From positions 32,001 to 96,000 of the forward strand of contig JBIJDH010000021.1 in assembly GCA_044344255.1 (NCBI GenBank): a stretch of DNA of 64,000 nt. The letters run 5' to 3'. Under the pieces are notes generated by a model. That model made no database searches, had not been told where the DNA came from, and saw only the letters and a program-made list of their open reading frames with translations. Below are positions 1-64,000 of the stretch, piece after piece; positions within the stretch are counted from its first letter, which is position 1; the number at the start of each line of letters is the position of its first letter. The translations under genes and the position numbers were made by a program. The DNA comes from Myxococcota bacterium (GTDB taxonomy: Bacteria; Myxococcota_A; UBA796; UBA2385).

Positions 1-628
1 AGCTCATCGGCCAGCGCACGAGCTTCATGCAGAGGGCGTCGACGATCACCTCGTCGGTGCTGATGTCGGGGTACTCCGCCCCCACCGCCTGGGCGGTGCG
101 GAGGAAGAGGCCGTCCGACTTCTTCATGATGTTCGACTTGTGGACGATCGTGACCTTCTTTCGGCCCTCTCGGCGGGCGTACTCGTAGGCGAAGCGCGCG
201 ATGCGCTCCGAGGCCGCGCGGGTGGTGACCTTGACCGCCTCGAAGACGCCGTCGGTGACCTCGTGCTCGAAGCCCGAGTAGATGTCCTCGCTCGTCTCGC
301 GGATGACGACGATGTCGAGGTCGGGGAAGCGGGCGGGCAGGCCCCGGACGGGGCGCACGGGGCGCACGGTGGCCCAGGTGCCGAGCTCCTTTCGGAGCTG
401 CACGGTGGGCGGGAGGCGGCCCTTGGCGCGGGTGGCGTCGAGCTTGGCCTTGAGCACGAGGCCGGTGCGGCGGGCGCTCGCCAGGAGCTCGGCCGAGAGG
501 TTCGGGCCGGGGCAGTCCTGAACGTCCCAGTCGATCTCGATGCCCGTCTCACCGAGCACGGCCTCGACGACGTCGGTGGTCTCGGGGCCGATCCAATCGC
601 CGCGGATCAAGGTGACAGCGCGTCCCAT
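1..628 (-). CDS. Isocitrate/isopropylmalate dehydrogenase family protein, divergent paralog (3' end runs off the window)
   Basis: Manual translation from ATG at 628: MGRAVTLIRGDWIGPE...IRETSEDIYSGFEHEV...HKSNIMKKSDGLF...IVDALCMKLV; absent from the ORF track because it is open at the edge. Confidence 0.9.
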   Translation of the reverse strand, partial: MGRAVTLIRGDWIGPETTDVVEAVLGETGIEIDWDVQDCPGPNLSAELLASARRTGLVLKAKLDATRAKGRLPPTVQLRKELGTWATVRPVRPVRGLPARFPDLDIVVIRETSEDIYSGFEHEVTDGVFEAVKVTTRAASERIARFAYEYARREGRKKVTIVHKSNIMKKSDGLFLRTAQAVGAEYPDISTDEVIVDALCMKLVRWPMS

Positions 629-696
629 CGGGGCTCCTGGGCTCTGGCGGAGCGGCTCTGGTGAGGAGAGCCGTCCGTCGGTCAAAGATTGTCCGG

Positions 697-1695
697 TCAA
701 AGCTTGTCGATGATGGCTTCGGTGAACTCGGCCGTGCCGGCCTTCCCGCCGAGGTCGCCGGTCAGGTGGCGGCCCTCTTCGAGCACGTCCCAGACCGCGC
801 GGTCGATGCGCGCCTTCACCTTGTGCTCGCCCACATACTCGAGCATCAGCAGGGCGCTCATCAGCACGGCGAGCGGGTTCGAGATGCCCTTGCCGGCGAT
901 GTCGGGGGCCGTGCCGTGCACCGCCTCGAAGACCGCCACCTGGTCGCCGATGTTGGCGCCGGGCACCACCCCGAGGCCGCCGACGAGGCCGGCGGCGAGG
1001 TCAGAGAGGATGTCGCCGTAGAGGTTCTGCAGCAGCAGCACGTCGAAGCGTGTCGGATCCTGCGCGAGCTCGAAGGCGAGGTTGTCGACGGGGAGGTCGA
1101 GCGACTCGATGTAGGGGTACTCGGCGGCGACGGCGCGGTAGGCGTCGAGGAAGGCGCCGTCGGCGAGCGGCATCACCGGCGCCTTGTGGCAGCAGTGGAT
1201 CCGCCGGCGGCCGGTGTAGCGCATGTTCTCGAAGGACCAGCGGGAGATGCGCTCGCCGGCCCGCCGGGTGGACACCTTCAGGTTCATCACCACGCCGGGG
1301 CTGATCTCGTGCTCGATGCCGGCGTAGAGGTCTTCCGTGTTCTCGCGCAGCACGACGAGGTTGACGTCGCGGTAGGGCGACTTGACCCCCGGCAGGGAGC
1401 GCACCGGGCGGTAGCCGACGTAGAGGTCTAGCTCCTGGCGGAGCGCCACGTTCGCCGAGCGGAAGCCCTTGCCCACCGGCGTCATCAGCGGGCCCTTGAG
1501 GCCGAGCCGGTTCTTCTTGATGGCGTCGAGCGTGACCTGGGGCATCGGCACGCCGTACTGCTCCATCGCGACGCCGCCCGCGGGGGCGGGCTCCCAGTCG
1601 ATGGGAGCGCCAGCCGCCGAGAGGATGCGGGTGGTGGCGCCCGTGACCTCGGGGCCGATGCCGTCTCCCTGGATGAGGGTGACCCGGTAGCGCAT
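697..1695 (-). CDS. NAD-dependent isocitrate/isopropylmalate dehydrogenase family protein
   Basis: [54 protein letters not shown] motifs. Confidence 0.95.
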
Positions 1696-1722
1696 GAGCT
1701 CTCCCTGAGAGGGGAGGGCCTG

Positions 1723-2490
1723 CTATCCGCCGGTCGCGGCGGGGGCCACGATCTCGACCGCGCCGACCTCGAGCGCGCAAGGGAGCGGGCCGTGGTGGAG
1801 GAGGATGGCGCGGTCGGCGGCCTTGCGCATCCGCTCGCGCGACTCGCCCTCGCCGGTGACGATGCGGAGGTCGTCGTTGTCCATCGCCGCGCCGTTGGGG
1901 CGGCGGGCGAGCTCCTCGCCGTCCAGCGTGAAGACCACCTCGCCCTCTGGGTTGTTGGTGATCGCCTCGCGGATGACCGCGGCCTCGGTGGGCTTCCACT
2001 TCACCCAGTCGTAGGGCATCCCGCTCTCGTCGAGGCGGATCGCGACGTCCTCGAGGCCGGAGGAGCCGCCGATCAGCTCACCCCCGAGGCGCAGCTCGAG
2101 CTTGCCCGGGCGGGCGAGGATGGCGGGGATGGCGGTCTTGTCATCGGGGAGGCCGGGCATGGTGGCCTCTACCACCAGCGCGCCCGCCTGCCGCTCGAGC
2201 CGCACATCGGCGAGGCCGATCTCCTCGATGCGGCCGCGCACCAGGGGCTCGGCGTCGGTGACGCAGGCCCCCGACAGCGTGAAGCGGAGGCGCTCCCCCT
2301 TCGCCTCGCCGCCCAGCCGGCCGAGCACGGCCACCCCGCCCGCCGCGATCATCAGGATCAAGGCGAAGAGGATGGGCGCGGACATGAAGACCAGCACGGC
2401 GCGGGGCCGTGGCGGCGGGGTGAAGGGGCCGTCCGGGGCGGCCGGGGGCGGGCCTTCCGCGGGGGAGGAGTCGCGAGGGGCGGCGGTCAT
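1723..2490 (-). CDS. Membrane-anchored protein resembling the SecD/SecF periplasmic P1 domain
   Basis: Single N-terminal TM segment, then 'RIEEIGLADVRLERQ...VEATMPG...PGKLEL' and terminal 'GPLP', reminiscent of SecD P1. Confidence 0.55.
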   Translation of the reverse strand: MTAAPRDSSPAEGPPPAAPDGPFTPPPRPRAVLVFMSAPILFALILMIAAGGVAVLGRLGGEAKGERLRFTLSGACVTDAEPLVRGRIEEIGLADVRLERQAGALVVEATMPGLPDDKTAIPAILARPGKLELRLGGELIGGSSGLEDVAIRLDESGMPYDWVKWKPTEAAVIREAITNNPEGEVVFTLDGEELARRPNGAAMDNDDLRIVTGEGESRERMRKAADRAILLHHGPLPCALEVGAVEIVAPAATGG

Positions 2491-2549
2491 CCGCTGTCCG
2501 AGGGGGGAGGGGGCCCTGTGCTAACTTGTTTGCCTGACCGGGAGAGAGG

Positions 2550-3014
2550 ATGGGCACGAGCGTCCCAGAGCGAAAAGTCTATATCAAGGCGGAAGGTCCG
2601 CCGATTGAGTTCATTGTGCGGATCGGAGATGGGCTGCAGGCCGACTGGACGGCCCACCTCCGCTCGGAGGACAAGCTGGTCGCCACCTGGAAGGGCTCGA
2701 CGGGGGCCGCGGCAGGAGAGCAGGGCTTCACCGTCCCCGCGGCCGATCTCCGGGGGAAGGACCCCGCGATCCGCCTGCTCATCGTGCTCTTCGGCCCCGC
2801 CGAGGACGTGCCCTTTCACGTCTTCATCGAGGCTCACCAGGGGGGAGAGAACGCCTTCGAGCCCCCCTTTCGCCTCTCCGGGCGGGCCGCGGCCCGACAG
2901 GTGACGACCCAGGAGGTCAAGATCTCCTTTCGTCGGAGGTCCGAGCGGGTGGACGCGGAAGACAAAGCGGAAGACAAATCGGAAGATAAGGGGAACGGGG
3001 AGCGTGACCGATGA
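2550..3014 (+). CDS. Hypothetical protein
   Basis: GAGAG RBS-like sequence, plausible codon usage, ATGA overlap with the next gene. Confidence 0.6.
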   Translation: MGTSVPERKVYIKAEGPPIEFIVRIGDGLQADWTAHLRSEDKLVATWKGSTGAAAGEQGFTVPAADLRGKDPAIRLLIVLFGPAEDVPFHVFIEAHQGGENAFEPPFRLSGRAAARQVTTQEVKISFRRRSERVDAEDKAEDKSEDKGNGERDR

Positions 3015-4012
3015 GCGCCCCCTGGCTCCTGTCTTTTTTGCGCTGCCTGTCCGCTGCCTCGGCCGATGAGGGGCTCGCCGGCTCCGGCTACACCCTCGTC
3101 GATCCGCCGGCCATCACCGCCCTCGACCGCGCGGGGGTCCGCTTCGACGAGCCCTCGAGCCCCACCGACTTCTCGGTGACGGCCGGCAATTTTGTCGCCG
3201 AGGACGGCACGCTCAAGGCGGGTGGCGCGGCAGAGCTCGGCGCCCGCGCGCTGGGCCTGCTGCGCAAGGTCTCGGCCACCGACTACGCGAAGCGGCCGGG
3301 GATCCGCACCCTCGGCCACAGCTACCTCTCGCTCGCCACCGCCGCCGAGGACAATGGCGACCTCCGGAGCGCCGTCGGGCTGCGGGTGGTGCTCTTCGAC
3401 GGCGCCGACCCGCTGCTCGCCCCGGCCTACAAGGCGGCCGCCGACGCCGCCCGGAAGAAGTGCGAGCCCCTCCGCGAGGGGGCCGCCGCCGACGCCCTGA
3501 CCAAGTACGCCGACTGTATCAAGGCGGCTTACGCGACCGAGGCCCTCGGGCTCGGGAAGAGCGACTGGAACGCGCCCGGGCTCGTGCTCTCCACCGCCTG
3601 GACGAGCCGCTTCCCCGACGGCGAGCTCTCCGGCTTCGGCTCCGAGGCGGCCTCGGCCTGGCTCTCGGCGGCCGGGCCAGTGGGCCCGGCGGTGCAGGCG
3701 GGCGGGGCGGTCGCCTGGAGCCAGGGCCTCGCCGACGACGCCCCCAACGAGCTCGGCCTCGCCGCGATGACCCGCTTCGGCGTGAAGCGCACGCGCTTCC
3801 GCGTCGAGTCCGGCCCCATCTTCACGGTGAGCGAGCCCGGCGGGTGGCGGCTCCCGGTGCTGGTGGGCAGCGAGCTCGGCTTCGGGGAGGAGGTGTGGGT
3901 GAGCGCGCAGTTCGGCCTCGTGCTCAACCCGGGCGAGGACCGCGTGAGCCTCGTGAGCAACGCCGCCTTCAAGTGGGGGCAGGCGTCGAAGCCGAGCTTC
4001 AAGCCGGAGTGA
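3011..4012 (+). CDS. Hypothetical secreted protein (possible beta-barrel-like C-terminus)
   Basis: Signal peptide MSAPWLLSFLRCLSAASA; alternating beta-strand pattern in the C-terminal half; 4-nt overlap with the upstream gene. Confidence 0.7.
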   Translation: MSAPWLLSFLRCLSAASADEGLAGSGYTLVDPPAITALDRAGVRFDEPSSPTDFSVTAGNFVAEDGTLKAGGAAELGARALGLLRKVSATDYAKRPGIRTLGHSYLSLATAAEDNGDLRSAVGLRVVLFDGADPLLAPAYKAAADAARKKCEPLREGAAADALTKYADCIKAAYATEALGLGKSDWNAPGLVLSTAWTSRFPDGELSGFGSEAASAWLSAAGPVGPAVQAGGAVAWSQGLADDAPNELGLAAMTRFGVKRTRFRVESGPIFTVSEPGGWRLPVLVGSELGFGEEVWVSAQFGLVLNPGEDRVSLVSNAAFKWGQASKPSFKPE

Positions 4013-4214
4013 GCGCGGAGGCTGCGCGGCAGGGTCGGTGCGGGCGGGGCTCGATTGTCCTGCCCGCGGCAACGGGAGTATGGTCTGGGGCAACGGGCCA
4101 GAGCCTTCCGTGCACGGCAGGGTGGGATACATCGTACGAGTCTGTCGGGCGACGGTCCACCGGAGGCCTGTCGCGCTCGGCCGTTTGTCACACACCCACT
4201 CCTCTGGAGCTCCC

Positions 4215-4787
4215 ATGAACGCTGGCTCTCTCCTCCGCGCGCTCGGCGCTGTCGGCCTCCTCGGCCTGTCCTCTGTCGCCCTCGCTGACAACTACGAGAT
4301 TGACGCCGCCCACTCGACGGCCATCTTCGCCGCCAAGCACTTCAACGTCTCTTGGACCTACGGGCGCTTCAATGACATCAGCGGCAAAGTGGTCTGGGAC
4401 GCCGATCCCGCCAAGAGCAGCGTCGACATCACCGTGAAGACCGACAGCCTCGACACCAACGTCGACAAGCGCGACCAGCACTTGAAGAGCCCCGACTTCT
4501 TCAACAGCGCCCAGTTCCCGACGATGACCTTCAAGAGCAAGTCGATCACCAAGAAGAGCGGCACCACCTATGCGGTGACCGGTGACCTCACGATCCACGG
4601 CGTCACCAAGTCGGTCACCACCGACTTCGAGTACGTGGGCACCGGCCCCGACGCCTGGGGCGGCACCCGCTCGGGCTACACCACCGCCCTCACCGTCAAG
4701 CGCGCCGATTACGGCATGAGCAACATGCCGGACGCCGTCGGCCCCGACGTGAAGCTCATCATCTCGCTCGAAGGCGTGAAGAAGTAG
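4215..4787 (+). CDS. yceI: YceI family polyisoprenoid-binding protein
   Basis: Signal peptide; YEIDAAHS, GRFNDISG, RDQHLKSPDFF, GDLTIHGVTK; start moved to the ATG after GGAG. Confidence 0.93.
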   Translation: MNAGSLLRALGAVGLLGLSSVALADNYEIDAAHSTAIFAAKHFNVSWTYGRFNDISGKVVWDADPAKSSVDITVKTDSLDTNVDKRDQHLKSPDFFNSAQFPTMTFKSKSITKKSGTTYAVTGDLTIHGVTKSVTTDFEYVGTGPDAWGGTRSGYTTALTVKRADYGMSNMPDAVGPDVKLIISLEGVKK

Positions 4788-4812
4788 CCCCCCCACCCCG
4801 GAGCGAGCGCCG

Positions 4813-5667
4813 ATGGATCCTGTCACCGTCTTCGTGAAGTGCCTCTTGATCCCCGGCCTCGTCGCTGGACTCTTCGCGGTGGGCTCCGTCAAGGGGCCCG
4901 CCGCGCTCCGGCCGCTGTTCGCGGCCCTCGGGGTGGCGGTGTCCTGGATGGTCGCGCAGACCGCCCTCGCCGGCCGGATGTTGTGGCCGCCCGTCGAGGG
5001 GCCCCACTTCATCCTCTGGGCCTCGATCCTCTTCGCCTTCGGCGGCGCCGCCGAAGGGATTCGCCTGCAGCCGCGGGCGATGTCCGCCTTCCGGCGGCTC
5101 CCCCTGTTCGCGGGGCTGCTCTATCTGATGGGGCGGCCGCTGATTGACAATTCCTGGTCGAGCGGACAGACCACCGGCTACCTCGTCGGCGGCTCCCTCG
5201 CCCTCCTCGCAGGCGGGATGGGCAGCGCCGAGGCGGCCCGCCGGGGCCCGCCCGCGGCCGCGGTGGGCGCCCTGGCCCTGTCGGCGGGGGTCGGCGCGGC
5301 GGCGCTCGGGGCCACGGGCTCGGTCATCTATGGCCAGCTCGGCGGCATGGTCGCCACCGCGCTCGGGCTCTTCGGCCTGCTCGCCCTCCGCGTGCCCGAC
5401 CCAGGCGTGGCGCGGGCGGTGGTGGGCGCGGGCTACCCCATCTTCGCCGGGATGCTGGTCTCCGGCGTGCTCTTCAGCGAGCTGCCCCTCGCGGCGGCGC
5501 TCCCGATTGGCATGGCACCGCTCTGCGGGCTGCTGGAGCGGCCGGAGCGGGGAGGCCTGCCCTATCGGGCCCTCGGCGGCGCGCTCGTGCTCGCCGCGAT
5601 CGGCCTCATCATCGGGGTGGTCATCTCGGGCAGCGGGGCCGCAGACGACGGCTACGGAGCCTACTGA
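4813..5667 (+). CDS. Hypothetical integral membrane protein
   Basis: About 9-10 hydrophobic segments; directly follows yceI. Confidence 0.75.
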   Translation: MDPVTVFVKCLLIPGLVAGLFAVGSVKGPAALRPLFAALGVAVSWMVAQTALAGRMLWPPVEGPHFILWASILFAFGGAAEGIRLQPRAMSAFRRLPLFAGLLYLMGRPLIDNSWSSGQTTGYLVGGSLALLAGGMGSAEAARRGPPAAAVGALALSAGVGAAALGATGSVIYGQLGGMVATALGLFGLLALRVPDPGVARAVVGAGYPIFAGMLVSGVLFSELPLAAALPIGMAPLCGLLERPERGGLPYRALGGALVLAAIGLIIGVVISGSGAADDGYGAY

Positions 5668-5688
5668 GCCTGTCCGCGCGGCCGGCCC

Positions 5689-6219
5689 TCAGCCCCGCTG
5701 GGCGAGGTGCCCCTCGATGCGCCGGAGGCTGTCCCGGATCTCGCGCATCAGCACGAGGTCTTCGGACTCCGCCGTGCGCGGGCCACCGTGGAGCGCGTCG
5801 CGGCGGTTGATGACCGCGGCCCGGAAGCCCTCGGCGTCCTTCACGCCGGTGAGCACGGCGCTCGAGCCGGCCTGCCCGCCGCCTGCGGTGTCGATCTGCA
5901 GGGTGGCGAGGCCGAAGGCGTTGAGGATGGGGCCGGTGTGGAGCGAGACGTCCTGGATCTTGTCGAGCGGGATGCTCATCTCCTTTCGGAACCAGATCCC
6001 GTGCCGATAGACGACGCTCCGCTCGGTGAGGCGAGCCTCGATGGATTGGAAGTAGAGGTTCGCCCAGAAGGGGCCGAGGATCAGCCAGGGGGGGAGCAGC
6101 ACGAGGCCCACCATCGTGACGCCGCAGGCGATCGCGATCTGGAGCCACAGATAGACCTTCACCTTCGGGTCAAAGACAGCGAGGATGTCTCCCTCGCGGG
6201 CGCTGAGCTCAGTCGTCAT
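5689..6219 (-). CDS. Bacterial PH domain (bPH_2/YdbS-like) membrane protein
   Basis: Two TM segments then 'GIWFRKEMSIPLDKIQDVSLHTGPILNAFGLATLQIDTAG'; ATG 6219 after GGAG. Confidence 0.85.
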   Translation of the reverse strand: MTTELSAREGDILAVFDPKVKVYLWLQIAIACGVTMVGLVLLPPWLILGPFWANLYFQSIEARLTERSVVYRHGIWFRKEMSIPLDKIQDVSLHTGPILNAFGLATLQIDTAGGGQAGSSAVLTGVKDAEGFRAAVINRRDALHGGPRTAESEDLVLMREIRDSLRRIEGHLAQRG

Positions 6220-6236
6220 GGGGCTCCCAGGGGTGG

Positions 6237-7556
6237 TCACTCGGGAGACGGGCAGTGCCCGCCCTCGGCGAGCCAGGCGTCTACCACGGCCGCCCGCTCC
6301 CCGAAGAAGCTCTGCAGCGAGGTCACGGCGGTGGTGTGGGCGCCGGTCGGATAGGGTTTGCGCGTGTCTTCGGCGACGGAGGCGGCGATCTGGGCGTCCC
6401 AGTGCGCGACCTGGGCGGACATCTCCTCGGGGGAGTAGGCGGCGCGGGCCAGCGTCAGCTCCTCGACGAAGCGGGCGCACCAGGCGGGGTCGGCCAGCAC
6501 GAGGAGAAAGAGGGCCTCTTTCCTCCAGCCATAATGCTCATAGGTGATGGGGTCGGAGTGGACCGCGTTCGGCCAGACGAGGCTGCCGTCCGAGTAGGCG
6601 CCGTCGCCGAAGCTGAGGTCAAGGTCATAGGGGAGATAGACAAAGCCTCGGCTCGGGTGGTCATAGAGATAGTAGTTGATCTCCACCCCCGCCCAGTAGT
6701 TGTCCATCGCGGGGAGCATCGCCTCCGCCGCCCACTCGGCCACGGCCTGGTCGAGGTCCATCAGCAGCTCGAGCTCCTCCACGGTGGTGGCCGCCTGCAG
6801 GGCGAGGAGGTTGCTCGTGTCGCCGATGTCCTCATTCGTCTTGAGCTCGGTGCCGCCCTGATAGAGGTTGCCCTCCGACTCCTCGAAGTGGCGCTCGAGG
6901 TACTCGTGGTCGATTCGCTCGATGTTGGCGTAGATCCCGTAGTAGTCGCCGTTCACGGTGAGGCGCGCGTTGTTGACGCAGGAGTAGGGCAGGCCGAGCC
7001 GCTCGAAGAGGGGGAAGGCGATGCGCTCGTGCATCAGGGTGCGGTCATACCAGGGGGCGTCGAGCATCAGCTTACGCTGGCCGTGGAAGCGACCCTCCGG
7101 GTCCTCCTCGTTGAAGGAGATGATGAACTGGAGCTTCTCACAGCTCCACGACCAGTTGCCCTTCAGCCGCGCCATCGCGGCGACGGTCTCGCCGTCGTAG
7201 CTGAAGTCGACCGGGAAGTACTCCTGGCTGCCGGCCGAGCAGGCCGCGCGGAGCCCAGACCAGGCCTCATCGGTGAAGGTGAGGTCAAAGCTCGGCAGGA
7301 GGTCGGGGTCGTAGAGGTCAGCGCAGGCCTTGGGCCAGGTGTCCTCGTCGGGGGCGGCGCCGGTGTCGGCGGCGCCGAGGTGCTCGACGGTGTCGGCGTC
7401 GGCGTCAGCGTCGGTGTCTGCGTCGCTGTCGGTGTCCGCGTCGGCCTCATCGCCGGTGGGTGCGGCTCCGCTGTCCCGCGCGGGCCCTGGCTCACCTGCG
7501 AGGCTGCCCACGCGGCCCGTTTGGCAGGACAGCAGGATCGAGAGGAGGGCGATCAT
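6237..7556 (-). CDS. CotH kinase family lipoprotein
   Basis: Lipobox LLSC, Asp-Ala linker, RLKGNWS, NNARLTVNGDYYGIYANIERID, NYYLY...LPYDLDLSFG. Confidence 0.88.
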   Translation of the reverse strand: MIALLSILLSCQTGRVGSLAGEPGPARDSGAAPTGDEADADTDSDADTDADADADTVEHLGAADTGAAPDEDTWPKACADLYDPDLLPSFDLTFTDEAWSGLRAACSAGSQEYFPVDFSYDGETVAAMARLKGNWSWSCEKLQFIISFNEEDPEGRFHGQRKLMLDAPWYDRTLMHERIAFPLFERLGLPYSCVNNARLTVNGDYYGIYANIERIDHEYLERHFEESEGNLYQGGTELKTNEDIGDTSNLLALQAATTVEELELLMDLDQAVAEWAAEAMLPAMDNYWAGVEINYYLYDHPSRGFVYLPYDLDLSFGDGAYSDGSLVWPNAVHSDPITYEHYGWRKEALFLLVLADPAWCARFVEELTLARAAYSPEEMSAQVAHWDAQIAASVAEDTRKPYPTGAHTTAVTSLQSFFGERAAVVDAWLAEGGHCPSPE

Positions 7557-7647
7557 TCGAGGTCCGGGGGCGGCGGGGCGCGTGACGCGGTCGGCCGAGG
7601 CCGTGAGGACGGTACACCCGGCCGCGACCCGGCCGCAACCGTGGTGC
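7441..7647 (-). repeat. ~207 bp direct repeat (5' leader plus lipoprotein signal), copy B; pairs with 9503-9709
   Basis: Collinear alignment with 9503-9709 at constant offset 2062, scattered substitutions. Confidence 0.9.
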
Positions 7648-7683
7648 TTGAGCCGGGCGGCTGCGCGCTCCTCGTGAGCTGGG

Positions 7684-7932
7684 TCCAGCTCAGGGCGCCA
7701 GGCTGACCTCCACCCGCGCGCCCGCCGATCCGCCCAACAACGCGCGGTCGGAGAGGGGGGTGGCCGCCGCCGCGGGCTGCACGAAGCTGCCGGCGATGGT
7801 GGCGCGGGTGCGGAAGTAGAGGTCGTAGGTGCCCTTGGGGAGGAGCTCGACGGCGTAAGAGACGGCGTCGTCGCGGCTGTCGATCGAGGTGGCGGGGCGG
7901 CTGTCCTGGCCGGTCGGCTTCGACTCGGGCGG
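7684..7932 (-). pseudogene. Orphan duplicate of the last ~80 codons and stop of the alpha-2-macroglobulin gene
   Basis: Collinear with 10820-11068 (offset 3136); encodes DSRDDAVSYAVELLPKGTYDLYFRTRATIAGSFVQPAA...VEVSLAP*. Confidence 0.88.
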
Positions 7933-8083
7933 CGATCGGGCGGCGATCGGCGGGGCCCTCCAGGAATGGGGACCACGTGGGCCATTCGAAGTTCGCGCTC
8001 GTCTTCCTGTTGGTGTCAGGCGCGTGGGCTCCGGGCACACTGGATCGTGGAGCATGGTCGCGGATCTCCTCCGGAGTGGAGGG

Positions 8084-8389
8084 TCAGTCCAGGTGCGGCT
8101 CGCCCACGATGTTGTAGACTACCTCGCCCGTCGATCCGTCGGGTAAGGAGTATTGGAGCAGAATCGATCTGTCGTTCAACACCATTCGTGCTATGTTGAT
8201 TGGGTACTCACAGCACTCGTCCCTGTCTGTAAGGGTGTACTCTGCCTTCTCTGTGGGTGGTTCCTGATTGGTGCTTTCGTCTTCACAATAGTCGGTTCGT
8301 TTGCTGGGTCCACATTGACAGATAACGAAGAGCAATGGCGCGGTCAATGTGGATATGAGGCTCCGGGGGTCGGTTCGTAGGTAGTTCAT
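8084..8389 (-). CDS. Hypothetical protein in the lower-GC cassette
   Basis: ATGA overlap with the upstream ORF; short hydrophobic stretch followed by Cys. Confidence 0.55.
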   Translation of the reverse strand: MNYLRTDPRSLISTLTAPLLFVICQCGPSKRTDYCEDESTNQEPPTEKAEYTLTDRDECCEYPINIARMVLNDRSILLQYSLPDGSTGEVVYNIVGEPHLD

Positions 8390-8715
8390 CTGTCGTCCGG
8401 TTCCCGCTCGGCGGAGATGATCGTGTTTCCCTCTCCCCCGCCGAACTTCACATAGAATTCATCGTCAAGAAGGGAGACAAAGGAGATCAAGTCCCAATGG
8501 TTGTAGGAAATCATGGTCGGGTTTGACGTCCAGTAAAGTCGGTGAGACTCCGGAGAGACGGGGCCGATCTCAAGGTCCCAACTCCATGTTGGGCAGGTTG
8601 TTGATGGGGAATAGGCCTCGCTGGTGTGATTGAGAATGGTGTGTGCGGCGAGCGTCACGGCAATCCCAATTGACAGAGACCAGAGCGGTTCAAAAGTCCT
8701 GCGGTGATTGGTCAT
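8386..8715 (-). CDS. Hypothetical secreted protein in the lower-GC cassette
   Basis: Start abuts the stop of the upstream gene; signal-like N-terminus. Confidence 0.6.
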   Translation of the reverse strand: MTNHRRTFEPLWSLSIGIAVTLAAHTILNHTSEAYSPSTTCPTWSWDLEIGPVSPESHRLYWTSNPTMISYNHWDLISFVSLLDDEFYVKFGGGEGNTIISAEREPDDR

Positions 8716-9618
8716 TCACTCCGAAGCCCCAATGCTGCAGTCGGATTTACACTTGGAGGATTCCGCCATCTTCCATGAGTTTGGACTATTTTTGAAGTAG
8801 AGCAGATCGAGGTCATCGAACGAGGAATCTTTGAAGCAATTTGAGTTCTGAATTACTGAATATCGTTTGGTCAGGATCCACAGCATTGTCTGCTGGAGGA
8901 GATACGACTCCACGCAGTCCCCCTCAATCCACCCCGCGATGACCTCCGCCACGCCCGCGATGATGTCGGTGTCCGGGCCGCCACCACCCCCATAACCGCT
9001 GTGGTCCGCCTCCCACTCTTCGCGGTGGGCCTCGGCCCAGTCAAAGATTCCCTCGGAAAAGTCATAGGCGGAGTGACCACATGCGTGGGAGTACTCGTGG
9101 GCGAGGGTGGCTGCGAGCCCGGCCGCGATGGCGAGGCGATTCGTCGCTGCGAGGTCGCTCTCGCATGTACCTTCCTCCGCCGGAGGCTGGTTGTTCCTCC
9201 ACCCTTGAAGGCGATCTCTCCATCCGCCGTTATTGGTGCAAACGGTGATGTGCTTCTTCGGCCATTGGAGGCCCTTGAAGCCGACGCCGGGTGTACACTC
9301 GTCGGAGAACACCATTCGGGGGTGTTCATCGAGGAACAGGATGTCCAGGAGACAGGGGTCTACCCACCCGCTGGTCATGCACAGGGCCCACTCCACCAGC
9401 GCCTTGTTGGACTTCAACAGGGCCATGGCTGTCGCCAGCATGGTTCGACCGTCCTCGTCGGCGAGCTCGTCTGGGTCAATGAAGTCGGTGTCGGCGTCGC
9501 TGTCGGCCTCTTCCCCGCTCGGCGCGACCCCGCTGTCCCGCGTGGGCCCCGGCTCGCCTGCGACGCCGCCCACACGGCCCGTTTGGCAGGACAGCAGGAT
9601 CAAGAGGAGGGCGGTCAT
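8716..9618 (-). CDS. Lipoprotein with putative HExxH zinc-metallopeptidase domain
   Basis: Signal MTALLLILLSC shared with CotH; 'ATLAHEYSHACGH' motif; Cys-rich. Confidence 0.65.
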   Translation of the reverse strand: MTALLLILLSCQTGRVGGVAGEPGPTRDSGVAPSGEEADSDADTDFIDPDELADEDGRTMLATAMALLKSNKALVEWALCMTSGWVDPCLLDILFLDEHPRMVFSDECTPGVGFKGLQWPKKHITVCTNNGGWRDRLQGWRNNQPPAEEGTCESDLAATNRLAIAAGLAATLAHEYSHACGHSAYDFSEGIFDWAEAHREEWEADHSGYGGGGGPDTDIIAGVAEVIAGWIEGDCVESYLLQQTMLWILTKRYSVIQNSNCFKDSSFDDLDLLYFKNSPNSWKMAESSKCKSDCSIGASE

Positions 9619-9709
9619 TCGAGGTCCGGGGGCGGCGGGGCGCATGACGCGGTCGGCCGAGGCCGTGAGGACAGTACACCCGGCCGCGACCCGGCCGCAA
9701 CCGTGGTGC
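9503..9709 (-). repeat. ~207 bp direct repeat (leader plus signal peptide), copy A
   Basis: Aligns with 7441-7647. Confidence 0.9.
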
Positions 9710-9750
9710 CGCCCGCGGTGGCCCAGCACTCCGGCGCCGCATGCAGGGGG

Positions 9751-10683
9751 TCACTCACACCAACGGGTGACGATCATCGCCTCTCCGATCGAGCAGGGCC
9801 TACCGACGGCGCAGACCCCCTCCCCGATCTCATCGTCGGAGAGATAGTCGGGATCGAATAGAGCGATCTTCCAGTCTACGTGGGTCTCGGGGCGACTGTG
9901 AATTGTGCGGCTGCGGACATCGGTTGGATCGAGGCGTGCACGCTCCACGGCCAGGGCGTCCAGCTCTTGGGTCGGAGTCATCACCGCGTCCGCCTCCAGG
10001 AGCCGCAGCCACAGGGCCCCATCGGCGCTGGAGGATGTCCCGCGCAGCGTGCCGGTGAGGCTGTCGCTGGACCCTCCGCTCACCTGGTCCTGGACGATCA
10101 CCCGGAGGTCGGGGAGGCTGTCGGGATCCCAAGCGCTGCCGTCTGATTGTCGCTCCGGGACCTCGACCTGTCCGCAGACCTGTCGAGACACCTCCACCTT
10201 CACGGAGGCGACGATCCCGACCGCCTCCTCGGTGAGGGTGGCCGAGCCCGCGCCCACGGCCTTGGCCTGGCCCTCCTCGGTGATTTGCAACACCCGAGGG
10301 TCAGAGCTGGTCATCGTGAATGGAAAGCCGTCGATCCAGTCGCCCCTCCCGTTCTGTGCCCGGATCAACATGCCATTCCGGGTCTCGCCAAAGCGCAGGC
10401 GCACCGGCTCCTCTCGGGGTCGAACGATCTGGAGCAGCAGACAGCGGGAGGTGACCCGTTGGGCGAGGTCACCCGCGCGAATCACCACGCCCACGCTGCC
10501 CGACGCTCCGCAGGTGATCCGACCTTCGGCGTCGACGTTCGCAGCCTCCCCCACCTCCTCCTCGTACTCATAGAGAAAGGCTGCGTCGGTGACCCGACCC
10601 CCGCGGGAGTCGATGACCCAGGCCCCGATGTCATGGGGGCCTTCGCCGTACAGGAGCGGGGGCAGCGCGCTCCCGATGCCCAC
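9751..10683 (-). CDS. Bacterial Ig-like (Big_2-type) domain protein, probable lipoprotein; start uncertain
   Basis: 'TSSDPRVLQITEEGQAKAVGAGSATLT' Big_2 pattern; 'DPDYLSDDEIG' C2-like end; in-frame LVLLLSAC just upstream of the called GTG. Confidence 0.65.
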   Translation of the reverse strand: MGIGSALPPLLYGEGPHDIGAWVIDSRGGRVTDAAFLYEYEEEVGEAANVDAEGRITCGASGSVGVVIRAGDLAQRVTSRCLLLQIVRPREEPVRLRFGETRNGMLIRAQNGRGDWIDGFPFTMTSSDPRVLQITEEGQAKAVGAGSATLTEEAVGIVASVKVEVSRQVCGQVEVPERQSDGSAWDPDSLPDLRVIVQDQVSGGSSDSLTGTLRGTSSSADGALWLRLLEADAVMTPTQELDALAVERARLDPTDVRSRTIHSRPETHVDWKIALFDPDYLSDDEIGEGVCAVGRPCSIGEAMIVTRWCE

Positions 10684-10819
10684 CGGGTGGGGCTTGGGCT
10701 CGCAGGCGGAGAGCAGGAGGACGAGCGCGGCTCCGTGGCCGTCGGACCTTCGATGCGGTGGGGGCGGGCCCCTGGAGCCACTGGAGGTCGTTGATTGGGA
10801 GATCGTTGAATGAACGGGA

Positions 10820-11068
10820 TCCAGCTCAGGGCGCAGGGCTGATCTCCACCCGCGCGCCGACTGATCCGCCCACCAACGCGCGGTCGGAGAGGGTGGTGGC
10901 CGTCGCCGCGGGCTGCACGAAGCTCCCGGCGATGGTGGCGCGGGTGCGGAAGTAGAGGTCGTAGGTGCCCTTGGGGAGGAGCTCGAAGGCGTAGGAGACG
11001 GCGTCGTCGCGGCTGTCGATCCAGGTGGCGGCGCGGCTGTCCTGGCCGGTGGGCTTCGCCTCGGGCGG
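10820..11068 (-). repeat. ~249 bp direct repeat (3' end of alpha-2-macroglobulin gene), copy A
   Basis: Aligns with 7684-7932. Confidence 0.9.
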
Positions 11069-14000
11069 GGCGGTGGCGAGGCGGGGGTTGAGCGGCTCGA
11101 GGCCGGCGGCCAGGGGCACGGTGACGGTGACGTAGGCGCGGTCGGTCGGGTTGACGAGCTGGATGTGCTCCTCGATGACGTCGCCCACCCGCAGCTTCAC
11201 GGTGGCCCCGGGGGCGGCGAGCGGGAGGCGGTCGGCGGGGCCCTGGGGGTTGATCTTCGAGAGCGCGCGGCTGAGCACGAAGCCGTCGGTGCGGGCGGCG
11301 ACGGTGGATCCGTCGGCCTCGGGGAGGTAGCGGGTGTCGACCCGCAGCACGGCGCTCTTCCCGGCGGTGAGCGCGACGGAGAGGGCGCCGGGATCGGCGG
11401 GCCCCTTGGCGATCGCGCCGGAGGCGGGCAGGGGCTTGCCGTTGACGGAGAGGGCGAAGCCGCCCGGCTTCGCGGTGCCGAGGCGCTCCACGAGGGCGAA
11501 GATGGCGGCGGCGTCGGCGTCGGCGCTGCCCCAGCCCCCGGCGCGGCCGCGGGTGATCAGGGCGGGGCCGAGGAGCTCGAGCAGGGGGTCGGTGGGGTTG
11601 ACGCGGGCGAGGGCGCGGCTGATGTCGGCCATCGTGCGGGCCTCGTCGGGACGGATGAGGGGGCTGCGCGCCCGCTCGCCCTGGAGGCCGCCGTAGACCG
11701 CCTTGCCGCCCTGCTGGCGCACGACCACGGCCTGGCCGAGGAGGGTCGCGAGGCGCTCGACGGTGGGGCGGTCGCCCCCCTGGGTGCCGGCGAGCACGAT
11801 GGCGGCGAGGCCGTCGGGCTGAGAGACCAGGGCGGTGCGGCTGAGCTCGGCGAAGCCGGCGCGGTCGAGCGCCCCGGCCGAGGCGAGGGCGAGCAAGGCG
11901 CGGGAGCGCTCGGTGGTGGCCTCGCCGTCGACGAAGCGGCTGTAGTCGGAGCGCAGGGCCTTCTCGAGGGTGGCCCGGAGGCGCTTCTGGTAGGCCTCGT
12001 CGATGGGGAGGCCGGCGGCGGCGGCGGCGGTGAGGAGCTCGAAGGCCTCGGCGGTGAGGCTGACCCGGCCCTTGCCGCCCGGCCACTCGGAGAGGAGGCC
12101 GTCGCCGTCGGTGACGTCGGGGAGGGCGGCGAGGGTCGCCTTCACGAGGGCGGCGGTCTCGGCGGCGGAGCCCCCGAGGGCCACCTGGAGCTGCCCCATC
12201 GCGAGGGCGGCCCGGGCTCGGTCGAGGCGGGCCCCGGTGGAGGTGGCCGGCCGCTCGGAGAGGGTGTCGAGGGCGGTGGCGAGCAGCAGGGGCTCGGGGC
12301 GGTCACTCGCCAGCAGGCTGCGGGAGAGCGTGCCGGGGCGGGCCTTGCCGGCGGGGGCGGGGACGGTGGTGGGGCTGCCGGCGACGAGGTCGTAGAGGAC
12401 CCGCTCGATGACGGGGTCGCGGTCGGCCCGGAGGGGCAGGTCTACGGAGATGGCGTCCCCGGCGCCGTCGGCGGTGCGCTTGAGCTGGAGCTCGAGGCGG
12501 ACGTGGTCTTGGGCGGGCTTGCCGTCGGGGGTCCAGCCGGGGCTCTGCACCGTGAGGGGGAAGCCGACCCGGGTGGCGGGGCCGGGCTGCAGCGTCAGGC
12601 TCTGCCGCGCCGGGCCCGCGAGCGTGACACCCTGGCCCGAGAAGCTGGCCGAGCCCGCGCCCCCGGCGCCCTCGACGACGCGGGCCAGGGCGCCGGCGTC
12701 GAAGCGGTCGCCGGCGCGCACGAAGCGGGGGAGCACGGGGGTGACGACGACCGGCAGGCGCACGTCGAGCTCGCCGGTGCCGGCGCCGAAGCGGTCGGGC
12801 CCGGCGGCCACCTTGGCCCGGAGCTTGAAGGTGGTGAGGTTGTCGGGGAGCTTCACCATCACGCGGGCCTTGCCGTCGGCGCCCACCGCGATCGAGGGCT
12901 CGTAGAAGGGCACCGACTTGAAGTCGCGCCGCACCGTGGGGCGGCCGGCGTCGCCGTCCTCCTTCTCGCCCTCGTCACCGCCGGGGAGCTCGGCGAAGGG
13001 GATGCGCCCGAAGAGGCCGTTCCGCGTGTCGTGGAGGCCGAAGCGGGACTCGACGGCGGTGATGTAGTCGGGCACCGGGTCGAGGCGCTGCTCCTTGCCG
13101 AGGGCCAGGACCGCGGCGTCGACCAGCCAGAGGGTGGCCTCTCCGGCGCGGGGCTTGCCGGCGGCGTCGGTGACCTTGAGGGTGACCGCGATGGTCTCGC
13201 CGGGGCGGGCCTTGGCGGGGTTCTCGATGGTCACCTTGACCTGGTTCGAGACCGGGTTCACGGCGAGCCAGACCGTGGAGGCGAGGGTGGTCGGCTTGCC
13301 GAGGTCGGCCTGCTGGTGGGCCTCGGCGTCGACGCGGCCGCGGAGAAGGATCACGTGGACGGGGATGCGCGGGGTCCAGGTGCCCTCGATCGGCAGCTTG
13401 AGGACGGCCTTGCCGCCCCGCACGGCCAGGGACTCGTAGCGGAGGCCGTCCGGCGTCTCGATGGCCACCAGGGCCTCCGCCTGCTGGAAGGGGCTCTGGA
13501 GCACGATCGAGGCGGTCTGGCCGGGGTCGTAGGCCTTGGCATCGGGAGACAGCGTGAAGACGCCCGCCTTCGGCTTGTCCCAGGAGACGGGCTCGTCGCC
13601 GCCGACGTAGAGGTCGATCGACACGACCTGCGCGCGGCCGAGCCGGTCGCGGCTCTCGAGCTCGACCACGTAGACGCCGGCCCCGGGGACGGGGAGGCTC
13701 AAGTGGGTGGGCTCCTTGCCGCTCGTGAGCGTCTGCTCGGACAGGGGGACGTCGACCACGTCGGTGATGTAGCGGGGGCCGGCGCTCGAGAGGTCGGAGC
13801 TCTGGAGGCGGGAGTGCCACTGGCGGTGGGTGACCCGCAGCGTGACGACCTGACCGGCGAGGAGCTCACCCGAGGCGCGGCTCACGAGCAGGTCGACGGG
13901 GATCTGCCGGCCGCGCTCGATGAAGCGGGGCACCTTGAGGCCGAGCACGAAGGGGGGGAGCGCCGTCAGCCGCTTGACGGTGGTGACGGTCTGGTCATCT

Positions 14001-16627
14001 TCACCGGTGACGGTGGCCTCGACCACGTAGCTGCGCGGCGCGGCGTCGGGCTCGACGGTGGGGTCGAGCACGAGGGTGGCGGCGCCGGTGGGGTCGGTGC
14101 TGCCGAGGGTCTCGTAGAGGGGGGTGGCCTCGAAGCGGCGCCCGCCGGAGTAGCGGCCGTCGGAGGAGTAGAAGTAGCCGGGGAGGGCGCGGGGTGACCA
14201 GGTGGCGGGCAGCTCGGTCACCCGCCAGCGCACCGGCCGCCCGGCCACGGGGCCGCCCGCGTAGTAGCTCGAGCCCAGGCTGAGGGTGAAGGGGGCGTCG
14301 AGGGCGGGCTGATCGGGGGCCGCGAGCCGCACCTCGAAGGTGGGGATGCGGTAGGCGTCGAGCGTGAAGGGCACCGTGCAGAGGCTCCGGCCGGCCTCGT
14401 CTCGCCAGGAGGCGGTGTAGGTGCCGCTCGGCAGCTTCTGCTCCGCCCAGGCCTTGTAGAAGCCGCCGGTGGCGCTGGTCGTGAGCGGGTAGCGCCACTC
14501 GAGCTTGCCGGGGCCCTTCACGAAGAGGGAGCCCGCGGCTTCGAGGGGGCTGAGGCGCCCCTTGTCCCGGCTGCGCAGCCAGCCGCGGAGGTGGACGGCC
14601 TCTTCGGGGCGGTAGACGGGGCGCTCGGAGAAGATGTGGCAGAGGGTGGCGGCGCTCGGCTGGCGGGGGCTGAGGTCGCGGAGGGACCAGTCGAGCCAGG
14701 TCTGACCGTCCTCCCCCCAGCGCCCGTTGATGAAGGCGGGGGGCGGGCTCTCGGCCTGGAGGGCCAGGACGTCGTCGCCGCTCCGGACGACGATGCGGCG
14801 GGGCCGCGCGCTGTCCGGGCGCTCGCCGGGCGCCTTCCAGGTGAAGGTGCCGTCGCTGCCGGTCGTGCCCTCGCCGAGGGTGGGGATGTTGCCGCTGTCG
14901 TCTATGTCCCCGCCCTGTACGGCCACGCGGGCACCGGAGACCGGCTTGCCCGTGGAGAGCGAGGTGACGAGGAAGCGCACCCGGTCGGCCTCCTCGAAGG
15001 TGGTGAGCGCGAGGTCGGTGACGGTGAGCCGCATCCAGTGGCGGACGCTGCCGCCGTCGAGGGCGCGCACCCCGACGAGCCAGGTGCCGGGCCGGCCGTC
15101 GCCGCCGGCCGTGCGGAGGTAGGGGGCGAGGTCGAGGCCGAAGGTGGCGCCGGCGCCGCTGCGCGCAGTGGGGAGCGGGGCCAGGACCGAGAGGGCGGGG
15201 CTGCCGAGGCGCTGGAGCTGGGCGCGGATGGCCCAGCGGTCGATGTCGTAGGAGTCCGTCCAGGGCGGGGTCTCCTCGCCGGGGCCCGGGGGTCGGAGGC
15301 TCTCGTCGGTGGTGATGGGCTCGTTGGCGAAGGGCCAGAAGCTGCGATCGAGGGGATCGATTCGATAGAGGCGAAGGTCTACCCGGTCCTGGCCGCGGCC
15401 CTCCATCGGGATGGTCTGCGGGCCGAGCCGCTCGACCACGCCCTGCCCGGCGGTGAGGCGCACGAAGGGGACCCCAGCGGTGAAGCTGAGGTAGACCGTG
15501 CTCTCTCCGCGGTTCTCGAGCCGATGCCCACGGCTGTCCTGGATGGGCGAGGGCGACAGGGTGACGGCGTAGAGGGTGTCGTGCTGAAAGTCGCCGGTCA
15601 CGGTGAGCTGGCTGCCGCTCATGCCGAAGGCGAGGCCCTCGACCGTGGGGGAGAAGCGGAGGAGGTTGCGGGCCGCCACGTCGCTCAGGAAGCCGGGATC
15701 GCCGGCGAAGCGGAGGCTCACGGCGCGGGAGCCACACTGGAGCGCCTGCTCCTTGCTGTAGGCCGCGCCGTCGAGGGTGACGGGCAGGGTAGCGCCGCCG
15801 CCGCAGCCGAGGGTGAGGGCGCGGAAGGGCTCGGCGGTGGAGAAGGAGAAGGCCCCGGCGCCGAACTCGGCCTCATCCAGGGAGAGCCGGAGGTGCACGA
15901 CGACGAGGCGGGCCTCGGGGATGGGGCTGTCGAGGTCGATGGCGTAGGTGAAGGTGGACGGCGGAGGGGCGGCCTCGGTCGAACCTTCGCCCTCCTCACC
16001 TTCACCTTCGCCCTCGCCGCCTTCATCGGAGCTGGCGGCGTCCATGGAGAGCCCCTCCAGCTTCTTGACCGTGAAGTCGTCGCGGTCTCGCCACAGCACA
16101 CCCTCTTCGCCGATCCCGGGGAGGGGCCGGAGCTCGAGGCGCACCATGTCGGCGAGGGCCCGGGGATCGACCTCTACGGGGAAGCTGAGGCGGAGGGAGG
16201 AGACCTGGGCGAGGCCCGTGCTGCCGGCAGCGGGCTGGGTGGCGACCGGGGGGACGAGCAGGGTGGCGAGGGCCACGCGCCCGCCGTCGGCCTCGATGAC
16301 GAAGCGCTGGAGCGGCGGCCAGGCCACGGCGGGGGCGAATTGGAGGGTGCGGCCGTCCACCCAGGTCCAGGCGCCGGGCTGCGCGGGGGAGAGGCGCACG
16401 AAGCGCTCGGGGCGGTCTTCGGGGCCGCCCTCCGCCGGGCCGGGGGCGCCCTGGAAGAAGACGGTGATGGGGTCCCAGGGGCGGAGGAAGTGGTCGGGCA
16501 CCACGACCGTCCCCGACCCTGCGAAGGGGCGCTGGAGCAGCGTGAGCACCCTGTCGGGGCCGGCGGTTGCCACCCCGAGGGCGAGGAGCGCGAGCAGCAG
16601 CAGGAGCCAGCGGGCGGACCGGTTCAC
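10826..16627 (-). CDS. Bacterial alpha-2-macroglobulin family protein
   Basis: FSERPVYRPEE (MG2), YRIPTFEV, LWLVDAAVLAL, VRRDFK, LPDNLTTF, LPRFVRAGD, PLAAGLEPLN, RDDAV. Confidence 0.92.
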   Translation of the reverse strand: MNRSARWLLLLLALLALGVATAGPDRVLTLLQRPFAGSGTVVVPDHFLRPWDPITVFFQGAPGPAEGGPEDRPERFVRLSPAQPGAWTWVDGRTLQFAPAVAWPPLQRFVIEADGGRVALATLLVPPVATQPAAGSTGLAQVSSLRLSFPVEVDPRALADMVRLELRPLPGIGEEGVLWRDRDDFTVKKLEGLSMDAASSDEGGEGEGEGEEGEGSTEAAPPPSTFTYAIDLDSPIPEARLVVVHLRLSLDEAEFGAGAFSFSTAEPFRALTLGCGGGATLPVTLDGAAYSKEQALQCGSRAVSLRFAGDPGFLSDVAARNLLRFSPTVEGLAFGMSGSQLTVTGDFQHDTLYAVTLSPSPIQDSRGHRLENRGESTVYLSFTAGVPFVRLTAGQGVVERLGPQTIPMEGRGQDRVDLRLYRIDPLDRSFWPFANEPITTDESLRPPGPGEETPPWTDSYDIDRWAIRAQLQRLGSPALSVLAPLPTARSGAGATFGLDLAPYLRTAGGDGRPGTWLVGVRALDGGSVRHWMRLTVTDLALTTFEEADRVRFLVTSLSTGKPVSGARVAVQGGDIDDSGNIPTLGEGTTGSDGTFTWKAPGERPDSARPRRIVVRSGDDVLALQAESPPPAFINGRWGEDGQTWLDWSLRDLSPRQPSAATLCHIFSERPVYRPEEAVHLRGWLRSRDKGRLSPLEAAGSLFVKGPGKLEWRYPLTTSATGGFYKAWAEQKLPSGTYTASWRDEAGRSLCTVPFTLDAYRIPTFEVRLAAPDQPALDAPFTLSLGSSYYAGGPVAGRPVRWRVTELPATWSPRALPGYFYSSDGRYSGGRRFEATPLYETLGSTDPTGAATLVLDPTVEPDAAPRSYVVEATVTGEDDQTVTTVKRLTALPPFVLGLKVPRFIERGRQIPVDLLVSRASGELLAGQVVTLRVTHRQWHSRLQSSDLSSAGPRYITDVVDVPLSEQTLTSGKEPTHLSLPVPGAGVYVVELESRDRLGRAQVVSIDLYVGGDEPVSWDKPKAGVFTLSPDAKAYDPGQTASIVLQSPFQQAEALVAIETPDGLRYESLAVRGGKAVLKLPIEGTWTPRIPVHVILLRGRVDAEAHQQADLGKPTTLASTVWLAVNPVSNQVKVTIENPAKARPGETIAVTLKVTDAAGKPRAGEATLWLVDAAVLALGKEQRLDPVPDYITAVESRFGLHDTRNGLFGRIPFAELPGGDEGEKEDGDAGRPTVRRDFKSVPFYEPSIAVGADGKARVMVKLPDNLTTFKLRAKVAAGPDRFGAGTGELDVRLPVVVTPVLPRFVRAGDRFDAGALARVVEGAGGAGSASFSGQGVTLAGPARQSLTLQPGPATRVGFPLTVQSPGWTPDGKPAQDHVRLELQLKRTADGAGDAISVDLPLRADRDPVIERVLYDLVAGSPTTVPAPAGKARPGTLSRSLLASDRPEPLLLATALDTLSERPATSTGARLDRARAALAMGQLQVALGGSAAETAALVKATLAALPDVTDGDGLLSEWPGGKGRVSLTAEAFELLTAAAAAGLPIDEAYQKRLRATLEKALRSDYSRFVDGEATTERSRALLALASAGALDRAGFAELSRTALVSQPDGLAAIVLAGTQGGDRPTVERLATLLGQAVVVRQQGGKAVYGGLQGERARSPLIRPDEARTMADISRALARVNPTDPLLELLGPALITRGRAGGWGSADADAAAIFALVERLGTAKPGGFALSVNGKPLPASGAIAKGPADPGALSVALTAGKSAVLRVDTRYLPEADGSTVAARTDGFVLSRALSKINPQGPADRLPLAAPGATVKLRVGDVIEEHIQLVNPTDRAYVTVTVPLAAGLEPLNPRLATAPPEAKPTGQDSRAATWIDSRDDAVSYAFELLPKGTYDLYFRTRATIAGSFVQPAATATTLSDRALVGGSVGARVEISPAP

Positions 16628-19600
16628 GGGAGGGCTCCTACAGGGTCCGATTCAGGGTCCGATTCAGCGTCGGAGCGCCGGACGTAGTCCTGGACCACCT
16701 CGGCGGGGGGCGTGCCGGGGTCGGGGGCGAGGCCGGCGACGCGCGGCCGCACCACGACGGGCGGACCACCATCGGGGACGGTGACGGTGTAGAGGTATTG
16801 GCCCGCAGGCAGCTCCTCGACGATGACGATGCCCTCGGCCTTCTGGTCGCCCTCGGGGCCGTAGAGGCGCCCGACGGCGCCGTCGGCGCTCGCCCGGAGG
16901 CCGACGCCCACGAGGCCGGGCCGCTCGACCCGGATCGTCCAGGCCGCACCTTGCCCGGCGGAGAGCAGCACCGGCTCGGCGAGACCCTCTTCCGCAGGGC
17001 GCGCGGGCGAGGCGAAGAGGCCGAGGCTCCCAGAGAGCGGGGCCCCGGCGAGGCCGCGCAGGAGGAGCTCCACCGCGCCCCCTCGGACGGGCACCGAAGC
17101 GGAGCCTCCGGGGTGCAGCAGCACCAGGGGCGGGGCGCCGGGGGGGCTCACGATGAGGAGCGCGGGGCTGCTCAGGCGGACGGTCAGGAGGCTGGGGCCC
17201 GGCACGTCGGCTTGGACGCGCTGGGAGGCGCCGCTGAGCGCCAACACCGCCGGGAGCTCAGGCGCTCGTGTCTCGACGGTGGGGGTGGTCTGCCCCCAGA
17301 GTGACCGCGCGGCGGCGGCGGGGCCCTCGGTGGCGGAGGCGTCGAGCCAGGCGACCCAGAGGCCCGGGCCGTGGTCGACGGTGAGGCGGGCGGGGGCGCC
17401 GTCGAGGGGGAGGTCGGTCCCACGCTGGAAGCTGCCGTCGGCGCGGAGCAGCGAGGCCTCCCGGACCCCGCGGAGGTGCAGCGTGGCGCCGGGCGCGGCG
17501 GGCACCTCGAAGAGGAGGCGCCCCGCGTGGTCCTCGCGGCGCTCGAGCGGGCGGTCGGCGCTCAGGCGGGGGAGCGCCGCGAGCGCTGGCAGCGCCTCGA
17601 CGGCGGCGGGCGCGGCGGCCGAGGTGGGGTTGACGACGAGCACGGCGCCACCGGCCTCGAGGCGGAGGTCGAGGCCGGCGGGCCCGGCGGCGTGCACGCT
17701 CTCCACGCGCTCGCCGTCGAGGATCGCGGCCACGAGGCCGGCGGGGAGGACGAGCCGGAAGGGGGCCCCGGGATCGGGGCGCTCGAAGCGGCGGGCCTCC
17801 CCCGCGGGGACCTGGAAGGCGGGCCGATCCACCGCCTTCGCGGCGGGGAAGGGCTGGCTGCGCACCCGCATCTCCAGGTCGGCGGTGTCGCCGGCCGGGC
17901 GGAGGGTGGCCAGCGCCTCGTCGGCCTCGGGGATCAGGCCCACGACGCGGCGCTCGGCGGTGTCGACCGCCTCCCAGGTGCGGCGGCCCTCGTGGAGGCT
18001 GAGGCGGGGCTGGCCGGCGGTGGCCGTGGCGATGACCAGCAGCGGGCCGCCCGCCCCGGCGAGGTTCACCGAGCCCGCGCGCGGGAGCAGGGCCTCCTGA
18101 CCGGCCTGCAGCGTCACCCGCCGGCCTCGGATCTTCGCCTTGCCCTCGCCGCGCAGCCAGAGCTCGGGCGTGGCCGGCAAGAGGCCGCCGGTCACGGGGA
18201 GGCAGGCCTCGCCGGCGGCCGGGCACCAGCGGAGGCCAGGGGTGGGCTCGATGGCGAAGGCGCCGGGCTCGCCTGCGTGGACGCGGAGGATGGGGCCGGG
18301 CTGCCCGCGGCCGAGCGGGCCCTCGCGGTCGTCGCGGGGGGAGGTGCTGCTGAGCCGCAGCTCGACCGGGTTCCCGCGCTGGTCGATCGACCAGACCCGA
18401 AGGCGCCAGCGCCCGGCGTCGCCGCGGAGGGCGAGGGGGGCCCGCCTCCCCTGGGCGCTGCCGACGAGGATCCAGCGGCCGTCGCGCTCGTGCTCGATCG
18501 CGATCCCCACGTTGTCGGCGGAGCTCGCCTCCACTTGGATCAGGGCGCCGGGCGGGGCCTCGAAGGGGTAGCGGTGTACGTCCACCCCGGGCTGGAGGCG
18601 GAGGGGCGCGCCGGCGGAGAGGGGCGGCTCATCGACCTCGCCCGCGGCCCGGAGGCGGAGGGTGGTGGGGACGCTGGGGAGGCCCACGGGCTCGATCACG
18701 AGGGAGTAGGCGCCGGGCAGGAGGCGGGGCAGGAGGCGGACGTTCCAGTCCTCGGGGCCGTCGTCGGCGCTGGCCACGAGGGCGCCCGCGGCGTCGAGGA
18801 GGCGCGCCTTGACGTCGTAGTCGCCGAGCGTGCCGATCTCGACGAGGCCCTCGGCGCCGATCGTGATGGGGACGGTCACGGGGGCCTGCACCGCGCGGCT
18901 GGCGCCCACGAGCAGCGGCTCGGGCTGGAGCCGCACCGCGTACTCCACACCGGCGTTGCGGCGCGCGTTGCGGAGCTCGAGGCGGTAGTCCCCGGCCGGG
19001 AGCGGGCCCGTCCAGGGGCGGTCGGGGCTCAGGCGCCCGAGCTCGGCCTGCCCCTCGGCGGCCCGCAGCTCTCCCACCATCGCCGCCGTGGCGGAGAGGG
19101 TGACGGTGGCCGCGGCGGGGAGATGGAAGGTCCAGACATCGGGGGTTCGGGCCTCGGACTCCCACCAGATATGGCTCGCGTCCACCTCGAGGGCGAGCGG
19201 GAAGGGGCCGTGGCCGCTGCGCTTCGGGGGCTCCACCACGCGGTCGAGGGCCGTCTGCCGGCGCACCGCCTGCCGCTCGGGGAGGAGGATGAGGCGGTAG
19301 CCGCCGGCCTCGAGGTGGACCCGCAGATCCGCCTCGACGCCGGGGGTGACGATCGGCCAGCCGTCTGCGTCTTCGAGGCGGACGCGCCCGAGGGCCCCCG
19401 GGCCGGCGCTGCGGATCTGCCACTCGCCCGCCTCGGCGAGGGTGAAGCGGTAGAGCACCCCTTCGTCGGCCGCCAGGGCCACGGTGGCGGGGACGCCGTC
19501 GGTGAGCGCGCCGCCGTCGCGCAGGGGGCTCCGGTTGAGCGCGAGGCCGAGGTGGCCGGCCGAGCTGCCGCGGGTGGTCACGGTGACCTGGTAGTCCCCC

Positions 19601-21720
19601 TCGCGGAGGTACTCGCCGACGACGAAGTTGCGCCCCACGCCGTTCTCGGCGGCGGTGCGCCAGGAGGGATTGGTGCGGGTGCGGAGGGAGCCTTCGGTGG
19701 CGAGGAGGCCCGTGCTCTCCACGCGGTAGAGGCCAGCCTCCTGCACCTGGAGCGCGACGGTGCCGCTGCCCTCGGCCTCGAGGTCCATGAACTCGGGGGC
19801 GCCCGCGGCGAGGACGGGGAAGTCGGGGAGGGAGATCGCGCCGAGGTCGGGCAGCGGGGCCCCGGGAGCGGCGGCGGGGGGGGCGAGCCGCACCGCGCCC
19901 AGCAGCGTCGCCTGGCTCACCTGCCGCACGAGGACGCTGTGGCTGCCCGCGGTCACTTGGGCCGAGCGGGCCCAGGCGCCGCCGTCCACCTGGAGCTCGG
20001 CAAAACGGCCGCCGCCGAGGGGGGCCACCAGCGTGCCTGCGGCCTTCAGGTTGGCGGGCACGACCACCGGCAGGCTCGGCTTCAGCAGGACGGGCACCTC
20101 GGCCTCGAAGGTGGCGGGCAGCGTCGTCTCGATGAGGCCGGTGCGGCTCCCCGGCACCTGGCCGAGGTGGAGCTGGTACTTGAGCTTGGGCTCCAGGTTG
20201 ACGACCGGGAGCTGCACGACCCCCACCGCCGGAGAGAAGGGCAGCGCCTCCTCCACACCGAGGAAGCGGAGGGCCGCGCCGCTGATCGAGCTCGGGCGCA
20301 GCGTGACCGTGGCGATGCCCTCGGCGGCGGGCTTGAGGCGGAGCACGTGGAAGCCCGCGCTGAGCGAGAGGGTGGCGGAGCCCCGGACGGGGGCGGGCGC
20401 GGCGTAGCCCTTCGGCGGGGTGATGAACCAGGGCTCGAGCTGCAGGTCGGTGGCGGGGCCCTCCACCTCGACCCGGTAGCTCCCCGCCTCCTTCACCTCG
20501 ACGAAGAGCGTGGTGGCGCCGAGCAGGTTGAAGCGGCGGCGCCAGCCGTGGTTGGCGTCGATGGGGATGGCCGCCGCGGCGACCACCCGCTGACCGTCGG
20601 TGAGGAGGGCGGTGAGATCGGCGGAGTCGCTGGGGTCACCGGCGCGGAGCAGGCTCAGCAGGCGCGGGCCAACCCCGCTGATCGCGGTCTGGGCCCCGCG
20701 GGGGATGAAGTGCTGGACCACCACCTCGCGGCCCGGGGCCCCGGTGAGCGTGAGGACCTGCACCTTCGCGCCGCTGGTGCCGAGCTCGGCCACGGGCAGG
20801 CGGCTCTCCGCGGTGACGCGGGCCGTGGAGGCGGCGGCCCGGTAGAGCCCGTCGCGATCGTAGGCGGAGACGGCGAGGGTGGCGGGCTCGACGCTCGGCA
20901 GCTCGAGGCGGAACCAGGTGCTGCCACCCGTGACCCGGAGGCGGGTCTGGCCGAAGGCGGAGAGCGTGACCGCGCCGCGCCCGACGGCGTCGAGCGAGGG
21001 CAGGCCGCGTTGCACCCAGAGCGGGGCGCGGTCGTCGGGGCCGGTCCAGCGCAGGGGGGCGCCGCCGTAGGCCACCACCTTGTAGGCGCCAGCGGGCAAC
21101 GTCCCCGAGAAGGTGCAGTCCGTGAGCGGCTGCCCGGGGCTGAGCTCGACGCGGCTGCAGGTGGGCGTCGCCGCCTCGAGCCAGGTGCCGTCGCGCCAGA
21201 GGCGCACCTCGGCGAGGGCGCGGCCGATGAGCTCAAGGGCGACGGGCTCGTCGTCTCGCCCGACCTGGATCCAGTAGGAGCGCTGCTGGAGGTCTTGGAG
21301 GGTGGACTCTGTGATGCGGCCGTCGTCGGGCAGGAGGGGGGCGCCCACGCTCTGCTCGACGAAGGGCGCCACCCGGAGGCGGGCCTCCCCCTTGCCCTCC
21401 GGGGAGGCGGAGGTGCGGAGCAGGTGCTGGCCCCGCTCCAGGAAGAGGTCGATCCGCCCGTCCCGCTGCCCCGGCGCGCCCACGCGGGGCCCCGGGCCGG
21501 CCATCCGATCAATGAGCTGGAGGGCGGTGCCCTGATCGCTCTCGGCGAGGATCGCGTAGCGGCCGAACTGTTCGACCGTCACCATCGCCCGACCCTCTCC
21601 GCGGGCAGCCACCCGGTCGGGGCGCACCTCCGCGCGGGGGGCGCCGGCCGCCGGGGCGGCCTGGGCCGCGGGGGAGAGCGCGAAGAGGCTCAACAGGAGG
21701 CAGACGAGGGAGGGCCACAT
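16624..21720 (-). CDS. Large secreted multi-beta-sandwich protein, translationally coupled to alpha-2-macroglobulin
   Basis: ~1700-aa ORF with signal peptide MWPSLVCLLLSLFALSPAAQA; PPC-like modules (ASADDGPEDWN); GTGA overlap. Confidence 0.8.
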   Translation of the reverse strand: MWPSLVCLLLSLFALSPAAQAAPAAGAPRAEVRPDRVAARGEGRAMVTVEQFGRYAILAESDQGTALQLIDRMAGPGPRVGAPGQRDGRIDLFLERGQHLLRTSASPEGKGEARLRVAPFVEQSVGAPLLPDDGRITESTLQDLQQRSYWIQVGRDDEPVALELIGRALAEVRLWRDGTWLEAATPTCSRVELSPGQPLTDCTFSGTLPAGAYKVVAYGGAPLRWTGPDDRAPLWVQRGLPSLDAVGRGAVTLSAFGQTRLRVTGGSTWFRLELPSVEPATLAVSAYDRDGLYRAAASTARVTAESRLPVAELGTSGAKVQVLTLTGAPGREVVVQHFIPRGAQTAISGVGPRLLSLLRAGDPSDSADLTALLTDGQRVVAAAAIPIDANHGWRRRFNLLGATTLFVEVKEAGSYRVEVEGPATDLQLEPWFITPPKGYAAPAPVRGSATLSLSAGFHVLRLKPAAEGIATVTLRPSSISGAALRFLGVEEALPFSPAVGVVQLPVVNLEPKLKYQLHLGQVPGSRTGLIETTLPATFEAEVPVLLKPSLPVVVPANLKAAGTLVAPLGGGRFAELQVDGGAWARSAQVTAGSHSVLVRQVSQATLLGAVRLAPPAAAPGAPLPDLGAISLPDFPVLAAGAPEFMDLEAEGSGTVALQVQEAGLYRVESTGLLATEGSLRTRTNPSWRTAAENGVGRNFVVGEYLREGDYQVTVTTRGSSAGHLGLALNRSPLRDGGALTDGVPATVALAADEGVLYRFTLAEAGEWQIRSAGPGALGRVRLEDADGWPIVTPGVEADLRVHLEAGGYRLILLPERQAVRRQTALDRVVEPPKRSGHGPFPLALEVDASHIWWESEARTPDVWTFHLPAAATVTLSATAAMVGELRAAEGQAELGRLSPDRPWTGPLPAGDYRLELRNARRNAGVEYAVRLQPEPLLVGASRAVQAPVTVPITIGAEGLVEIGTLGDYDVKARLLDAAGALVASADDGPEDWNVRLLPRLLPGAYSLVIEPVGLPSVPTTLRLRAAGEVDEPPLSAGAPLRLQPGVDVHRYPFEAPPGALIQVEASSADNVGIAIEHERDGRWILVGSAQGRRAPLALRGDAGRWRLRVWSIDQRGNPVELRLSSTSPRDDREGPLGRGQPGPILRVHAGEPGAFAIEPTPGLRWCPAAGEACLPVTGGLLPATPELWLRGEGKAKIRGRRVTLQAGQEALLPRAGSVNLAGAGGPLLVIATATAGQPRLSLHEGRRTWEAVDTAERRVVGLIPEADEALATLRPAGDTADLEMRVRSQPFPAAKAVDRPAFQVPAGEARRFERPDPGAPFRLVLPAGLVAAILDGERVESVHAAGPAGLDLRLEAGGAVLVVNPTSAAAPAAVEALPALAALPRLSADRPLERREDHAGRLLFEVPAAPGATLHLRGVREASLLRADGSFQRGTDLPLDGAPARLTVDHGPGLWVAWLDASATEGPAAAARSLWGQTTPTVETRAPELPAVLALSGASQRVQADVPGPSLLTVRLSSPALLIVSPPGAPPLVLLHPGGSASVPVRGGAVELLLRGLAGAPLSGSLGLFASPARPAEEGLAEPVLLSAGQGAAWTIRVERPGLVGVGLRASADGAVGRLYGPEGDQKAEGIVIVEELPAGQYLYTVTVPDGGPPVVVRPRVAGLAPDPGTPPAEVVQDYVRRSDAESDPESDPVGALP

Positions 21721-21727
21721 CTGTGAC

Positions 21728-22663
21728 TTATAGCGGGTCACCGCCGGGCAGGCTGGCCACAATGCGCTCCGTCTCTGTCCAAAGTCGACCGGCGAGGGCC
21801 ATGTCCTGGCCGCGGGCGTTGGAGGTCGCGACGTTACAGTCCGCGAGGTACTCGCCGCGCAGCTTGCCCGCGTCGGGGTGGACGAGGGCCCAGGTCTGGG
21901 TGGCCGCGCCCTGGGGGATGGTCTTGAGCGCGATGGGCCCCGCCATCGACCAGGCCGCCTGGGCCATGCCGCTCATATGGCGGGTGAGGTTGGTCGCGAT
22001 GACGCCGGGGTGGAGCGCGTTCGCAGTCTGCCCGGTCCCCGCCATCCGCCGCCCGAGCTCGCGGGCGAAGAGCAGGTTCGCCATCTTCGACTGCCCATAG
22101 GAGCCCCAGGGCGTGTATCCCCGCGCGCCGGAGAGGTTGTCCAGCTCGACGCCGGCCGCCGGGGCCCGCAGGTGGGCGGCGCTGCTCACCATCACCACCC
22201 GGCCGGTGGGGCTGAGCCTCGGCAGCAGGCCGGTGACGAGGATGAAGTGGCCGACATGATTGGTGAACAGCTGGAGCTCGATGCCGAACTTCTGTTCATT
22301 CTTGGGGAGGGCCATGATGCCCGCGTTGCAGAGGATGCCCTCGAGCGGCTGGCCCTCGGCGTTCAAGCGTCGGACCGCGGAGCCGATGGAGGCAGGGTCA
22401 GAGAGCTCGATGGCCACGGGCACGAAGGCGCCGGGCAGGCCCTTGAAGGCGGCGGTGGCCTTCTCCTCGCTGCGCGCCGAGGTGAGGACGGTCGCGCCGC
22501 GGAGGCCGAGCACGCGCGCCGACTCGAAGCCGATGCCCGAGGTGGCGCCCGTGACGAGGTAGCGCTTGCCGCGGAGGTCGAGGCCCTCGCTCACCTCCTC
22601 TGCCGTTGAGTTGTACCCGAAGCCGCTCGGGCCCTTCCCCGCGAACCAACCGTAGATCGACAT
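21728..22663 (-). CDS. SDR family oxidoreductase (retinol dehydrogenase/WWOX-like)
   Basis: TGATSGIG, CNAGIM, NHVGHF, YGQSKMAN, LHPGVI. Confidence 0.93.
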   Translation of the reverse strand: MSIYGWFAGKGPSGFGYNSTAEEVSEGLDLRGKRYLVTGATSGIGFESARVLGLRGATVLTSARSEEKATAAFKGLPGAFVPVAIELSDPASIGSAVRRLNAEGQPLEGILCNAGIMALPKNEQKFGIELQLFTNHVGHFILVTGLLPRLSPTGRVVMVSSAAHLRAPAAGVELDNLSGARGYTPWGSYGQSKMANLLFARELGRRMAGTGQTANALHPGVIATNLTRHMSGMAQAAWSMAGPIALKTIPQGAATQTWALVHPDAGKLRGEYLADCNVATSNARGQDMALAGRLWTETERIVASLPGGDPL

Positions 22664-22711
22664 GTGCACCCCTGATGGGGCGGTCTACCCCGAAACGAGG
22701 GCACGGGAGGC

Positions 22712-24160
22712 TCAGGCGTGCGCGCCGTCCCAGAAGGAGCCGTAGTCCCCGCTCGGCAGCGCGCCGTCGGGCTGTCGGGCGGACATGGCGTCGGCGAGGC
22801 ACTCCACGCCGTCGAGGTAGGCCTCGTGCATCTCTTCGGAGGTGGCGAGCGGGGTGTCGTAGACCGGCGGCAGCTCCTCGTGGTAGCGGGAGAGGTCGCG
22901 GTGGCGCAGCGTGAGGCCGTGCTTCTCGGGGGCGCTCCACAGGGCGCTGCCGGGGTAGGGCACCATCGAGAAGAGGTAGCTGGCGCGCAGCAGGCCGCGG
23001 TGGATGGCCTCGCAGGTCCAGTCCACCGAGCGTCGCATCTCGTCCGTGCTCAGCCCCGGCAGGCCGTTGACCAGGAAGGAGCAGGCCGAGAGCCCGTGGT
23101 CGGCCACCCGCTTCAGCGTGTCCTCGGCGGCGGTCAGCTTCACCCGCTGCTTGTGATCGCGGAGGCCGGCCTCCGTGGCGGCCTCGACACCGATCTCCAC
23201 CCACCGGCAGCCGCCCCGCTCGAGGTCGCGGAGCATGGGCTCGTCGACGAGGCAGTTGAGCCGGGTCTGGATGTCGAAGGTGATGTCCCCCTCGAGGGCG
23301 AGGGCCTGACAGAGCGCGCGGGTGCGGTCGGGGCGGAGGGTGAAGGTCTCGTCGCCGAAGTAGACGTGGTGGGGGCCGTACCGCGCCCTGTACGCTCGAA
23401 TCTCCCGAATTACCCGTTCCACGGGGAACCAACGGGTGCTCTGCCCGATGGTCTGGATGGTGCAGAAGGAGCAGACGTAGGGGCAGCCGAGGCCGTAGAC
23501 GATGCGGAGGTAGCGCAGGCTCGGCCCGAGCTCGGCGGGGAGGAGGTCAACCCGCGGGAAGGGGAGCTCCGAGGGCGGGAGGATCGGGTAGACCCCCGGG
23601 TGGACGACGACGTCGCCGTGTGCGTCTTTGTGGCCGAGCTGCTGGACCTGGGAGACGTCTCCCCTCCGGAGGCCGTCGAGCAGCGCCGGCAGCGCGAGCT
23701 CGGCCCGGCCCGCGATCACGAAGTCGACGGCCGGATGAGCGGCCACCTCTCGCTGGAGGGGGGTGGCGACGATGCCGCCGAACAGCGTCTTGGCCTTCGG
23801 GTGGACCTCGCGGATGACGCTCGCGACCACCAGCGCGACGTGCAGGTTCGGGGTCATCGGCGAGAAGAGGTAGACGTCCGCCGGCTGCTCCCGCAGCTTA
23901 CGCGCGAAGAAGTCGAGATCGGGCTCGGAGCCGGCGCGCAGCGGGCTGTAGAGGTCGACGGTCTGCTGGTCGGGGTAGCCGGCCGCGTCGAGGACGCCGC
24001 CCAGCCAGTGCATCCAGTGGGGCAGCTCCCAGAGCCGACCATCCGTGAAGCCGAGCCCGGGGTGTGCCGCGTGGTACTGCCGGTCGAAGGCCTCCCAGAA
24101 GCGACGGCGGGGCGCGACCGGGACGGTGGGCATCGGGGTGTGGACGAAGGCGACTCGCAT
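22712..24160 (-). CDS. B12-binding domain radical SAM protein
   Basis: N-terminal cobalamin-binding-like region (GGIVAT), CPYVCSFC, FGDETFT, IGVE, PYPGS. Confidence 0.9.
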   Translation of the reverse strand: MRVAFVHTPMPTVPVAPRRRFWEAFDRQYHAAHPGLGFTDGRLWELPHWMHWLGGVLDAAGYPDQQTVDLYSPLRAGSEPDLDFFARKLREQPADVYLFSPMTPNLHVALVVASVIREVHPKAKTLFGGIVATPLQREVAAHPAVDFVIAGRAELALPALLDGLRRGDVSQVQQLGHKDAHGDVVVHPGVYPILPPSELPFPRVDLLPAELGPSLRYLRIVYGLGCPYVCSFCTIQTIGQSTRWFPVERVIREIRAYRARYGPHHVYFGDETFTLRPDRTRALCQALALEGDITFDIQTRLNCLVDEPMLRDLERGGCRWVEIGVEAATEAGLRDHKQRVKLTAAEDTLKRVADHGLSACSFLVNGLPGLSTDEMRRSVDWTCEAIHRGLLRASYLFSMVPYPGSALWSAPEKHGLTLRHRDLSRYHEELPPVYDTPLATSEEMHEAYLDGVECLADAMSARQPDGALPSGDYGSFWDGAHA

Positions 24161-24172
24161 GGGCGGGCTCGG

Positions 24173-26260
24173 TCAGGCGAGAGACCTGGGGCGGCGTCGG
24201 GTCAAGAGGAGGAGCAGGCCGCTGAGGCCGAAGAGCAGCCGAGCGGGTTGAGGCAGGGCGCTGCAGCCGGCGTCGGTGCCGGTGCCGTCGAGGGCGATCG
24301 CCTCCCCGGGGGGGCGGCCGTCGCGGGTCTCGGCGAAGCCGCCGCCGCCGCCGTTGCCGGTCGGGGCCTTGTCTTCGGGGACCTCGGCGGTCGGGGTGGC
24401 GGTGTCGGGCTCCGGGGGCTCGGTGCCGTCCCCGCCGCCGTCCGCGGCGCCGTCGGCGCTGCCGTCGCCGCCGTCTCCGCTGCCGTCGCTCGGCTCCTCG
24501 GCGGGCGGGGCGGTGCCGTGGGCCGAGAACAGCGTGCTGACGCCGATCTCCAGGTGGCCGTTGTTGTAGCCCGGCCAGTCGTAGACGATGTCGGCCCCGT
24601 CGTAGTTGCCCCAGGAGCCGGTGCCGGCGTCGCCGTAGGGATCGTTCACGACCATCGTGTGGATCGCGCCACCATCGACGGTCATGTAGCCGCGGACGGA
24701 GATGATGTGCCCATAGCCGAGGACGCTCACCGAGGCGTAGAGCGGGTAGCCCGCGTTCACCTCGTTGATCAGCGCCCCCCAGTCTGCGCCGAGCTGCCCC
24801 GAGCCCACGCCGTGCTGCTCCATGAAGGCGGTCATATAGGCCCAGACCGCGCCGCCGTACTCTCGACAGATGAACCCGTGGGCGCCCTGGGTGTCGCCGC
24901 CCGCCGCGACCCCCCAGACATCGTAGGTGTAGCCGTTGAAGCTGTATACATTGGGGATGTACCAGCCCCAGTGGCTGGTGTGCGCATACGGCCAGGAGGC
25001 GGTGATGTCGGCGTTGGGCAGCACGCTCCACTTGGCGAGGGTCTGGATGTTGGACGTGGGGCCGCACGACCAGTTGCCGTTGTAGTCGTCGGGGGTGTCC
25101 CAGAGCTGGTGCATGTAGGGGACATCCACCTCGACGCGGGCCTCGGTGGGGGGCGGCGGCGGCGGCGCGCTGCCCTCGGGGAGGCTCGTCTCGGCGTCGA
25201 GGGCGCGCTCGGCGCGGCCATCGACGAGGCGCCAGAGGTCTCCGTCGCGGGTGTCGATGAAGTAGAAGCCGCCGCTCGAGCCGATCGGGGCTGGATAACG
25301 CGCGTGAACCGTGGGGTCGTCGAGCAGCACCCGGCTGACCCCGGTGGCGGCGTCGAAGACCCACAGCGAGGACGAGATCACCGTGTAGGGGCTCGTCTCC
25401 CGCTCGGGGTCGGGCCCGAGGTCGCCCTGGGTGACGCGGCGGGTGAAGACGAGGCGCTGGCCGCCGGGGATCCAGGCGGGATCGGTGCCCTCGAAGGTGG
25501 CCACCACCCGCCCGCTGGCGGGATTGACCACGGTGATCGTCTGGTCGGTGTGGTGGCTGAGCAGGGCGCCGTCGGCGCTCCAGGCCGGGTGGGCCCCGGG
25601 CTCGGGGGTGGGGATGTGCCGGGCCCCGCCGGTGCGGAGGTCTTGTACGAAGAGGCGCCCGGTGTCGTCGTCCCAGGCGATGCGCCGCCCCGCGGGGTCG
25701 GGCTCGACGAGGTCGACGCCCTCGGGCCCGACGGGCCGACCGGCGCGCAGGCGGAGGCCGCCCTGCTCGCCCAAGCGGGTCGGCTGGCCCACCCAGGGGC
25801 CCTCGCGGAGGAGCCGCGCCTCGCCGGCCTCCCAGCGGATCGCCTGCTGCACGCCGTAGGCGGGGACGGCCTTCCAGAGCAGGGCGTCGCCGTCCCAGAC
25901 GGGGTGAAAGCCCGCGCCAGGGGCCTGGGAGAGGGGCTGGAGGGAGCGGGGAGCGCCGAGCGGTGCGCCGCCCTGGGGTGCGCCGCCCTGGGCTGCGCCG
26001 GGGCTCCAGCGGTAGAGGCCGGCGCGGTCCCAGCGGGTGAGCGCGACCTGCTGGCCGTCCGCCGAGACCACCGGCGGGCCGAAGCCCTCCTGGCCCTCCA
26101 CCCCTGGCTGGAAGTCGGCGGGGGCGCCAGCCATCGCGCGCGGGGCCGAGAAGGCCAGGAGGGACAAGAGGAGAGTCAGGGCCAAGACCGAAGCCCACGA
26201 GCGCCCTTGGGCGGACGGGAGCGGAGCAGGCTCGGGATTGTGCGACAAGGACACCTCCAC
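24173..26260 (-). CDS. TolB-like propeller plus peptidase C39-like protein with MYXO-CTERM-like tail
   Basis: PAW repeats; PYMHQ...SCGPTS...GHIISVRGY...NDPYG; C-terminal GCSA-hydrophobic-RRR. Confidence 0.8.
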   Translation of the reverse strand: MEVSLSHNPEPAPLPSAQGRSWASVLALTLLLSLLAFSAPRAMAGAPADFQPGVEGQEGFGPPVVSADGQQVALTRWDRAGLYRWSPGAAQGGAPQGGAPLGAPRSLQPLSQAPGAGFHPVWDGDALLWKAVPAYGVQQAIRWEAGEARLLREGPWVGQPTRLGEQGGLRLRAGRPVGPEGVDLVEPDPAGRRIAWDDDTGRLFVQDLRTGGARHIPTPEPGAHPAWSADGALLSHHTDQTITVVNPASGRVVATFEGTDPAWIPGGQRLVFTRRVTQGDLGPDPERETSPYTVISSSLWVFDAATGVSRVLLDDPTVHARYPAPIGSSGGFYFIDTRDGDLWRLVDGRAERALDAETSLPEGSAPPPPPPTEARVEVDVPYMHQLWDTPDDYNGNWSCGPTSNIQTLAKWSVLPNADITASWPYAHTSHWGWYIPNVYSFNGYTYDVWGVAAGGDTQGAHGFICREYGGAVWAYMTAFMEQHGVGSGQLGADWGALINEVNAGYPLYASVSVLGYGHIISVRGYMTVDGGAIHTMVVNDPYGDAGTGSWGNYDGADIVYDWPGYNNGHLEIGVSTLFSAHGTAPPAEEPSDGSGDGGDGSADGAADGGGDGTEPPEPDTATPTAEVPEDKAPTGNGGGGGFAETRDGRPPGEAIALDGTGTDAGCSALPQPARLLFGLSGLLLLLTRRRPRSLA

Positions 26261-26399
26261 GGGGCTGAAGCTGCCATGGCTGCCGCCCGCCCTAACCGGT
26301 CTGCGGCGCGGACCCGCTCGATTGGAGGCGGATGTTATCGCCTGTGATCGACGACAGGTCCAAGAGCGCTATGGTGTGCGGAATATTTTTGGAGCCTTG

Positions 26400-27200
26400 A
26401 TGTCCAGACCGAAGGCCAGCGTAGCCGCAATCGTGATCCTGCTCGCTGCCTGCTCGCCGGACTCCGGGCTGACCAAGTTCAACAATGATCCGGTCGCGGT
26501 GATCTCGTCGCACAGCGACGGGGACACCGAGCGGGAGGGCGACCTCGTCACCTTCCAAGGTTCGGCCTCTGACACCAACAACAGCGCCGATGAGCTGCTG
26601 GCCGGCTGGTACTCCGGCTCGGACGTCCTCTGCGAAGAGGCCGCCCCAGACGCGAGCGGGCTGACCCGCTGCGAAGCCGTGCTCGACACCCTCGACGCCG
26701 ACATCTCCCTCCAGGTGCGCGACCCCTCCAACGCCACGGCCGTCGCCCGGGTGAGCCTCGTCATCACCGCCACCGACGCGCCCGTGGCCGACATCCAGAG
26801 CCCCGACGGGCTCTCCCCCGCCTACACCGATCAGCCGATCGCGGTGGCGGCCGTCGTGAGCGACGGGGAGGACGCCGCCCCTGACCTCCAGGTGGCCTGG
26901 ACCGACGAGGCCGGCGCGGCGCTCGACATCGACGACAGCCCCGACGTGGACGGCGGGCTCGCCGGCACCCTGCCGGCCCTCTCGGCGGGCAGCCACCGCC
27001 TCACCCTCACCGTCACCGACTCCACGGGCAAGGTGGGCGTCGACTCCGTCGACCTCGAGGTGGCGGGCCCCAACCAGGCCCCCTCTTGCCAGATCATCGA
27101 CCCTGCGGACGGCGCGGTGGGCGGCCTCGGCGAGGAGATCGTGTTCACCGGCCTCCTCACCGACCCCGACGTCGACGGCGCCTACCTCTCCGCCGCCTAG
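26400..27200 (+). CDS. N-terminal part (lipoprotein signal plus PKD/Ig-like domains) of a giant surface protein, ends at an in-frame TAG
   Basis: Lipobox LLAAC; same reading frame as the downstream 2212-aa ORF. Confidence 0.75.
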   Translation: MSRPKASVAAIVILLAACSPDSGLTKFNNDPVAVISSHSDGDTEREGDLVTFQGSASDTNNSADELLAGWYSGSDVLCEEAAPDASGLTRCEAVLDTLDADISLQVRDPSNATAVARVSLVITATDAPVADIQSPDGLSPAYTDQPIAVAAVVSDGEDAAPDLQVAWTDEAGAALDIDDSPDVDGGLAGTLPALSAGSHRLTLTVTDSTGKVGVDSVDLEVAGPNQAPSCQIIDPADGAVGGLGEEIVFTGLLTDPDVDGAYLSAA

Positions 27201-30200
27201 TCGAGCGACGCCGATGGCGCCCTCGGCACGAGCGAGGTCGACAGCGAGGGGCGGACCGTCTTCCGCACCGCGGAGCTGTCGGTCGGCGCCCACCTCCTCA
27301 CGTTGACCGGCACCGACGAGGTCGGCGCGACCTGCACCGACAGCCTCACCTTCCTCGTCGGCACCCCGCCGGAGGTGATCATCACCCTGCCGCTCCCCGG
27401 CGCCGAGGAGAGCGAGTCGGCGATCGTCCCCTTCGAGGCGATGGTCGACGACGACACGACGCCGCCGGAGGCCCTCGACATCGTCTGGGAGAGCGACATC
27501 GACGGCGTGATCGACGAGACCGCAGCGGACAGCTCCGGCTTCGTCTCTTGGGACACCGAGTCGCTGAGCGTGGGGGACCACCTCATCACCGTCACCGTCA
27601 CCGACAGCGATGGCTTCTCCACGGTCGAGACAGTCGAGCTCCGCATCGACGGCGCGCCCTCCGCCCCGGCGGTGGACATCGAGCCCTCTGATCCCGCCGA
27701 TGAGGACGACCTCGTCGCCGCGATCATCACCGACTCCGTGGACCCCGAGGGGGACCCCGTCTCCTACACCTGGGCCTGGACGGTGAACGGAGCCAGCGCA
27801 CCGTACACCGGTGACACCGTCCCGGCCTCCGCCACCACCCGCGGCGAGGTCTGGGCCGTCTCGGTCACCCCGAATGACGGCTACGGCGACGGCGCCGCGG
27901 GCACCGCCAGCGTGAACATCGCCAACACGGCGCCCGTGCTCGCGAGCCTGACCCTCTCCCCCGATCCCGCCGTGGAGGGCGACGTGCTCGCCTGTACGGA
28001 GGGCAGCACCTCCGACGCCGACAGCGACATCGTCACCACCACCACGACCTGGTGGGTGGACGGGATCCAGGTCGCAGCCAGCGGGGACACGCTCGGCGAC
28101 ACCTGGTGGGCGAGCGGCGACACGGTCTATTGTGAGGCCACGCCGAATGACGGCTACGTAGACGGCGCCACGCTCCGCTCGAACACGGTGACCATCGGCA
28201 ACACGGCCCCCCTGGCCACCGCCGCCGACATCAGCCCGGACCCCGCCTACGCCGACGACGCGCTGGTCTGCGGCCTGTCGGGCTACTTCGACGCCGACGG
28301 AGATCCCGACCTCTCCACCTATGAGTGGACCGTGAACGGCGCGGTGGTGGGCACCAGCGACACGCTGGCCGCTGGCTTCATCGGCGGCGACCTCGTCGTC
28401 TGCGCCGTCACCCCCTTCGACGGGCTGACCGCGGGGGCCACGGTCTCCGCCAGCCTCACCGTCTCGAACACGCCGCCGGTGCTGGCGAGCGCCGCGCTCA
28501 CCCCCACCTCGGCGGGCTCCACCGACACCCTGACCTGCACCCCCGGCGCCACCTCCGACCTCGACGGGACCAGCACCTTCTCCTATGGGTACGGCTGGAC
28601 CGTCAACGGCGCGGCCCTCGGCGCGACCACGAGCACCCTGTCGCCGAGTGACTTCGACTCCGGCGACAGCGTACGCTGCTATGTGACGCCGAATGACGGT
28701 GTGGACGACGGCGCCGCCGTGGCCTCGAACGCGGTCACGATCAGCAACGCCGCGCCGGTGGTGTCGGCGGCCGCGATCAGCCCGAGCGCGCCCGACACCG
28801 ACGACACGCTCACCGCCAGCGCCACCGCCGCCGACGCCGACGGCGACACCATCACCCTCTCTTACGCCTGGTCGGTCAACGGCCTCGGGGTGGCCGCGAC
28901 GGGCTCCACCCTCGCCGGCTCCTGGTTCAGCAAGGGGGACAGCGTCTCGGTGAGCGTCACCCCCTCGGACGCCTTCGGTGCGGGGGCGGCCTTTGCCTCG
29001 AGCGCGGTCACGGTGGTGAATTCGGCGCCGAGCCTCACCGGGGCGGCGATCAGCCCCTCGTCGGCCACCGTCTCCGACCCCCTCTCCTGCGCGGGCACGG
29101 GCTACTCCGACCTCGATGGGGACAGCGATCTCAGCACCTACGTCTGGTCTATCGGCGGCGTGACGGTGGGCACCGGCAGCGCGCTCAGCGCCGGCTACGC
29201 CGAAGGGGACGTGGTCACCTGCACGGTCACCCCGAATGACGGCGCGGCCGCGGGCGCCCCGCAGTCCACCGCGGTCACCATCGGCGGCTCCGCCCCGGTG
29301 CTGTCGGGGGTGACCCTCACCCCGAGCACCGCCTACGAGGCCGACACGCTCACCTGCACGCCGGGCGCCACGACCGACCCCGACGGCACGACGAGCTTCA
29401 CCTACACCACCGCCTGGTACGTGGGCGGGAGCCTCATCGCCCCCACGAGCACGACCCTGACGGGGGCCTCCTTCTCGCGCGGAGACGCCGTGTTCTGCCG
29501 CGTGACGCCGAGCGACGGCACCTCGTTCGGGGCGGCGGTGGCCTCGGGCTCGGTCACGATCTCGAACACCGCGCCGGGGATGGCCTCGGTCAGCCTGTCG
29601 CCCGCGACGGTCTACACGAACGACACCCTCACCGCGACCGTGTCGGCCTCAGACGCGGACAGCGACACGCTGAGCTACACCTATCTGTGGAAGGTGAACG
29701 GGAGCACCGTGGCCGCGACCGGCTCCACCCTCTCTGGGGTGAGCTGGTTCGTCCGGGGAGACAGCGTCACCGTCACCGTGACCCCCTCCGACGGCACGGT
29801 CAGCGGCGCGGCGATGACCTCATCGGCCAAGACGGTCTCCAACAGCGCCCCCACCGCCACGACCGCGGTCATCCTCCCCGACCCGGCGACGACCTCCGAC
29901 GCCCTCACCTGCGCGCTGACCGACTACGCCGATGTGGACGGGGACAGCGCCGCCACCACCTATGTCTGGCGCGTGAACGGGACCTCGGTGGGCACGGGCG
30001 CCTCCCTGTCCACGGGCTACCGCGGCGGAGACGTCGTCTCCTGCACCGCCACGCCGAACGACGGCACCACCGCCGGCGCGGCGGTCTCCGACAGCCTCAC
30101 GATCACCAACACCGCCCCGGTGCTGGCGGGGGCCTCGCTCACGCCGACCACCGCCACCGAGGCGAGCACGCTCACCTGCACGCCGGGCGCGACGACGGAC

Positions 30201-33200
30201 GCCGACGGCACCACCGCTTTCACCTACGCCTATGCCTGGCGGGTCAACGGCAGCACGGTGGCCGCCACCGCCTCGACGCTCACCAGCAGCTACTTCTCAT
30301 CGGGTGACTCCGTCGCCTGCCTCGTCACGCCCCACGACGGGACGAGCCTCGGGGCCGCCGTCCTGTCCAACACCGTGACGATCGCCAACACCGCGCCGGT
30401 GATGGTCGCGGTGAGCCTGTCGCCCTCGACCGCCTACACGAATGACACCCTCACCGCCCTGGCCTCGGCCTCGGACGCCGAGGGTGACACCGTCGCCTTC
30501 ACCTACGTCTGGAAGGTCAACGGCAGCACGGTGGCGGCCACCGGCGCGACCCTCTCGGGCGCCACCTGGTTCAACAAGGGGGACAGCGTCACCGTGACCG
30601 CCACCCCCACCGACGGGGTCGACAGCGGCGCGGCGATGACCTCGTCGGCGCGCACGATCTCGAACAGCGCCCCCTCCGCCACCGCGGCCACCATCACGCC
30701 CGACCCCGCGACGGCGACCGATACGCTCTCCTGCGCGCTCGTGGGCTACAGCGACGCCGACGGCGACGCGGCCGCGACCACCTACGTCTGGAAGGTGGGC
30801 AGCACGACGGTGGGCACGGGCTCCACCCTGTCCACCGGCTTCACCGCCGGCAGCACGGTGACCTGCACCGCCACCCCGAACGACGGCAGCACCACCGGCG
30901 CCGCGGTCAGCGACTCCCTCACCGTCGGGAACACAGCGCCGGTGCTCACGAGCGTCTCCCTCAGCCCGACGACGGCCTATGAGGCGAACACGCTCACCTG
31001 CACGCCCGGGACGACGACCGACGCCGACGGCACGACGAGCTTCACCTACACCTATGCCTGGCGGGTCAACGGCTCCGCGGTGGCCGCCACGTCGAGCACG
31101 CTGACGGGCAGCTCCTTCTCGAAGGGGGACACGGTCTATTGCCTGGCCACCCCCTCGGACGGCACCGACAGCGGCGCCGCGGTGGCCTCGAACACGGTCA
31201 CGATCAGCAACACGGCGCCGGTCCTCTCGAGCGTGACGCTGACCCCGTCCACCCCGACCCTCTCCTCCACCCTCACCTGCACGCCGGGCACGACCACCGA
31301 CGCCGACGGCACCTCGAGCTTCACCTACACCTACGCCTGGTCGGTGAACGGCTCGACCATCGCCCCGACCACCAGCACGCTCACCAGCGCCTCCTTCTCG
31401 ATCGGTCAGTCGGTGAGCTGCTCGGCGACCCCGAACGACGGCACCAGCGCCGGCGCGGCGGTGGCCTCGAACACGGTGACGATCAGCAACACGGCGCCGG
31501 TCCTGTCGAGCGTGTCCTTGACGCCGACCACGGCCTATGAGGCGAACACGCTCACCTGCACGCCGGGCTCCACCACCGACGCCGACGGGACGACCAGCTT
31601 CACCTACACCTACGCCTGGACCGTGAACGGCGCCTCGATCGCCCCGACGACGAGCACCCTGACGGGCACGTACTTCTCGGTGGGTCAGGCGGTGGTCTGC
31701 CTCGCGACGCCGAATGACGGCACGAGCTCAGGCCTGGCGGTGGCCTCGAACACGGTGACGATCAGCAACACGGCGCCGGTCCTGTCGAGCGTGACGTTGA
31801 CGCCGACCACGGCCTATGAGGCGAGCACGCTCACCTGCACGCCGGGCTCCACCACCGACGCCGACGGCACGACGAGCTTCTCCTACACCTACACCTGGAA
31901 GGTGAACGGCTCGACGATCGCCCCGACGACGAGCACCCTGACGGGCACGTACTTCTCGACCGGCAGCACGGTCGCCTGCACCGCCACGCCGAGCGACGGC
32001 ACCACCGCGGGCGCGGCGGCGACCTCGAACACGGTGACGATCTCCAACACCCCGCCGGTGGTGGCGAGCGCCTTGCTCACGCCGACCACGGCCTATGAGT
32101 CGGACACGCTCACCTGCACGCCGGGGACGACGACCGACGCCGACGGCACGACGAGCTTCACCTACACCTACGCCTGGACCGTGAACGGCGCCGCCATCGC
32201 GCCGACCTCGAGCACCCTCTCCGGCACCTACTTCTCGGTGGGTCAGGCCGTGGTCTGCGCGGTCACGGCCTCGGATGGCACCACGGCGGGCTCGGCCACC
32301 GCCTCGAACACGGTGACGATCTCCAATTCGGCCCCGGTCCTGTCGAGCGTGACCCTCTCGCCGACGACCGCCTATGAGGCAGACACGCTCACCTGCACCC
32401 CGGGGGCGACGACCGACGCCGACGGCACGACGAGCTTCACCTACAGCTATGTCTGGGTGGTCAACGGCTCCACCATCGCGCCGACCTCGAGCACGCTGTC
32501 GGGCACCTACTTCTCGGTCGGTCAGTCGGTCTATTGCCGGGCGACCCCGAGCGACGGCACGAGCGCCGGCGCCTCGGCGAGCTCGAACACGGTGACCATC
32601 TCGAACACGCCGCCGGTGCTGGCGAGCGTGTCGGTGTCGCCCTCGACGGCCTACGAGTCGAGCACGCTCACCTGCACGCCGGGCACCACGACCGACGCCG
32701 ACGGCACGACCAGCTTCACCTACTCCTACGCCTGGTACGTGAACGCGAGCCTGATCGCGCCCACCACGAGCACGCTGACCGGCACCTACTTCTCCAAGGG
32801 CAACACCGTCTACTGCAAGGCGACCCCGAACGACGGCACGAGCGCGGGCTCGGCGGCCACCGCCTCATCGGTGACGATCAGCAACACGGCGCCGGTGATG
32901 TCGAGCGCCTCGCTCACGCCCACCACCGCCTATGAGAGCTCAACCTTGACCTGCAGCCCCTCGGCCTCGGACGCCGACGGCGACACGGTCACCTACAGCT
33001 ACGCCTGGTACAAGAACAGCTCGCTCATCGCGGCCACCTCGGCGACCTTGACCGGCAGCTCCTTCTCGAAGGGGGACACGGTCTACTGCCGGGTGACCCC
33101 GACCGACGGGACGACGGCGGGCAGCGCCTCCTCGTCGAGCACGGTGACGATCAGCAACACCGCCCCCACTGCCCCCGTGATCGCCATCGACCCGACGAGC

Positions 33201-33941
33201 CCGGAGGCGAGCGTCGATGATCTGTTCTGTGACCTCAACACGGCCTCGACGGACGCCGATGGGGACACGATCACCTACACCTTCACCTGGACGAAGAACG
33301 GCACCGCGGTCGCCTCTTCGGTGCCCTACAACAGCCTCTACATCGATGACGCCGTCTACTCGACCTCGCTCACGTCGGGTGAGGTCTGGATCTGCAAGGT
33401 GACCGCCTCGGACGGGACAGCCTCGTCGAGCACGGTGAGCTCGAGCTCGGTGACCGTGCTCAGCGCGTCCTACACGATCGGCTACTACACGGTCTTCACG
33501 ACGCCGGGCACGGGCTCCGCGGCGGGCGGCTACAGCCTGGGCCACACGATCACGGTCTCCAGCACGGTGAGCCTCTATCAGCTCGGGGAGCGCCTTCGTC
33601 TCGCCGACTCGGACTCGATCCGACTGGCGCTCTATACCAATTCGGGAGGCCAGCCCGGCACCCTCGTCGCCTATACAGCCCTCACCTCACTCAGCAGCTA
33701 CGCTGCAGGTTCAGCGGTGGACCTGGACGTGGTCGGCGGCCCGATCACGGTCACGGCAGGGACCTACTGGCTCATGCATAACCTCAGCGGCACCGCCTAC
33801 ATGGGCTACACGACGACGGGGGCCAGCGGGAACACCATCTACTACAACGCCCTGAGCTCCTCCTCGGCCTTCCCCACCTCCTGGGGTAGTGGTTCGACCT
33901 ACACCGGTCAGTTCATGAATACGTATATGGTTGTCCGGTAG
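27201..33941 (+). CDS. Continuation of giant Ig-like repeat adhesin/surface protein (~21 repeats of ~88 aa)
   Basis: Repeated N(T/S)AP...LTC...D(A)DG...Y.W.VNG...C..TP.DG units; frame open from 27201. Confidence 0.85.
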   Translation, partial: SSDADGALGTSEVDSEGRTVFRTAELSVGAHLLTLTGTDEVGATCTDSLTFLVGTPPEVIITLPLPGAEESESAIVPFEAMVDDDTTPPEALDIVWESDIDGVIDETAADSSGFVSWDTESLSVGDHLITVTVTDSDGFSTVETVELRIDGAPSAPAVDIEPSDPADEDDLVAAIITDSVDPEGDPVSYTWAWTVNGASAPYTGDTVPASATTRGEVWAVSVTPNDGYGDGAAGTASVNIANTAPVLASLTLSPDPAVEGDVLACTEGSTSDADSDIVTTTTTWWVDGIQVAASGDTLGDTWWASGDTVYCEATPNDGYVDGATLRSNTVTIGNTAPLATAADISPDPAYADDALVCGLSGYFDADGDPDLSTYEWTVNGAVVGTSDTLAAGFIGGDLVVCAVTPFDGLTAGATVSASLTVSNTPPVLASAALTPTSAGSTDTLTCTPGATSDLDGTSTFSYGYGWTVNGAALGATTSTLSPSDFDSGDSVRCYVTPNDGVDDGAAVASNAVTISNAAPVVSAAAISPSAPDTDDTLTASATAADADGDTITLSYAWSVNGLGVAATGSTLAGSWFSKGDSVSVSVTPSDAFGAGAAFASSAVTVVNSAPSLTGAAISPSSATVSDPLSCAGTGYSDLDGDSDLSTYVWSIGGVTVGTGSALSAGYAEGDVVTCTVTPNDGAAAGAPQSTAVTIGGSAPVLSGVTLTPSTAYEADTLTCTPGATTDPDGTTSFTYTTAWYVGGSLIAPTSTTLTGASFSRGDAVFCRVTPSDGTSFGAAVASGSVTISNTAPGMASVSLSPATVYTNDTLTATVSASDADSDTLSYTYLWKVNGSTVAATGSTLSGVSWFVRGDSVTVTVTPSDGTVSGAAMTSSAKTVSNSAPTATTAVILPDPATTSDALTCALTDYADVDGDSAATTYVWRVNGTSVGTGASLSTGYRGGDVVSCTATPNDGTTAGAAVSDSLTITNTAPVLAGASLTPTTATEASTLTCTPGATTDADGTTAFTYAYAWRVNGSTVAATASTLTSSYFSSGDSVACLVTPHDGTSLGAAVLSNTVTIANTAPVMVAVSLSPSTAYTNDTLTALASASDAEGDTVAFTYVWKVNGSTVAATGATLSGATWFNKGDSVTVTATPTDGVDSGAAMTSSARTISNSAPSATAATITPDPATATDTLSCALVGYSDADGDAAATTYVWKVGSTTVGTGSTLSTGFTAGSTVTCTATPNDGSTTGAAVSDSLTVGNTAPVLTSVSLSPTTAYEANTLTCTPGTTTDADGTTSFTYTYAWRVNGSAVAATSSTLTGSSFSKGDTVYCLATPSDGTDSGAAVASNTVTISNTAPVLSSVTLTPSTPTLSSTLTCTPGTTTDADGTSSFTYTYAWSVNGSTIAPTTSTLTSASFSIGQSVSCSATPNDGTSAGAAVASNTVTISNTAPVLSSVSLTPTTAYEANTLTCTPGSTTDADGTTSFTYTYAWTVNGASIAPTTSTLTGTYFSVGQAVVCLATPNDGTSSGLAVASNTVTISNTAPVLSSVTLTPTTAYEASTLTCTPGSTTDADGTTSFSYTYTWKVNGSTIAPTTSTLTGTYFSTGSTVACTATPSDGTTAGAAATSNTVTISNTPPVVASALLTPTTAYESDTLTCTPGTTTDADGTTSFTYTYAWTVNGAAIAPTSSTLSGTYFSVGQAVVCAVTASDGTTAGSATASNTVTISNSAPVLSSVTLSPTTAYEADTLTCTPGATTDADGTTSFTYSYVWVVNGSTIAPTSSTLSGTYFSVGQSVYCRATPSDGTSAGASASSNTVTISNTPPVLASVSVSPSTAYESSTLTCTPGTTTDADGTTSFTYSYAWYVNASLIAPTTSTLTGTYFSKGNTVYCKATPNDGTSAGSAATASSVTISNTAPVMSSASLTPTTAYESSTLTCSPSASDADGDTVTYSYAWYKNSSLIAATSATLTGSSFSKGDTVYCRVTPTDGTTAGSASSSSTVTISNTAPTAPVIAIDPTSPEASVDDLFCDLNTASTDADGDTITYTFTWTKNGTAVASSVPYNSLYIDDAVYSTSLTSGEVWICKVTASDGTASSSTVSSSSVTVLSASYTIGYYTVFTTPGTGSAAGGYSLGHTITVSSTVSLYQLGERLRLADSDSIRLALYTNSGGQPGTLVAYTALTSLSSYAAGSAVDLDVVGGPITVTAGTYWLMHNLSGTAYMGYTTTGASGNTIYYNALSSSSAFPTSWGSGSTYTGQFMNTYMVVR

Positions 33942-36900
33942 GGTCGGTGAGGTTGAGGCGGACGGCGGGGTCTCCGAGCACGATGTAGTTGCGCAGGTCC
34001 ACCGAGGCGACCCTCAGGCGCTCGGCTTCGGCGATGAGGGCCTCGAGCTCGACCGCCTCCAGGCCGGCGGTGCGGGCGCGGTGAACGGCCTGCTCGGCGT
34101 CTTGGAGCTCGCTCGAGAGGTGGAGGCGTTGGCGGGTGAGGGCGTCTACCGCCGTGCCGAGGCGGTGGCCTCCGGCGAGCTTCTGCAGCATCTCGCTCCA
34201 CACCTGGGGTAACCAAGGGCGCGCGCCGTCCACGAGCACGGTCCAGGCGACATCGACCTTCCCCACCACCGCGAGGGCGCCCCCCGCCGGGAGCGAGAGC
34301 AGGCGCTGGGACAGCGGGGACAGGAGGGGGAGCGGGATCGGCGCGCGGTGCCCCGCGGCGAATTCCGGGAGGGTGGTGAAGTCGAATTCGGGCTCCGCCG
34401 GCGTGCCTGCGGTGTGGTCACCGAGCAGGAAGACGATGGAGCCGCTGAGCGAGGCCTCGGGGAGGAGGTCGGCCTCGCAGAAGCGGCGGCCCGGGCGGAG
34501 GGTGAGGTCTCCGCGGTGGCCCGGGCCCTGGTGGTCGGCGTCCCCGGCGGCTGGACCTGCGTAGAGGAAGAGGGCGGGGGTCTCGGCGCCGCCCAGCGCG
34601 GCGGTGAGCTGCCGGTCGCCCGCGCCGCCGGGGGCGGCGGCCGGCTGCTCCACCCGCCAGTCGGGGTGCTCGGCCAGGAAGGACCGCCCGACGGGGTTGA
34701 GGAGGCGGCTGTGGAGGGCCTCACGGAGGAGCTCAGGCTCCGCCGGGCCGGTGAGGGTGAGGTGGCGGGCGCGGAGGCCCGGCACCCGCTCGGCGGTGGC
34801 GACGGACTGGGCGTAGTGTGCGTAGTCCACCACCTCGTCGAAGCAGATGCGCCCGACCGCGAAGAGGCGATCGAGGGCGAACTGGATCTCGAAGGGGATC
34901 TCTTCGGGAGAGCCCACCAGGAGCAGGTAGTGGGGGAGGTGGGGCGGGCGACGCATCCCGGGCACGATGGACAAGCGGCGGAGCAGGGCCTCCGGGCTCT
35001 CCCCCTGGTATCCGTCCTCGCCCGTGAACAGTCGGACCCGTCCGCGCGCGTCGTCTCGCCTGTGCTCAATCAGGGGGTGGAGCGCGCGGAGGATGGCCTC
35101 GTCGGCCCCCCGGACCGTCATCAGGCCCCAGCCCACCTCGGCGGGGGACTGCTGGGCGAGGAGCATGCTCCCCGCGCTGCCCGGTCGACGGGGCAGGGCG
35201 TCGCGACCGGCGGTGATGCGGTCCCAGTGGCGACGGGCGTCCCCGAGGGTGTTGTCGAGCTCGGGGAGGTTGCGGATGCTGCGGATGATCGGCCCGGCGC
35301 CGCCGAACTGGAAGAACTGGTGTTCGACGGGCGGGGAGTTGAAGGTGGCGTCGACCCCGCTCCGCTCATTGGCGCCGAGGGCGTGCATGAGGATGAAGGT
35401 GGAGCGGACCCCGTCTCGGAAGCGGCGGGCCCCCGGGGCGCGGGAGACCCGATCCGCCAGCCCTGCGGTGAAGCCCTCGGGGGCCTCGGGGCGCCGCGGC
35501 GTGGGCGGCGGCAGCGGGTTCGACGCGATGACCATGGCGGCCCGCTCCCGGAGGAGCACCTGATGCGGCACGATGTTGGCGATGCCCCCATCGACGAAGC
35601 GGCGCCCGAGCAGCTCGGCGGTGGACATGAAGATGGGGAAGGATCCGCTCGCCCGCACCGCCGACTGGATGCTGCCGCGGCGGAAGACATGCTCCTCCCC
35701 CGTCTCGACGTCGGTGGCCACCGGGAAGAAGAGGGTCTCCTGATCCTCCAGGAGGTAGGTGAGCTCGCCCTTGTAGGCGGAGCGCTGCAGCCCGAGGAGG
35801 CGGAGGGCCTTCTTCGGGCTCAGCCCGAGCGGGAGGTGTTGGACGTCTCCGCTGAGGAGGCGGTTGAGGTCATCAGGCTCCCCGAGCTCGCCGAGGAGGG
35901 GCAGGGTCAACGTGAGGAAGGCCGACAGGAGGCGCGTGGAGGCCATCGACGCGGAGGCTGAGACCCCGAAGACCGAGCCCAACCGACAGAGGGTGGCGAG
36001 GCCGTCGAGGCCGTTGACCGCATAGAAGGCCCCCACCACCGCGCCGAAGCTCGAGCCGCTCACGAGGTCGATGGGGATGCCCCGGCGGTGGAGCTCGGCG
36101 ATGAGGGCCACGTGCGCGTAGCCGAAGGCCCCGCCGCCTCCGAGCGCGATGCCCACTCGCCGATCGGTGACGGCGCGACCCCAGCGTCGGAGGCGCTCCT
36201 GGTCGGCGGGGTCGAGGGACGCCCCCTCTCCGATCGCCGCGAGCCGGGCGGCGGGGATGCGCAGCCGGACAACGCCGCCAGGGTCCTCCGTCCCTGCGGG
36301 GAGGCCGCGGCTCCGCGGCAGCAGGACGGTGGTGACGAGGCTGCAGTCGCTCGGGAGATCGAGGTCGTGCGCCTCGAGGACGCCCCGGGTGAGGTGCACC
36401 ACCTTCTCGGCCAGGGGCGCGAGGCAGCGGGCGGCCTCGGCGGCCCCCGGCTCGGGCACCAGCAGGACCAGCGCGTAGCGAGCGTTCCACCCGTCGAAGA
36501 GCCCGGAGAGCTTCGCCCGCAGGGCCAGGATCTGCTGTCTGTCCAGCGAGGCGAAGGGCGGCAGGCGGAGCCGGAGCCGGTGTTCGTCGGCCTCCGAGGC
36601 GCTGACCTCGATCGGCCCCGGTGAGAGGGCGAGCGCGACGGAGAGCACCCGGTCGTTGAACTCCGCGGCGATAGCGAGGGCGAGGTGGCGGCCCAGGGCG
36701 GGCAGCGCGCGCTCGATGGCGCGGTCGCGGCTGTAGAGGAGGCAGATCTCCGCGCCCCCGGCCCGATCGAAGAGGCCGGTGGCGGGGCCCGGCGGGATCA
36801 CCCGGCGGTTGGAGGAGCAGCAGTCGAGGAAGCTCTGGAAGTCCTCCCGGGTCACGCGCAGGAGCCAGGTGGCGACCCGCGCTTCGAGGGAGGCTGTGGC

Positions 36901-38331
36901 GCGTTGATCGGAGAAGAACTCGACGAGGCCGAGGGGGGCGCCGTCGGGCACGCGGCTCGGCAGGCGGTGCTCGGCGACGCGGGGCCAGGCCCAGAGCTCG
37001 CCGCGTAAGGGGACGAAGAACTCCCCCTCGGGGATGGAGAAGGCGGTGCTGGGCGGCACCTGGATGAGGGTGCCGAAGTCAGGCAGCCGCCGCAGGTCGT
37101 GGATCGGGATGTCGCGGAGCGTGGGCGCGGCGCGGAGGCCGAGGGCGACGCAGTCCCGGCTGCGGTCGAGCATCGCCGCCTCCATCGACACCCAGCCGAG
37201 GACCTGACGGAGGGTCCAGTCCCGCTCGGTGACCCGCACGCTCACCGCCTCGACGGCCGAGGTGGCGACGGCGGAGTGATAGCTGCGCACCACGTCGGGG
37301 TGTCGCGCCCGGGCCCGCTCTGAGATGAAGCTCGCCCCCCCGAAGGTGGTCCCTGCGCCGCGCTCTCCACCTCGGTCGGGGCCGCGCACGTCCTCGAGGC
37401 GCACATGGCCGCTGCGGATGAACCAGAGGCAGTCCTGGTGCTCCGGAGCCCCGAGGTCGATCTGCGCGCCTTGCGGGAGGGAGGTCGATCGAAGCTGCGC
37501 GTCGAGGGGGGAGCCCTCGATCAACAGGGTGGACAGACGGCGGCTGAGCAGCCGGTCTCCTTGCCCCACCCGGCCTCCGGGCGGCGCCGGGCAGCGTGCC
37601 AGGCCGCGGGTGATCGCCGCCCGCCGCAGCACGAGCAGGGTGGCGCTGGTGGGGGTGGTCCAGGTGCGGAGCGGCGGCGAGGGGTGAAAGAAGTCGGCCC
37701 CGTTGATGCACGTCCAGCGGTGGAGCTGGGGCCGCTCGGCCCGCTCTTGGAGCTCGCCGGAGATGAAGATCATCAGTGGATCGTCGGGGTCAGCGTCTCG
37801 CCCCCCGGAGGCCTCGTGCGCGCCCCAGTCCATGGTACGGAGCTCCGCCTCCCGGGTGAGCTCGAGGAGCCCCGTCCAGGACAGGCCCTCGAGGCCAGGG
37901 AGGGCTTGGAGCAGGCGGAGGACGCGGAGCGCGGTGACCTCGTGGATGAGGGCGTCTCTGGCGTCGATCGTGGCGTGCAGCAGCCGGGGATCGCAGCGCG
38001 CGGGATCGACCTGGAGCTGGACCAGGCGCGCCCCGCCGCTGCCGGCCCGCGCGAAGACCGCGACGCCCTGGAGCTCGGGCCAGCGCTGCCGGTCGAGGTC
38101 GGTGATGAGGCGGGTGCCGCCGATGATGCTGCCCGGGCCCCGCGCTCCGGGGATGGCCCCGCCGAAGGGCGCCCGAATGAAGACCTCGACCTCGCCCTCG
38201 AGGAGCAGCAGGGCGGGAGAGGGCTCCTTGAAGAACAGGAGCTCCTCGTGAGGGGCCGCGAGACGGTCCACTCGGGCGAGCTCGGGGAGCTCCTTCCACG
38301 ACAGGGGCCAGGACGACGAATCGACGTTCAT
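33913..38331 (-). CDS. cNMP-binding domains plus patatin phospholipase plus C-terminal C25/gingipain-like domain
   Basis: GGGGAFG, GSSFG, DGG patatin motifs; LLEGEVEV, IRSGHVRL, LRGELWA cNMP-like strands; YLLLVGSPEEIPF...VGRI...NYIVLGDPAVRL. Confidence 0.82.
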   Translation of the reverse strand: MNVDSSSWPLSWKELPELARVDRLAAPHEELLFFKEPSPALLLLEGEVEVFIRAPFGGAIPGARGPGSIIGGTRLITDLDRQRWPELQGVAVFARAGSGGARLVQLQVDPARCDPRLLHATIDARDALIHEVTALRVLRLLQALPGLEGLSWTGLLELTREAELRTMDWGAHEASGGRDADPDDPLMIFISGELQERAERPQLHRWTCINGADFFHPSPPLRTWTTPTSATLLVLRRAAITRGLARCPAPPGGRVGQGDRLLSRRLSTLLIEGSPLDAQLRSTSLPQGAQIDLGAPEHQDCLWFIRSGHVRLEDVRGPDRGGERGAGTTFGGASFISERARARHPDVVRSYHSAVATSAVEAVSVRVTERDWTLRQVLGWVSMEAAMLDRSRDCVALGLRAAPTLRDIPIHDLRRLPDFGTLIQVPPSTAFSIPEGEFFVPLRGELWAWPRVAEHRLPSRVPDGAPLGLVEFFSDQRATASLEARVATWLLRVTREDFQSFLDCCSSNRRVIPPGPATGLFDRAGGAEICLLYSRDRAIERALPALGRHLALAIAAEFNDRVLSVALALSPGPIEVSASEADEHRLRLRLPPFASLDRQQILALRAKLSGLFDGWNARYALVLLVPEPGAAEAARCLAPLAEKVVHLTRGVLEAHDLDLPSDCSLVTTVLLPRSRGLPAGTEDPGGVVRLRIPAARLAAIGEGASLDPADQERLRRWGRAVTDRRVGIALGGGGAFGYAHVALIAELHRRGIPIDLVSGSSFGAVVGAFYAVNGLDGLATLCRLGSVFGVSASASMASTRLLSAFLTLTLPLLGELGEPDDLNRLLSGDVQHLPLGLSPKKALRLLGLQRSAYKGELTYLLEDQETLFFPVATDVETGEEHVFRRGSIQSAVRASGSFPIFMSTAELLGRRFVDGGIANIVPHQVLLRERAAMVIASNPLPPPTPRRPEAPEGFTAGLADRVSRAPGARRFRDGVRSTFILMHALGANERSGVDATFNSPPVEHQFFQFGGAGPIIRSIRNLPELDNTLGDARRHWDRITAGRDALPRRPGSAGSMLLAQQSPAEVGWGLMTVRGADEAILRALHPLIEHRRDDARGRVRLFTGEDGYQGESPEALLRRLSIVPGMRRPPHLPHYLLLVGSPEEIPFEIQFALDRLFAVGRICFDEVVDYAHYAQSVATAERVPGLRARHLTLTGPAEPELLREALHSRLLNPVGRSFLAEHPDWRVEQPAAAPGGAGDRQLTAALGGAETPALFLYAGPAAGDADHQGPGHRGDLTLRPGRRFCEADLLPEASLSGSIVFLLGDHTAGTPAEPEFDFTTLPEFAAGHRAPIPLPLLSPLSQRLLSLPAGGALAVVGKVDVAWTVLVDGARPWLPQVWSEMLQKLAGGHRLGTAVDALTRQRLHLSSELQDAEQAVHRARTAGLEAVELEALIAEAERLRVASVDLRNYIVLGDPAVRLNLTDPTGQPYTYS

Positions 38332-38433
38332 CACCCTTGGGTATCTCGTCTCGACCGAGAGGGTGCGCGGTGGGCTCCGGCGCGGCTCGGACCGGGGGCG
38401 CCGAGACGGGATAAGGGCCGCGCTGGAGCGTCC

Positions 38434-39255
38434 ATGCCAAGCACCCCTCTCCACCAGAGCCCCGCTGCTGCCCGCCACTTCGGCCTGGAGGTCGGCGCGC
38501 GCGCCTGCCCCCTCGCCCTCCTCCTGGTCGGCCTCCCGGGCTGCGCGCCCGATCCCTCGGGCATCTGGTTCATCACCACCGCCTTTCAGGATGAAGAGCC
38601 GGTCTGCACGACGGAGCTGAGCGAGAACTTCACCCTCGCCTATCCGCCCGCGCCGGTGGCCGAGGTCGTGGAGTGGCTCTCCTCGGAGAGCCGGGATGGC
38701 AACGACACGCTGTCCTTCTTTCAGATCGAGACCACCGCCGAGGGCGAGGCGGTGCTGCTCATCGGCAACGCGACCTACCCGGGGGAGGGCTCGGAGGACG
38801 CCTGGACCTTCACCTGGGACGACTCCGATCGCTCCTCCACCAGCGATGACCACATCTCCGGCTACTTCTTCGCCGCCGACGCCCAGACCTCCTCGGAGAC
38901 GTTGCTCACCTTCACCTTTGGTGATGACGACGATCACGCCTCCGGCAAGGTGACCCTCGAGACCTCCGCGGTGAGCACCTGGCAGGAGTCCGACACCTGG
39001 ACAGAGGATGTGTCCACGGCGCTCGGCTCGACGTTTGGTCAGATCCCCGCGGGCACTTACCTCGTGACCGAGGACGCTGCGCTCGGCACCGAGGTGCCGG
39101 CGGCCAATGACTACCTCCTCGACGACTGCGACGGCGACTACTGTCAGATGGGCACCCAGACGAGCTGCAGCTCGAGCCAGTCCTACACCGCGGTCCTCAC
39201 CGACTACGAGGACGAGAGCGCCTATCTGTACTTGCAGAGCGCGGGACAGCTCTGA
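38434..39255 (+). CDS. Hypothetical lipoprotein
   Basis: LLLVGLPGC lipobox; acidic beta-rich body; GGAG before the ATG. Confidence 0.7.
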   Translation: MPSTPLHQSPAAARHFGLEVGARACPLALLLVGLPGCAPDPSGIWFITTAFQDEEPVCTTELSENFTLAYPPAPVAEVVEWLSSESRDGNDTLSFFQIETTAEGEAVLLIGNATYPGEGSEDAWTFTWDDSDRSSTSDDHISGYFFAADAQTSSETLLTFTFGDDDDHASGKVTLETSAVSTWQESDTWTEDVSTALGSTFGQIPAGTYLVTEDAALGTEVPAANDYLLDDCDGDYCQMGTQTSCSSSQSYTAVLTDYEDESAYLYLQSAGQL

Positions 39256-39307
39256 ACCTGGGCCCTGGGACCGCCGCGCGAACAGACCCCGCCCCGGAGT
39301 GGAACGG

Positions 39308-40417
39308 ATGACCTTCGAAGACCTCAAGCTCATCCCGCCGCTCCGCCTCGCCCTCGCCGACGCGGGCTACCCCGCTCCCACGCCGATCCAGGTGGCGGCC
39401 ATCCCGGCGCTCCTGGCGGGGCGAGATCTGCTCGGCACCGCGCAGACCGGCACCGGCAAGACCGCCGCCTTCGCCCTGCCGATCCTCCAGCACCTCACCA
39501 CCACCCTGCGCACCGGAGAGGTGCGCGCGCTGGTGCTGGCGCCGACGCGGGAGCTCGCCACGCAGCTCGGCGAGTCCTTCGCCGCCTATGGTGCGCACCT
39601 CCCCGATCTGCACTGCACCGTCGTCTTCGGCGGGATGGGCATGCGGGCGCAGCGGCGGGCCATCGAGGCGGGCCTCGACATCCTCGTCGCCACCCCGGGC
39701 CGGCTGCTCGACCTCGCCGGCCAAGGGGCGGTCCGCCTCGACTCCGTCGAGCACCTCGTGCTGGATGAGGCCGATCGTATGCTCGACCTCGGCTTCTTCG
39801 AGGCGGTGCGCTCGATCGTCAAGCGCCTCCCGAAGCGGAGGCAGAACGTCCTGTTCTCCGCCACGATGCCCCCAGAGATCGAGCGGCTCGCCAGTCAGAT
39901 CCTCCGCAACCCCCTTCGGGTCCAGGTGGCCCCGGCGGCGGCGGTGGCCGATCAGATTGAGCAGTACGTGATCTTCGTCGAGAAGCCACACAAGCGCGCC
40001 GCCCTCTCGCGGGTGCTCGCTGACCCCCGGGTCAGGTCGGCGATCGTCTTCGTGCGCACCAAGCACGCCGCCGACCGCCTCGGCGCCTCGCTGCGGGCCG
40101 CGGGGGTCGGCAACGGGGTCCTCCACGGCGACAAGCTCCAGCCCGAGCGCGAGCGGGCGCTCTCCGACTTCACGCGGGGCTTCACGCGGGTGCTCGTGGC
40201 CACCGATGTCGCCGCGCGCGGGATCGACATCGAGCGGGTCTCCCACGTCATCAACCTCGACATCCCCGCCGTGGCCGAGAGCTACGTGCACCGCATCGGG
40301 CGCACGGCCCGCGCCGGGGAGTCCGGGGTGGCGATCTCGCTCTGCGCCAGCGAGGAGCGTGCCTTCCTCGCGGCGATCGAGCGCCTGACCGGCCAGCCGC
40401 TCACCCCGCTTCGCTGA
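39308..40417 (+). CDS. DEAD-box RNA helicase (RhlE-like core)
   Basis: PTPIQ, AQTGTGKT, PTRELA, TPGRLLD, LDEAD, SAT, ARGID, HRIGRTAR. Confidence 0.96.
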   Translation: MTFEDLKLIPPLRLALADAGYPAPTPIQVAAIPALLAGRDLLGTAQTGTGKTAAFALPILQHLTTTLRTGEVRALVLAPTRELATQLGESFAAYGAHLPDLHCTVVFGGMGMRAQRRAIEAGLDILVATPGRLLDLAGQGAVRLDSVEHLVLDEADRMLDLGFFEAVRSIVKRLPKRRQNVLFSATMPPEIERLASQILRNPLRVQVAPAAAVADQIEQYVIFVEKPHKRAALSRVLADPRVRSAIVFVRTKHAADRLGASLRAAGVGNGVLHGDKLQPERERALSDFTRGFTRVLVATDVAARGIDIERVSHVINLDIPAVAESYVHRIGRTARAGESGVAISLCASEERAFLAAIERLTGQPLTPLR

Positions 40418-40466
40418 GGAGGGACCCCGCTTCGCTCAGAAGGGGGCAGAGGGCAGGCGGCCGGGC

Positions 40467-40994
40467 CTACTTCCCGACGCCCAACCTGTGCTTCAGCTCG
40501 TCGAGGGTGGTGACGGCCGCGGCCTTCACGCGCGAGACCACCATCGCCTTCGGCACCGGGATCTTCGGGATGGCGAGGATGCGCAGCGTGATGCGGGTGC
40601 CGCCCTCGACAGGCTGAACCTCCCAGTCGACGCTGTTCTTCTCGAAGTCGTCGCTGGAGATGAGCCGCTCGGACCAGCCGGTGGCGGTGGGGCAGCGGAT
40701 CGAGTCGTACTCCATCGGCGAGAGGAGGCCCTTGACCTGGACCTTCACCCGCTCGCAGTTGCCGCTCGGCGTGGCCTTCACCGAGATGACCTCGGAGCTG
40801 AGCGTCACGGCGTCCGAGGCGTGGCAGAGCTGGGCTCGCACGGCGTCGGCGCCCGCCGTCACGGTGATCTGCTTGGTGACCACCCCGGAGTCAGCGGCGG
40901 TGGGCATGGGCTCGAGCGCGAAGGCGGCGCCGGGGAGCGCGGCCAGGCAGAGCAGGGCGACCGGGCGGAGCGGGGACACGAGGTGCTGGCGCAT
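40467..40994 (-). CDS. Secreted SRPBCC/START-like domain protein
   Basis: Signal peptide; 'WEVQPVEGGTRITL' followed by a long C-terminal helix. Confidence 0.6.
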   Translation of the reverse strand: MRQHLVSPLRPVALLCLAALPGAAFALEPMPTAADSGVVTKQITVTAGADAVRAQLCHASDAVTLSSEVISVKATPSGNCERVKVQVKGLLSPMEYDSIRCPTATGWSERLISSDDFEKNSVDWEVQPVEGGTRITLRILAIPKIPVPKAMVVSRVKAAAVTTLDELKHRLGVGK

Positions 40995-41113
40995 GGAGCC
41001 TCCCAGCCCAGGAATATCGACCGCAGATCCGAAGCGCTACGCTCTTCCTGCCCACCTGGTCAAATAGTTCGTGACCTTCTGGCGACCGGCGGCTCGGCGG
41101 CTCGGCGGCCCGC

Positions 41114-42169
41114 TCAGGGCGCCGTGAGGGGCACCTCCGTCTGGCTGAGGCTGTTGTCTCCCCAGCAGCGGAGGTAGGAGGTGGGGCCGCCCTCCAGCGG
41201 GGCCTCGAGGGCGCAGGCGTGCTCGGACACCGGGCTCATGTAGAGCGCGGTGAACATGAAGCCAGCGGGGGGCGAGAGCTGGCCCGCGCTGTCGTCGCCC
41301 CAACACTCGACCTGGTCGTCGGTCTTACGAATGCCGCAGGTGAAATTGAGGCCGGCCGCGATGTGACTGAACTGGACGGCGGGGGGGCTCGACTGCCCGA
41401 AGGAGTCGTCTCCCCAACAGAAGATGTTGCCGATCTCTTCGATACCGCAGCTGTGCTGGCCGCCCGACGTCACCTCCACGAATTGAACCGGGGAGGGCGG
41501 GGTGGACTGCCCGGAGGCGTTGTCTCCCCAGCAGGCTGGGCCGCCCGCGCTGTCCAACGCGCAGGTGTGTTGACCGCCGGTGGCCAGGTCTTGCAGGCCG
41601 CCCGCGGCCGGCGCGCTGGCCTGGCCGAAGTCGTCGTTGCCCCAGCAGTAGGTGTTGGTGTCGCCCCCGATGAAGCAGCCGTGCGCCTGTCCGAGGCGGG
41701 GCACCTTGCTCGCGGTCAGGGGCGGCGTGGCGAGGCCGTCGGCGTCGCTGCCCCAGCAGACCACAGAGAGGCTGACCGGGTCGAGGCCGCAGGCGGTGGC
41801 CTCGCTGGCGGTGAGCTCGGCGAAGGCCGCGACGGGGGGGCTGAGCTCGCCGTCGGCGCCGCTGCCCCAGCAGGTGGCGAAGCCTGCGAGGTCGAGGGCG
41901 CAGGTGAAGCCGCCGCCCACCGCGGCGCCGAGCCAGTCTGGGCTGGGGGTGGGCGGAGGGTCACCGGTGTCGCCGGTGTCGGGGGGAGCGGTGTCGGGGG
42001 GAGCGGTGTCGGGCGGGTCGGTGTGGGGGGGGTCGGTGTCGGGGGGGTCGGTGTCGGGGACCCCGCTGTCCGGGCTCCCGCTGTCGGAGGGGGTGGCCCC
42101 GGAGACCGCCGTTCGGCAGTCTTCGTCGCGCAGCACGATGGTGCAGGAGAGGAGCAGGAGCAGCATCAC
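41114..42169 (-). CDS. RCC1-like repeat lipoprotein
   Basis: LLSC lipobox, PPDT linker, repeated G..HTCAL...CWG.D..GQ units. Confidence 0.88.
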   Translation of the reverse strand: MMLLLLLSCTIVLRDEDCRTAVSGATPSDSGSPDSGVPDTDPPDTDPPHTDPPDTAPPDTAPPDTGDTGDPPPTPSPDWLGAAVGGGFTCALDLAGFATCWGSGADGELSPPVAAFAELTASEATACGLDPVSLSVVCWGSDADGLATPPLTASKVPRLGQAHGCFIGGDTNTYCWGNDDFGQASAPAAGGLQDLATGGQHTCALDSAGGPACWGDNASGQSTPPSPVQFVEVTSGGQHSCGIEEIGNIFCWGDDSFGQSSPPAVQFSHIAAGLNFTCGIRKTDDQVECWGDDSAGQLSPPAGFMFTALYMSPVSEHACALEAPLEGGPTSYLRCWGDNSLSQTEVPLTAP

Positions 42170-43221
42170 AGGCCCACCCCGAGGCCGACGCCGGCAGAGA
42201 GGGAGAGGGCGTCGGCGTAGCCGCCCCGGAGCTCCGAGAGGAGGCTGAGCCGCCGGCTGAGCTCGAGGCCGTGGCGGAGGCGGGCCGACCCGCCGAGGTG
42301 CAGCGCCGCGTAGTCCCCGCCGCAGGCGTAGGGGTGGGACTCGTAGGTGACGTCGAAGAGGCCGCCGAGGCGGAGCCCGGTCTGGCCGAGCTGGAGCTCG
42401 AGGCCGAGGGACTGGGGCGCCCGCAGCCCATCGCCGAGGAGCCCGCTGAGCGCCGCCTCGTAGCTGAGGCGGAGCGAGCGGCCGAGCCCCAGCCCAGCGC
42501 CCACCCGCAGCCCGAGCGCCGCCCCCGACGAGACGGCGGCCTCACCGACGAAGCCGGCCTCACCGATGCCCGTGAGCTCCAGCCGCGGCCGGCCCGTGGG
42601 CCAGGTCTTGGTGAAGCGCCCCGGGCTCTTCGGCCAGGCCTCCGCAGGGGCCGCGGGCCCCGCCTTGGGCATCGCCACTTGCTGCCCGGGGGTGAGGCGG
42701 GTGGTGCCGGCGGCGTTGGTCACGCGCACCACGCCCTCTTCGACGCGGACGGTCACGCGGTCCTCCCCCTCCCCCACCACCAGGAAGCGGGTGCCCTCCA
42801 CCACCGTCTCGACGGTGGCGAACTGCACGCGGAAGGCGCCCCGCACGCGGTAGTAGACCTCACCGAGCTCCTGGAGGACGCTCTGCTCGCTCGTCAGGGT
42901 CACGCGGCTTCCCTCGGCGATGTTGAGCTGATGTCCGTTCGTGAAGCGGAGCTCGGCGCGGCCCTGGCGGGTCTCGATCACCACCCCGACGGGCAGGGTC
43001 TGGCCCCTGCGGGTGGGGGTGCGGACCTCGCCGGCCACCACCAGCACCTCGCCGGTCTCTTCGACCACGCGCCAGCGGCCGGCCATGTCGACGGCGCTGA
43101 GCCGCTCGAGGGTGGCCAGATCGGCCGCCGCCGCCCCGCCAGACAGCCCGAGGGTGAGCCAGAGCAGGCAGACGAGGCGGACGAGGGGGACCGAGAGGAG
43201 GGGGCGCGGGAGGCGGGGCAA
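42166..43221 (-). CDS. FecR domain protein with C-terminal beta-barrel-like region
   Basis: 'VEGTRFLV...VRVEEGVVRV...LTPGQQ' FecR signature; signal peptide. Confidence 0.82.
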   Translation of the reverse strand: MPRLPRPLLSVPLVRLVCLLWLTLGLSGGAAAADLATLERLSAVDMAGRWRVVEETGEVLVVAGEVRTPTRRGQTLPVGVVIETRQGRAELRFTNGHQLNIAEGSRVTLTSEQSVLQELGEVYYRVRGAFRVQFATVETVVEGTRFLVVGEGEDRVTVRVEEGVVRVTNAAGTTRLTPGQQVAMPKAGPAAPAEAWPKSPGRFTKTWPTGRPRLELTGIGEAGFVGEAAVSSGAALGLRVGAGLGLGRSLRLSYEAALSGLLGDGLRAPQSLGLELQLGQTGLRLGGLFDVTYESHPYACGGDYAALHLGGSARLRHGLELSRRLSLLSELRGGYADALSLSAGVGLGVGL

Positions 43222-43229
43222 GCGGGCGC

Positions 43230-45302
43230 TCAGGTTGTCTCGGGTGTCGAGGGGCGATGCGGGCGAGGGCGGGCGGAGAGATCATTCCCCGTCGGCGGCC
43301 GTCCCGCCACCCACAGGCCGAGGATCCCGGCCAGCACCGCCGGGGAGAGCCCGACCAGGACCCCGGCCGAGGCGGCGATGAGGCCGATCAGCGCGGCGGC
43401 GGCGGGGATGAGGAGGGCCAGCGCGCGCCGCTCGGGGCGGAGGCCTCGGCTGAGCAGGGCGGTGGCGCCGCCGGTGAGCAGCGCGAGCAGGGCGTTCCAC
43501 TCGACCGCCAGGACCTTCAGCCCGGCCTGGCGGAGCAGGCTCTGGATCAGGGCGGCCTCGATCTCCACCCCGTAACGCGGCCCATCGGGCGTCTCGTGGA
43601 TGTCCTCCGTCCCGCCGTAGACCCCGAGCACCACGACCTTCCCGGCGAGCTCGTCGAAGCGGCCCCGCGCCGCATAGGGGACGACGGGCGCCTCGGCGGG
43701 CGGCGAGAAGGTGAAGAGCCCGCCGGCGATGGGGTTGTGCGTGGGGCCGATGATGAGCGCGTCGCCCTCGATGCGGGGCGGCTCCCGCCCGAGCTGAGCG
43801 GCGACCGCGAGCACGCTCGCGTGCCAGTAGCGCCGGCCATCGGGCAGGACCCGCTCGACCGGCGCGGCGCGGACGGTGCCGAAGAAGCGCTCCTCCTTGG
43901 CCTCCACGAGGCCGAGCGCCCCCCGGGCGAGGGCGGCGTGGGCCGGCGTCACCGCCTCGTCCCAGGCCACCCGCACGGGGAGGACCACGGTCACCCCCGC
44001 GGCGCGAAGCTCGGCCACGGCGCCGGCGATGGCCTCGTCCATCGGCGAGGGGGTGGAGAGCGCGAGGTCGAAGAGCACCGCCCGCACCCCCGCCTCCCGG
44101 AGCGCCCGCAGCGTGCCGGGGTGCTCGGCCCGCAGCGCCTTCACGTCGGGCACGTTCACGCCGAGGATGGCGACGTCGGTGGCCGGCAGCGGCCCTCGGG
44201 TCGCGCGCAGCACGGGGTACTGGAGGGCCACGTCGAGGGGGGAGAGGAGGTCGAGGATCGCGACGAGCGCGGGCAGGAGCAGCCACAGGCCTCGGCGGTC
44301 GCGGCGCCCTGCGGGAGGGGAGGGCGCCGCGGCCCAGGCCAGCTCCGGGAGCGGTGGAGAGGCCGAGGCGCGCGGCGGGAGGGGGACGGTGTCGGCCCCC
44401 GGGGGTGGATCGGCCGCCAGGGCGCCAGCGTCGAAGGTGAGGGCGGCGGTGTCGGGCTCGGCGGGCCGCTCCGCCCAGGTCTCCCGACCGTCGAGCACGG
44501 CCTCCAGCGTGCCGCAGTCCGGGATGCGCCGCTCCCGCTCGGTGACGAGGCAGCCCCGGATGGCCGCGAGGGCACGGGCGGGGAGCCCCGGGTTGAGCGC
44601 GAGCGGGTCTGGATACCTCCCCTCCACGACCGCGTAGAGGAGGGAGACAGAGTCTTCCGCCCGAAAGGGCCGCTTGCCGCAGAGCAGCTCATAGAGCATC
44701 ACCCCGAGGGACCAAATGTCCGCGCGGTGATCGACCCGACTGGCGTCGCGGACCTGCTCGGGCGCCATGTAGGCGGGCGTGCCGAGCGAGACCTGGCTGG
44801 CGGTCCGCGCGGCCCCCTCGTCACCGAGCAGCTTCGCGATCCCGAAGTCGGTCACCTTGGGGACGAGCTCTCCGGCCTCGCCTCTGCTGAGCAGGACATT
44901 TCCCGGCTTGAGGTCACGGTGCACGAGCCCAGCCCGGTGCGCCACGGCGACCGCCGAGACCACCGCGCGGAAGATCGTCTCGGCCTGGAGGTAGGGGAGC
45001 CGGCCCTTTCGCAGCAGGCCGTCGAGCGAGCCCCCCTCGACGAGCTCCATGACGAGGACGGGCACGCCGTCGACGTCGAGCACCTCGCTCACGCCGACGA
45101 TGTGGGGGTGGCGGAGGGCCGACTGGAGCCGCCCCTCCTCAATCATCCGCTCCTGGATCGAGGCGCTGCGCACGTGCAACACCTTGAGGGCGTGGACGCT
45201 GCCCCGCGCGCGGTGCCGGGCCCGGTACACACGGGCCATGCCCCCTTCGCCGAGCAGGGCCTCGATCTCGTACTCGCCGACGATGTCCCCGGGGCGTGGC
45301 AC
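43230..45302 (-). CDS. Ser/Thr protein kinase with C-terminal CHASE2 domain
   Basis: GEGGMARVY, HRDLKPGN, DFG, APE; CHASE2-like FDLALS and GKVVVLG...DIHETP...GVEIEA followed by 3 TM segments. Confidence 0.9.
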   Translation of the reverse strand: MPRPGDIVGEYEIEALLGEGGMARVYRARHRARGSVHALKVLHVRSASIQERMIEEGRLQSALRHPHIVGVSEVLDVDGVPVLVMELVEGGSLDGLLRKGRLPYLQAETIFRAVVSAVAVAHRAGLVHRDLKPGNVLLSRGEAGELVPKVTDFGIAKLLGDEGAARTASQVSLGTPAYMAPEQVRDASRVDHRADIWSLGVMLYELLCGKRPFRAEDSVSLLYAVVEGRYPDPLALNPGLPARALAAIRGCLVTERERRIPDCGTLEAVLDGRETWAERPAEPDTAALTFDAGALAADPPPGADTVPLPPRASASPPLPELAWAAAPSPPAGRRDRRGLWLLLPALVAILDLLSPLDVALQYPVLRATRGPLPATDVAILGVNVPDVKALRAEHPGTLRALREAGVRAVLFDLALSTPSPMDEAIAGAVAELRAAGVTVVLPVRVAWDEAVTPAHAALARGALGLVEAKEERFFGTVRAAPVERVLPDGRRYWHASVLAVAAQLGREPPRIEGDALIIGPTHNPIAGGLFTFSPPAEAPVVPYAARGRFDELAGKVVVLGVYGGTEDIHETPDGPRYGVEIEAALIQSLLRQAGLKVLAVEWNALLALLTGGATALLSRGLRPERRALALLIPAAAALIGLIAASAGVLVGLSPAVLAGILGLWVAGRPPTGNDLSARPRPHRPSTPETT

Positions 45303-45325
45303 CGCGTCAGCCTATCGCGGCGGCG

Positions 45326-46009
45326 CTACCGTGGGCCGAGGGCGCCCATCCCGAGCTCGTCGAGGAGGATCTGCACCACCTGGCGCTGCATCTCCACCCG
45401 CCGGGCCTCGGGGAAGCCCATCCAGGTCTCGACGCAGATCCCGACGCAGCCGATGTCGGCGACGATGACCTCGGTGGAGGAGGTGGCGACGGGGTAGTAG
45501 AGCGTGTCCCAGCGCTCCTCGGCCGAGGCCGCCTCATTCAGCCGCTCCACCCCTCGGCCGACGATCGGCGGCATGGGCTCGACGCCGTACACGAGGGTCT
45601 GCCCGAAGGAGGGCCGCACGGCGGGGTCGTAGCGCTTCTTGCTCTCGTGCAGCGTCGCCATCAGGGCCGGGCGCTCGTCGCGCACCAGGGCCATGAAGCG
45701 GGCCGCGAGCCGCCGCTCCCGCTCGGGGGCCGCCGCGTCTCCCGGGAAGCAGCGGTTGAGGTCGAGCCCGCCCGGCGCCGCGCGCTCCCGGGCCCGGTAG
45801 GCCGGCGGGTTCATCACGGGGACAACGAGCAGCCGCCCCCGCTCCGGGCGGGCCCCCTCCTCGATGAGCTCGAAGAGCGCGTGCACGCCGGCCACCTCAT
45901 CGCCGTGGATCCCCGCCTGCACGAGGGCGGTGGGCCCCGGGGCCGCCGCCTCGAAGACGTAGATGGGCAGGGTGGGGGCGAGGAAGTGGACACCGGGAGC
46001 GAGCGGCAA
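45326..46009 (-). CDS. Succinylglutamate desuccinylase/aspartoacylase (M14) family protein
   Basis: AGIHGDEVAG, DLNRCFPG, LHES. Confidence 0.9.
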   Translation of the reverse strand: MPLAPGVHFLAPTLPIYVFEAAAPGPTALVQAGIHGDEVAGVHALFELIEEGARPERGRLLVVPVMNPPAYRARERAAPGGLDLNRCFPGDAAAPERERRLAARFMALVRDERPALMATLHESKKRYDPAVRPSFGQTLVYGVEPMPPIVGRGVERLNEAASAEERWDTLYYPVATSSTEVIVADIGCVGICVETWMGFPEARRVEMQRQVVQILLDELGMGALGPR

Positions 46010-46183
46010 GGCGGCCTCCGAGCGGGGAGCGGAGCGGACCTAACCCCCGCCGCGGCCGCGCACCGGTCGACGGGCGCGCCCTCCCTGCTTACTTGAGAAA
46101 CCAGTTGCCCACTCTCTGGGAAGGGGCAGCCCCGATCCCCATCCTGTCGCCGGAGACCCCGCCTTTGCCTGTGTCACCACCCC

Positions 46184-46200
46184 TGGCACGCCCCTTGCAT
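46184..46200 (+). promoter_or_regulatory. Sigma54 (-24/-12) promoter
   Basis: TGGCACG-CCCC-TTGCAT matches consensus TGGCACG-N4-TTGCW; predicts a start site near 46210. Confidence 0.85.
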
Positions 46201-46209
46201 AAGTGTGCT

Positions 46210-47559
46210 GCGGCGCCGGGATGACCGGTGGCTCACCGAGAGGCACCGCGGGGAGGAAATGCTCCGCGGGTCGGGCGACCGACGAGCACTTTGACGTGAA
46301 ACAGACCTTTGAGCGGCACCGGTGACGGAGCGCTCTCTCGATGATGCGGTCCTGGAGTGATCCAGCTCGCGGCGGAGAGACAGCGCAGAAGACACCGGCG
46401 ACCTCGACCTGAACCTCCGAGTCGTCGGAGGATCGAGTGGAGGCCGAGCGAGCCGAGGCGCAGCAGCCAGAACCCCCCATCTGCCCCACCCCCACAGGGT
46501 GACGGTCGATCCGGTCGGGGCGAAGCCCGACAGAGATGTCGGGTGACGCGGAGGGAGAGGGCGACAGCGACTCGAGGAGTGGCCCGAACGAAGGAAGAAA
46601 CCCAAGGGAGCATCAGACCGAAGGGAGGCTGCAAGGCCGCCTGGATGGACTGGACTCTTCACCGGAGCAAGACCCTGAGGTCGCGCGGGAGGGAGGTCGA
46701 GAGGCCGAACCGAGCGTGAACGACGAGAGGGGACAAGGGCCGCGGCGACGCGGTACGGCTGGTTGAAGAGGAGGAAGGCTCCGAAGGGTAGACAGCTCGG
46801 GGGGAGCCAGGCGCGCGAGCGATCGGCATCCCGAACGGGCTGAACCCCAGGATCGGCAGCAGGGTGCAATAAACCTGCAAGCGACCATGCGGAGAAAACC
46901 GCTGTAGCCGGGAAGAACGGCAAGAGCGGAAGGAGCGGAGGGGCGGCATCCCCTTCGCCCAGGCGCGGCCCTCGAGAGAGGACCGAGCCCGGACCGGACG
47001 CATGGCGTGATGTCGATGGAGGGGATCTTTGGAAAACCCCAAGAGAGGAAGTCCGCGAGAGCGGCGTGAAAACCGGCACCCCCGACGGGGAGGTGACGCA
47101 GCGCACGCCGAGAGAACGGACCGCAGGATTCGAGCGCGAGTCCGGCAGGCGACCCCGCGAGGGAGCGACTGAACGGAATCGAAGTCTCTGAAGGTGGAGC
47201 GAAGGTCAGGAAGGTTGAACGAAAGGACGACCCGACACACCTGGTGCTCAGGACAGGAAGTGCCTCACAGACCTGCACACTCAAAAGGTGGCAAGGTCAA
47301 AGAGGACGGCTGGGAAGGCCAACGACCAGCGACCTGAAGTGAGTGGAGAATGGAGCCGGCGCCGCAACGCTGGAGCCAGGTACCGCGACCTTGAAGACCC
47401 CGCCAACCCCACGAGAGGCCAGACGAGCGACGCTGAGAGGGGCAACCCGAACAGCACAGGCAGTCTCCTCGAGTCCCCGCGAAAGCCTCTGCAGGGAACC
47501 CCATCGCCACCCGACGCCAAGAAGCCCTCCAGCGCAAGCTGGAGGGCTCTTTTCGTTTT
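46210..47559 (+). ncRNA. Candidate large structured noncoding RNA (~1.35 kb), family unrecognised
   Basis: No credible ORF; sigma54 promoter and terminator boundaries; 46209-46219 pairs with 47356-47366; nested helices; many GNRA hairpins; purine-rich + strand. Confidence 0.72.
47523..47559 (+). terminator. Intrinsic terminator
   Basis: AGCCCTCCAGC-GCAA-GCTGGAGGGCT 11-bp stem followed by CTTTTCGTTTT. Confidence 0.9.
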
Positions 47560-47630
47560 GTCGGCTCGCTACGGCCCGCCCGGCCCGGGGCCGGACGAGC
47601 CCTCCCCTGTGGGGGGCCTACCGGTTGGAC

Positions 47631-48764
47631 CTACCGGTTGGAGATCAGGTCGGCCGTCTCTTGACGGACGTCGCCCTTGCCCCAGTTGTTGTCCCGATTG
47701 GCGAGCTCGGCGGTCTTTCGCGCCTTCTTCTCGGCCTGCAGCTCCACGAGGTGGTGGTGCGTCGTGAAGTAGGGCAGGGACTTGCCGATGATGTCGGCGA
47801 CCGAGTCGAAATTGTGCATCTCGAGGAAGGACTCGGTGCCGCGGATGAGCTCGGCGACCATGTCGAAGCCCTGGAGCATCGGCCCGGTGCAGGACTGCAC
47901 CGTGGTGGCGCCCACCAACATGTGCTCGATGGCGTCGGCCGCGCTCGTGACGCCGCCGATGCCCGAGATGGTGAAGCCCGGCTGATCGAGGGCGATCTCG
48001 GCCACCATGCGGAGCGCGATGGGCTTGATGGCGAGGTAGGAGTAGCCGCCGAAGGTGGAGTGCCCCTCTACGGTGGGGGTGGGGCGCAGGGTCTTGAGGT
48101 CGATGCCGATCGTGCTGAGGATCGTGTTGATCGCGCTCACCCCGTCGGCGCCGCCGGCCTTCGCGGCACGGGAGGGCACGCGGATGTCGGTGATGTTGGG
48201 CGTCATCTTGGCCCAGACGGGCTTGCCGCCCGCGGCCTCGACCACCCAGCGGGTGACCTCCTCCACCATCGCTGGGTTCTGGCCCATCGCCGCGCCCATG
48301 CCCGTCTCGGGGTGGCCGTGGGGGCAGGAGAAATTGAGCTCGAGCGAGTCGCAGCCGGCGGCCAGACAGCGGCTGGCCAGCTCCTGCCAGCGGTCCTTGT
48401 TGTAACACTCCATGATCGAGCCGATGAGGATGCGGTCGGGCCAGGCGTCCTTGACCCGCTTGAAGTCGTCCTCCCAGTCCTCGAAGGGCCGGTCGCTGAT
48501 GAGCTCGATGTTCTGGAAGCCGACGTTGTCGCCGTTGGTCGAGCGCAGCTTGCCGTAGCGGGGCTGGACGTTGACCACGACGGTGTCGGTGAGGCTGGTC
48601 GTCTTGGCGACCACCCCGCCCCAGCCCGCGGCGAAGGCCTTGTTGATGATCGTGGCGTTGGTGCTGGGAGGCCCGCTCCCGATGACGAAGGGGTTCGGGA
48701 ACCGGAGCCCGTTGACCGTGATGGCGAGCTTGGACGAGCCCGCAGAAGATCCAGCGGTGGACAA
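47631..48764 (-). CDS. preA: Dihydropyrimidine dehydrogenase, PreA/PYD1-type FMN subunit
   Basis: NPFVIGSGPP, NIELISDR, ELNFSCPHG, KMTPNITDI, INT, SGIGG; TTG start after GAGGTG. Confidence 0.9.
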   Translation of the reverse strand: MSTAGSSAGSSKLAITVNGLRFPNPFVIGSGPPSTNATIINKAFAAGWGGVVAKTTSLTDTVVVNVQPRYGKLRSTNGDNVGFQNIELISDRPFEDWEDDFKRVKDAWPDRILIGSIMECYNKDRWQELASRCLAAGCDSLELNFSCPHGHPETGMGAAMGQNPAMVEEVTRWVVEAAGGKPVWAKMTPNITDIRVPSRAAKAGGADGVSAINTILSTIGIDLKTLRPTPTVEGHSTFGGYSYLAIKPIALRMVAEIALDQPGFTISGIGGVTSAADAIEHMLVGATTVQSCTGPMLQGFDMVAELIRGTESFLEMHNFDSVADIIGKSLPYFTTHHHLVELQAEKKARKTAELANRDNNWGKGDVRQETADLISNR

Positions 48765-48800
48765 GGGCGCACCTCGTTGCGCGAAGGGAACGAGCAGTCT

Positions 48801-48911
48801 ACACCAATGTCCCCCCCCAACACCAATGTCCCCCCCCAACACCAATGTCCCCCCCAACACCAGTGTTCCCCCCCCACACCAATGTTCCCCCCCCCACCAA
48901 TGTCCCTCCCC
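48801..48911. repeat. Tandem repeat, 6 copies of ~19 bp ACACCAATGT(C)7-9
   Basis: Direct reading; lies between divergent preA and the deaminase gene. Confidence 0.9.
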
Positions 48912-48934
48912 GGCGCGGATGGTAGACTGCTCGC

Positions 48935-50224
48935 ATGCTCTTCGAGAACGCATGGCTCAACGGTGATCGGGTAGATATGCGGGTTTCGGGCGGCCGAATC
49001 ACCGCGCTTCGGGTCGTCGCGCCGGCGGGCCCGCGCGCGCCTGACCCTCCGCTCGTCCCCCGCCACGGCGAGGAGGTGGTTCGGGACGGCATGATCTGCC
49101 CTCACTTCGCCGAACCCCACGTCCACCTCGACGCCACGCAGCTCGGGCTGCGCAAGCCGAACGTCTCGGGCACGCTCCGGGAGGGCATCCGCAACTGGGC
49201 AGAGCTGCGCGACGGCCTCACTTGGCCTGACGTACGCCATCGGGCGCTCAAGACCATCCGCTGGTACGTCTCGCTCGGCACCACCCGCATCCGCACCCAC
49301 GTCGACACCGCCTGCCTCCCCGCCGTGGAGGCCCTGATCGCGCTGCGGGCCGAGCTCGCCGACGGCCTGCCCGGCGTCATGGCCCGCCCCGTCGACGGCG
49401 GCCGCGAGTTCAAGATCCCAGTCGAGCTCCAGGTGGTGGCCTTCCCCCAGGAGGGCATCCTCCGCGCCCCTGGGCAGCGGGACCGCCTCAACCAGGTGGC
49501 GGCCCTCGGGGTCAACGCCATCGGCGCCATCCCCCACTTCGAGCGCACCACCGACGAGGGCTGGCGCTCGGTGCGGCTGGCCTTTGATCTCGCCGAGAAG
49601 CACGGCGTGGGCATCGACATCCACTGTGACGAGACGGACGATCCGGACAGCCGCAACCTCGAGGTGGTGGCCGCCGAGTCCATCGACCGCGGGATGGGCG
49701 GGAAGGTGGTCGCCGGTCACTGCACGGCCCTCCACTCCTACCCGAACGCCTACGCGGCGAAGATCGTCGAGCTCACGGCCAAGGCGGGGCTGCTCGTGGT
49801 GGCCAACCCCCTCGACAACGTCGTGCTGCAGGGCCGTTACGACGGATACCCCCGGCGGCGGGGCATCACGCGGGTCGATGAGCTCTGGGCCGCGGGGGCG
49901 CGGGTGGCGATCGGCCACGACTCCGTGATGGACCCCTGGTACCGCCTCGGCACCGCCAACATGATCGATCCCGCCTACATGCTCCTCCATGTGGCCCAGC
50001 TCACGAGCGAGCGGGAGATGAACCGGGTCTTTCACACGCTGCACCGCGAGAACCACCAGCCCTTCGGCGAGGTGCCGCCGATCATGGAGGGTGCCTGGGC
50101 CACCTTCCAGTGGTTCCCCGCCGATGATCCCATCGAGTGCCTCCGCCTCCGCCCGCGTGCCCGCGTGCTCTACCGCGGCGGTGAGGTGCACGTGCCCGTG
50201 GATAGCGCTGACTCCGTGCGCTAG
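48935..50224 (+). CDS. codA: Cytosine deaminase-like amidohydrolase
   Basis: EPHVHLD, RTHVD, VAFPQEG, GAIPHFE, DIHCDETDD, GHDSVMDPWY. Confidence 0.88.
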   Translation: MLFENAWLNGDRVDMRVSGGRITALRVVAPAGPRAPDPPLVPRHGEEVVRDGMICPHFAEPHVHLDATQLGLRKPNVSGTLREGIRNWAELRDGLTWPDVRHRALKTIRWYVSLGTTRIRTHVDTACLPAVEALIALRAELADGLPGVMARPVDGGREFKIPVELQVVAFPQEGILRAPGQRDRLNQVAALGVNAIGAIPHFERTTDEGWRSVRLAFDLAEKHGVGIDIHCDETDDPDSRNLEVVAAESIDRGMGGKVVAGHCTALHSYPNAYAAKIVELTAKAGLLVVANPLDNVVLQGRYDGYPRRRGITRVDELWAAGARVAIGHDSVMDPWYRLGTANMIDPAYMLLHVAQLTSEREMNRVFHTLHRENHQPFGEVPPIMEGAWATFQWFPADDPIECLRLRPRARVLYRGGEVHVPVDSADSVR

Positions 50225-50245
50225 GGAGCCGCGCACGGAGGTCGC

Positions 50246-51418
50246 ATGGGCGCTGAGCAGAGCGGGACGGAGCAGGGCGGGATGGTCGGCGCCGGCGCGC
50301 CGCTCGCCGGGGTCAGGGTGTTGGACTTCAGCCGCGTGCTGAGCGGCCCCTACGCGACCATGAGCCTCGCAGACCTCGGCGCCGACGTCGTCAAGGTGGA
50401 GGAGCCCGGCGCGGGCGATGACACCCGCGCCTTCGGGCCCCCCTTCGTGGAGGGGGTGAGCACATACTTCCTGAGTATCAATCGAGGGAAGCGCTCCATC
50501 ACCCTCAACCTGAAGGACCCCGCCCACCGCGAGCGGGCCCGGGCCCTGGCCGCGGTCGCCGATGTGGTGATCGAGAACTTCCGGCCGGGGGTGATGGACC
50601 GCCTCGGCCTCGGCGCCGCGTCCCTCCTGGAGGCGAACCCGCGCCTCGTCTTCTGCAGCATCTCGGGCTTCGGTCGGGCGCTCGACCGCCCGGGCTACGA
50701 CCTCATGGTGCAGGGCTTATCGGGCATCCCCACGCTGACCGGGCCGAGCGAGGGCCCACCGAACAAGTGCGGGGCCTCGATCGCGGACCTCGTGAGCGGA
50801 CTCAACGCGGTCCAGGGCATCCTCGCCGCGCTCTACCGCCGGGAGCACACCGGCCGCGGCGGCGTCGTCGACGTCTCGATGCTCGACGGGCAGCGCTCCC
50901 TGCTCACCTACCACGCGAGCGCCTGGCTGAACGGGGGCAAGCTCCCGGGTCGCATCGGCAACGCGCACCCGAGCATCCACCCCTTCTGCACCTACGAGGC
51001 CGAGGACGGCCACATCAACGTCTGCGTGGGCAACGACGGCCTCTGGCGGGCCTTCTGTGGGGTGCTCGGGCAGGCCGACTGGGTGACCGACCCCCGCTTC
51101 GCGACCAACCGCGCCCGGGTGGTGAACCGCGCGGAGCTGGACGCCGCCCTGGCGCCGCTCTTTCGGGGGCGCAGCGTCGCCGGGTGGCGGGCCGCGCTCG
51201 ACGCCGCCGGGGTGCCGAACGGCCCGATGGCCACGGTGGCCGAGGCCTTGGAGGACGCCGCCCTGGTCAGCCATCCTCACCCCGAGGGCGGGCCGCCGGT
51301 GCGCAGCCTGCCGCTGCCCTATGCCATCGACGGAGCGCCGCGGGCCGCCGCGCGGGGGGCGCCTCGCCTCGGCGAGCACAACGATGAGGTCGAAGAAGAC
51401 TGGCTCGGGGCGGGCTGA
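50246..51418 (+). CDS. CaiB/BaiF family CoA transferase
   Basis: PLAGVRVLDFSRVLSGP, LGADVVKVE, NRGKRS, ENFRPG, GYD. Confidence 0.95.
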   Translation: MGAEQSGTEQGGMVGAGAPLAGVRVLDFSRVLSGPYATMSLADLGADVVKVEEPGAGDDTRAFGPPFVEGVSTYFLSINRGKRSITLNLKDPAHRERARALAAVADVVIENFRPGVMDRLGLGAASLLEANPRLVFCSISGFGRALDRPGYDLMVQGLSGIPTLTGPSEGPPNKCGASIADLVSGLNAVQGILAALYRREHTGRGGVVDVSMLDGQRSLLTYHASAWLNGGKLPGRIGNAHPSIHPFCTYEAEDGHINVCVGNDGLWRAFCGVLGQADWVTDPRFATNRARVVNRAELDAALAPLFRGRSVAGWRAALDAAGVPNGPMATVAEALEDAALVSHPHPEGGPPVRSLPLPYAIDGAPRAAARGAPRLGEHNDEVEEDWLGAG

Positions 51419-51424
51419 GCCCCG

Positions 51425-52504
51425 GTGATCAAGTACATCGGCTCGAAGCGGCTCCTCGTGCCGCTCATCGTCGAGGTGGCGCGGGAGCTCCCGGGCACCC
51501 GCTCGGCCCTCGACCTCTTCAGCGGAACCTCGCGGGTGGGCATCGCCTTGAAGGCGGAGGGGCTGCGGGTCATCGCCAATGACCACAACGCCTACGCCGC
51601 CACCCTGGCCCGCTGCTACATCGCCGCCGACCGGGAGACCTGGGCGGAGCCGGCGGCCCGCCTGATCGCCGAGCTCGACGCGCTCCCCGGCCGCGCGGGC
51701 TGGTTCACCGAGACCTACTGTGTGGAGAGCCGCTTCTTTCAGCCCGAGAACGGCGCCCGCGTCGATCGGATCCGCGACACGATCCAGGGGCTCTCGCTGC
51801 CGCCGCCCCTCGAGGCCATCGCCCTCACCTCGCTGCTCGAGGCCGCCGACCGCGTGGACTCCACCACCGGGGTGCAGATGGCCTACCTGAAGCAGTGGGC
51901 GCCGCGGGCCTACAAGCCGCTCCAGCTCCGGCTGCCCGAGCTCTCGCCCCGCGCCCCGCACGGCCCGGGGGAGGCCTGGGAGCGGGACGCGGTCGAGTGC
52001 GCCGGCGAGGCGGAGGTGGACATCGCCTACGTGGATCCCCCGTACAACCAGCACAAGTACCTCGGCAACTACCACATCTGGGAGTCGCTCGTGCGCTGGG
52101 ATCGCCCCGAGGTCTACGGCGTGGCGCGTAAGCGAGCCGACTGCCGCCTCCGCCAGAGCGCCTTCAACAGCCGGCCCGGCATCCGCGCGGCGATGGCGGC
52201 GATCATCGGGAAGCTGCGCGCCCGCCACATCCTCGTGTCGTTCAACAACGAGGGCTACATCAGCCGCGCCGAGATGGAGGCCCTGCTCCGCGTGCGGGGG
52301 ACGGTCCGCGTCATCGAGCGAGACTTCAAGCGCTATGTGGGGGCGCAGATCGGGATCTACAGCCCTCAGGGTCAACGGGTCGGTGAGGTCGGGGCCCTCA
52401 CCAACAAGGAGTACCTCTTCCTCGTCAGCCCTGAGGGTGCAGGTTCAGCCGACGCGGCTCAGCCGCCGACGCCGGGCTCTACGGCGGCCACACCCGCCTT
52501 GTAG
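51425..52504 (+). CDS. DNA adenine methyltransferase (D12/FokI-like), apparently orphan
   Basis: KYIGSK, DLFSGT (motif I), YVDPPYN (motif IV), SFNNEG, EYLF. Confidence 0.9.
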   Translation: MIKYIGSKRLLVPLIVEVARELPGTRSALDLFSGTSRVGIALKAEGLRVIANDHNAYAATLARCYIAADRETWAEPAARLIAELDALPGRAGWFTETYCVESRFFQPENGARVDRIRDTIQGLSLPPPLEAIALTSLLEAADRVDSTTGVQMAYLKQWAPRAYKPLQLRLPELSPRAPHGPGEAWERDAVECAGEAEVDIAYVDPPYNQHKYLGNYHIWESLVRWDRPEVYGVARKRADCRLRQSAFNSRPGIRAAMAAIIGKLRARHILVSFNNEGYISRAEMEALLRVRGTVRVIERDFKRYVGAQIGIYSPQGQRVGEVGALTNKEYLFLVSPEGAGSADAAQPPTPGSTAATPAL

Positions 52505-52959
52505 GTCTCGTAGATGTAGACCTTCACGGGCAGGTCGCCGAGGTGGTGCGCGATGAGGGGCTTGACCTCGGCCCAATCGAGCGCTCCCACGCCGGTGGCG
52601 AGGCGGGGCAGGGCGACGCTCTTATAGCCCTCGCGCTCGATCTCCAGGCGCAGGGCCCGGAGCGCGTGGTTCACGGAGGAGAGCTTGGCCTTGCCGCCGT
52701 GGCCGGCGTGCCCGTGGGCGTCGGAGGGCTCCTGGGTGAAGACGGAGAGCACGGTGCGGGCGCCCGGGCCACCCCAGCTCCAGAGCCCGCCCACCACGGC
52801 CTTGTGGGCGTGGCAGTAATGACGGAACTCCTTGTAGAGGGCCGGCCACTGGTTGCGCATCGCGAGCGCGAGGCCTTGATCGAAATTGTCGTAGGGGGCG
52901 ACCCCATGGGCGATGGCGTCGGCCTTGCTGAGGAGGATGTCGCCGGTGACGTCGTGCAT
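52459..52959 (-). CDS. Macro domain protein (Poa1p/DarG-like)
   Basis: GDILLS...GLALAM...SVALPRLATGVGALDWAEVKPLI; alternative start at 52977. Confidence 0.85.
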   Translation of the reverse strand: MHDVTGDILLSKADAIAHGVAPYDNFDQGLALAMRNQWPALYKEFRHYCHAHKAVVGGLWSWGGPGARTVLSVFTQEPSDAHGHAGHGGKAKLSSVNHALRALRLEIEREGYKSVALPRLATGVGALDWAEVKPLIAHHLGDLPVKVYIYETYKAGVAAVEPGVGG

Positions 52960-53089
52960 GTGGGTGTGTTCCTTCATCGAGATGGGCTTTTTCGCACAGT
53001 CGCCGGGCGCCTGAGGTGCTCGGTGGGGCGAGAACGACGGTTGAACCTTTGAAAATCCGGCGTGCTCGCTTTACTGTGTGGGGCTGAGG

Positions 53090-53105
53090 CGCAACAACCG
53101 TGCCA
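53090..53105 (-). promoter_or_regulatory. Sigma54 promoter for the macro-domain gene
   Basis: Minus strand reads TGGCACG-GTTG-TTGCG. Confidence 0.7.
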
Positions 53106-53166
53106 CGGTCTGTCCACGGGCGACGGCGAGCCCCAAGGCGGGTAGAGCGCGGGCCGGGGGGCGTGG

Positions 53167-54423
53167 ATGCGCGAGCTCGACATCGGCGTGATCGGCTGCG
53201 GCACGGCGGGCCCCGCGGCCGCCCTCTTCCTCGCCCGGCGGGGGCACAGGGTCACCCTCTACGAGAAGGTGCGCCAGCCCGGCCCGGTCGGGGCGGGCAT
53301 CATGCTCCAGCCCACCGGGCAGCGGGTCCTGGCCGAGCTGGGCCTGCTCCCCGCCATCCTCACCGCGGGGGAGCGGATCGATCGGCTCCGCTGCGAGACC
53401 GTGAGCGGGCGCGGGCTCGTCGACATCGCCTACGCCCACGTCGACCCTCGCCTCTTCGGCCTCGGCCTGCACCGCGGCGTCCTCTTTCAGGCGCTCTACG
53501 ACGCCGTCCGGGCCGAGCCGCGCATCGTGCTGAAGCTCGGGATCGAGGGCCGGGACTTGAGCCGGCGCGAGGGGCACCGCGCGATCATCGACGTCCACGG
53601 CCAGGCGCACGGTGAGCACCAGCTCATCGTCGTCTCCGATGGGGCCCACTCCCAGTTTCGGGATGACACCCCGCTCCCGCAGCGGGTGCGCCCCTACCCT
53701 TGGGGTGCGCTGTGGTTCGTCGCGCGGGACCCGGAGCGGCGCTTCACCGGTCGGCTCCATCAGGTCGTGCGCGGCACCGAGCGCATGCTCGGCCTCCTGC
53801 CCACGGGAGAGGGCCCCCGGGGGGAGGGGCGGGTGGTGAGCCTGTTCTGGAGCATCGCTGGCCGCGCGGTGGAGGACTTCCGTCGGGGCGACCTCGAGGC
53901 CTGGAAGGCGGAGCTCCGCGCCATGAACCCGGCGGTCGCGCCCGTGCTCGAGCAGATCCACACCCCCGACGACCTCCTCTACGCCTCCTACAAGGACGTC
54001 GAGATGCGCCGCTGGAACACCGATGACGTCGTCTACATCGGCGACTCCGCCCACGCGATGAGCCCCCAGCTCGGCCAGGGGGCCAACCTCGCGCTGATGG
54101 ACGCCTCCGCCCTCGCGGCTGCGCTGGGCGCCGAGCCGAGCGTGGCGGCGGCCCTCCGGCGGTACAGCCGGGAGCGGAGGGATCATCTTCGTTTCTACGG
54201 CTTCATGACCCGCTGGCTCACGCCCTTCTTTCAGTCCGACCTTCGTCCGCTCGGCCCGCTGCGCGACCTCGCCCTGCCGCTCGGGCGGTGGCTGCCGGGC
54301 ATCACCGGCCAGATGGTGCGGACCATGGCCGGCCTGAAACGCGGCTTCTTCTTGCCGTCTATGCGGCCGGATCGGCTGCTGGACCTCCACCCCGAGGCGG
54401 GGCTGCGGGCCCCACGGACCTGA
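53167..54423 (+). CDS. FAD-dependent monooxygenase
   Basis: GCGTAG, DGAHS, GDSAHAMSPQLGQGANLALMDA. Confidence 0.93.
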   Translation: MRELDIGVIGCGTAGPAAALFLARRGHRVTLYEKVRQPGPVGAGIMLQPTGQRVLAELGLLPAILTAGERIDRLRCETVSGRGLVDIAYAHVDPRLFGLGLHRGVLFQALYDAVRAEPRIVLKLGIEGRDLSRREGHRAIIDVHGQAHGEHQLIVVSDGAHSQFRDDTPLPQRVRPYPWGALWFVARDPERRFTGRLHQVVRGTERMLGLLPTGEGPRGEGRVVSLFWSIAGRAVEDFRRGDLEAWKAELRAMNPAVAPVLEQIHTPDDLLYASYKDVEMRRWNTDDVVYIGDSAHAMSPQLGQGANLALMDASALAAALGAEPSVAAALRRYSRERRDHLRFYGFMTRWLTPFFQSDLRPLGPLRDLALPLGRWLPGITGQMVRTMAGLKRGFFLPSMRPDRLLDLHPEAGLRAPRT

Positions 54424-54456
54424 GCGGTCCCCGAGGACCTGGGGCAGGGCTCCGGC

Positions 54457-54975
54457 TCAGCGGTCCATCAGCCGCTGGGCCTCCAGCACCTCGTAGACCG
54501 CGCGGAGCTGCTCGGGGGTGAAGGCGCGCTTCCACGGGGGCATGTCGGTGCCGGGCACCCCCTCTTCGATGAGGCGGAGCTGGGCGGCGTCGGAGAAGTA
54601 GGTGGCGCCCTCACCTTCGACGAGGTTGACCGGCGGGGGCCGCAGGCTCGCGGCGCGGGGGCCGTCGCCGGCGCCGCTCAGGCCGTGGCAGGCCGCGCAG
54701 CTCTTGGCCCAGATCTCCGCCGCGGCGGCCCGCGAGGCGGGGTCAGCCGGTGGGAGGGGGGCGTCGTAGGCGGGGCCCATGGTTCGTCTCAGGTCCTCGC
54801 GGAGGGCCGCCCAGCGCTGCTCCCGGGGCGCCGCGGGCGCGGGTTGGGCGCAGCCGCCCAGCGGCAGGAGGAGCGCGAAGAGAGACACGACGAGGGGCAC
54901 GAGGAGGGGCGCGAGGAGCCCCCCGCGGCGGGCGGCGGGGCTCAGGGGCCGGCGGGGGTGCTGCGGATCGACCAC
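54457..54975 (-). CDS. c-type cytochrome lipoprotein
   Basis: CAACHG heme motif, GDGP, MPPW; LGGC lipobox. Confidence 0.88.
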   Translation of the reverse strand: MVDPQHPRRPLSPAARRGGLLAPLLVPLVVSLFALLLPLGGCAQPAPAAPREQRWAALREDLRRTMGPAYDAPLPPADPASRAAAAEIWAKSCAACHGLSGAGDGPRAASLRPPPVNLVEGEGATYFSDAAQLRLIEEGVPGTDMPPWKRAFTPEQLRAVYEVLEAQRLMDR

Positions 54976-56585
54976 GTGCTGCTGTCGCTCCAGTCGAGGG
55001 CCGCGCCCTGATCGGCGAGGCCGGTGGCCGGGCCCCAGGCGAGGGGGGCTTGTCCGGTGAGGGCCTCTCGTAGCGCGATCCGGAGGTACGAGAAGCGGCC
55101 GTCGCCGAGGGCGCAGCCGTCCTCGACGTCGCTGCCCGCCACCTCGAGGGTGTCTGTGTCCGGGGTGAGCCGCCCGCGCTGGTTGTGGGTGTCGGCGGTG
55201 ACGGCGACGCCGGCGGGGATGAGGTTGCCCACCTCGCAGGGGGTGTCGTCGATGGCGATCGTGTAGGCGACCGGCGGCAGGAGGAGGGCGCCGCTGTGGA
55301 CGTCGGTGAGCGCGACGGTGTCATCGGAGACCGCGTGCAGCGTCACCGAGACCGCGGCGCCGGCCCCGTCGTCGGTCCAGGTGCGGCTGCTGGGCAGGCG
55401 GCCGGGCAGGCGAGCGGTCATCTGGGCGCCGAGGAGGCGGTCGTGGAGCGCATGATCGACGGCGTCGGGGTTGAGCTCGGGGGCCGCCGGGGCGAGGTAG
55501 GGGAGCGTCGCCCCGAGGCTGCCGCTGTACCGGAGGACGATGCCGGCGCTGTCGGCGGCGCTCTCGCGGGAGAGCGTGGCGCCATCGAGCTCGTGGCCGA
55601 GGGCGAGCTCCAGCCACGCGGCCCAGAGGAGGGTCGCGGCCTCGATCTCCGGCGGCACCGCCGTGAGGTAGGCGAGCTCGGCGGTGGCCGTGGCCTCGAC
55701 CATGTCGGTGCAGATCGGGCCCTCGCCGTCCCACTCCACGGTCCAGGCGTGGTCGTCGGAGAGGGCGAGGTCGAGGTCGAGGCTCTGTCCGCGGACGCCG
55801 CCCACGCCGGGGCTGAGGGTGGCCACGAGGCGGCCGGTGCGGGGGGTGGTGTAGACCCCCTGGAGCTCGACCTCCCAGAGGATGCGCGTGTCGTCGAGCA
55901 CGACGTCGATGAGGCCGCCGCTGGTGTCGAGGGAGACCTGGGCGTCGATCGACCAGGCGCCAGTCGCCACGAGCGCCTCGGGCACCAGCTCGCACTCGGT
56001 GCCCGTCGGGCAGACCTCGCAGTCCGCGGCGGTGAGGTGGAGGCCGGGCTCGGGGCCGAGCGCGCGTCCGGCGAGGATCGGCGGCAGGTAGGCGGCCACT
56101 TGCTCGAGGCCGAGCGGCCCCAGGCTCGACTGGAGGCCGCCCTGGACGGGATCTTCGCCGGCCTCGGCCAGCCCGAGCTGCACCGTGACGGCGGCCTCAC
56201 GCCCCGAGGTGTCGGCGCCGTGGAGGGTGAGGATGCGCCAGGGCTCGCCTTCGAGGGAGAGGCCAACGGAGAAGGCCCCGTCGGCGTCGACCGAGACGGG
56301 CTCGAGATCGGCGTAGAGGCCGGCGAGGTTCTCCACGCCCTCGACGCGGCCGGTGACCGTGACCACGCCCGAGCTGCCGTAGGTGGCCGGGCGGTCTGGC
56401 AGGATGACGATCGGGCCGCCGTAGCCGCCGTCTGCGCCGTCTCCGGCGCCGCTGTCCTCCTCGCCTGTGCCGACGGGGCGGGACTTCTCGGTGCCTGGGT
56501 TGCCACAGCTGGCGAGCCCCGCCGCCACGAGCAGCGCGCCGAGGCAGCTCAGGCTCGCGCAGGAAGGGGGTTGGATCTGGGACAT
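54942..56585 (-). CDS. Hypothetical lipoprotein
   Basis: LASC lipobox; GGAGG before ATG 56585. Confidence 0.65.
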   Translation of the reverse strand: MSQIQPPSCASLSCLGALLVAAGLASCGNPGTEKSRPVGTGEEDSGAGDGADGGYGGPIVILPDRPATYGSSGVVTVTGRVEGVENLAGLYADLEPVSVDADGAFSVGLSLEGEPWRILTLHGADTSGREAAVTVQLGLAEAGEDPVQGGLQSSLGPLGLEQVAAYLPPILAGRALGPEPGLHLTAADCEVCPTGTECELVPEALVATGAWSIDAQVSLDTSGGLIDVVLDDTRILWEVELQGVYTTPRTGRLVATLSPGVGGVRGQSLDLDLALSDDHAWTVEWDGEGPICTDMVEATATAELAYLTAVPPEIEAATLLWAAWLELALGHELDGATLSRESAADSAGIVLRYSGSLGATLPYLAPAAPELNPDAVDHALHDRLLGAQMTARLPGRLPSSRTWTDDGAGAAVSVTLHAVSDDTVALTDVHSGALLLPPVAYTIAIDDTPCEVGNLIPAGVAVTADTHNQRGRLTPDTDTLEVAGSDVEDGCALGDGRFSYLRIALREALTGQAPLAWGPATGLADQGAALDWSDSSTWSIRSTPAGP

Positions 56586-56716
56586 CGGGCCTCCGGGGCT
56601 CCCTCCCTCCCTATCCGCACCTCCGCGGGCTGGGTGGCGGGACGTCGAGCTTTGGCGTACAGTGCCGGGGGTTGTCCGGGAGGGCCGCCTGCGCACCCGA
56701 ATTGTCGCTGGAGGAG

Positions 56717-57355
<639 letters not shown>

Positions 57356-57396
57356 GGCACGGGTGGGCCGCCCGCCGAGCGCGGCCCCGACCGTGT

Positions 57397-58419
57397 TCAG
57401 ACCCCGTGGCAGAGCCCAGCGGGCAGGTGCCCGGTGAGCAGACAGTGGAGGTGATCCACACAGGCGAGGATCACCGCCACCGCCGTCGCTCCCATCAGCC
57501 GGCGAAAGGTACGCCGAACCGCGCTCGGCTCGGGCGCCGCCGCGGCGAGGCACCATGGGAGGAGGAGCAGCGCCGGTAGCGTGAGGCGGGGCACGTATTC
57601 GACGAAGGCCAGCCCGCTGTAGAGCAGCGCCGAGAACCCGAAGCTGAGCCGGGCGGCGTGGACGCAGGCTCGCGCGCCGTGGGTGACCACGAGGGTCCGG
57701 TACCCCCGCGCGCGGTCCTCGGCCTCCTGGAAGGACTGCGCGAGGAACGTGAGCCCGAGCAGCCCGAAGGCCAGGACCAGCCCCATCACCGGGGTGCGCG
57801 GCTGGTAGGGCCAGCCCACGATGATGAAGCCGGCGAGCGGCGTGAGCAGCCCGTAGCCCACGAAGTTGACGAGCGGACCGAGGAGGGGGTGGCCCTTCCA
57901 GGCGGTGCGGGGGTGCGAGTAGAACAAGGCCAGCAGCGCGTTGCCGGCGGCCGCGGTCGCCGCGACCGGGTGGACGCAGAGCGCCAGGAGGGGGGCGATC
58001 GCGAGCGCGACGAGGCCGGCGGTCGTGGCCTCCTTCGGCACCGGCACCGAGCGACCGAAGAGCACGGGGCCGTCGTCCTGATCGAGGGCGGCGTTGAGCC
58101 AGAGGGATCCTGCGTGGAGGGCGGCCCAGGCGCCCAGCAGCAGCACGAAGCCGCCGGGGGCCTTGAGGTCGAGGCCGCCGCACCAGTGCGCCCAGGCGTA
58201 GCCGAGGCCGAGCAGGATCCAGAGCCAGGGCAACATCCGCGGCCGGGCGAGCGTCATCAGGCGCCGCGCCTTGTCCTGGGCGGAGCCGGGTTCGGGGCCC
58301 GGCGCGGCGGGGCGGGGGGCGGGCTTGGTCAGGGTCAGGGTGGCTCCGACGCGGAGCTTATCCGCCCTGGAGGACGGGTCGCGGCGCTCACCCTGTCCGG
58401 GCTGGGCGACGGTGTACAC
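57397..58419 (-). CDS. UbiA prenyltransferase family membrane protein (true start may be 58257)
   Basis: LARP, LNAALDQDD, YSHPRTAWK, AEDRARGYRTL; multiple TM segments. Confidence 0.78.
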   Translation of the reverse strand: MYTVAQPGQGERRDPSSRADKLRVGATLTLTKPAPRPAAPGPEPGSAQDKARRLMTLARPRMLPWLWILLGLGYAWAHWCGGLDLKAPGGFVLLLGAWAALHAGSLWLNAALDQDDGPVLFGRSVPVPKEATTAGLVALAIAPLLALCVHPVAATAAAGNALLALFYSHPRTAWKGHPLLGPLVNFVGYGLLTPLAGFIIVGWPYQPRTPVMGLVLAFGLLGLTFLAQSFQEAEDRARGYRTLVVTHGARACVHAARLSFGFSALLYSGLAFVEYVPRLTLPALLLLPWCLAAAAPEPSAVRRTFRRLMGATAVAVILACVDHLHCLLTGHLPAGLCHGV

Positions 58420-58483
58420 TCCGTTCTACACCCCCCTCCCCGGAGAGGGGCCTCCCCGCTATGCGGGCGGGCCAGGTCCCCCT

Positions 58484-58499
58484 TGGCACCCTCCTTGCT
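58484..58499 (+). promoter_or_regulatory. Sigma54 promoter upstream of the algFIJX module
   Basis: TGGCACC-CTCC-TTGCT. Confidence 0.7.
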
Positions 58500-58571
58500 C
58501 GGTGGGTCGTGTTCCGTCCGATCGATGTCTCGGGACCCCTCACCGCTGGAGGGGCCCGCGCTGGAGGCGCC

Positions 58572-59195
58572 TTGGGAACCCTGTCGCTCGCCCTGCTCTC
58601 GCTGCTGAAGATCGCCGCTGCGCAGGACGAGGCCCTCTACGCCGCCGCCCCGCCGCCGGGCTCGGCCTTCGTGCGGGTCGTGGCCACCACCCGGCAGGGG
58701 TCCGTGAAGCTGGGCGCGACCGACCTCGGCGCTCTCGCCCCCGGCGGCGCCTCTGCCTACCGGCCCCGCCCCGCTGGCTCGGGGCCGGTGGTCTCCGGCG
58801 CGCTGCAGTGCAACTACACTGCCGAGGCGGGCCAGTATTACACCGTGGTGCTCCCGGCGGCGGGCAGCTCGACCACCTGCACCACCCTGCACGATCCGGC
58901 GCCCCCGAGCCGCTCCAAGGCCGGCCTCGTCCTCTACAACCTGAGCCGGTCCGGGCCCCTCACCCTCGAGACCGCCGACGGCGCCGTGAAGGTGATCGAG
59001 GCCCTCGGCGCGGGCGCCCTCGCCGACCGCGCGGTCAACGCGCTGCCGGTGACGCTGCGGGTCTCCCGGCCCCAGGGGCCGCCTCTCCCCCTCCCCGAGC
59101 TCTCCCTGCGTCGCGGCGGGGTGTGGAGCGTCTTCGTGCGGGAGGAGGGCAACGGGCTCTCGGTCTCCGTCGTCGAAAACACCACCGGCGCCTGA
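58572..59195 (+). CDS. algF: Alginate O-acetylation protein AlgF-like
   Basis: LYAAAPPPGSAFVRVV...KAGLVLYNLS...RAVNA; TTG start after GGAGG gives a signal peptide. Confidence 0.82.
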   Translation: MGTLSLALLSLLKIAAAQDEALYAAAPPPGSAFVRVVATTRQGSVKLGATDLGALAPGGASAYRPRPAGSGPVVSGALQCNYTAEAGQYYTVVLPAAGSSTTCTTLHDPAPPSRSKAGLVLYNLSRSGPLTLETADGAVKVIEALGAGALADRAVNALPVTLRVSRPQGPPLPLPELSLRRGGVWSVFVREEGNGLSVSVVENTTGA

Positions 59196-59196
59196 C

Positions 59197-60579
59197 GTGG
59201 TCTTCTCCTCTTCGATCTTTCTCTTTGTATTTCTCCCGCTCTTTCTGTCTGTCTACTATGTCGTCCCAGCGCGGCTGCGCACCCTCGTCATCCTGCTGGG
59301 CTCCTACGTCTTCTTCGGCTGGTGGCGGTACGACTTCCTCTTCCTTCTCATCGGGGTCACCACCTGGAGCTGGGCCTGGAGCCACGCCGTCGCCCGCGCC
59401 CCGTCGCCGGCCTTGAAGCGGCTCGCGCTCACCATCGGCGTGGTGGGTGACCTCGGCGTGCTGGCCGGCTTCAAGTACACCTCCTTCGTGATGGGTAACC
59501 TCGCCGGGCTGGCGGTCACCCTCGGCCTCGAGCCCCCGCCGGTGCCGTCGGTGTTGCTGCCCGTAGGGATCTCCTTCTACACCTTTCAGGCGCTGAGCTA
59601 CCTCGTCGACGTCTATCGGGGAGACGCGGTGGCGGAGCGGAGTCCGCTCAACTTCTCTGCCTTTATCGTTGTGTTTCCGCAGCTCATCGCCGGGCCGGTG
59701 CTCCGCTACAAAGACGTGGCCGATCAGTTCCACTCCCGGCCGCACAGCTTCGCCCTCTTCAGCGAGGGGGCTGAGCGCTTCATGCTCGGCTTCTGCATGA
59801 AGGTCCTGGTGGCCGATCCCATCGCCCCGCTCGTCACCACCCTCTTCGAGCGGAGCGCACCGACCCTCGCCGAGAGCTGGCTGGGCGTCACCGCCTACAC
59901 GGTACAGCTCTACTTTGACTTCGCGGGCTACAGCCACATGGCGGTGGGCCTCGGCCTCCTCATCGGCTTCCGGTTCATGGAGAACTTCGATCAGCCCTAC
60001 ATCTCCAGCAGCATCACCGAGTTCTGGCGCCGCTGGCACATCTCCCTGTCCACCTGGCTCCGCGACTATCTGTACGTGCCGCTCGGCGGGAATCGACGCG
60101 GAGAGCGGAGGACCTACCTGAACTTGATGGCGACGATGGTGCTCGGCGGCCTCTGGCACGGCGCCGCCTGGACCTTCCTCGCCTGGGGCCTCTGGCACGG
60201 GGTGTGGCTGAGCTTGGAGCGGCATAACCGCCACCGGCTCCCCACCGGGCCGCTGGCCGTCGCCCGCACGATGCTGGTGGTGATGGTGGGTTGGGTGCTC
60301 TTTCGTTCGACAGACCTCCCCTCCGCGGGCCGCTTCTTCGCCGGGATGGTGGGGCTCCATGGCGTTGGCCTGAGCGGGGACGTCGCCTGGCGGATCGCCC
60401 CGCTCTCCGTGGTGATGGTGCTCGTCGGCCTGGCTGTGGTTTATGTCCCGGGGCGGGTCCGGCTGGAGCGGCTCCCGCTGGCCCGCTTCGTGCCGGTCCT
60501 GGTCTCGCTCGGCTTCGTCGTCGCGGTGCTGCGCCTGACCGCGATGAGCCACTCCCCCTTCCTGTATTTTCAGTTCTGA
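59197..60579 (+). CDS. algI: MBOAT O-acyltransferase AlgI-like
   Basis: MVFSSSIFLFVFLP, LPVGISFYTFQ, FDFAGYS, FWRRWHISLSTWLRDYLY, GLWHGA, PFLYFQF. Confidence 0.93.
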   Translation: MVFSSSIFLFVFLPLFLSVYYVVPARLRTLVILLGSYVFFGWWRYDFLFLLIGVTTWSWAWSHAVARAPSPALKRLALTIGVVGDLGVLAGFKYTSFVMGNLAGLAVTLGLEPPPVPSVLLPVGISFYTFQALSYLVDVYRGDAVAERSPLNFSAFIVVFPQLIAGPVLRYKDVADQFHSRPHSFALFSEGAERFMLGFCMKVLVADPIAPLVTTLFERSAPTLAESWLGVTAYTVQLYFDFAGYSHMAVGLGLLIGFRFMENFDQPYISSSITEFWRRWHISLSTWLRDYLYVPLGGNRRGERRTYLNLMATMVLGGLWHGAAWTFLAWGLWHGVWLSLERHNRHRLPTGPLAVARTMLVVMVGWVLFRSTDLPSAGRFFAGMVGLHGVGLSGDVAWRIAPLSVVMVLVGLAVVYVPGRVRLERLPLARFVPVLVSLGFVVAVLRLTAMSHSPFLYFQF

Positions 60580-60585
60580 GCCGGG

Positions 60586-61701
60586 ATGGACCGCGATGAG
60601 CTCCCAGGGGCGAACATGATGGAGACGAGCGGGGGCGCTCCCAGTGCCTCGTGGGTCGAGCGGGCCCCGGGGTTCGTGCTGATCGGGATCCTCGGCAGCG
60701 CCCTCTGGACCCTCCGGGGCCTGCCGGCCGCGCTGGAGGCCCCCACCGCGGCGACCCTGCTCGACGGGCGCTACACCGCGGCGACCGCGGCCACCGTCGA
60801 CCGGGAGCTCTCCTTCCGCGAGGAGTCCGTGGCGCTCTGGGCCGCCGCCGAGCTCGCCCTCTTCGGGGTGGGCCGCCCGGGCGTCGTCGTCGGCCGGGAG
60901 GGGTGGCTGTTCTCCACCGAAGAGCTGGAGCCCGGTGCCCCGAACGCGCCCCTGATCCTCGACCTCGCCCAGCGCGCCTCGGCGCGGCTCCGGGCAGAGG
61001 GCGGGAGCCTCGTGGTGGTGGTGCTCCCCGACAAGCTCCGGGTCGAGGCCGCGCAGGCCGGGCGCTTCGGCAGCCCGCCGGAGAACGCCGGTCGCGCCGC
61101 CGCGCTCCGGGCCGCGCTCACGGCCGCAGAGATCCGCGCCCCCGATGTGGAGGGGGCGTTGGTCGCCGCCCACGGGGGGAGCGGCGGTCCGCTCTACTTC
61201 CGCACCGACACCCACTGGACGCCCGTGGGGGCGCAGGTGGCCGCGGGCGCCATCGCCGCCGCCGTGCCGGAGCTCCGGGGGCTGGCCCGCTTCACCGTGG
61301 AGATGGCGCCCGAGGAGGCTTACGCGGGAGACCTCCTCCGCTTCCTGCCCCTCGGGCCCTTCGTCGCCCTCGGCCCCTCCCCGGACCGCCTCGCCCAGCC
61401 CACCACCCGCCGCGTCGCCGCCCCGGCCTCCGCCGCCGACCTCTTCGGTGAGGTGGAGCTGCCGATCACGCTGATCGGCACGTCCTACTCGGCGAACCCG
61501 CGCTGGGACTTCCCCGGCGCCCTCTCCCGCGCCTTCGGGCTCGAGGTCTTGGACCTCTCGGTGGAGGGGGAGGGGCCGATCGCCCCGATGCGGGCCTGGC
61601 TCTCCGCCCCGCTGGAGGGCGGCGCGCCGGCCCTGGTCATCTGGGAGGTGCCGGAGCGGTACCTCGCCGTGGCGCTCCCTCAGCCGAAGGCGGGGGCCTG
61701 A
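60586..61701 (+). CDS. algJ: AlgJ-like SGNH O-acetyltransferase
   Basis: GVVVGREGWLF, TDTHWTP, GTSYS, WEVPERY. Confidence 0.88.
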   Translation: MDRDELPGANMMETSGGAPSASWVERAPGFVLIGILGSALWTLRGLPAALEAPTAATLLDGRYTAATAATVDRELSFREESVALWAAAELALFGVGRPGVVVGREGWLFSTEELEPGAPNAPLILDLAQRASARLRAEGGSLVVVVLPDKLRVEAAQAGRFGSPPENAGRAAALRAALTAAEIRAPDVEGALVAAHGGSGGPLYFRTDTHWTPVGAQVAAGAIAAAVPELRGLARFTVEMAPEEAYAGDLLRFLPLGPFVALGPSPDRLAQPTTRRVAAPASAADLFGEVELPITLIGTSYSANPRWDFPGALSRAFGLEVLDLSVEGEGPIAPMRAWLSAPLEGGAPALVIWEVPERYLAVALPQPKAGA

Positions 61702-61702
61702 C

Positions 61703-63100
61703 ATGTCCCGCCTCCGCGCCGCGCGCGCGCGCGCTGTCACCGTCCCTGTCGTCGTCGCCGTGCTCGTCGTGCTCTTCGGGCTCGGGCTCGGGCCTGGACT
61801 CGCCGGCCGCTCCGGCTGGGCGGCCGCCCCGGCCCTCGCGGAGTCACCGCCCTTCGTGGTCTGTCCGGCCGCGATGGACCCTGCTCGGACCTCCGCCGGC
61901 ATCGGCGGCCTCTTCGGGGGGAAGGACGGTTGGATCTTCCGCGGCGACGCGGACCTCCACCCCACCTTCCGCACAGACGACCTCGCCCTCGAGAGCCTCC
62001 GCCGCTTCACGGTCGCGCTGCGGCGCCGGGGCACCACCCTCGTGCTGGTGCTGCTGCCCCCGCGCGGGCTCCTCGCCCCCGAGGTCGTCGATCCCGGCGC
62101 GCCCTTCGACCTCGTCGCCGCGCGCGCGAGCTGGGAGGCCGCGCTGCAGCGGGTCCGCTCGACCGGCGTCATCGTCCCCGACATCCGCGCCGCCCAGGAG
62201 GCCCAGGGGTCCGCGGAGGCCTGGTTTCACCGCGACCACCACTGGACCAGCCTCGGCGCACGCCTCGCCGCCGAGGCCGTGGCCGCCGCGGTGGCTCCGG
62301 ACACCCTCGGGCTCCCGCGGTCCACCTTCGAGACCACCGAGGGCCCGCCCTATCCGCAGGAGGGCAGCCTCCGAAAGAAGGTCGAGGAGCTCTGCGGCCC
62401 CTCCGGCTGGCCGGGCGACAGCTACCGCACCTTCCACACCCGCTCGACCGCCGCCGCGGACCTCCTCGGCGAGAGCTTCCCCGCCGTGGTCGTCGTCGGC
62501 ACCAGCAACGCCAACAAGAACGACCGCGACCTCTTCAACTTCGGAGGGTGGCTCTCGGAGGCCCTCCACACCGAGGTCGCCAATTGGGGCGTCGACGGGG
62601 GCGGCCCCGAGACCTCGCTCCAGGGATACCTCGACACCGAGGAGGCCCGCGCCCACCCGCCGAAGCTCCTGATCTGGGAGATCCCCGGCCATGTCTCGGT
62701 CGAGGTCGAGAGCCGCTACCGGGAGGCCCTGGCCACCCTCGAGGGCCCCTGCACCGACGCGGAGGCCCTGGCCCTCGGCGGGGGGGCGGTCGATGCCGCG
62801 GGCGTGGAGCTCCTCCCCCCGGACACGAAGCTCCAGGCCGCGGGCGGGCGGATCACCCTCGAGGCCAGCGACCTCGCGTTCTTGGAGTTCAACCTCAACC
62901 TTCGGTACGACCGGAAGGCGCGACAGGGCACCGAGGACCGCTTCCCCGTCCGCCGCTCGCCGCGCCAGCAGAACAACGGCCGCTACTTCGTCGGCCTCGA
63001 CGTGCCCGACGGCGCCTCGCTCGTCGGGGTCCGTCTCGTGCCGAAGGGCCCAGGCGGCGGCACGGTGAAGCTGAGGGTGTGCCCGGCGCCGAAGGGCTGA
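61703..63100 (+). CDS. algX: AlgX-like O-acetyltransferase with C-terminal CBM-like domain
   Basis: GKDGWIFR, DHHWTS, GTSN, PKLLIWEIP, extra C-terminal beta domain. Confidence 0.85.
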   Translation: MSRLRAARARAVTVPVVVAVLVVLFGLGLGPGLAGRSGWAAAPALAESPPFVVCPAAMDPARTSAGIGGLFGGKDGWIFRGDADLHPTFRTDDLALESLRRFTVALRRRGTTLVLVLLPPRGLLAPEVVDPGAPFDLVAARASWEAALQRVRSTGVIVPDIRAAQEAQGSAEAWFHRDHHWTSLGARLAAEAVAAAVAPDTLGLPRSTFETTEGPPYPQEGSLRKKVEELCGPSGWPGDSYRTFHTRSTAAADLLGESFPAVVVVGTSNANKNDRDLFNFGGWLSEALHTEVANWGVDGGGPETSLQGYLDTEEARAHPPKLLIWEIPGHVSVEVESRYREALATLEGPCTDAEALALGGGAVDAAGVELLPPDTKLQAAGGRITLEASDLAFLEFNLNLRYDRKARQGTEDRFPVRRSPRQQNNGRYFVGLDVPDGASLVGVRLVPKGPGGGTVKLRVCPAPKG

Positions 63101-63163
63101 GCGCCGGGAGGACAGGGGAGGGAGCATGCTGTCCGACTCCGCCGGAGGAGGGGAGGGCTCATC

Positions 63164-64000
63164 TCACTCCGGCCCGCCGAAGACGACATACGCCGCGCCG
63201 GCCCACTCTCCATAGGTGCGGTCACCCGCCGCGCCGATCAGCAGATCATCCGCACCGTCCCCGTCCAGGTCGGGGCAGCCTGCCACACGGCCCGCTGCAG
63301 CACCTGGTGCCTCTCCCTGCAGGGTGGCGTCCGCCGAGCCGCGATCCACGGTCCCGCTAAATCCGTCGTAGAAGATATAGATCTCACCGGGGTATCCGTC
63401 CAAAAAGGACCCCACCACGACATCGTCGAGCCCGTCCGCGTCGATGTCGGCATCGACTGATACACTCGATCCAACCTCGTCGAAGGCTGTGTCCCCATAG
63501 ACCACACCATCCGCTTCACTCACCGTTTGAACACCGGTTGCTATCGGGCCGCGAAAGAGCGCCGCCGCGCCCATGTACTCGCCGGAGCTCGCCTCACCCA
63601 GAGCGCCGACCAGAAGGTCATCATGGCCATCCCCGTCGGTGTCTCCACCACAAGAGAGGGAGTATCCCGTGGTGCCAGACCTCTCGTCAGCGCCTTCGAT
63701 GCGCGCGTCAGCGTCGATCAGCGTCCCCTCCCAGTCCGACATGCGCAGGTCGCCGGAGAACGGGCCATCCATCAGATACACGAGGCCCCAGGTCATGAAG
63801 TCCCTGCGGCTCTCCGCCCCCAGGGAAGGCGCGCCGATCGCGAGGTCGGCCTCGCCGTCCCCGTTGAGGTCACCGCTGCAGAGGGCCCAGCCGAAGTTGC
63901 CATACTCGTGGCCCACATCTGGCTGAAAGGAGGCGACGGCGGAGTGAGTGCGCTCGCTGCTCTCCAGGGGGCCCTCGAAGATGTACACCGCACCGACATC
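63164..64000 (-). CDS. FG-GAP/integrin-alpha repeat protein (5' end outside the window)
   Basis: GDLNGDGEADLAIGAP, DTDGDGHDDLLVGA, DLDGDGADDLLIGA. Confidence 0.9.
   Translation of the reverse strand, partial: DVGAVYIFEGPLESSERTHSAVASFQPDVGHEYGNFGWALCSGDLNGDGEADLAIGAPSLGAESRRDFMTWGLVYLMDGPFSGDLRMSDWEGTLIDADARIEGADERSGTTGYSLSCGGDTDGDGHDDLLVGALGEASSGEYMGAAALFRGPIATGVQTVSEADGVVYGDTAFDEVGSSVSVDADIDADGLDDVVVGSFLDGYPGEIYIFYDGFSGTVDRGSADATLQGEAPGAAAGRVAGCPDLDGDGADDLLIGAAGDRTYGEWAGAAYVVFGGPE

Follow-up and report, generated by a model that had tools for sequence, protein, structure and literature searches.

A plus-strand gene in a Myxococcota genome with a sigma54-type promoter, predicted to encode a large structured noncoding RNA of a new family

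The question addressed here is what lies between two minus-strand genes, one AstE/AspA-like (45326-46009) and one DHO_dh-like (47631-48953), in a 64,000-nt stretch of Myxococcota DNA that is called the window throughout. In an earlier note, made from the letters of the window alone, the gap was put at about 1.6 kb (it measured 1621 nt) and was read as holding a noncoding RNA, about 1.35 kb long and highly structured, that is transcribed by sigma54. The strings quoted in that note were all found where it had placed them.

The gene and its control sites

The predicted transcript runs on the plus strand from 46210 to 47559, with the start placed by the usual spacing from the -12 element, and consists of 24% A, 10% U, 37% G and 29% C. 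Three copies of the gene are present in the source genome (8.18 Mb). The two paralogues are 73-78% identical to the window copy, and the homology to both extends from promoter to terminator (46184-47568). A contig break falls within one copy, and tandem copies also occur in the family.

The sigma54 promoter named in the earlier note, TGGCAC-N5-TTGCA, was located at 46184-46199 on the plus strand (TGGCAC at 46184-89, TTGCA at 46195-99) and is kept in both paralogues, as it is at 12 of the 15 homologue loci examined. At two of the other three loci (L010, L019) the available sequence ends inside the RNA, and at L006 no match was found. The spacing from the promoter to the conserved start, (U)GCGGCRCCGGG, is always 9 nt. 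The pattern TGGCACG-N5-TGCA occurs 29 times in the 8.18 Mb genome, three of these being the RNA copies, and a -12 variant, TCGCA, was seen in one near-complete genome. Among eight distant loci matched by a core model (see below), a TGGCAC-type promoter was detected in two by regular expression and, with a -12 variant, in a third (L190) by direct reading; because three of eight is the count, promoter conservation is not claimed outside the class.

Upstream of the promoter lies a candidate enhancer palindrome of the TGAGAA-N6-TTGCCCA type (46094-46111, no strand assigned), 90 nt before the TGGCAC element and with 2 mismatches in 12 positions relative to TGGGAA-N6-TTCCCA. Palindromes of the latter type were found within 260 nt upstream of the gene at 16 of 19 loci, compared with 3 of 333 control windows, and in most relatives they are positioned at -61 and about -185. 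A second conserved upstream box, the imperfect palindrome GGGAAGGGGCAGCCCCGATCCC (46118-46139, no strand assigned), is kept in all three copies; in the 8.18 Mb genome its pattern is confined to three sites, all of them upstream of RNA copies. From these sites we infer that the gene would depend on sigma54 and an activator. The genome gave 36 matches to Sigma54_activat, none of them less than 70 kb from any RNA copy, and no activator gene linked to the RNA gene was found beside the copies in the genome or in the flanks of the homologue loci.

The intrinsic terminator that the earlier note had proposed was likewise predicted on the plus strand (47523-47559), with an 11-bp stem and GCAA loop in the hairpin (47523-47548) followed by a T-run. 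Its stem is changed in a compensatory manner in a paralogue, CCAGC/GCTGG becoming CCAAC/GTTGG.

No protein partner conserved beside the RNA gene was found in the flanks of the homologue loci by Pfam domains, and the neighbouring genes vary between copies and between genomes. Four loci from different genomes have a common degT-pilD neighbourhood, which suggests vertical descent. As judged from its sequence, the RNA gene is a free-standing unit with its own sigma54 promoter, enhancer-type palindrome and intrinsic terminator, all of them conserved.

A covarying fold

The family alignment was built with profile HMMs from members that had partly been collected by a core-motif pattern. The fold derived from it comprises 143 base pairs in 25 helices, of which 90.7% are canonical over about 130 sequences; the corresponding values were 35-42% with slid partners and 75.9% in shuffles. 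Double (compensatory) changes were present at 114 of the 143 pairs, compared with 70-76 for slid partners and a maximum of 89 in 200 shuffles. The same helices were found de novo by mutual information (MI), for which the background from relatedness was high. G:U pairs are frequent (at one pair, 47 of 123 sequences have U:G), so that only the plus strand fits. Taken together, the RNA has no fewer than 25 helices that covary, a pair of conserved GNRA loops, a kissing loop that also covaries and a helix that closes the 5' end on the 3' end.

The closing helix P1 joins the first 20 nt or so to the segment just before the terminator and covaries between lineages. Its 5' strand (46212-46231, with paired segments 46212-20 and 46227-31) pairs with 47510-18 and 47501-05 in the 3' strand (47501-47518); at pair 46215/47515, G:C was found four times, A:U three times and G:U twice among 10 sequences. 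The duplex energies of P1 were 0.2-3.5 sd better than those of shuffled 5' ends (z -0.2 to -3.5). In the energy scan the best duplex of the window copy fell beyond the terminator, the 3' motif was missing from L013 and L119, and L064 stops 33 nt past it. As the energies do not stand clearly apart from shuffled values, P1 is supported by its position and its covariation.

The earlier note had paired the 5' end elsewhere, with an 11-bp helix between 46209-19 and 47356-66 enclosing two further long-range helices. The first of these pairings is a perfect complement in the window copy and is without covariation in the family, position pair 46215/47360 being A:C in 4 of 10 sequences; in the family the 5' end pairs with 47501-47518 instead. 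For the second, CTTTGAC with GTCAAAG, the letters are indeed conserved, no compensatory change was seen, and positions 47296-98 within GTCAAAG belong to a covarying helix with 47270-73. At the third, ACCTTTGAG with CTCAAAAGGT, no pair exceeded about 64% canonical. The note's structured noncoding RNA stands; two of its three long-range helices were not borne out.

The 5' domain (46234-46595) varies from 146 to 1382 nt across the family, and folding of a profile alignment of 26 sequences gave no convincing structure for it. It contains a GCGA-capped hairpin (46270-46283, plus strand), with GUCGG...CCGAC here and GUCUG...CAGAC in a paralogue by eye, and a conserved UCUUUGACGU motif (46288-46297, plus strand). 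This motif was present, among the matches listed, in 57 of 76 promoter-less and 4 of 4 promoter-bearing metagenome contigs. A hairpin called GNRA-capped in the earlier note (46526-46543) was recovered as a hairpin with the loop AGAGAU, which is not GNRA.

The next domain (46600-46789, plus strand) is closed by 46600-03/46786-89 and 46607-11/46778-82 and contains the helices 46622-30/46635-43 (GCAA loop), 46655-65/46759-70, 46672-76/46728-32, 46680-83/46721-24 and 46740-44/46749-53 (GYGA loop). These helices are 0.79-0.99 canonical with up to 6 pair types per pair. Their GNRA loops were retained in 90 of 99 sequences for the 46622-43 hairpin and in 118 of 119 for the hairpin at 46740-46753, which had been pointed out in the earlier note and covaries throughout the family. 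A variable hairpin supported by MI pairs follows at 46795-46842 (plus strand; about 46795-99/46836-42, 0.94 canonical, and 46805-08/46827-30, 0.73).

The most conserved core occupies 46846-47023 on the plus strand. It is formed by the helices 46846-57/47012-23, 46859-63/46874-78 (with the 10-nt loop GUGCAAYARA), 46882-91/46999-47007, 46899-903/46925-29, 46907-10/46918-21 and 46932-43/46949-60. Pairing is kept in 99.9% of 1722 cells of the core, a conservation that is inflated by the use of a core-motif pattern to collect members; 9 of 14 pairs are compensatory, and none of 500 shuffles scored as high. A hairpin at 46970-46981 (GAGA loop), also from the earlier note, and that at 46270-46283 both show compensatory change in the paralogue by eye, and both lie in regions that vary in the family.

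The hairpin loop (U)UGGC (46944-46948, plus strand) forms a kissing-loop pseudoknot with GCCAA (47318-47322, plus strand) in the conserved 12-nt loop GAAGGCCAACGA; its pairs are U-A in 56 of 58 sequences, G-C in 67 of 68, G-C in 70 of 70, and C-G in 46 and U-A in 13 of 73. Two long-range helices join the segment 47037-47047 to the conserved motif CUCUGMAGGGR (47487-47497), both on the plus strand, namely 47037-40/47494-97 (0.97 canonical) and 47044-47/47487-90 (1.00). An additional pair, 47032/47500, also covaries (GC 29, AU 16, GU 5 of 52). In a search for extra pseudoknots by MI, only the kissing loop and one pair rose above the relatedness background.

Between these parts lies a lineage-specific variable insert (47051-47180, plus strand) of low occupancy and with large length differences. 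The multi-stem domain described in the earlier note (47051-47121) is part of this insert. The 3' domain (47184-47419, plus strand) is built from 47184-89/47414-19, 47193-96/47407-10, 47198-201/47401-04, 47204-07/47396-99, 47211-17/47386-92, 47263-66/47302-05, 47270-73/47295-98 and 47309-13/47326-30, which are 0.82-0.96 canonical with up to 6 pair types.

Distribution and presence in RNA libraries

Members of the family range from 1.1 to 2.5 kb. The core model R1 gave matches in 76 of 151 genomes sampled from the order, in 87 of 151 from the class, and in 26 of 151 from the phylum, 11 of the last being outside the class. One to three copies per genome were found in the order and up to six in other lineages. 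At four of the eight distant loci matched by the core model, the family profile gave no match. A pattern scan of metagenomes returned at least 120 records, and all 120 that were listed match the family profile. Species genomes were also scanned with a promoter-plus-start pattern, which yielded 38 stretches; nine were initially recognised as true relatives, and a tenth, the partial locus L062, matched an improved profile. The remaining stretches were discarded as chance matches in GC-rich genomes. One near-complete carrier genome (8.1 Mb in 2 contigs) holds two tandem copies of the RNA gene, and the near-complete carriers suggest that a culturable host may exist.

The family is present in freshwater RNA libraries. 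Contigs of four metatranscriptome runs, from four studies, cover 46218-47553, and they give no strand, exact ends or level; contigs of the same runs held nothing over 46000-46217 or 47554-47800. The transcript postulated in the earlier note is thereby matched by environmental RNA-library contigs that are confined to its predicted extent, with bare flanks. Carry-over of DNA into such libraries is possible in principle, though the flanks are bare. Six metatranscriptome runs held 0.53-0.72 of the words from a stretch of which 75% is the RNA gene. The RNA-library contigs tend to end at the closing helix and not at the terminator. At the other end, 55 of 57 promoter-less metagenome contigs, among those listed, start 5-70 nt ahead of the UCUUUGA motif, itself 64-78 nt from the predicted start.

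Known families, alternative readings and meaning

Covariance models of Rfam 15 were applied at the gathering score and gave no match in the whole 64,000-nt window; the set included OLE, GOLLD, ROOL, raiA, HEARO, RNase P, 6S, tmRNA, group I/II introns, CsrB/Rsm, Qrr, Pxr and Y RNA. At E <=10 the region yielded only terminator-like chance matches far below gathering. In 20 homologue loci the single match at E <=0.1 was unrelated and outside the RNA, so that over 21 members the RNA matched no Rfam family, as the earlier note had supposed. The source genome carries its own RNase P RNA elsewhere. No description of the family was found in the open literature searched or in Rfam up to release 15.

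Large "ornate" bacterial noncoding RNAs whose function is barely or not known are treated by Weinberg et al. 2017 (PMC5737381) and in a cryo-EM preprint (10.1101/2024.12.08.627333). OLE, GOLLD, ROOL and raiA resemble the present family in being free-standing, noncoding and at least hundreds of nucleotides long, in having many covarying helices, strictly conserved junction and loop nucleotides, long-range tertiary contacts and a fixed core with variable peripheral inserts, and in occurring in environmental RNA libraries. The family described here differs in matching none of their Rfam models, in being 2-4 times longer (1.1-2.5 kb), in being chromosomal with several paralogues, and in having a sigma54 promoter served by enhancer sites of its own. 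It occurs in Myxococcota, whereas the ornate RNAs occur in Firmicutes, phages and gut or lake bacteria.

Two other groups share single traits with it. In 6S RNA, Y RNA and RNase P RNA the ends also pair into a long closing helix, but there was no match to their models, and size and core are unrelated. Qrr1-4 with LuxO, GlmY/GlmZ with GlrR, and Pxr of Myxococcus are regulatory RNAs controlled by sigma54 and an enhancer-binding protein; such RNAs are about 100-200 nt long and act by base-pairing or protein titration. They have in common with the present RNA a -24/-12 promoter behind paired activator sites, several paralogues and an intrinsic terminator. The RNA here, however, is about ten times larger, has a globular type of architecture and matches no Rfam model.

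In the strongest alternative the RNA would be a decoy that sequesters a protein (a CsrA-type regulator, Hfq or RNA polymerase), like CsrB/RsmZ or 6S RNA, with the copies serving dosage. Several paralogues per genome would suit such a role, Qrr and Rsm RNAs being likewise multi-copy, as would a dedicated sigma54 enhancer, a usual feature of switches of this type (Qrr/LuxO, GlmY/GlrR). A gene for a CsrA homologue is present in the genome, and the RNA is purine-rich, with 55 GGA triplets against 44 +/- 5 in shuffles. Only six of these triplets are conserved in the family, however, and only one of the six is fully unpaired in a hairpin loop; conservation is concentrated in junctions, long-range helices and the kissing loop, not in a repeated short motif, and the RNA is 3 to 6 times the size of known decoys. 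A decoy is for these reasons unlikely. A CsrA-type sponge of the CsrB/RsmZ kind was rejected, as few conserved GGA triplets are exposed, though CsrA is present.

A mobile or selfish element, either a non-autonomous transposon bounded by terminal inverted repeats or the template RNA of a retroelement, would account for multiple and tandem copies, for a contig break inside one of them and for complementary 5' and 3' ends. The terminal pairing, however, covaries between lineages and shows no fixed recognition sequence, copies within the source genome differ by 27% with the structure kept, and promoter, enhancer and terminator all belong to the unit. The flanks of 26 loci, taken to 2.6 kb on each side (less where a contig or locus ends), contained no reverse transcriptase, transposase or Cas gene that could be found, and the shared degT-pilD neighbourhood speaks for vertical descent. 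This origin is very improbable.

Slightly less probable again is that the locus codes for one or several small or unusual proteins, with or without an RNA function as well. This GC-rich sequence does contain open stretches, the longest being 125 codons on the plus strand and 333 on the minus strand, and the median longest plus-strand ORF is 143 codons over 68 members. Against this, a comparison of 20 sequence pairs gave a synonymous share of 0.15-0.20 in each of the six frames, with an excess in none, and no lag-3 periodicity was detected in the RNA gene. Each plus-strand frame contains 8-11 stops, two long minus-strand ORFs were scanned with no Pfam match, indels are frequent with the frame not preserved, and the covariation tracks RNA pairing, G:U included. 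The least probable reading, a long leader, trailer or antisense transcript serving a neighbour in cis, could appeal to the position between two genes and to four homologue loci that follow pilD immediately and share its strand, but both window neighbours are on the opposite strand and the transcript ends at its own terminator short of them, neighbours differ between copies and genomes, and RNA contigs stop at the gene ends.

With a conserved promoter and enhancer sites, strong covariation and no coding signal, the reading of the earlier note as to the kind of gene is upheld, and the locus is very probably the gene, with a sigma54-type promoter, of a structured noncoding RNA from a new family. 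We put at about 0.85 the probability that the genome carries three genes, this one among them, of a hitherto uncatalogued Myxococcota family of large structured noncoding RNAs.

For the working of such an RNA the following course is proposed. An unlinked enhancer-binding protein, one of the 36, would bind the palindromes and switch on sigma54 transcription on a signal; the RNA would then fold into a compact globular particle and act in trans as a structural RNA, whether as protein scaffold, RNA-only assembly or catalyst; antisense pairing or the role of a motif-repeat sponge would not be its mode of action. The scaffold or catalyst function is held tentatively, at somewhat under even odds. It is possible, with a smaller likelihood still, that the gene represents a new class of giant bacterial RNAs as its first member, the largest structured non-ribosomal family so far, whose closed multi-domain particle, made when a dedicated sigma54 enhancer switch turns production on, would be an RNA machine (a ribozyme, or the core of a new RNP or RNA-only complex).

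Large structured bacterial RNAs are, to our knowledge, rare, and RNase P, introns, OLE, GOLLD and ROOL each opened new biochemistry or structural biology. The family described here is longer than RNase P, group I/II introns, OLE, GOLLD and ROOL, and it was missed by catalogues; about half of the genomes sampled from the order carry it, as do several further lineages of Myxococcota. The closing helix, the GNRA loops and the kissing loop recommend it for study by chemical probing and cryo-EM. The conserved promoter and enhancer offer an experimental handle, as the activator would reveal the signal. If the gene does stand for such a class of giant RNA machines, it would provide the first example of a large structural RNA under enhancer-dependent control, and this in a phylum noted for multicellular development.

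Locus, copies and distribution

The RNA gene (46210-47559, + strand) lies in a 1621-nt gap bordered on the left by an AstE/AspA-like gene (45326-46009, - strand) and on the right by a DHO_dh-like gene (47631-48953, - strand). GC content was lower in the gap than in its surroundings, and its + strand contained 24% A and 10% T, versus 14% A and 13% T in the flanks. A sigma54-type promoter, TGGCAC-N5-TTGCA (46184-46199, +), was read from the sequence, and a terminator search placed an 11-bp GC-rich stem with a T-run at 47523-47559 (+). The sequence strings quoted in the earlier note, which had proposed the RNA, its promoter, its terminator and three long-range helices, were each present at the positions claimed for them.

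The AstE/AspA-like ORF (227 aa) matched only the first 81 of the 192 positions of the catalytic-domain profile and may be truncated or divergent; it adjoins a gene for a Ser/Thr protein kinase with a CHASE2 sensor domain (43230-45302, -). Between 47631 and 50224 the dihydroorotate/dihydropyrimidine dehydrogenase-like gene (-) and an amidohydrolase gene (+) are divergent, an arrangement that recalls genes for pyrimidine breakdown; in other loci this pair showed no link to the RNA.

The RNA gene is noncoding. The synonymous share of codon differences was 0.15-0.20 in all six frames (20 pairs, 70-88% identity), giving no coding signal; a three-base rhythm was absent from column variability in the RNA alignment, and 8-11 stops were counted per frame on the + strand. 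Long minus-strand ORFs are expected in GC-rich DNA, and a Pfam scan of two such ORFs returned no match.

Two further copies were located in the source genome, one on contig 29 and one broken between the end of contig 42 (149362-149757) and the start of contig 29 (5-1134). The ends of these contigs overlap in sequence and would join, which would give two tandem copies approximately 2.2 kb apart with TPR and metallophosphoesterase genes between them. Identity was 73-78% between either of these copies and the window copy and about 97% between the two, and homology among copies started at the promoter and stopped at the terminator. Searching other genomes with a profile built from the copies recovered relatives that are 1.1-2.5 kb long and collinear.

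Distribution was counted using a covariance model of the most conserved core (93 nt). It matched 76 of 151 genomes in the order sample, in six of seven families with 1-3 copies per genome, and 87 of 151 in the class sample, where one other family matched in 15/15 genomes with up to six copies. In the phylum sample 26 of 151 genomes matched, 11 of them outside the class; several well-sampled families there gave none (0/11, 0/13, 0/9 and 0/8). A core-motif scan of metagenome records yielded at least 120 stretches, and among the matches listed 120/120 fitted the family profile. A near-complete 8.1 Mb genome (G099, contig 1, 2184500-2191000) carries two full tandem copies, both with TGGGAA-N6-TTCCCA sites and a promoter whose -12 element is the variant TCGCA, with TPR and radical-SAM genes as neighbours. 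Judged by these homologies, the RNA is a gene family and not a single occurrence.

Neighbouring genes varied between copies and between genomes. In four loci from different genomes (L034, L038, L053 and L059), genes for a DegT-type aminotransferase and a prepilin peptidase (PilD) were found directly upstream on the same strand, an arrangement that may reflect synteny or some functional tie to type IV pili. Adjacent to the RNA, the loci examined had no gene for a reverse transcriptase, a transposase, a Cas protein or an activator.

Promoter and transcripts

The element TTGGCACG-N5-TGCA preceded the RNA in 12 of 15 homologue loci, followed after 9 nt by a conserved (U)GCGGCRCCGGG; of the three misses, L006 had no match in the available sequence, and in L010 and L019 the DNA ends inside the RNA. 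Palindromes of the TGGGAA-N6-TTCCCA type occurred within 260 nt upstream in 16/19 loci versus 3/333 control windows, mostly twice per locus, at -61 and near -185. The window lineage has its enhancer-type palindrome at -90 (46094-46111), and a second upstream box (46118-46139) is present at just three places in the genome, each preceding one RNA copy. The source genome has 36 enhancer-binding-protein genes, none of them near an RNA copy. The conserved promoter and palindromes argue strongly that transcription would need both sigma54 and an activator protein. Copy B has another sigma54-like site, TGGCACG-N5-GTGCT, a short way upstream (minus strand of contig 29, near 5620; position 610 of oriented locus L016); this site precedes a ribosome-binding-like sequence with an ATG and then a 296-aa ORF that had no Pfam match.

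The RNA is expressed, as judged from metatranscriptome contigs. Words were sampled from a 1801-nt stretch, 75% of which is the RNA gene; six metatranscriptome runs contained 0.53-0.72 of these words, and DNA runs contained up to all of them. Contigs from four RNA runs of four studies spanned 46218-47521, 46224-47503, 46240-47553 and 46225-47509, with no coverage of 46000-46217 or 47554-47800; in one contig the letters directly at 46225 are presumably sequencing adapter. The metagenome records listed were mostly whole contigs of 1.0-2.9 kb resembling assembled transcripts. Among the matches listed, the promoter was present in 4/80 contigs, and 55/57 promoter-less contigs started 5-70 nt before the UCUUUGA motif, itself 64-78 nt from the predicted transcript start. 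Ends fell 16-58 nt past the 3' motif, at the closing helix and not the terminator, in 39/51 contigs listed. This pattern (window 47503-47553; metagenome contigs L063-L142) hints at 3' trimming of the mature RNA, but contigs cannot prove ends, and an assembly effect may account for it. One run extended to 47553 at lower depth.

Conserved structure

The family alignment (137 members, iterated profile HMMs) held 130 sequences distinct at 97% identity, an effective number of about 103. When mutual information was computed without folding, the highest-ranking pairs were canonical and stacked. From the 57 most complete members, RNAalifold gave 143 pairs in 25 helices, canonical in 90.7% of 13,986 cells versus 35-42% for slid and 75.9% for shuffled partners; both sides had changed in 114/143 pairs, compared with 70-76 for slid partners and no more than 89 across 200 shuffles. 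When 128 sequences of the 93-nt core were aligned separately with MAFFT, 99.9% of the 1722 cells were paired, with compensatory change in 9/14 pairs, and none of 500 shuffles came close. Frequent G:U pairs in the core assigned the RNA to the + strand.

Two tetraloops were GNRA in 90/99 and 118/119 sequences. A hairpin loop, (U)UGGC (46944-48), forms a kissing loop with GCCAA (47318-22) in a conserved 12-nt loop (U-A 56/58, G-C 67/68, G-C 70/70, and C-G 46 plus U-A 13 of 73); a paralogue has a GGU/ACC version. Strong non-Watson-Crick covariation was detected at 46906/46922, flanking the core hairpin 46907-21 (A.A to G.G, by mutual information), and within it at 46911/46915 (loop GGGAGGA to GUGAGAA), which suggests that the loop is a structured motif existing in either of two isosteric forms. 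The 5' domain ranged from 146 to 1382 nt among members, and no fold was obtained for this length-variable region.

The closing helix, P1, was examined in 13 loci with both ends. In 11/13 the first 24 nt formed their best duplex with a segment 9-40 nt (up to 54 in one locus) past the conserved CUCUGAAGGGGA motif and immediately ahead of the terminator; the paired sequences varied between lineages with complementarity kept, and duplex energies alone were unremarkable (z -0.2 to -3.5). In the window P1 pairs 46212-20 with 47510-18 (one C.A mismatch) and 46227-31 with 47501-05. The earlier note had instead paired the 5' end with 47356-66 over 11 bp. That pairing is perfect in the window copy and partly kept in the paralogue, but failed as a family helix (A:C in 4/10 where the 5' strand varies) and may be a lineage-specific alternative. 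Its two inner helices found no support across the alignment: part of CTTTGAC/GTCAAAG belongs to a covarying local helix, and ACCTTTGAG/CTCAAAAGGT was likewise not borne out.

Novelty and possible role

The RNA family is new and outside the catalogued classes. The claim that it belongs to no known family held against Rfam 15, which matched neither the window nor 20 relatives, and a literature search including one preprint found no description of it.

An unlinked activator would bind the paired palindromes and fire sigma54 transcription; the terminal helix would close the RNA on itself, and GNRA loops, kissing loop and conserved junctions would pack its domains into a globular particle acting in trans. 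A scaffold or catalytic role is favoured (probability roughly 0.4), since its junctions are conserved and its peripheral inserts vary, as is typical of RNase P, introns, OLE, ROOL and GOLLD but not of antisense or sponge RNAs. Next comes a protein decoy, a distinctly less probable role. A CsrB-type sponge was rejected, with only six GGA triplets conserved and one exposed, as was RNase P RNA itself, which the source genome encodes elsewhere. In descriptive terms the family can be placed with the 'large ornate RNAs', all of which it exceeds in length, and it alone among them has a predicted enhancer-dependent promoter.
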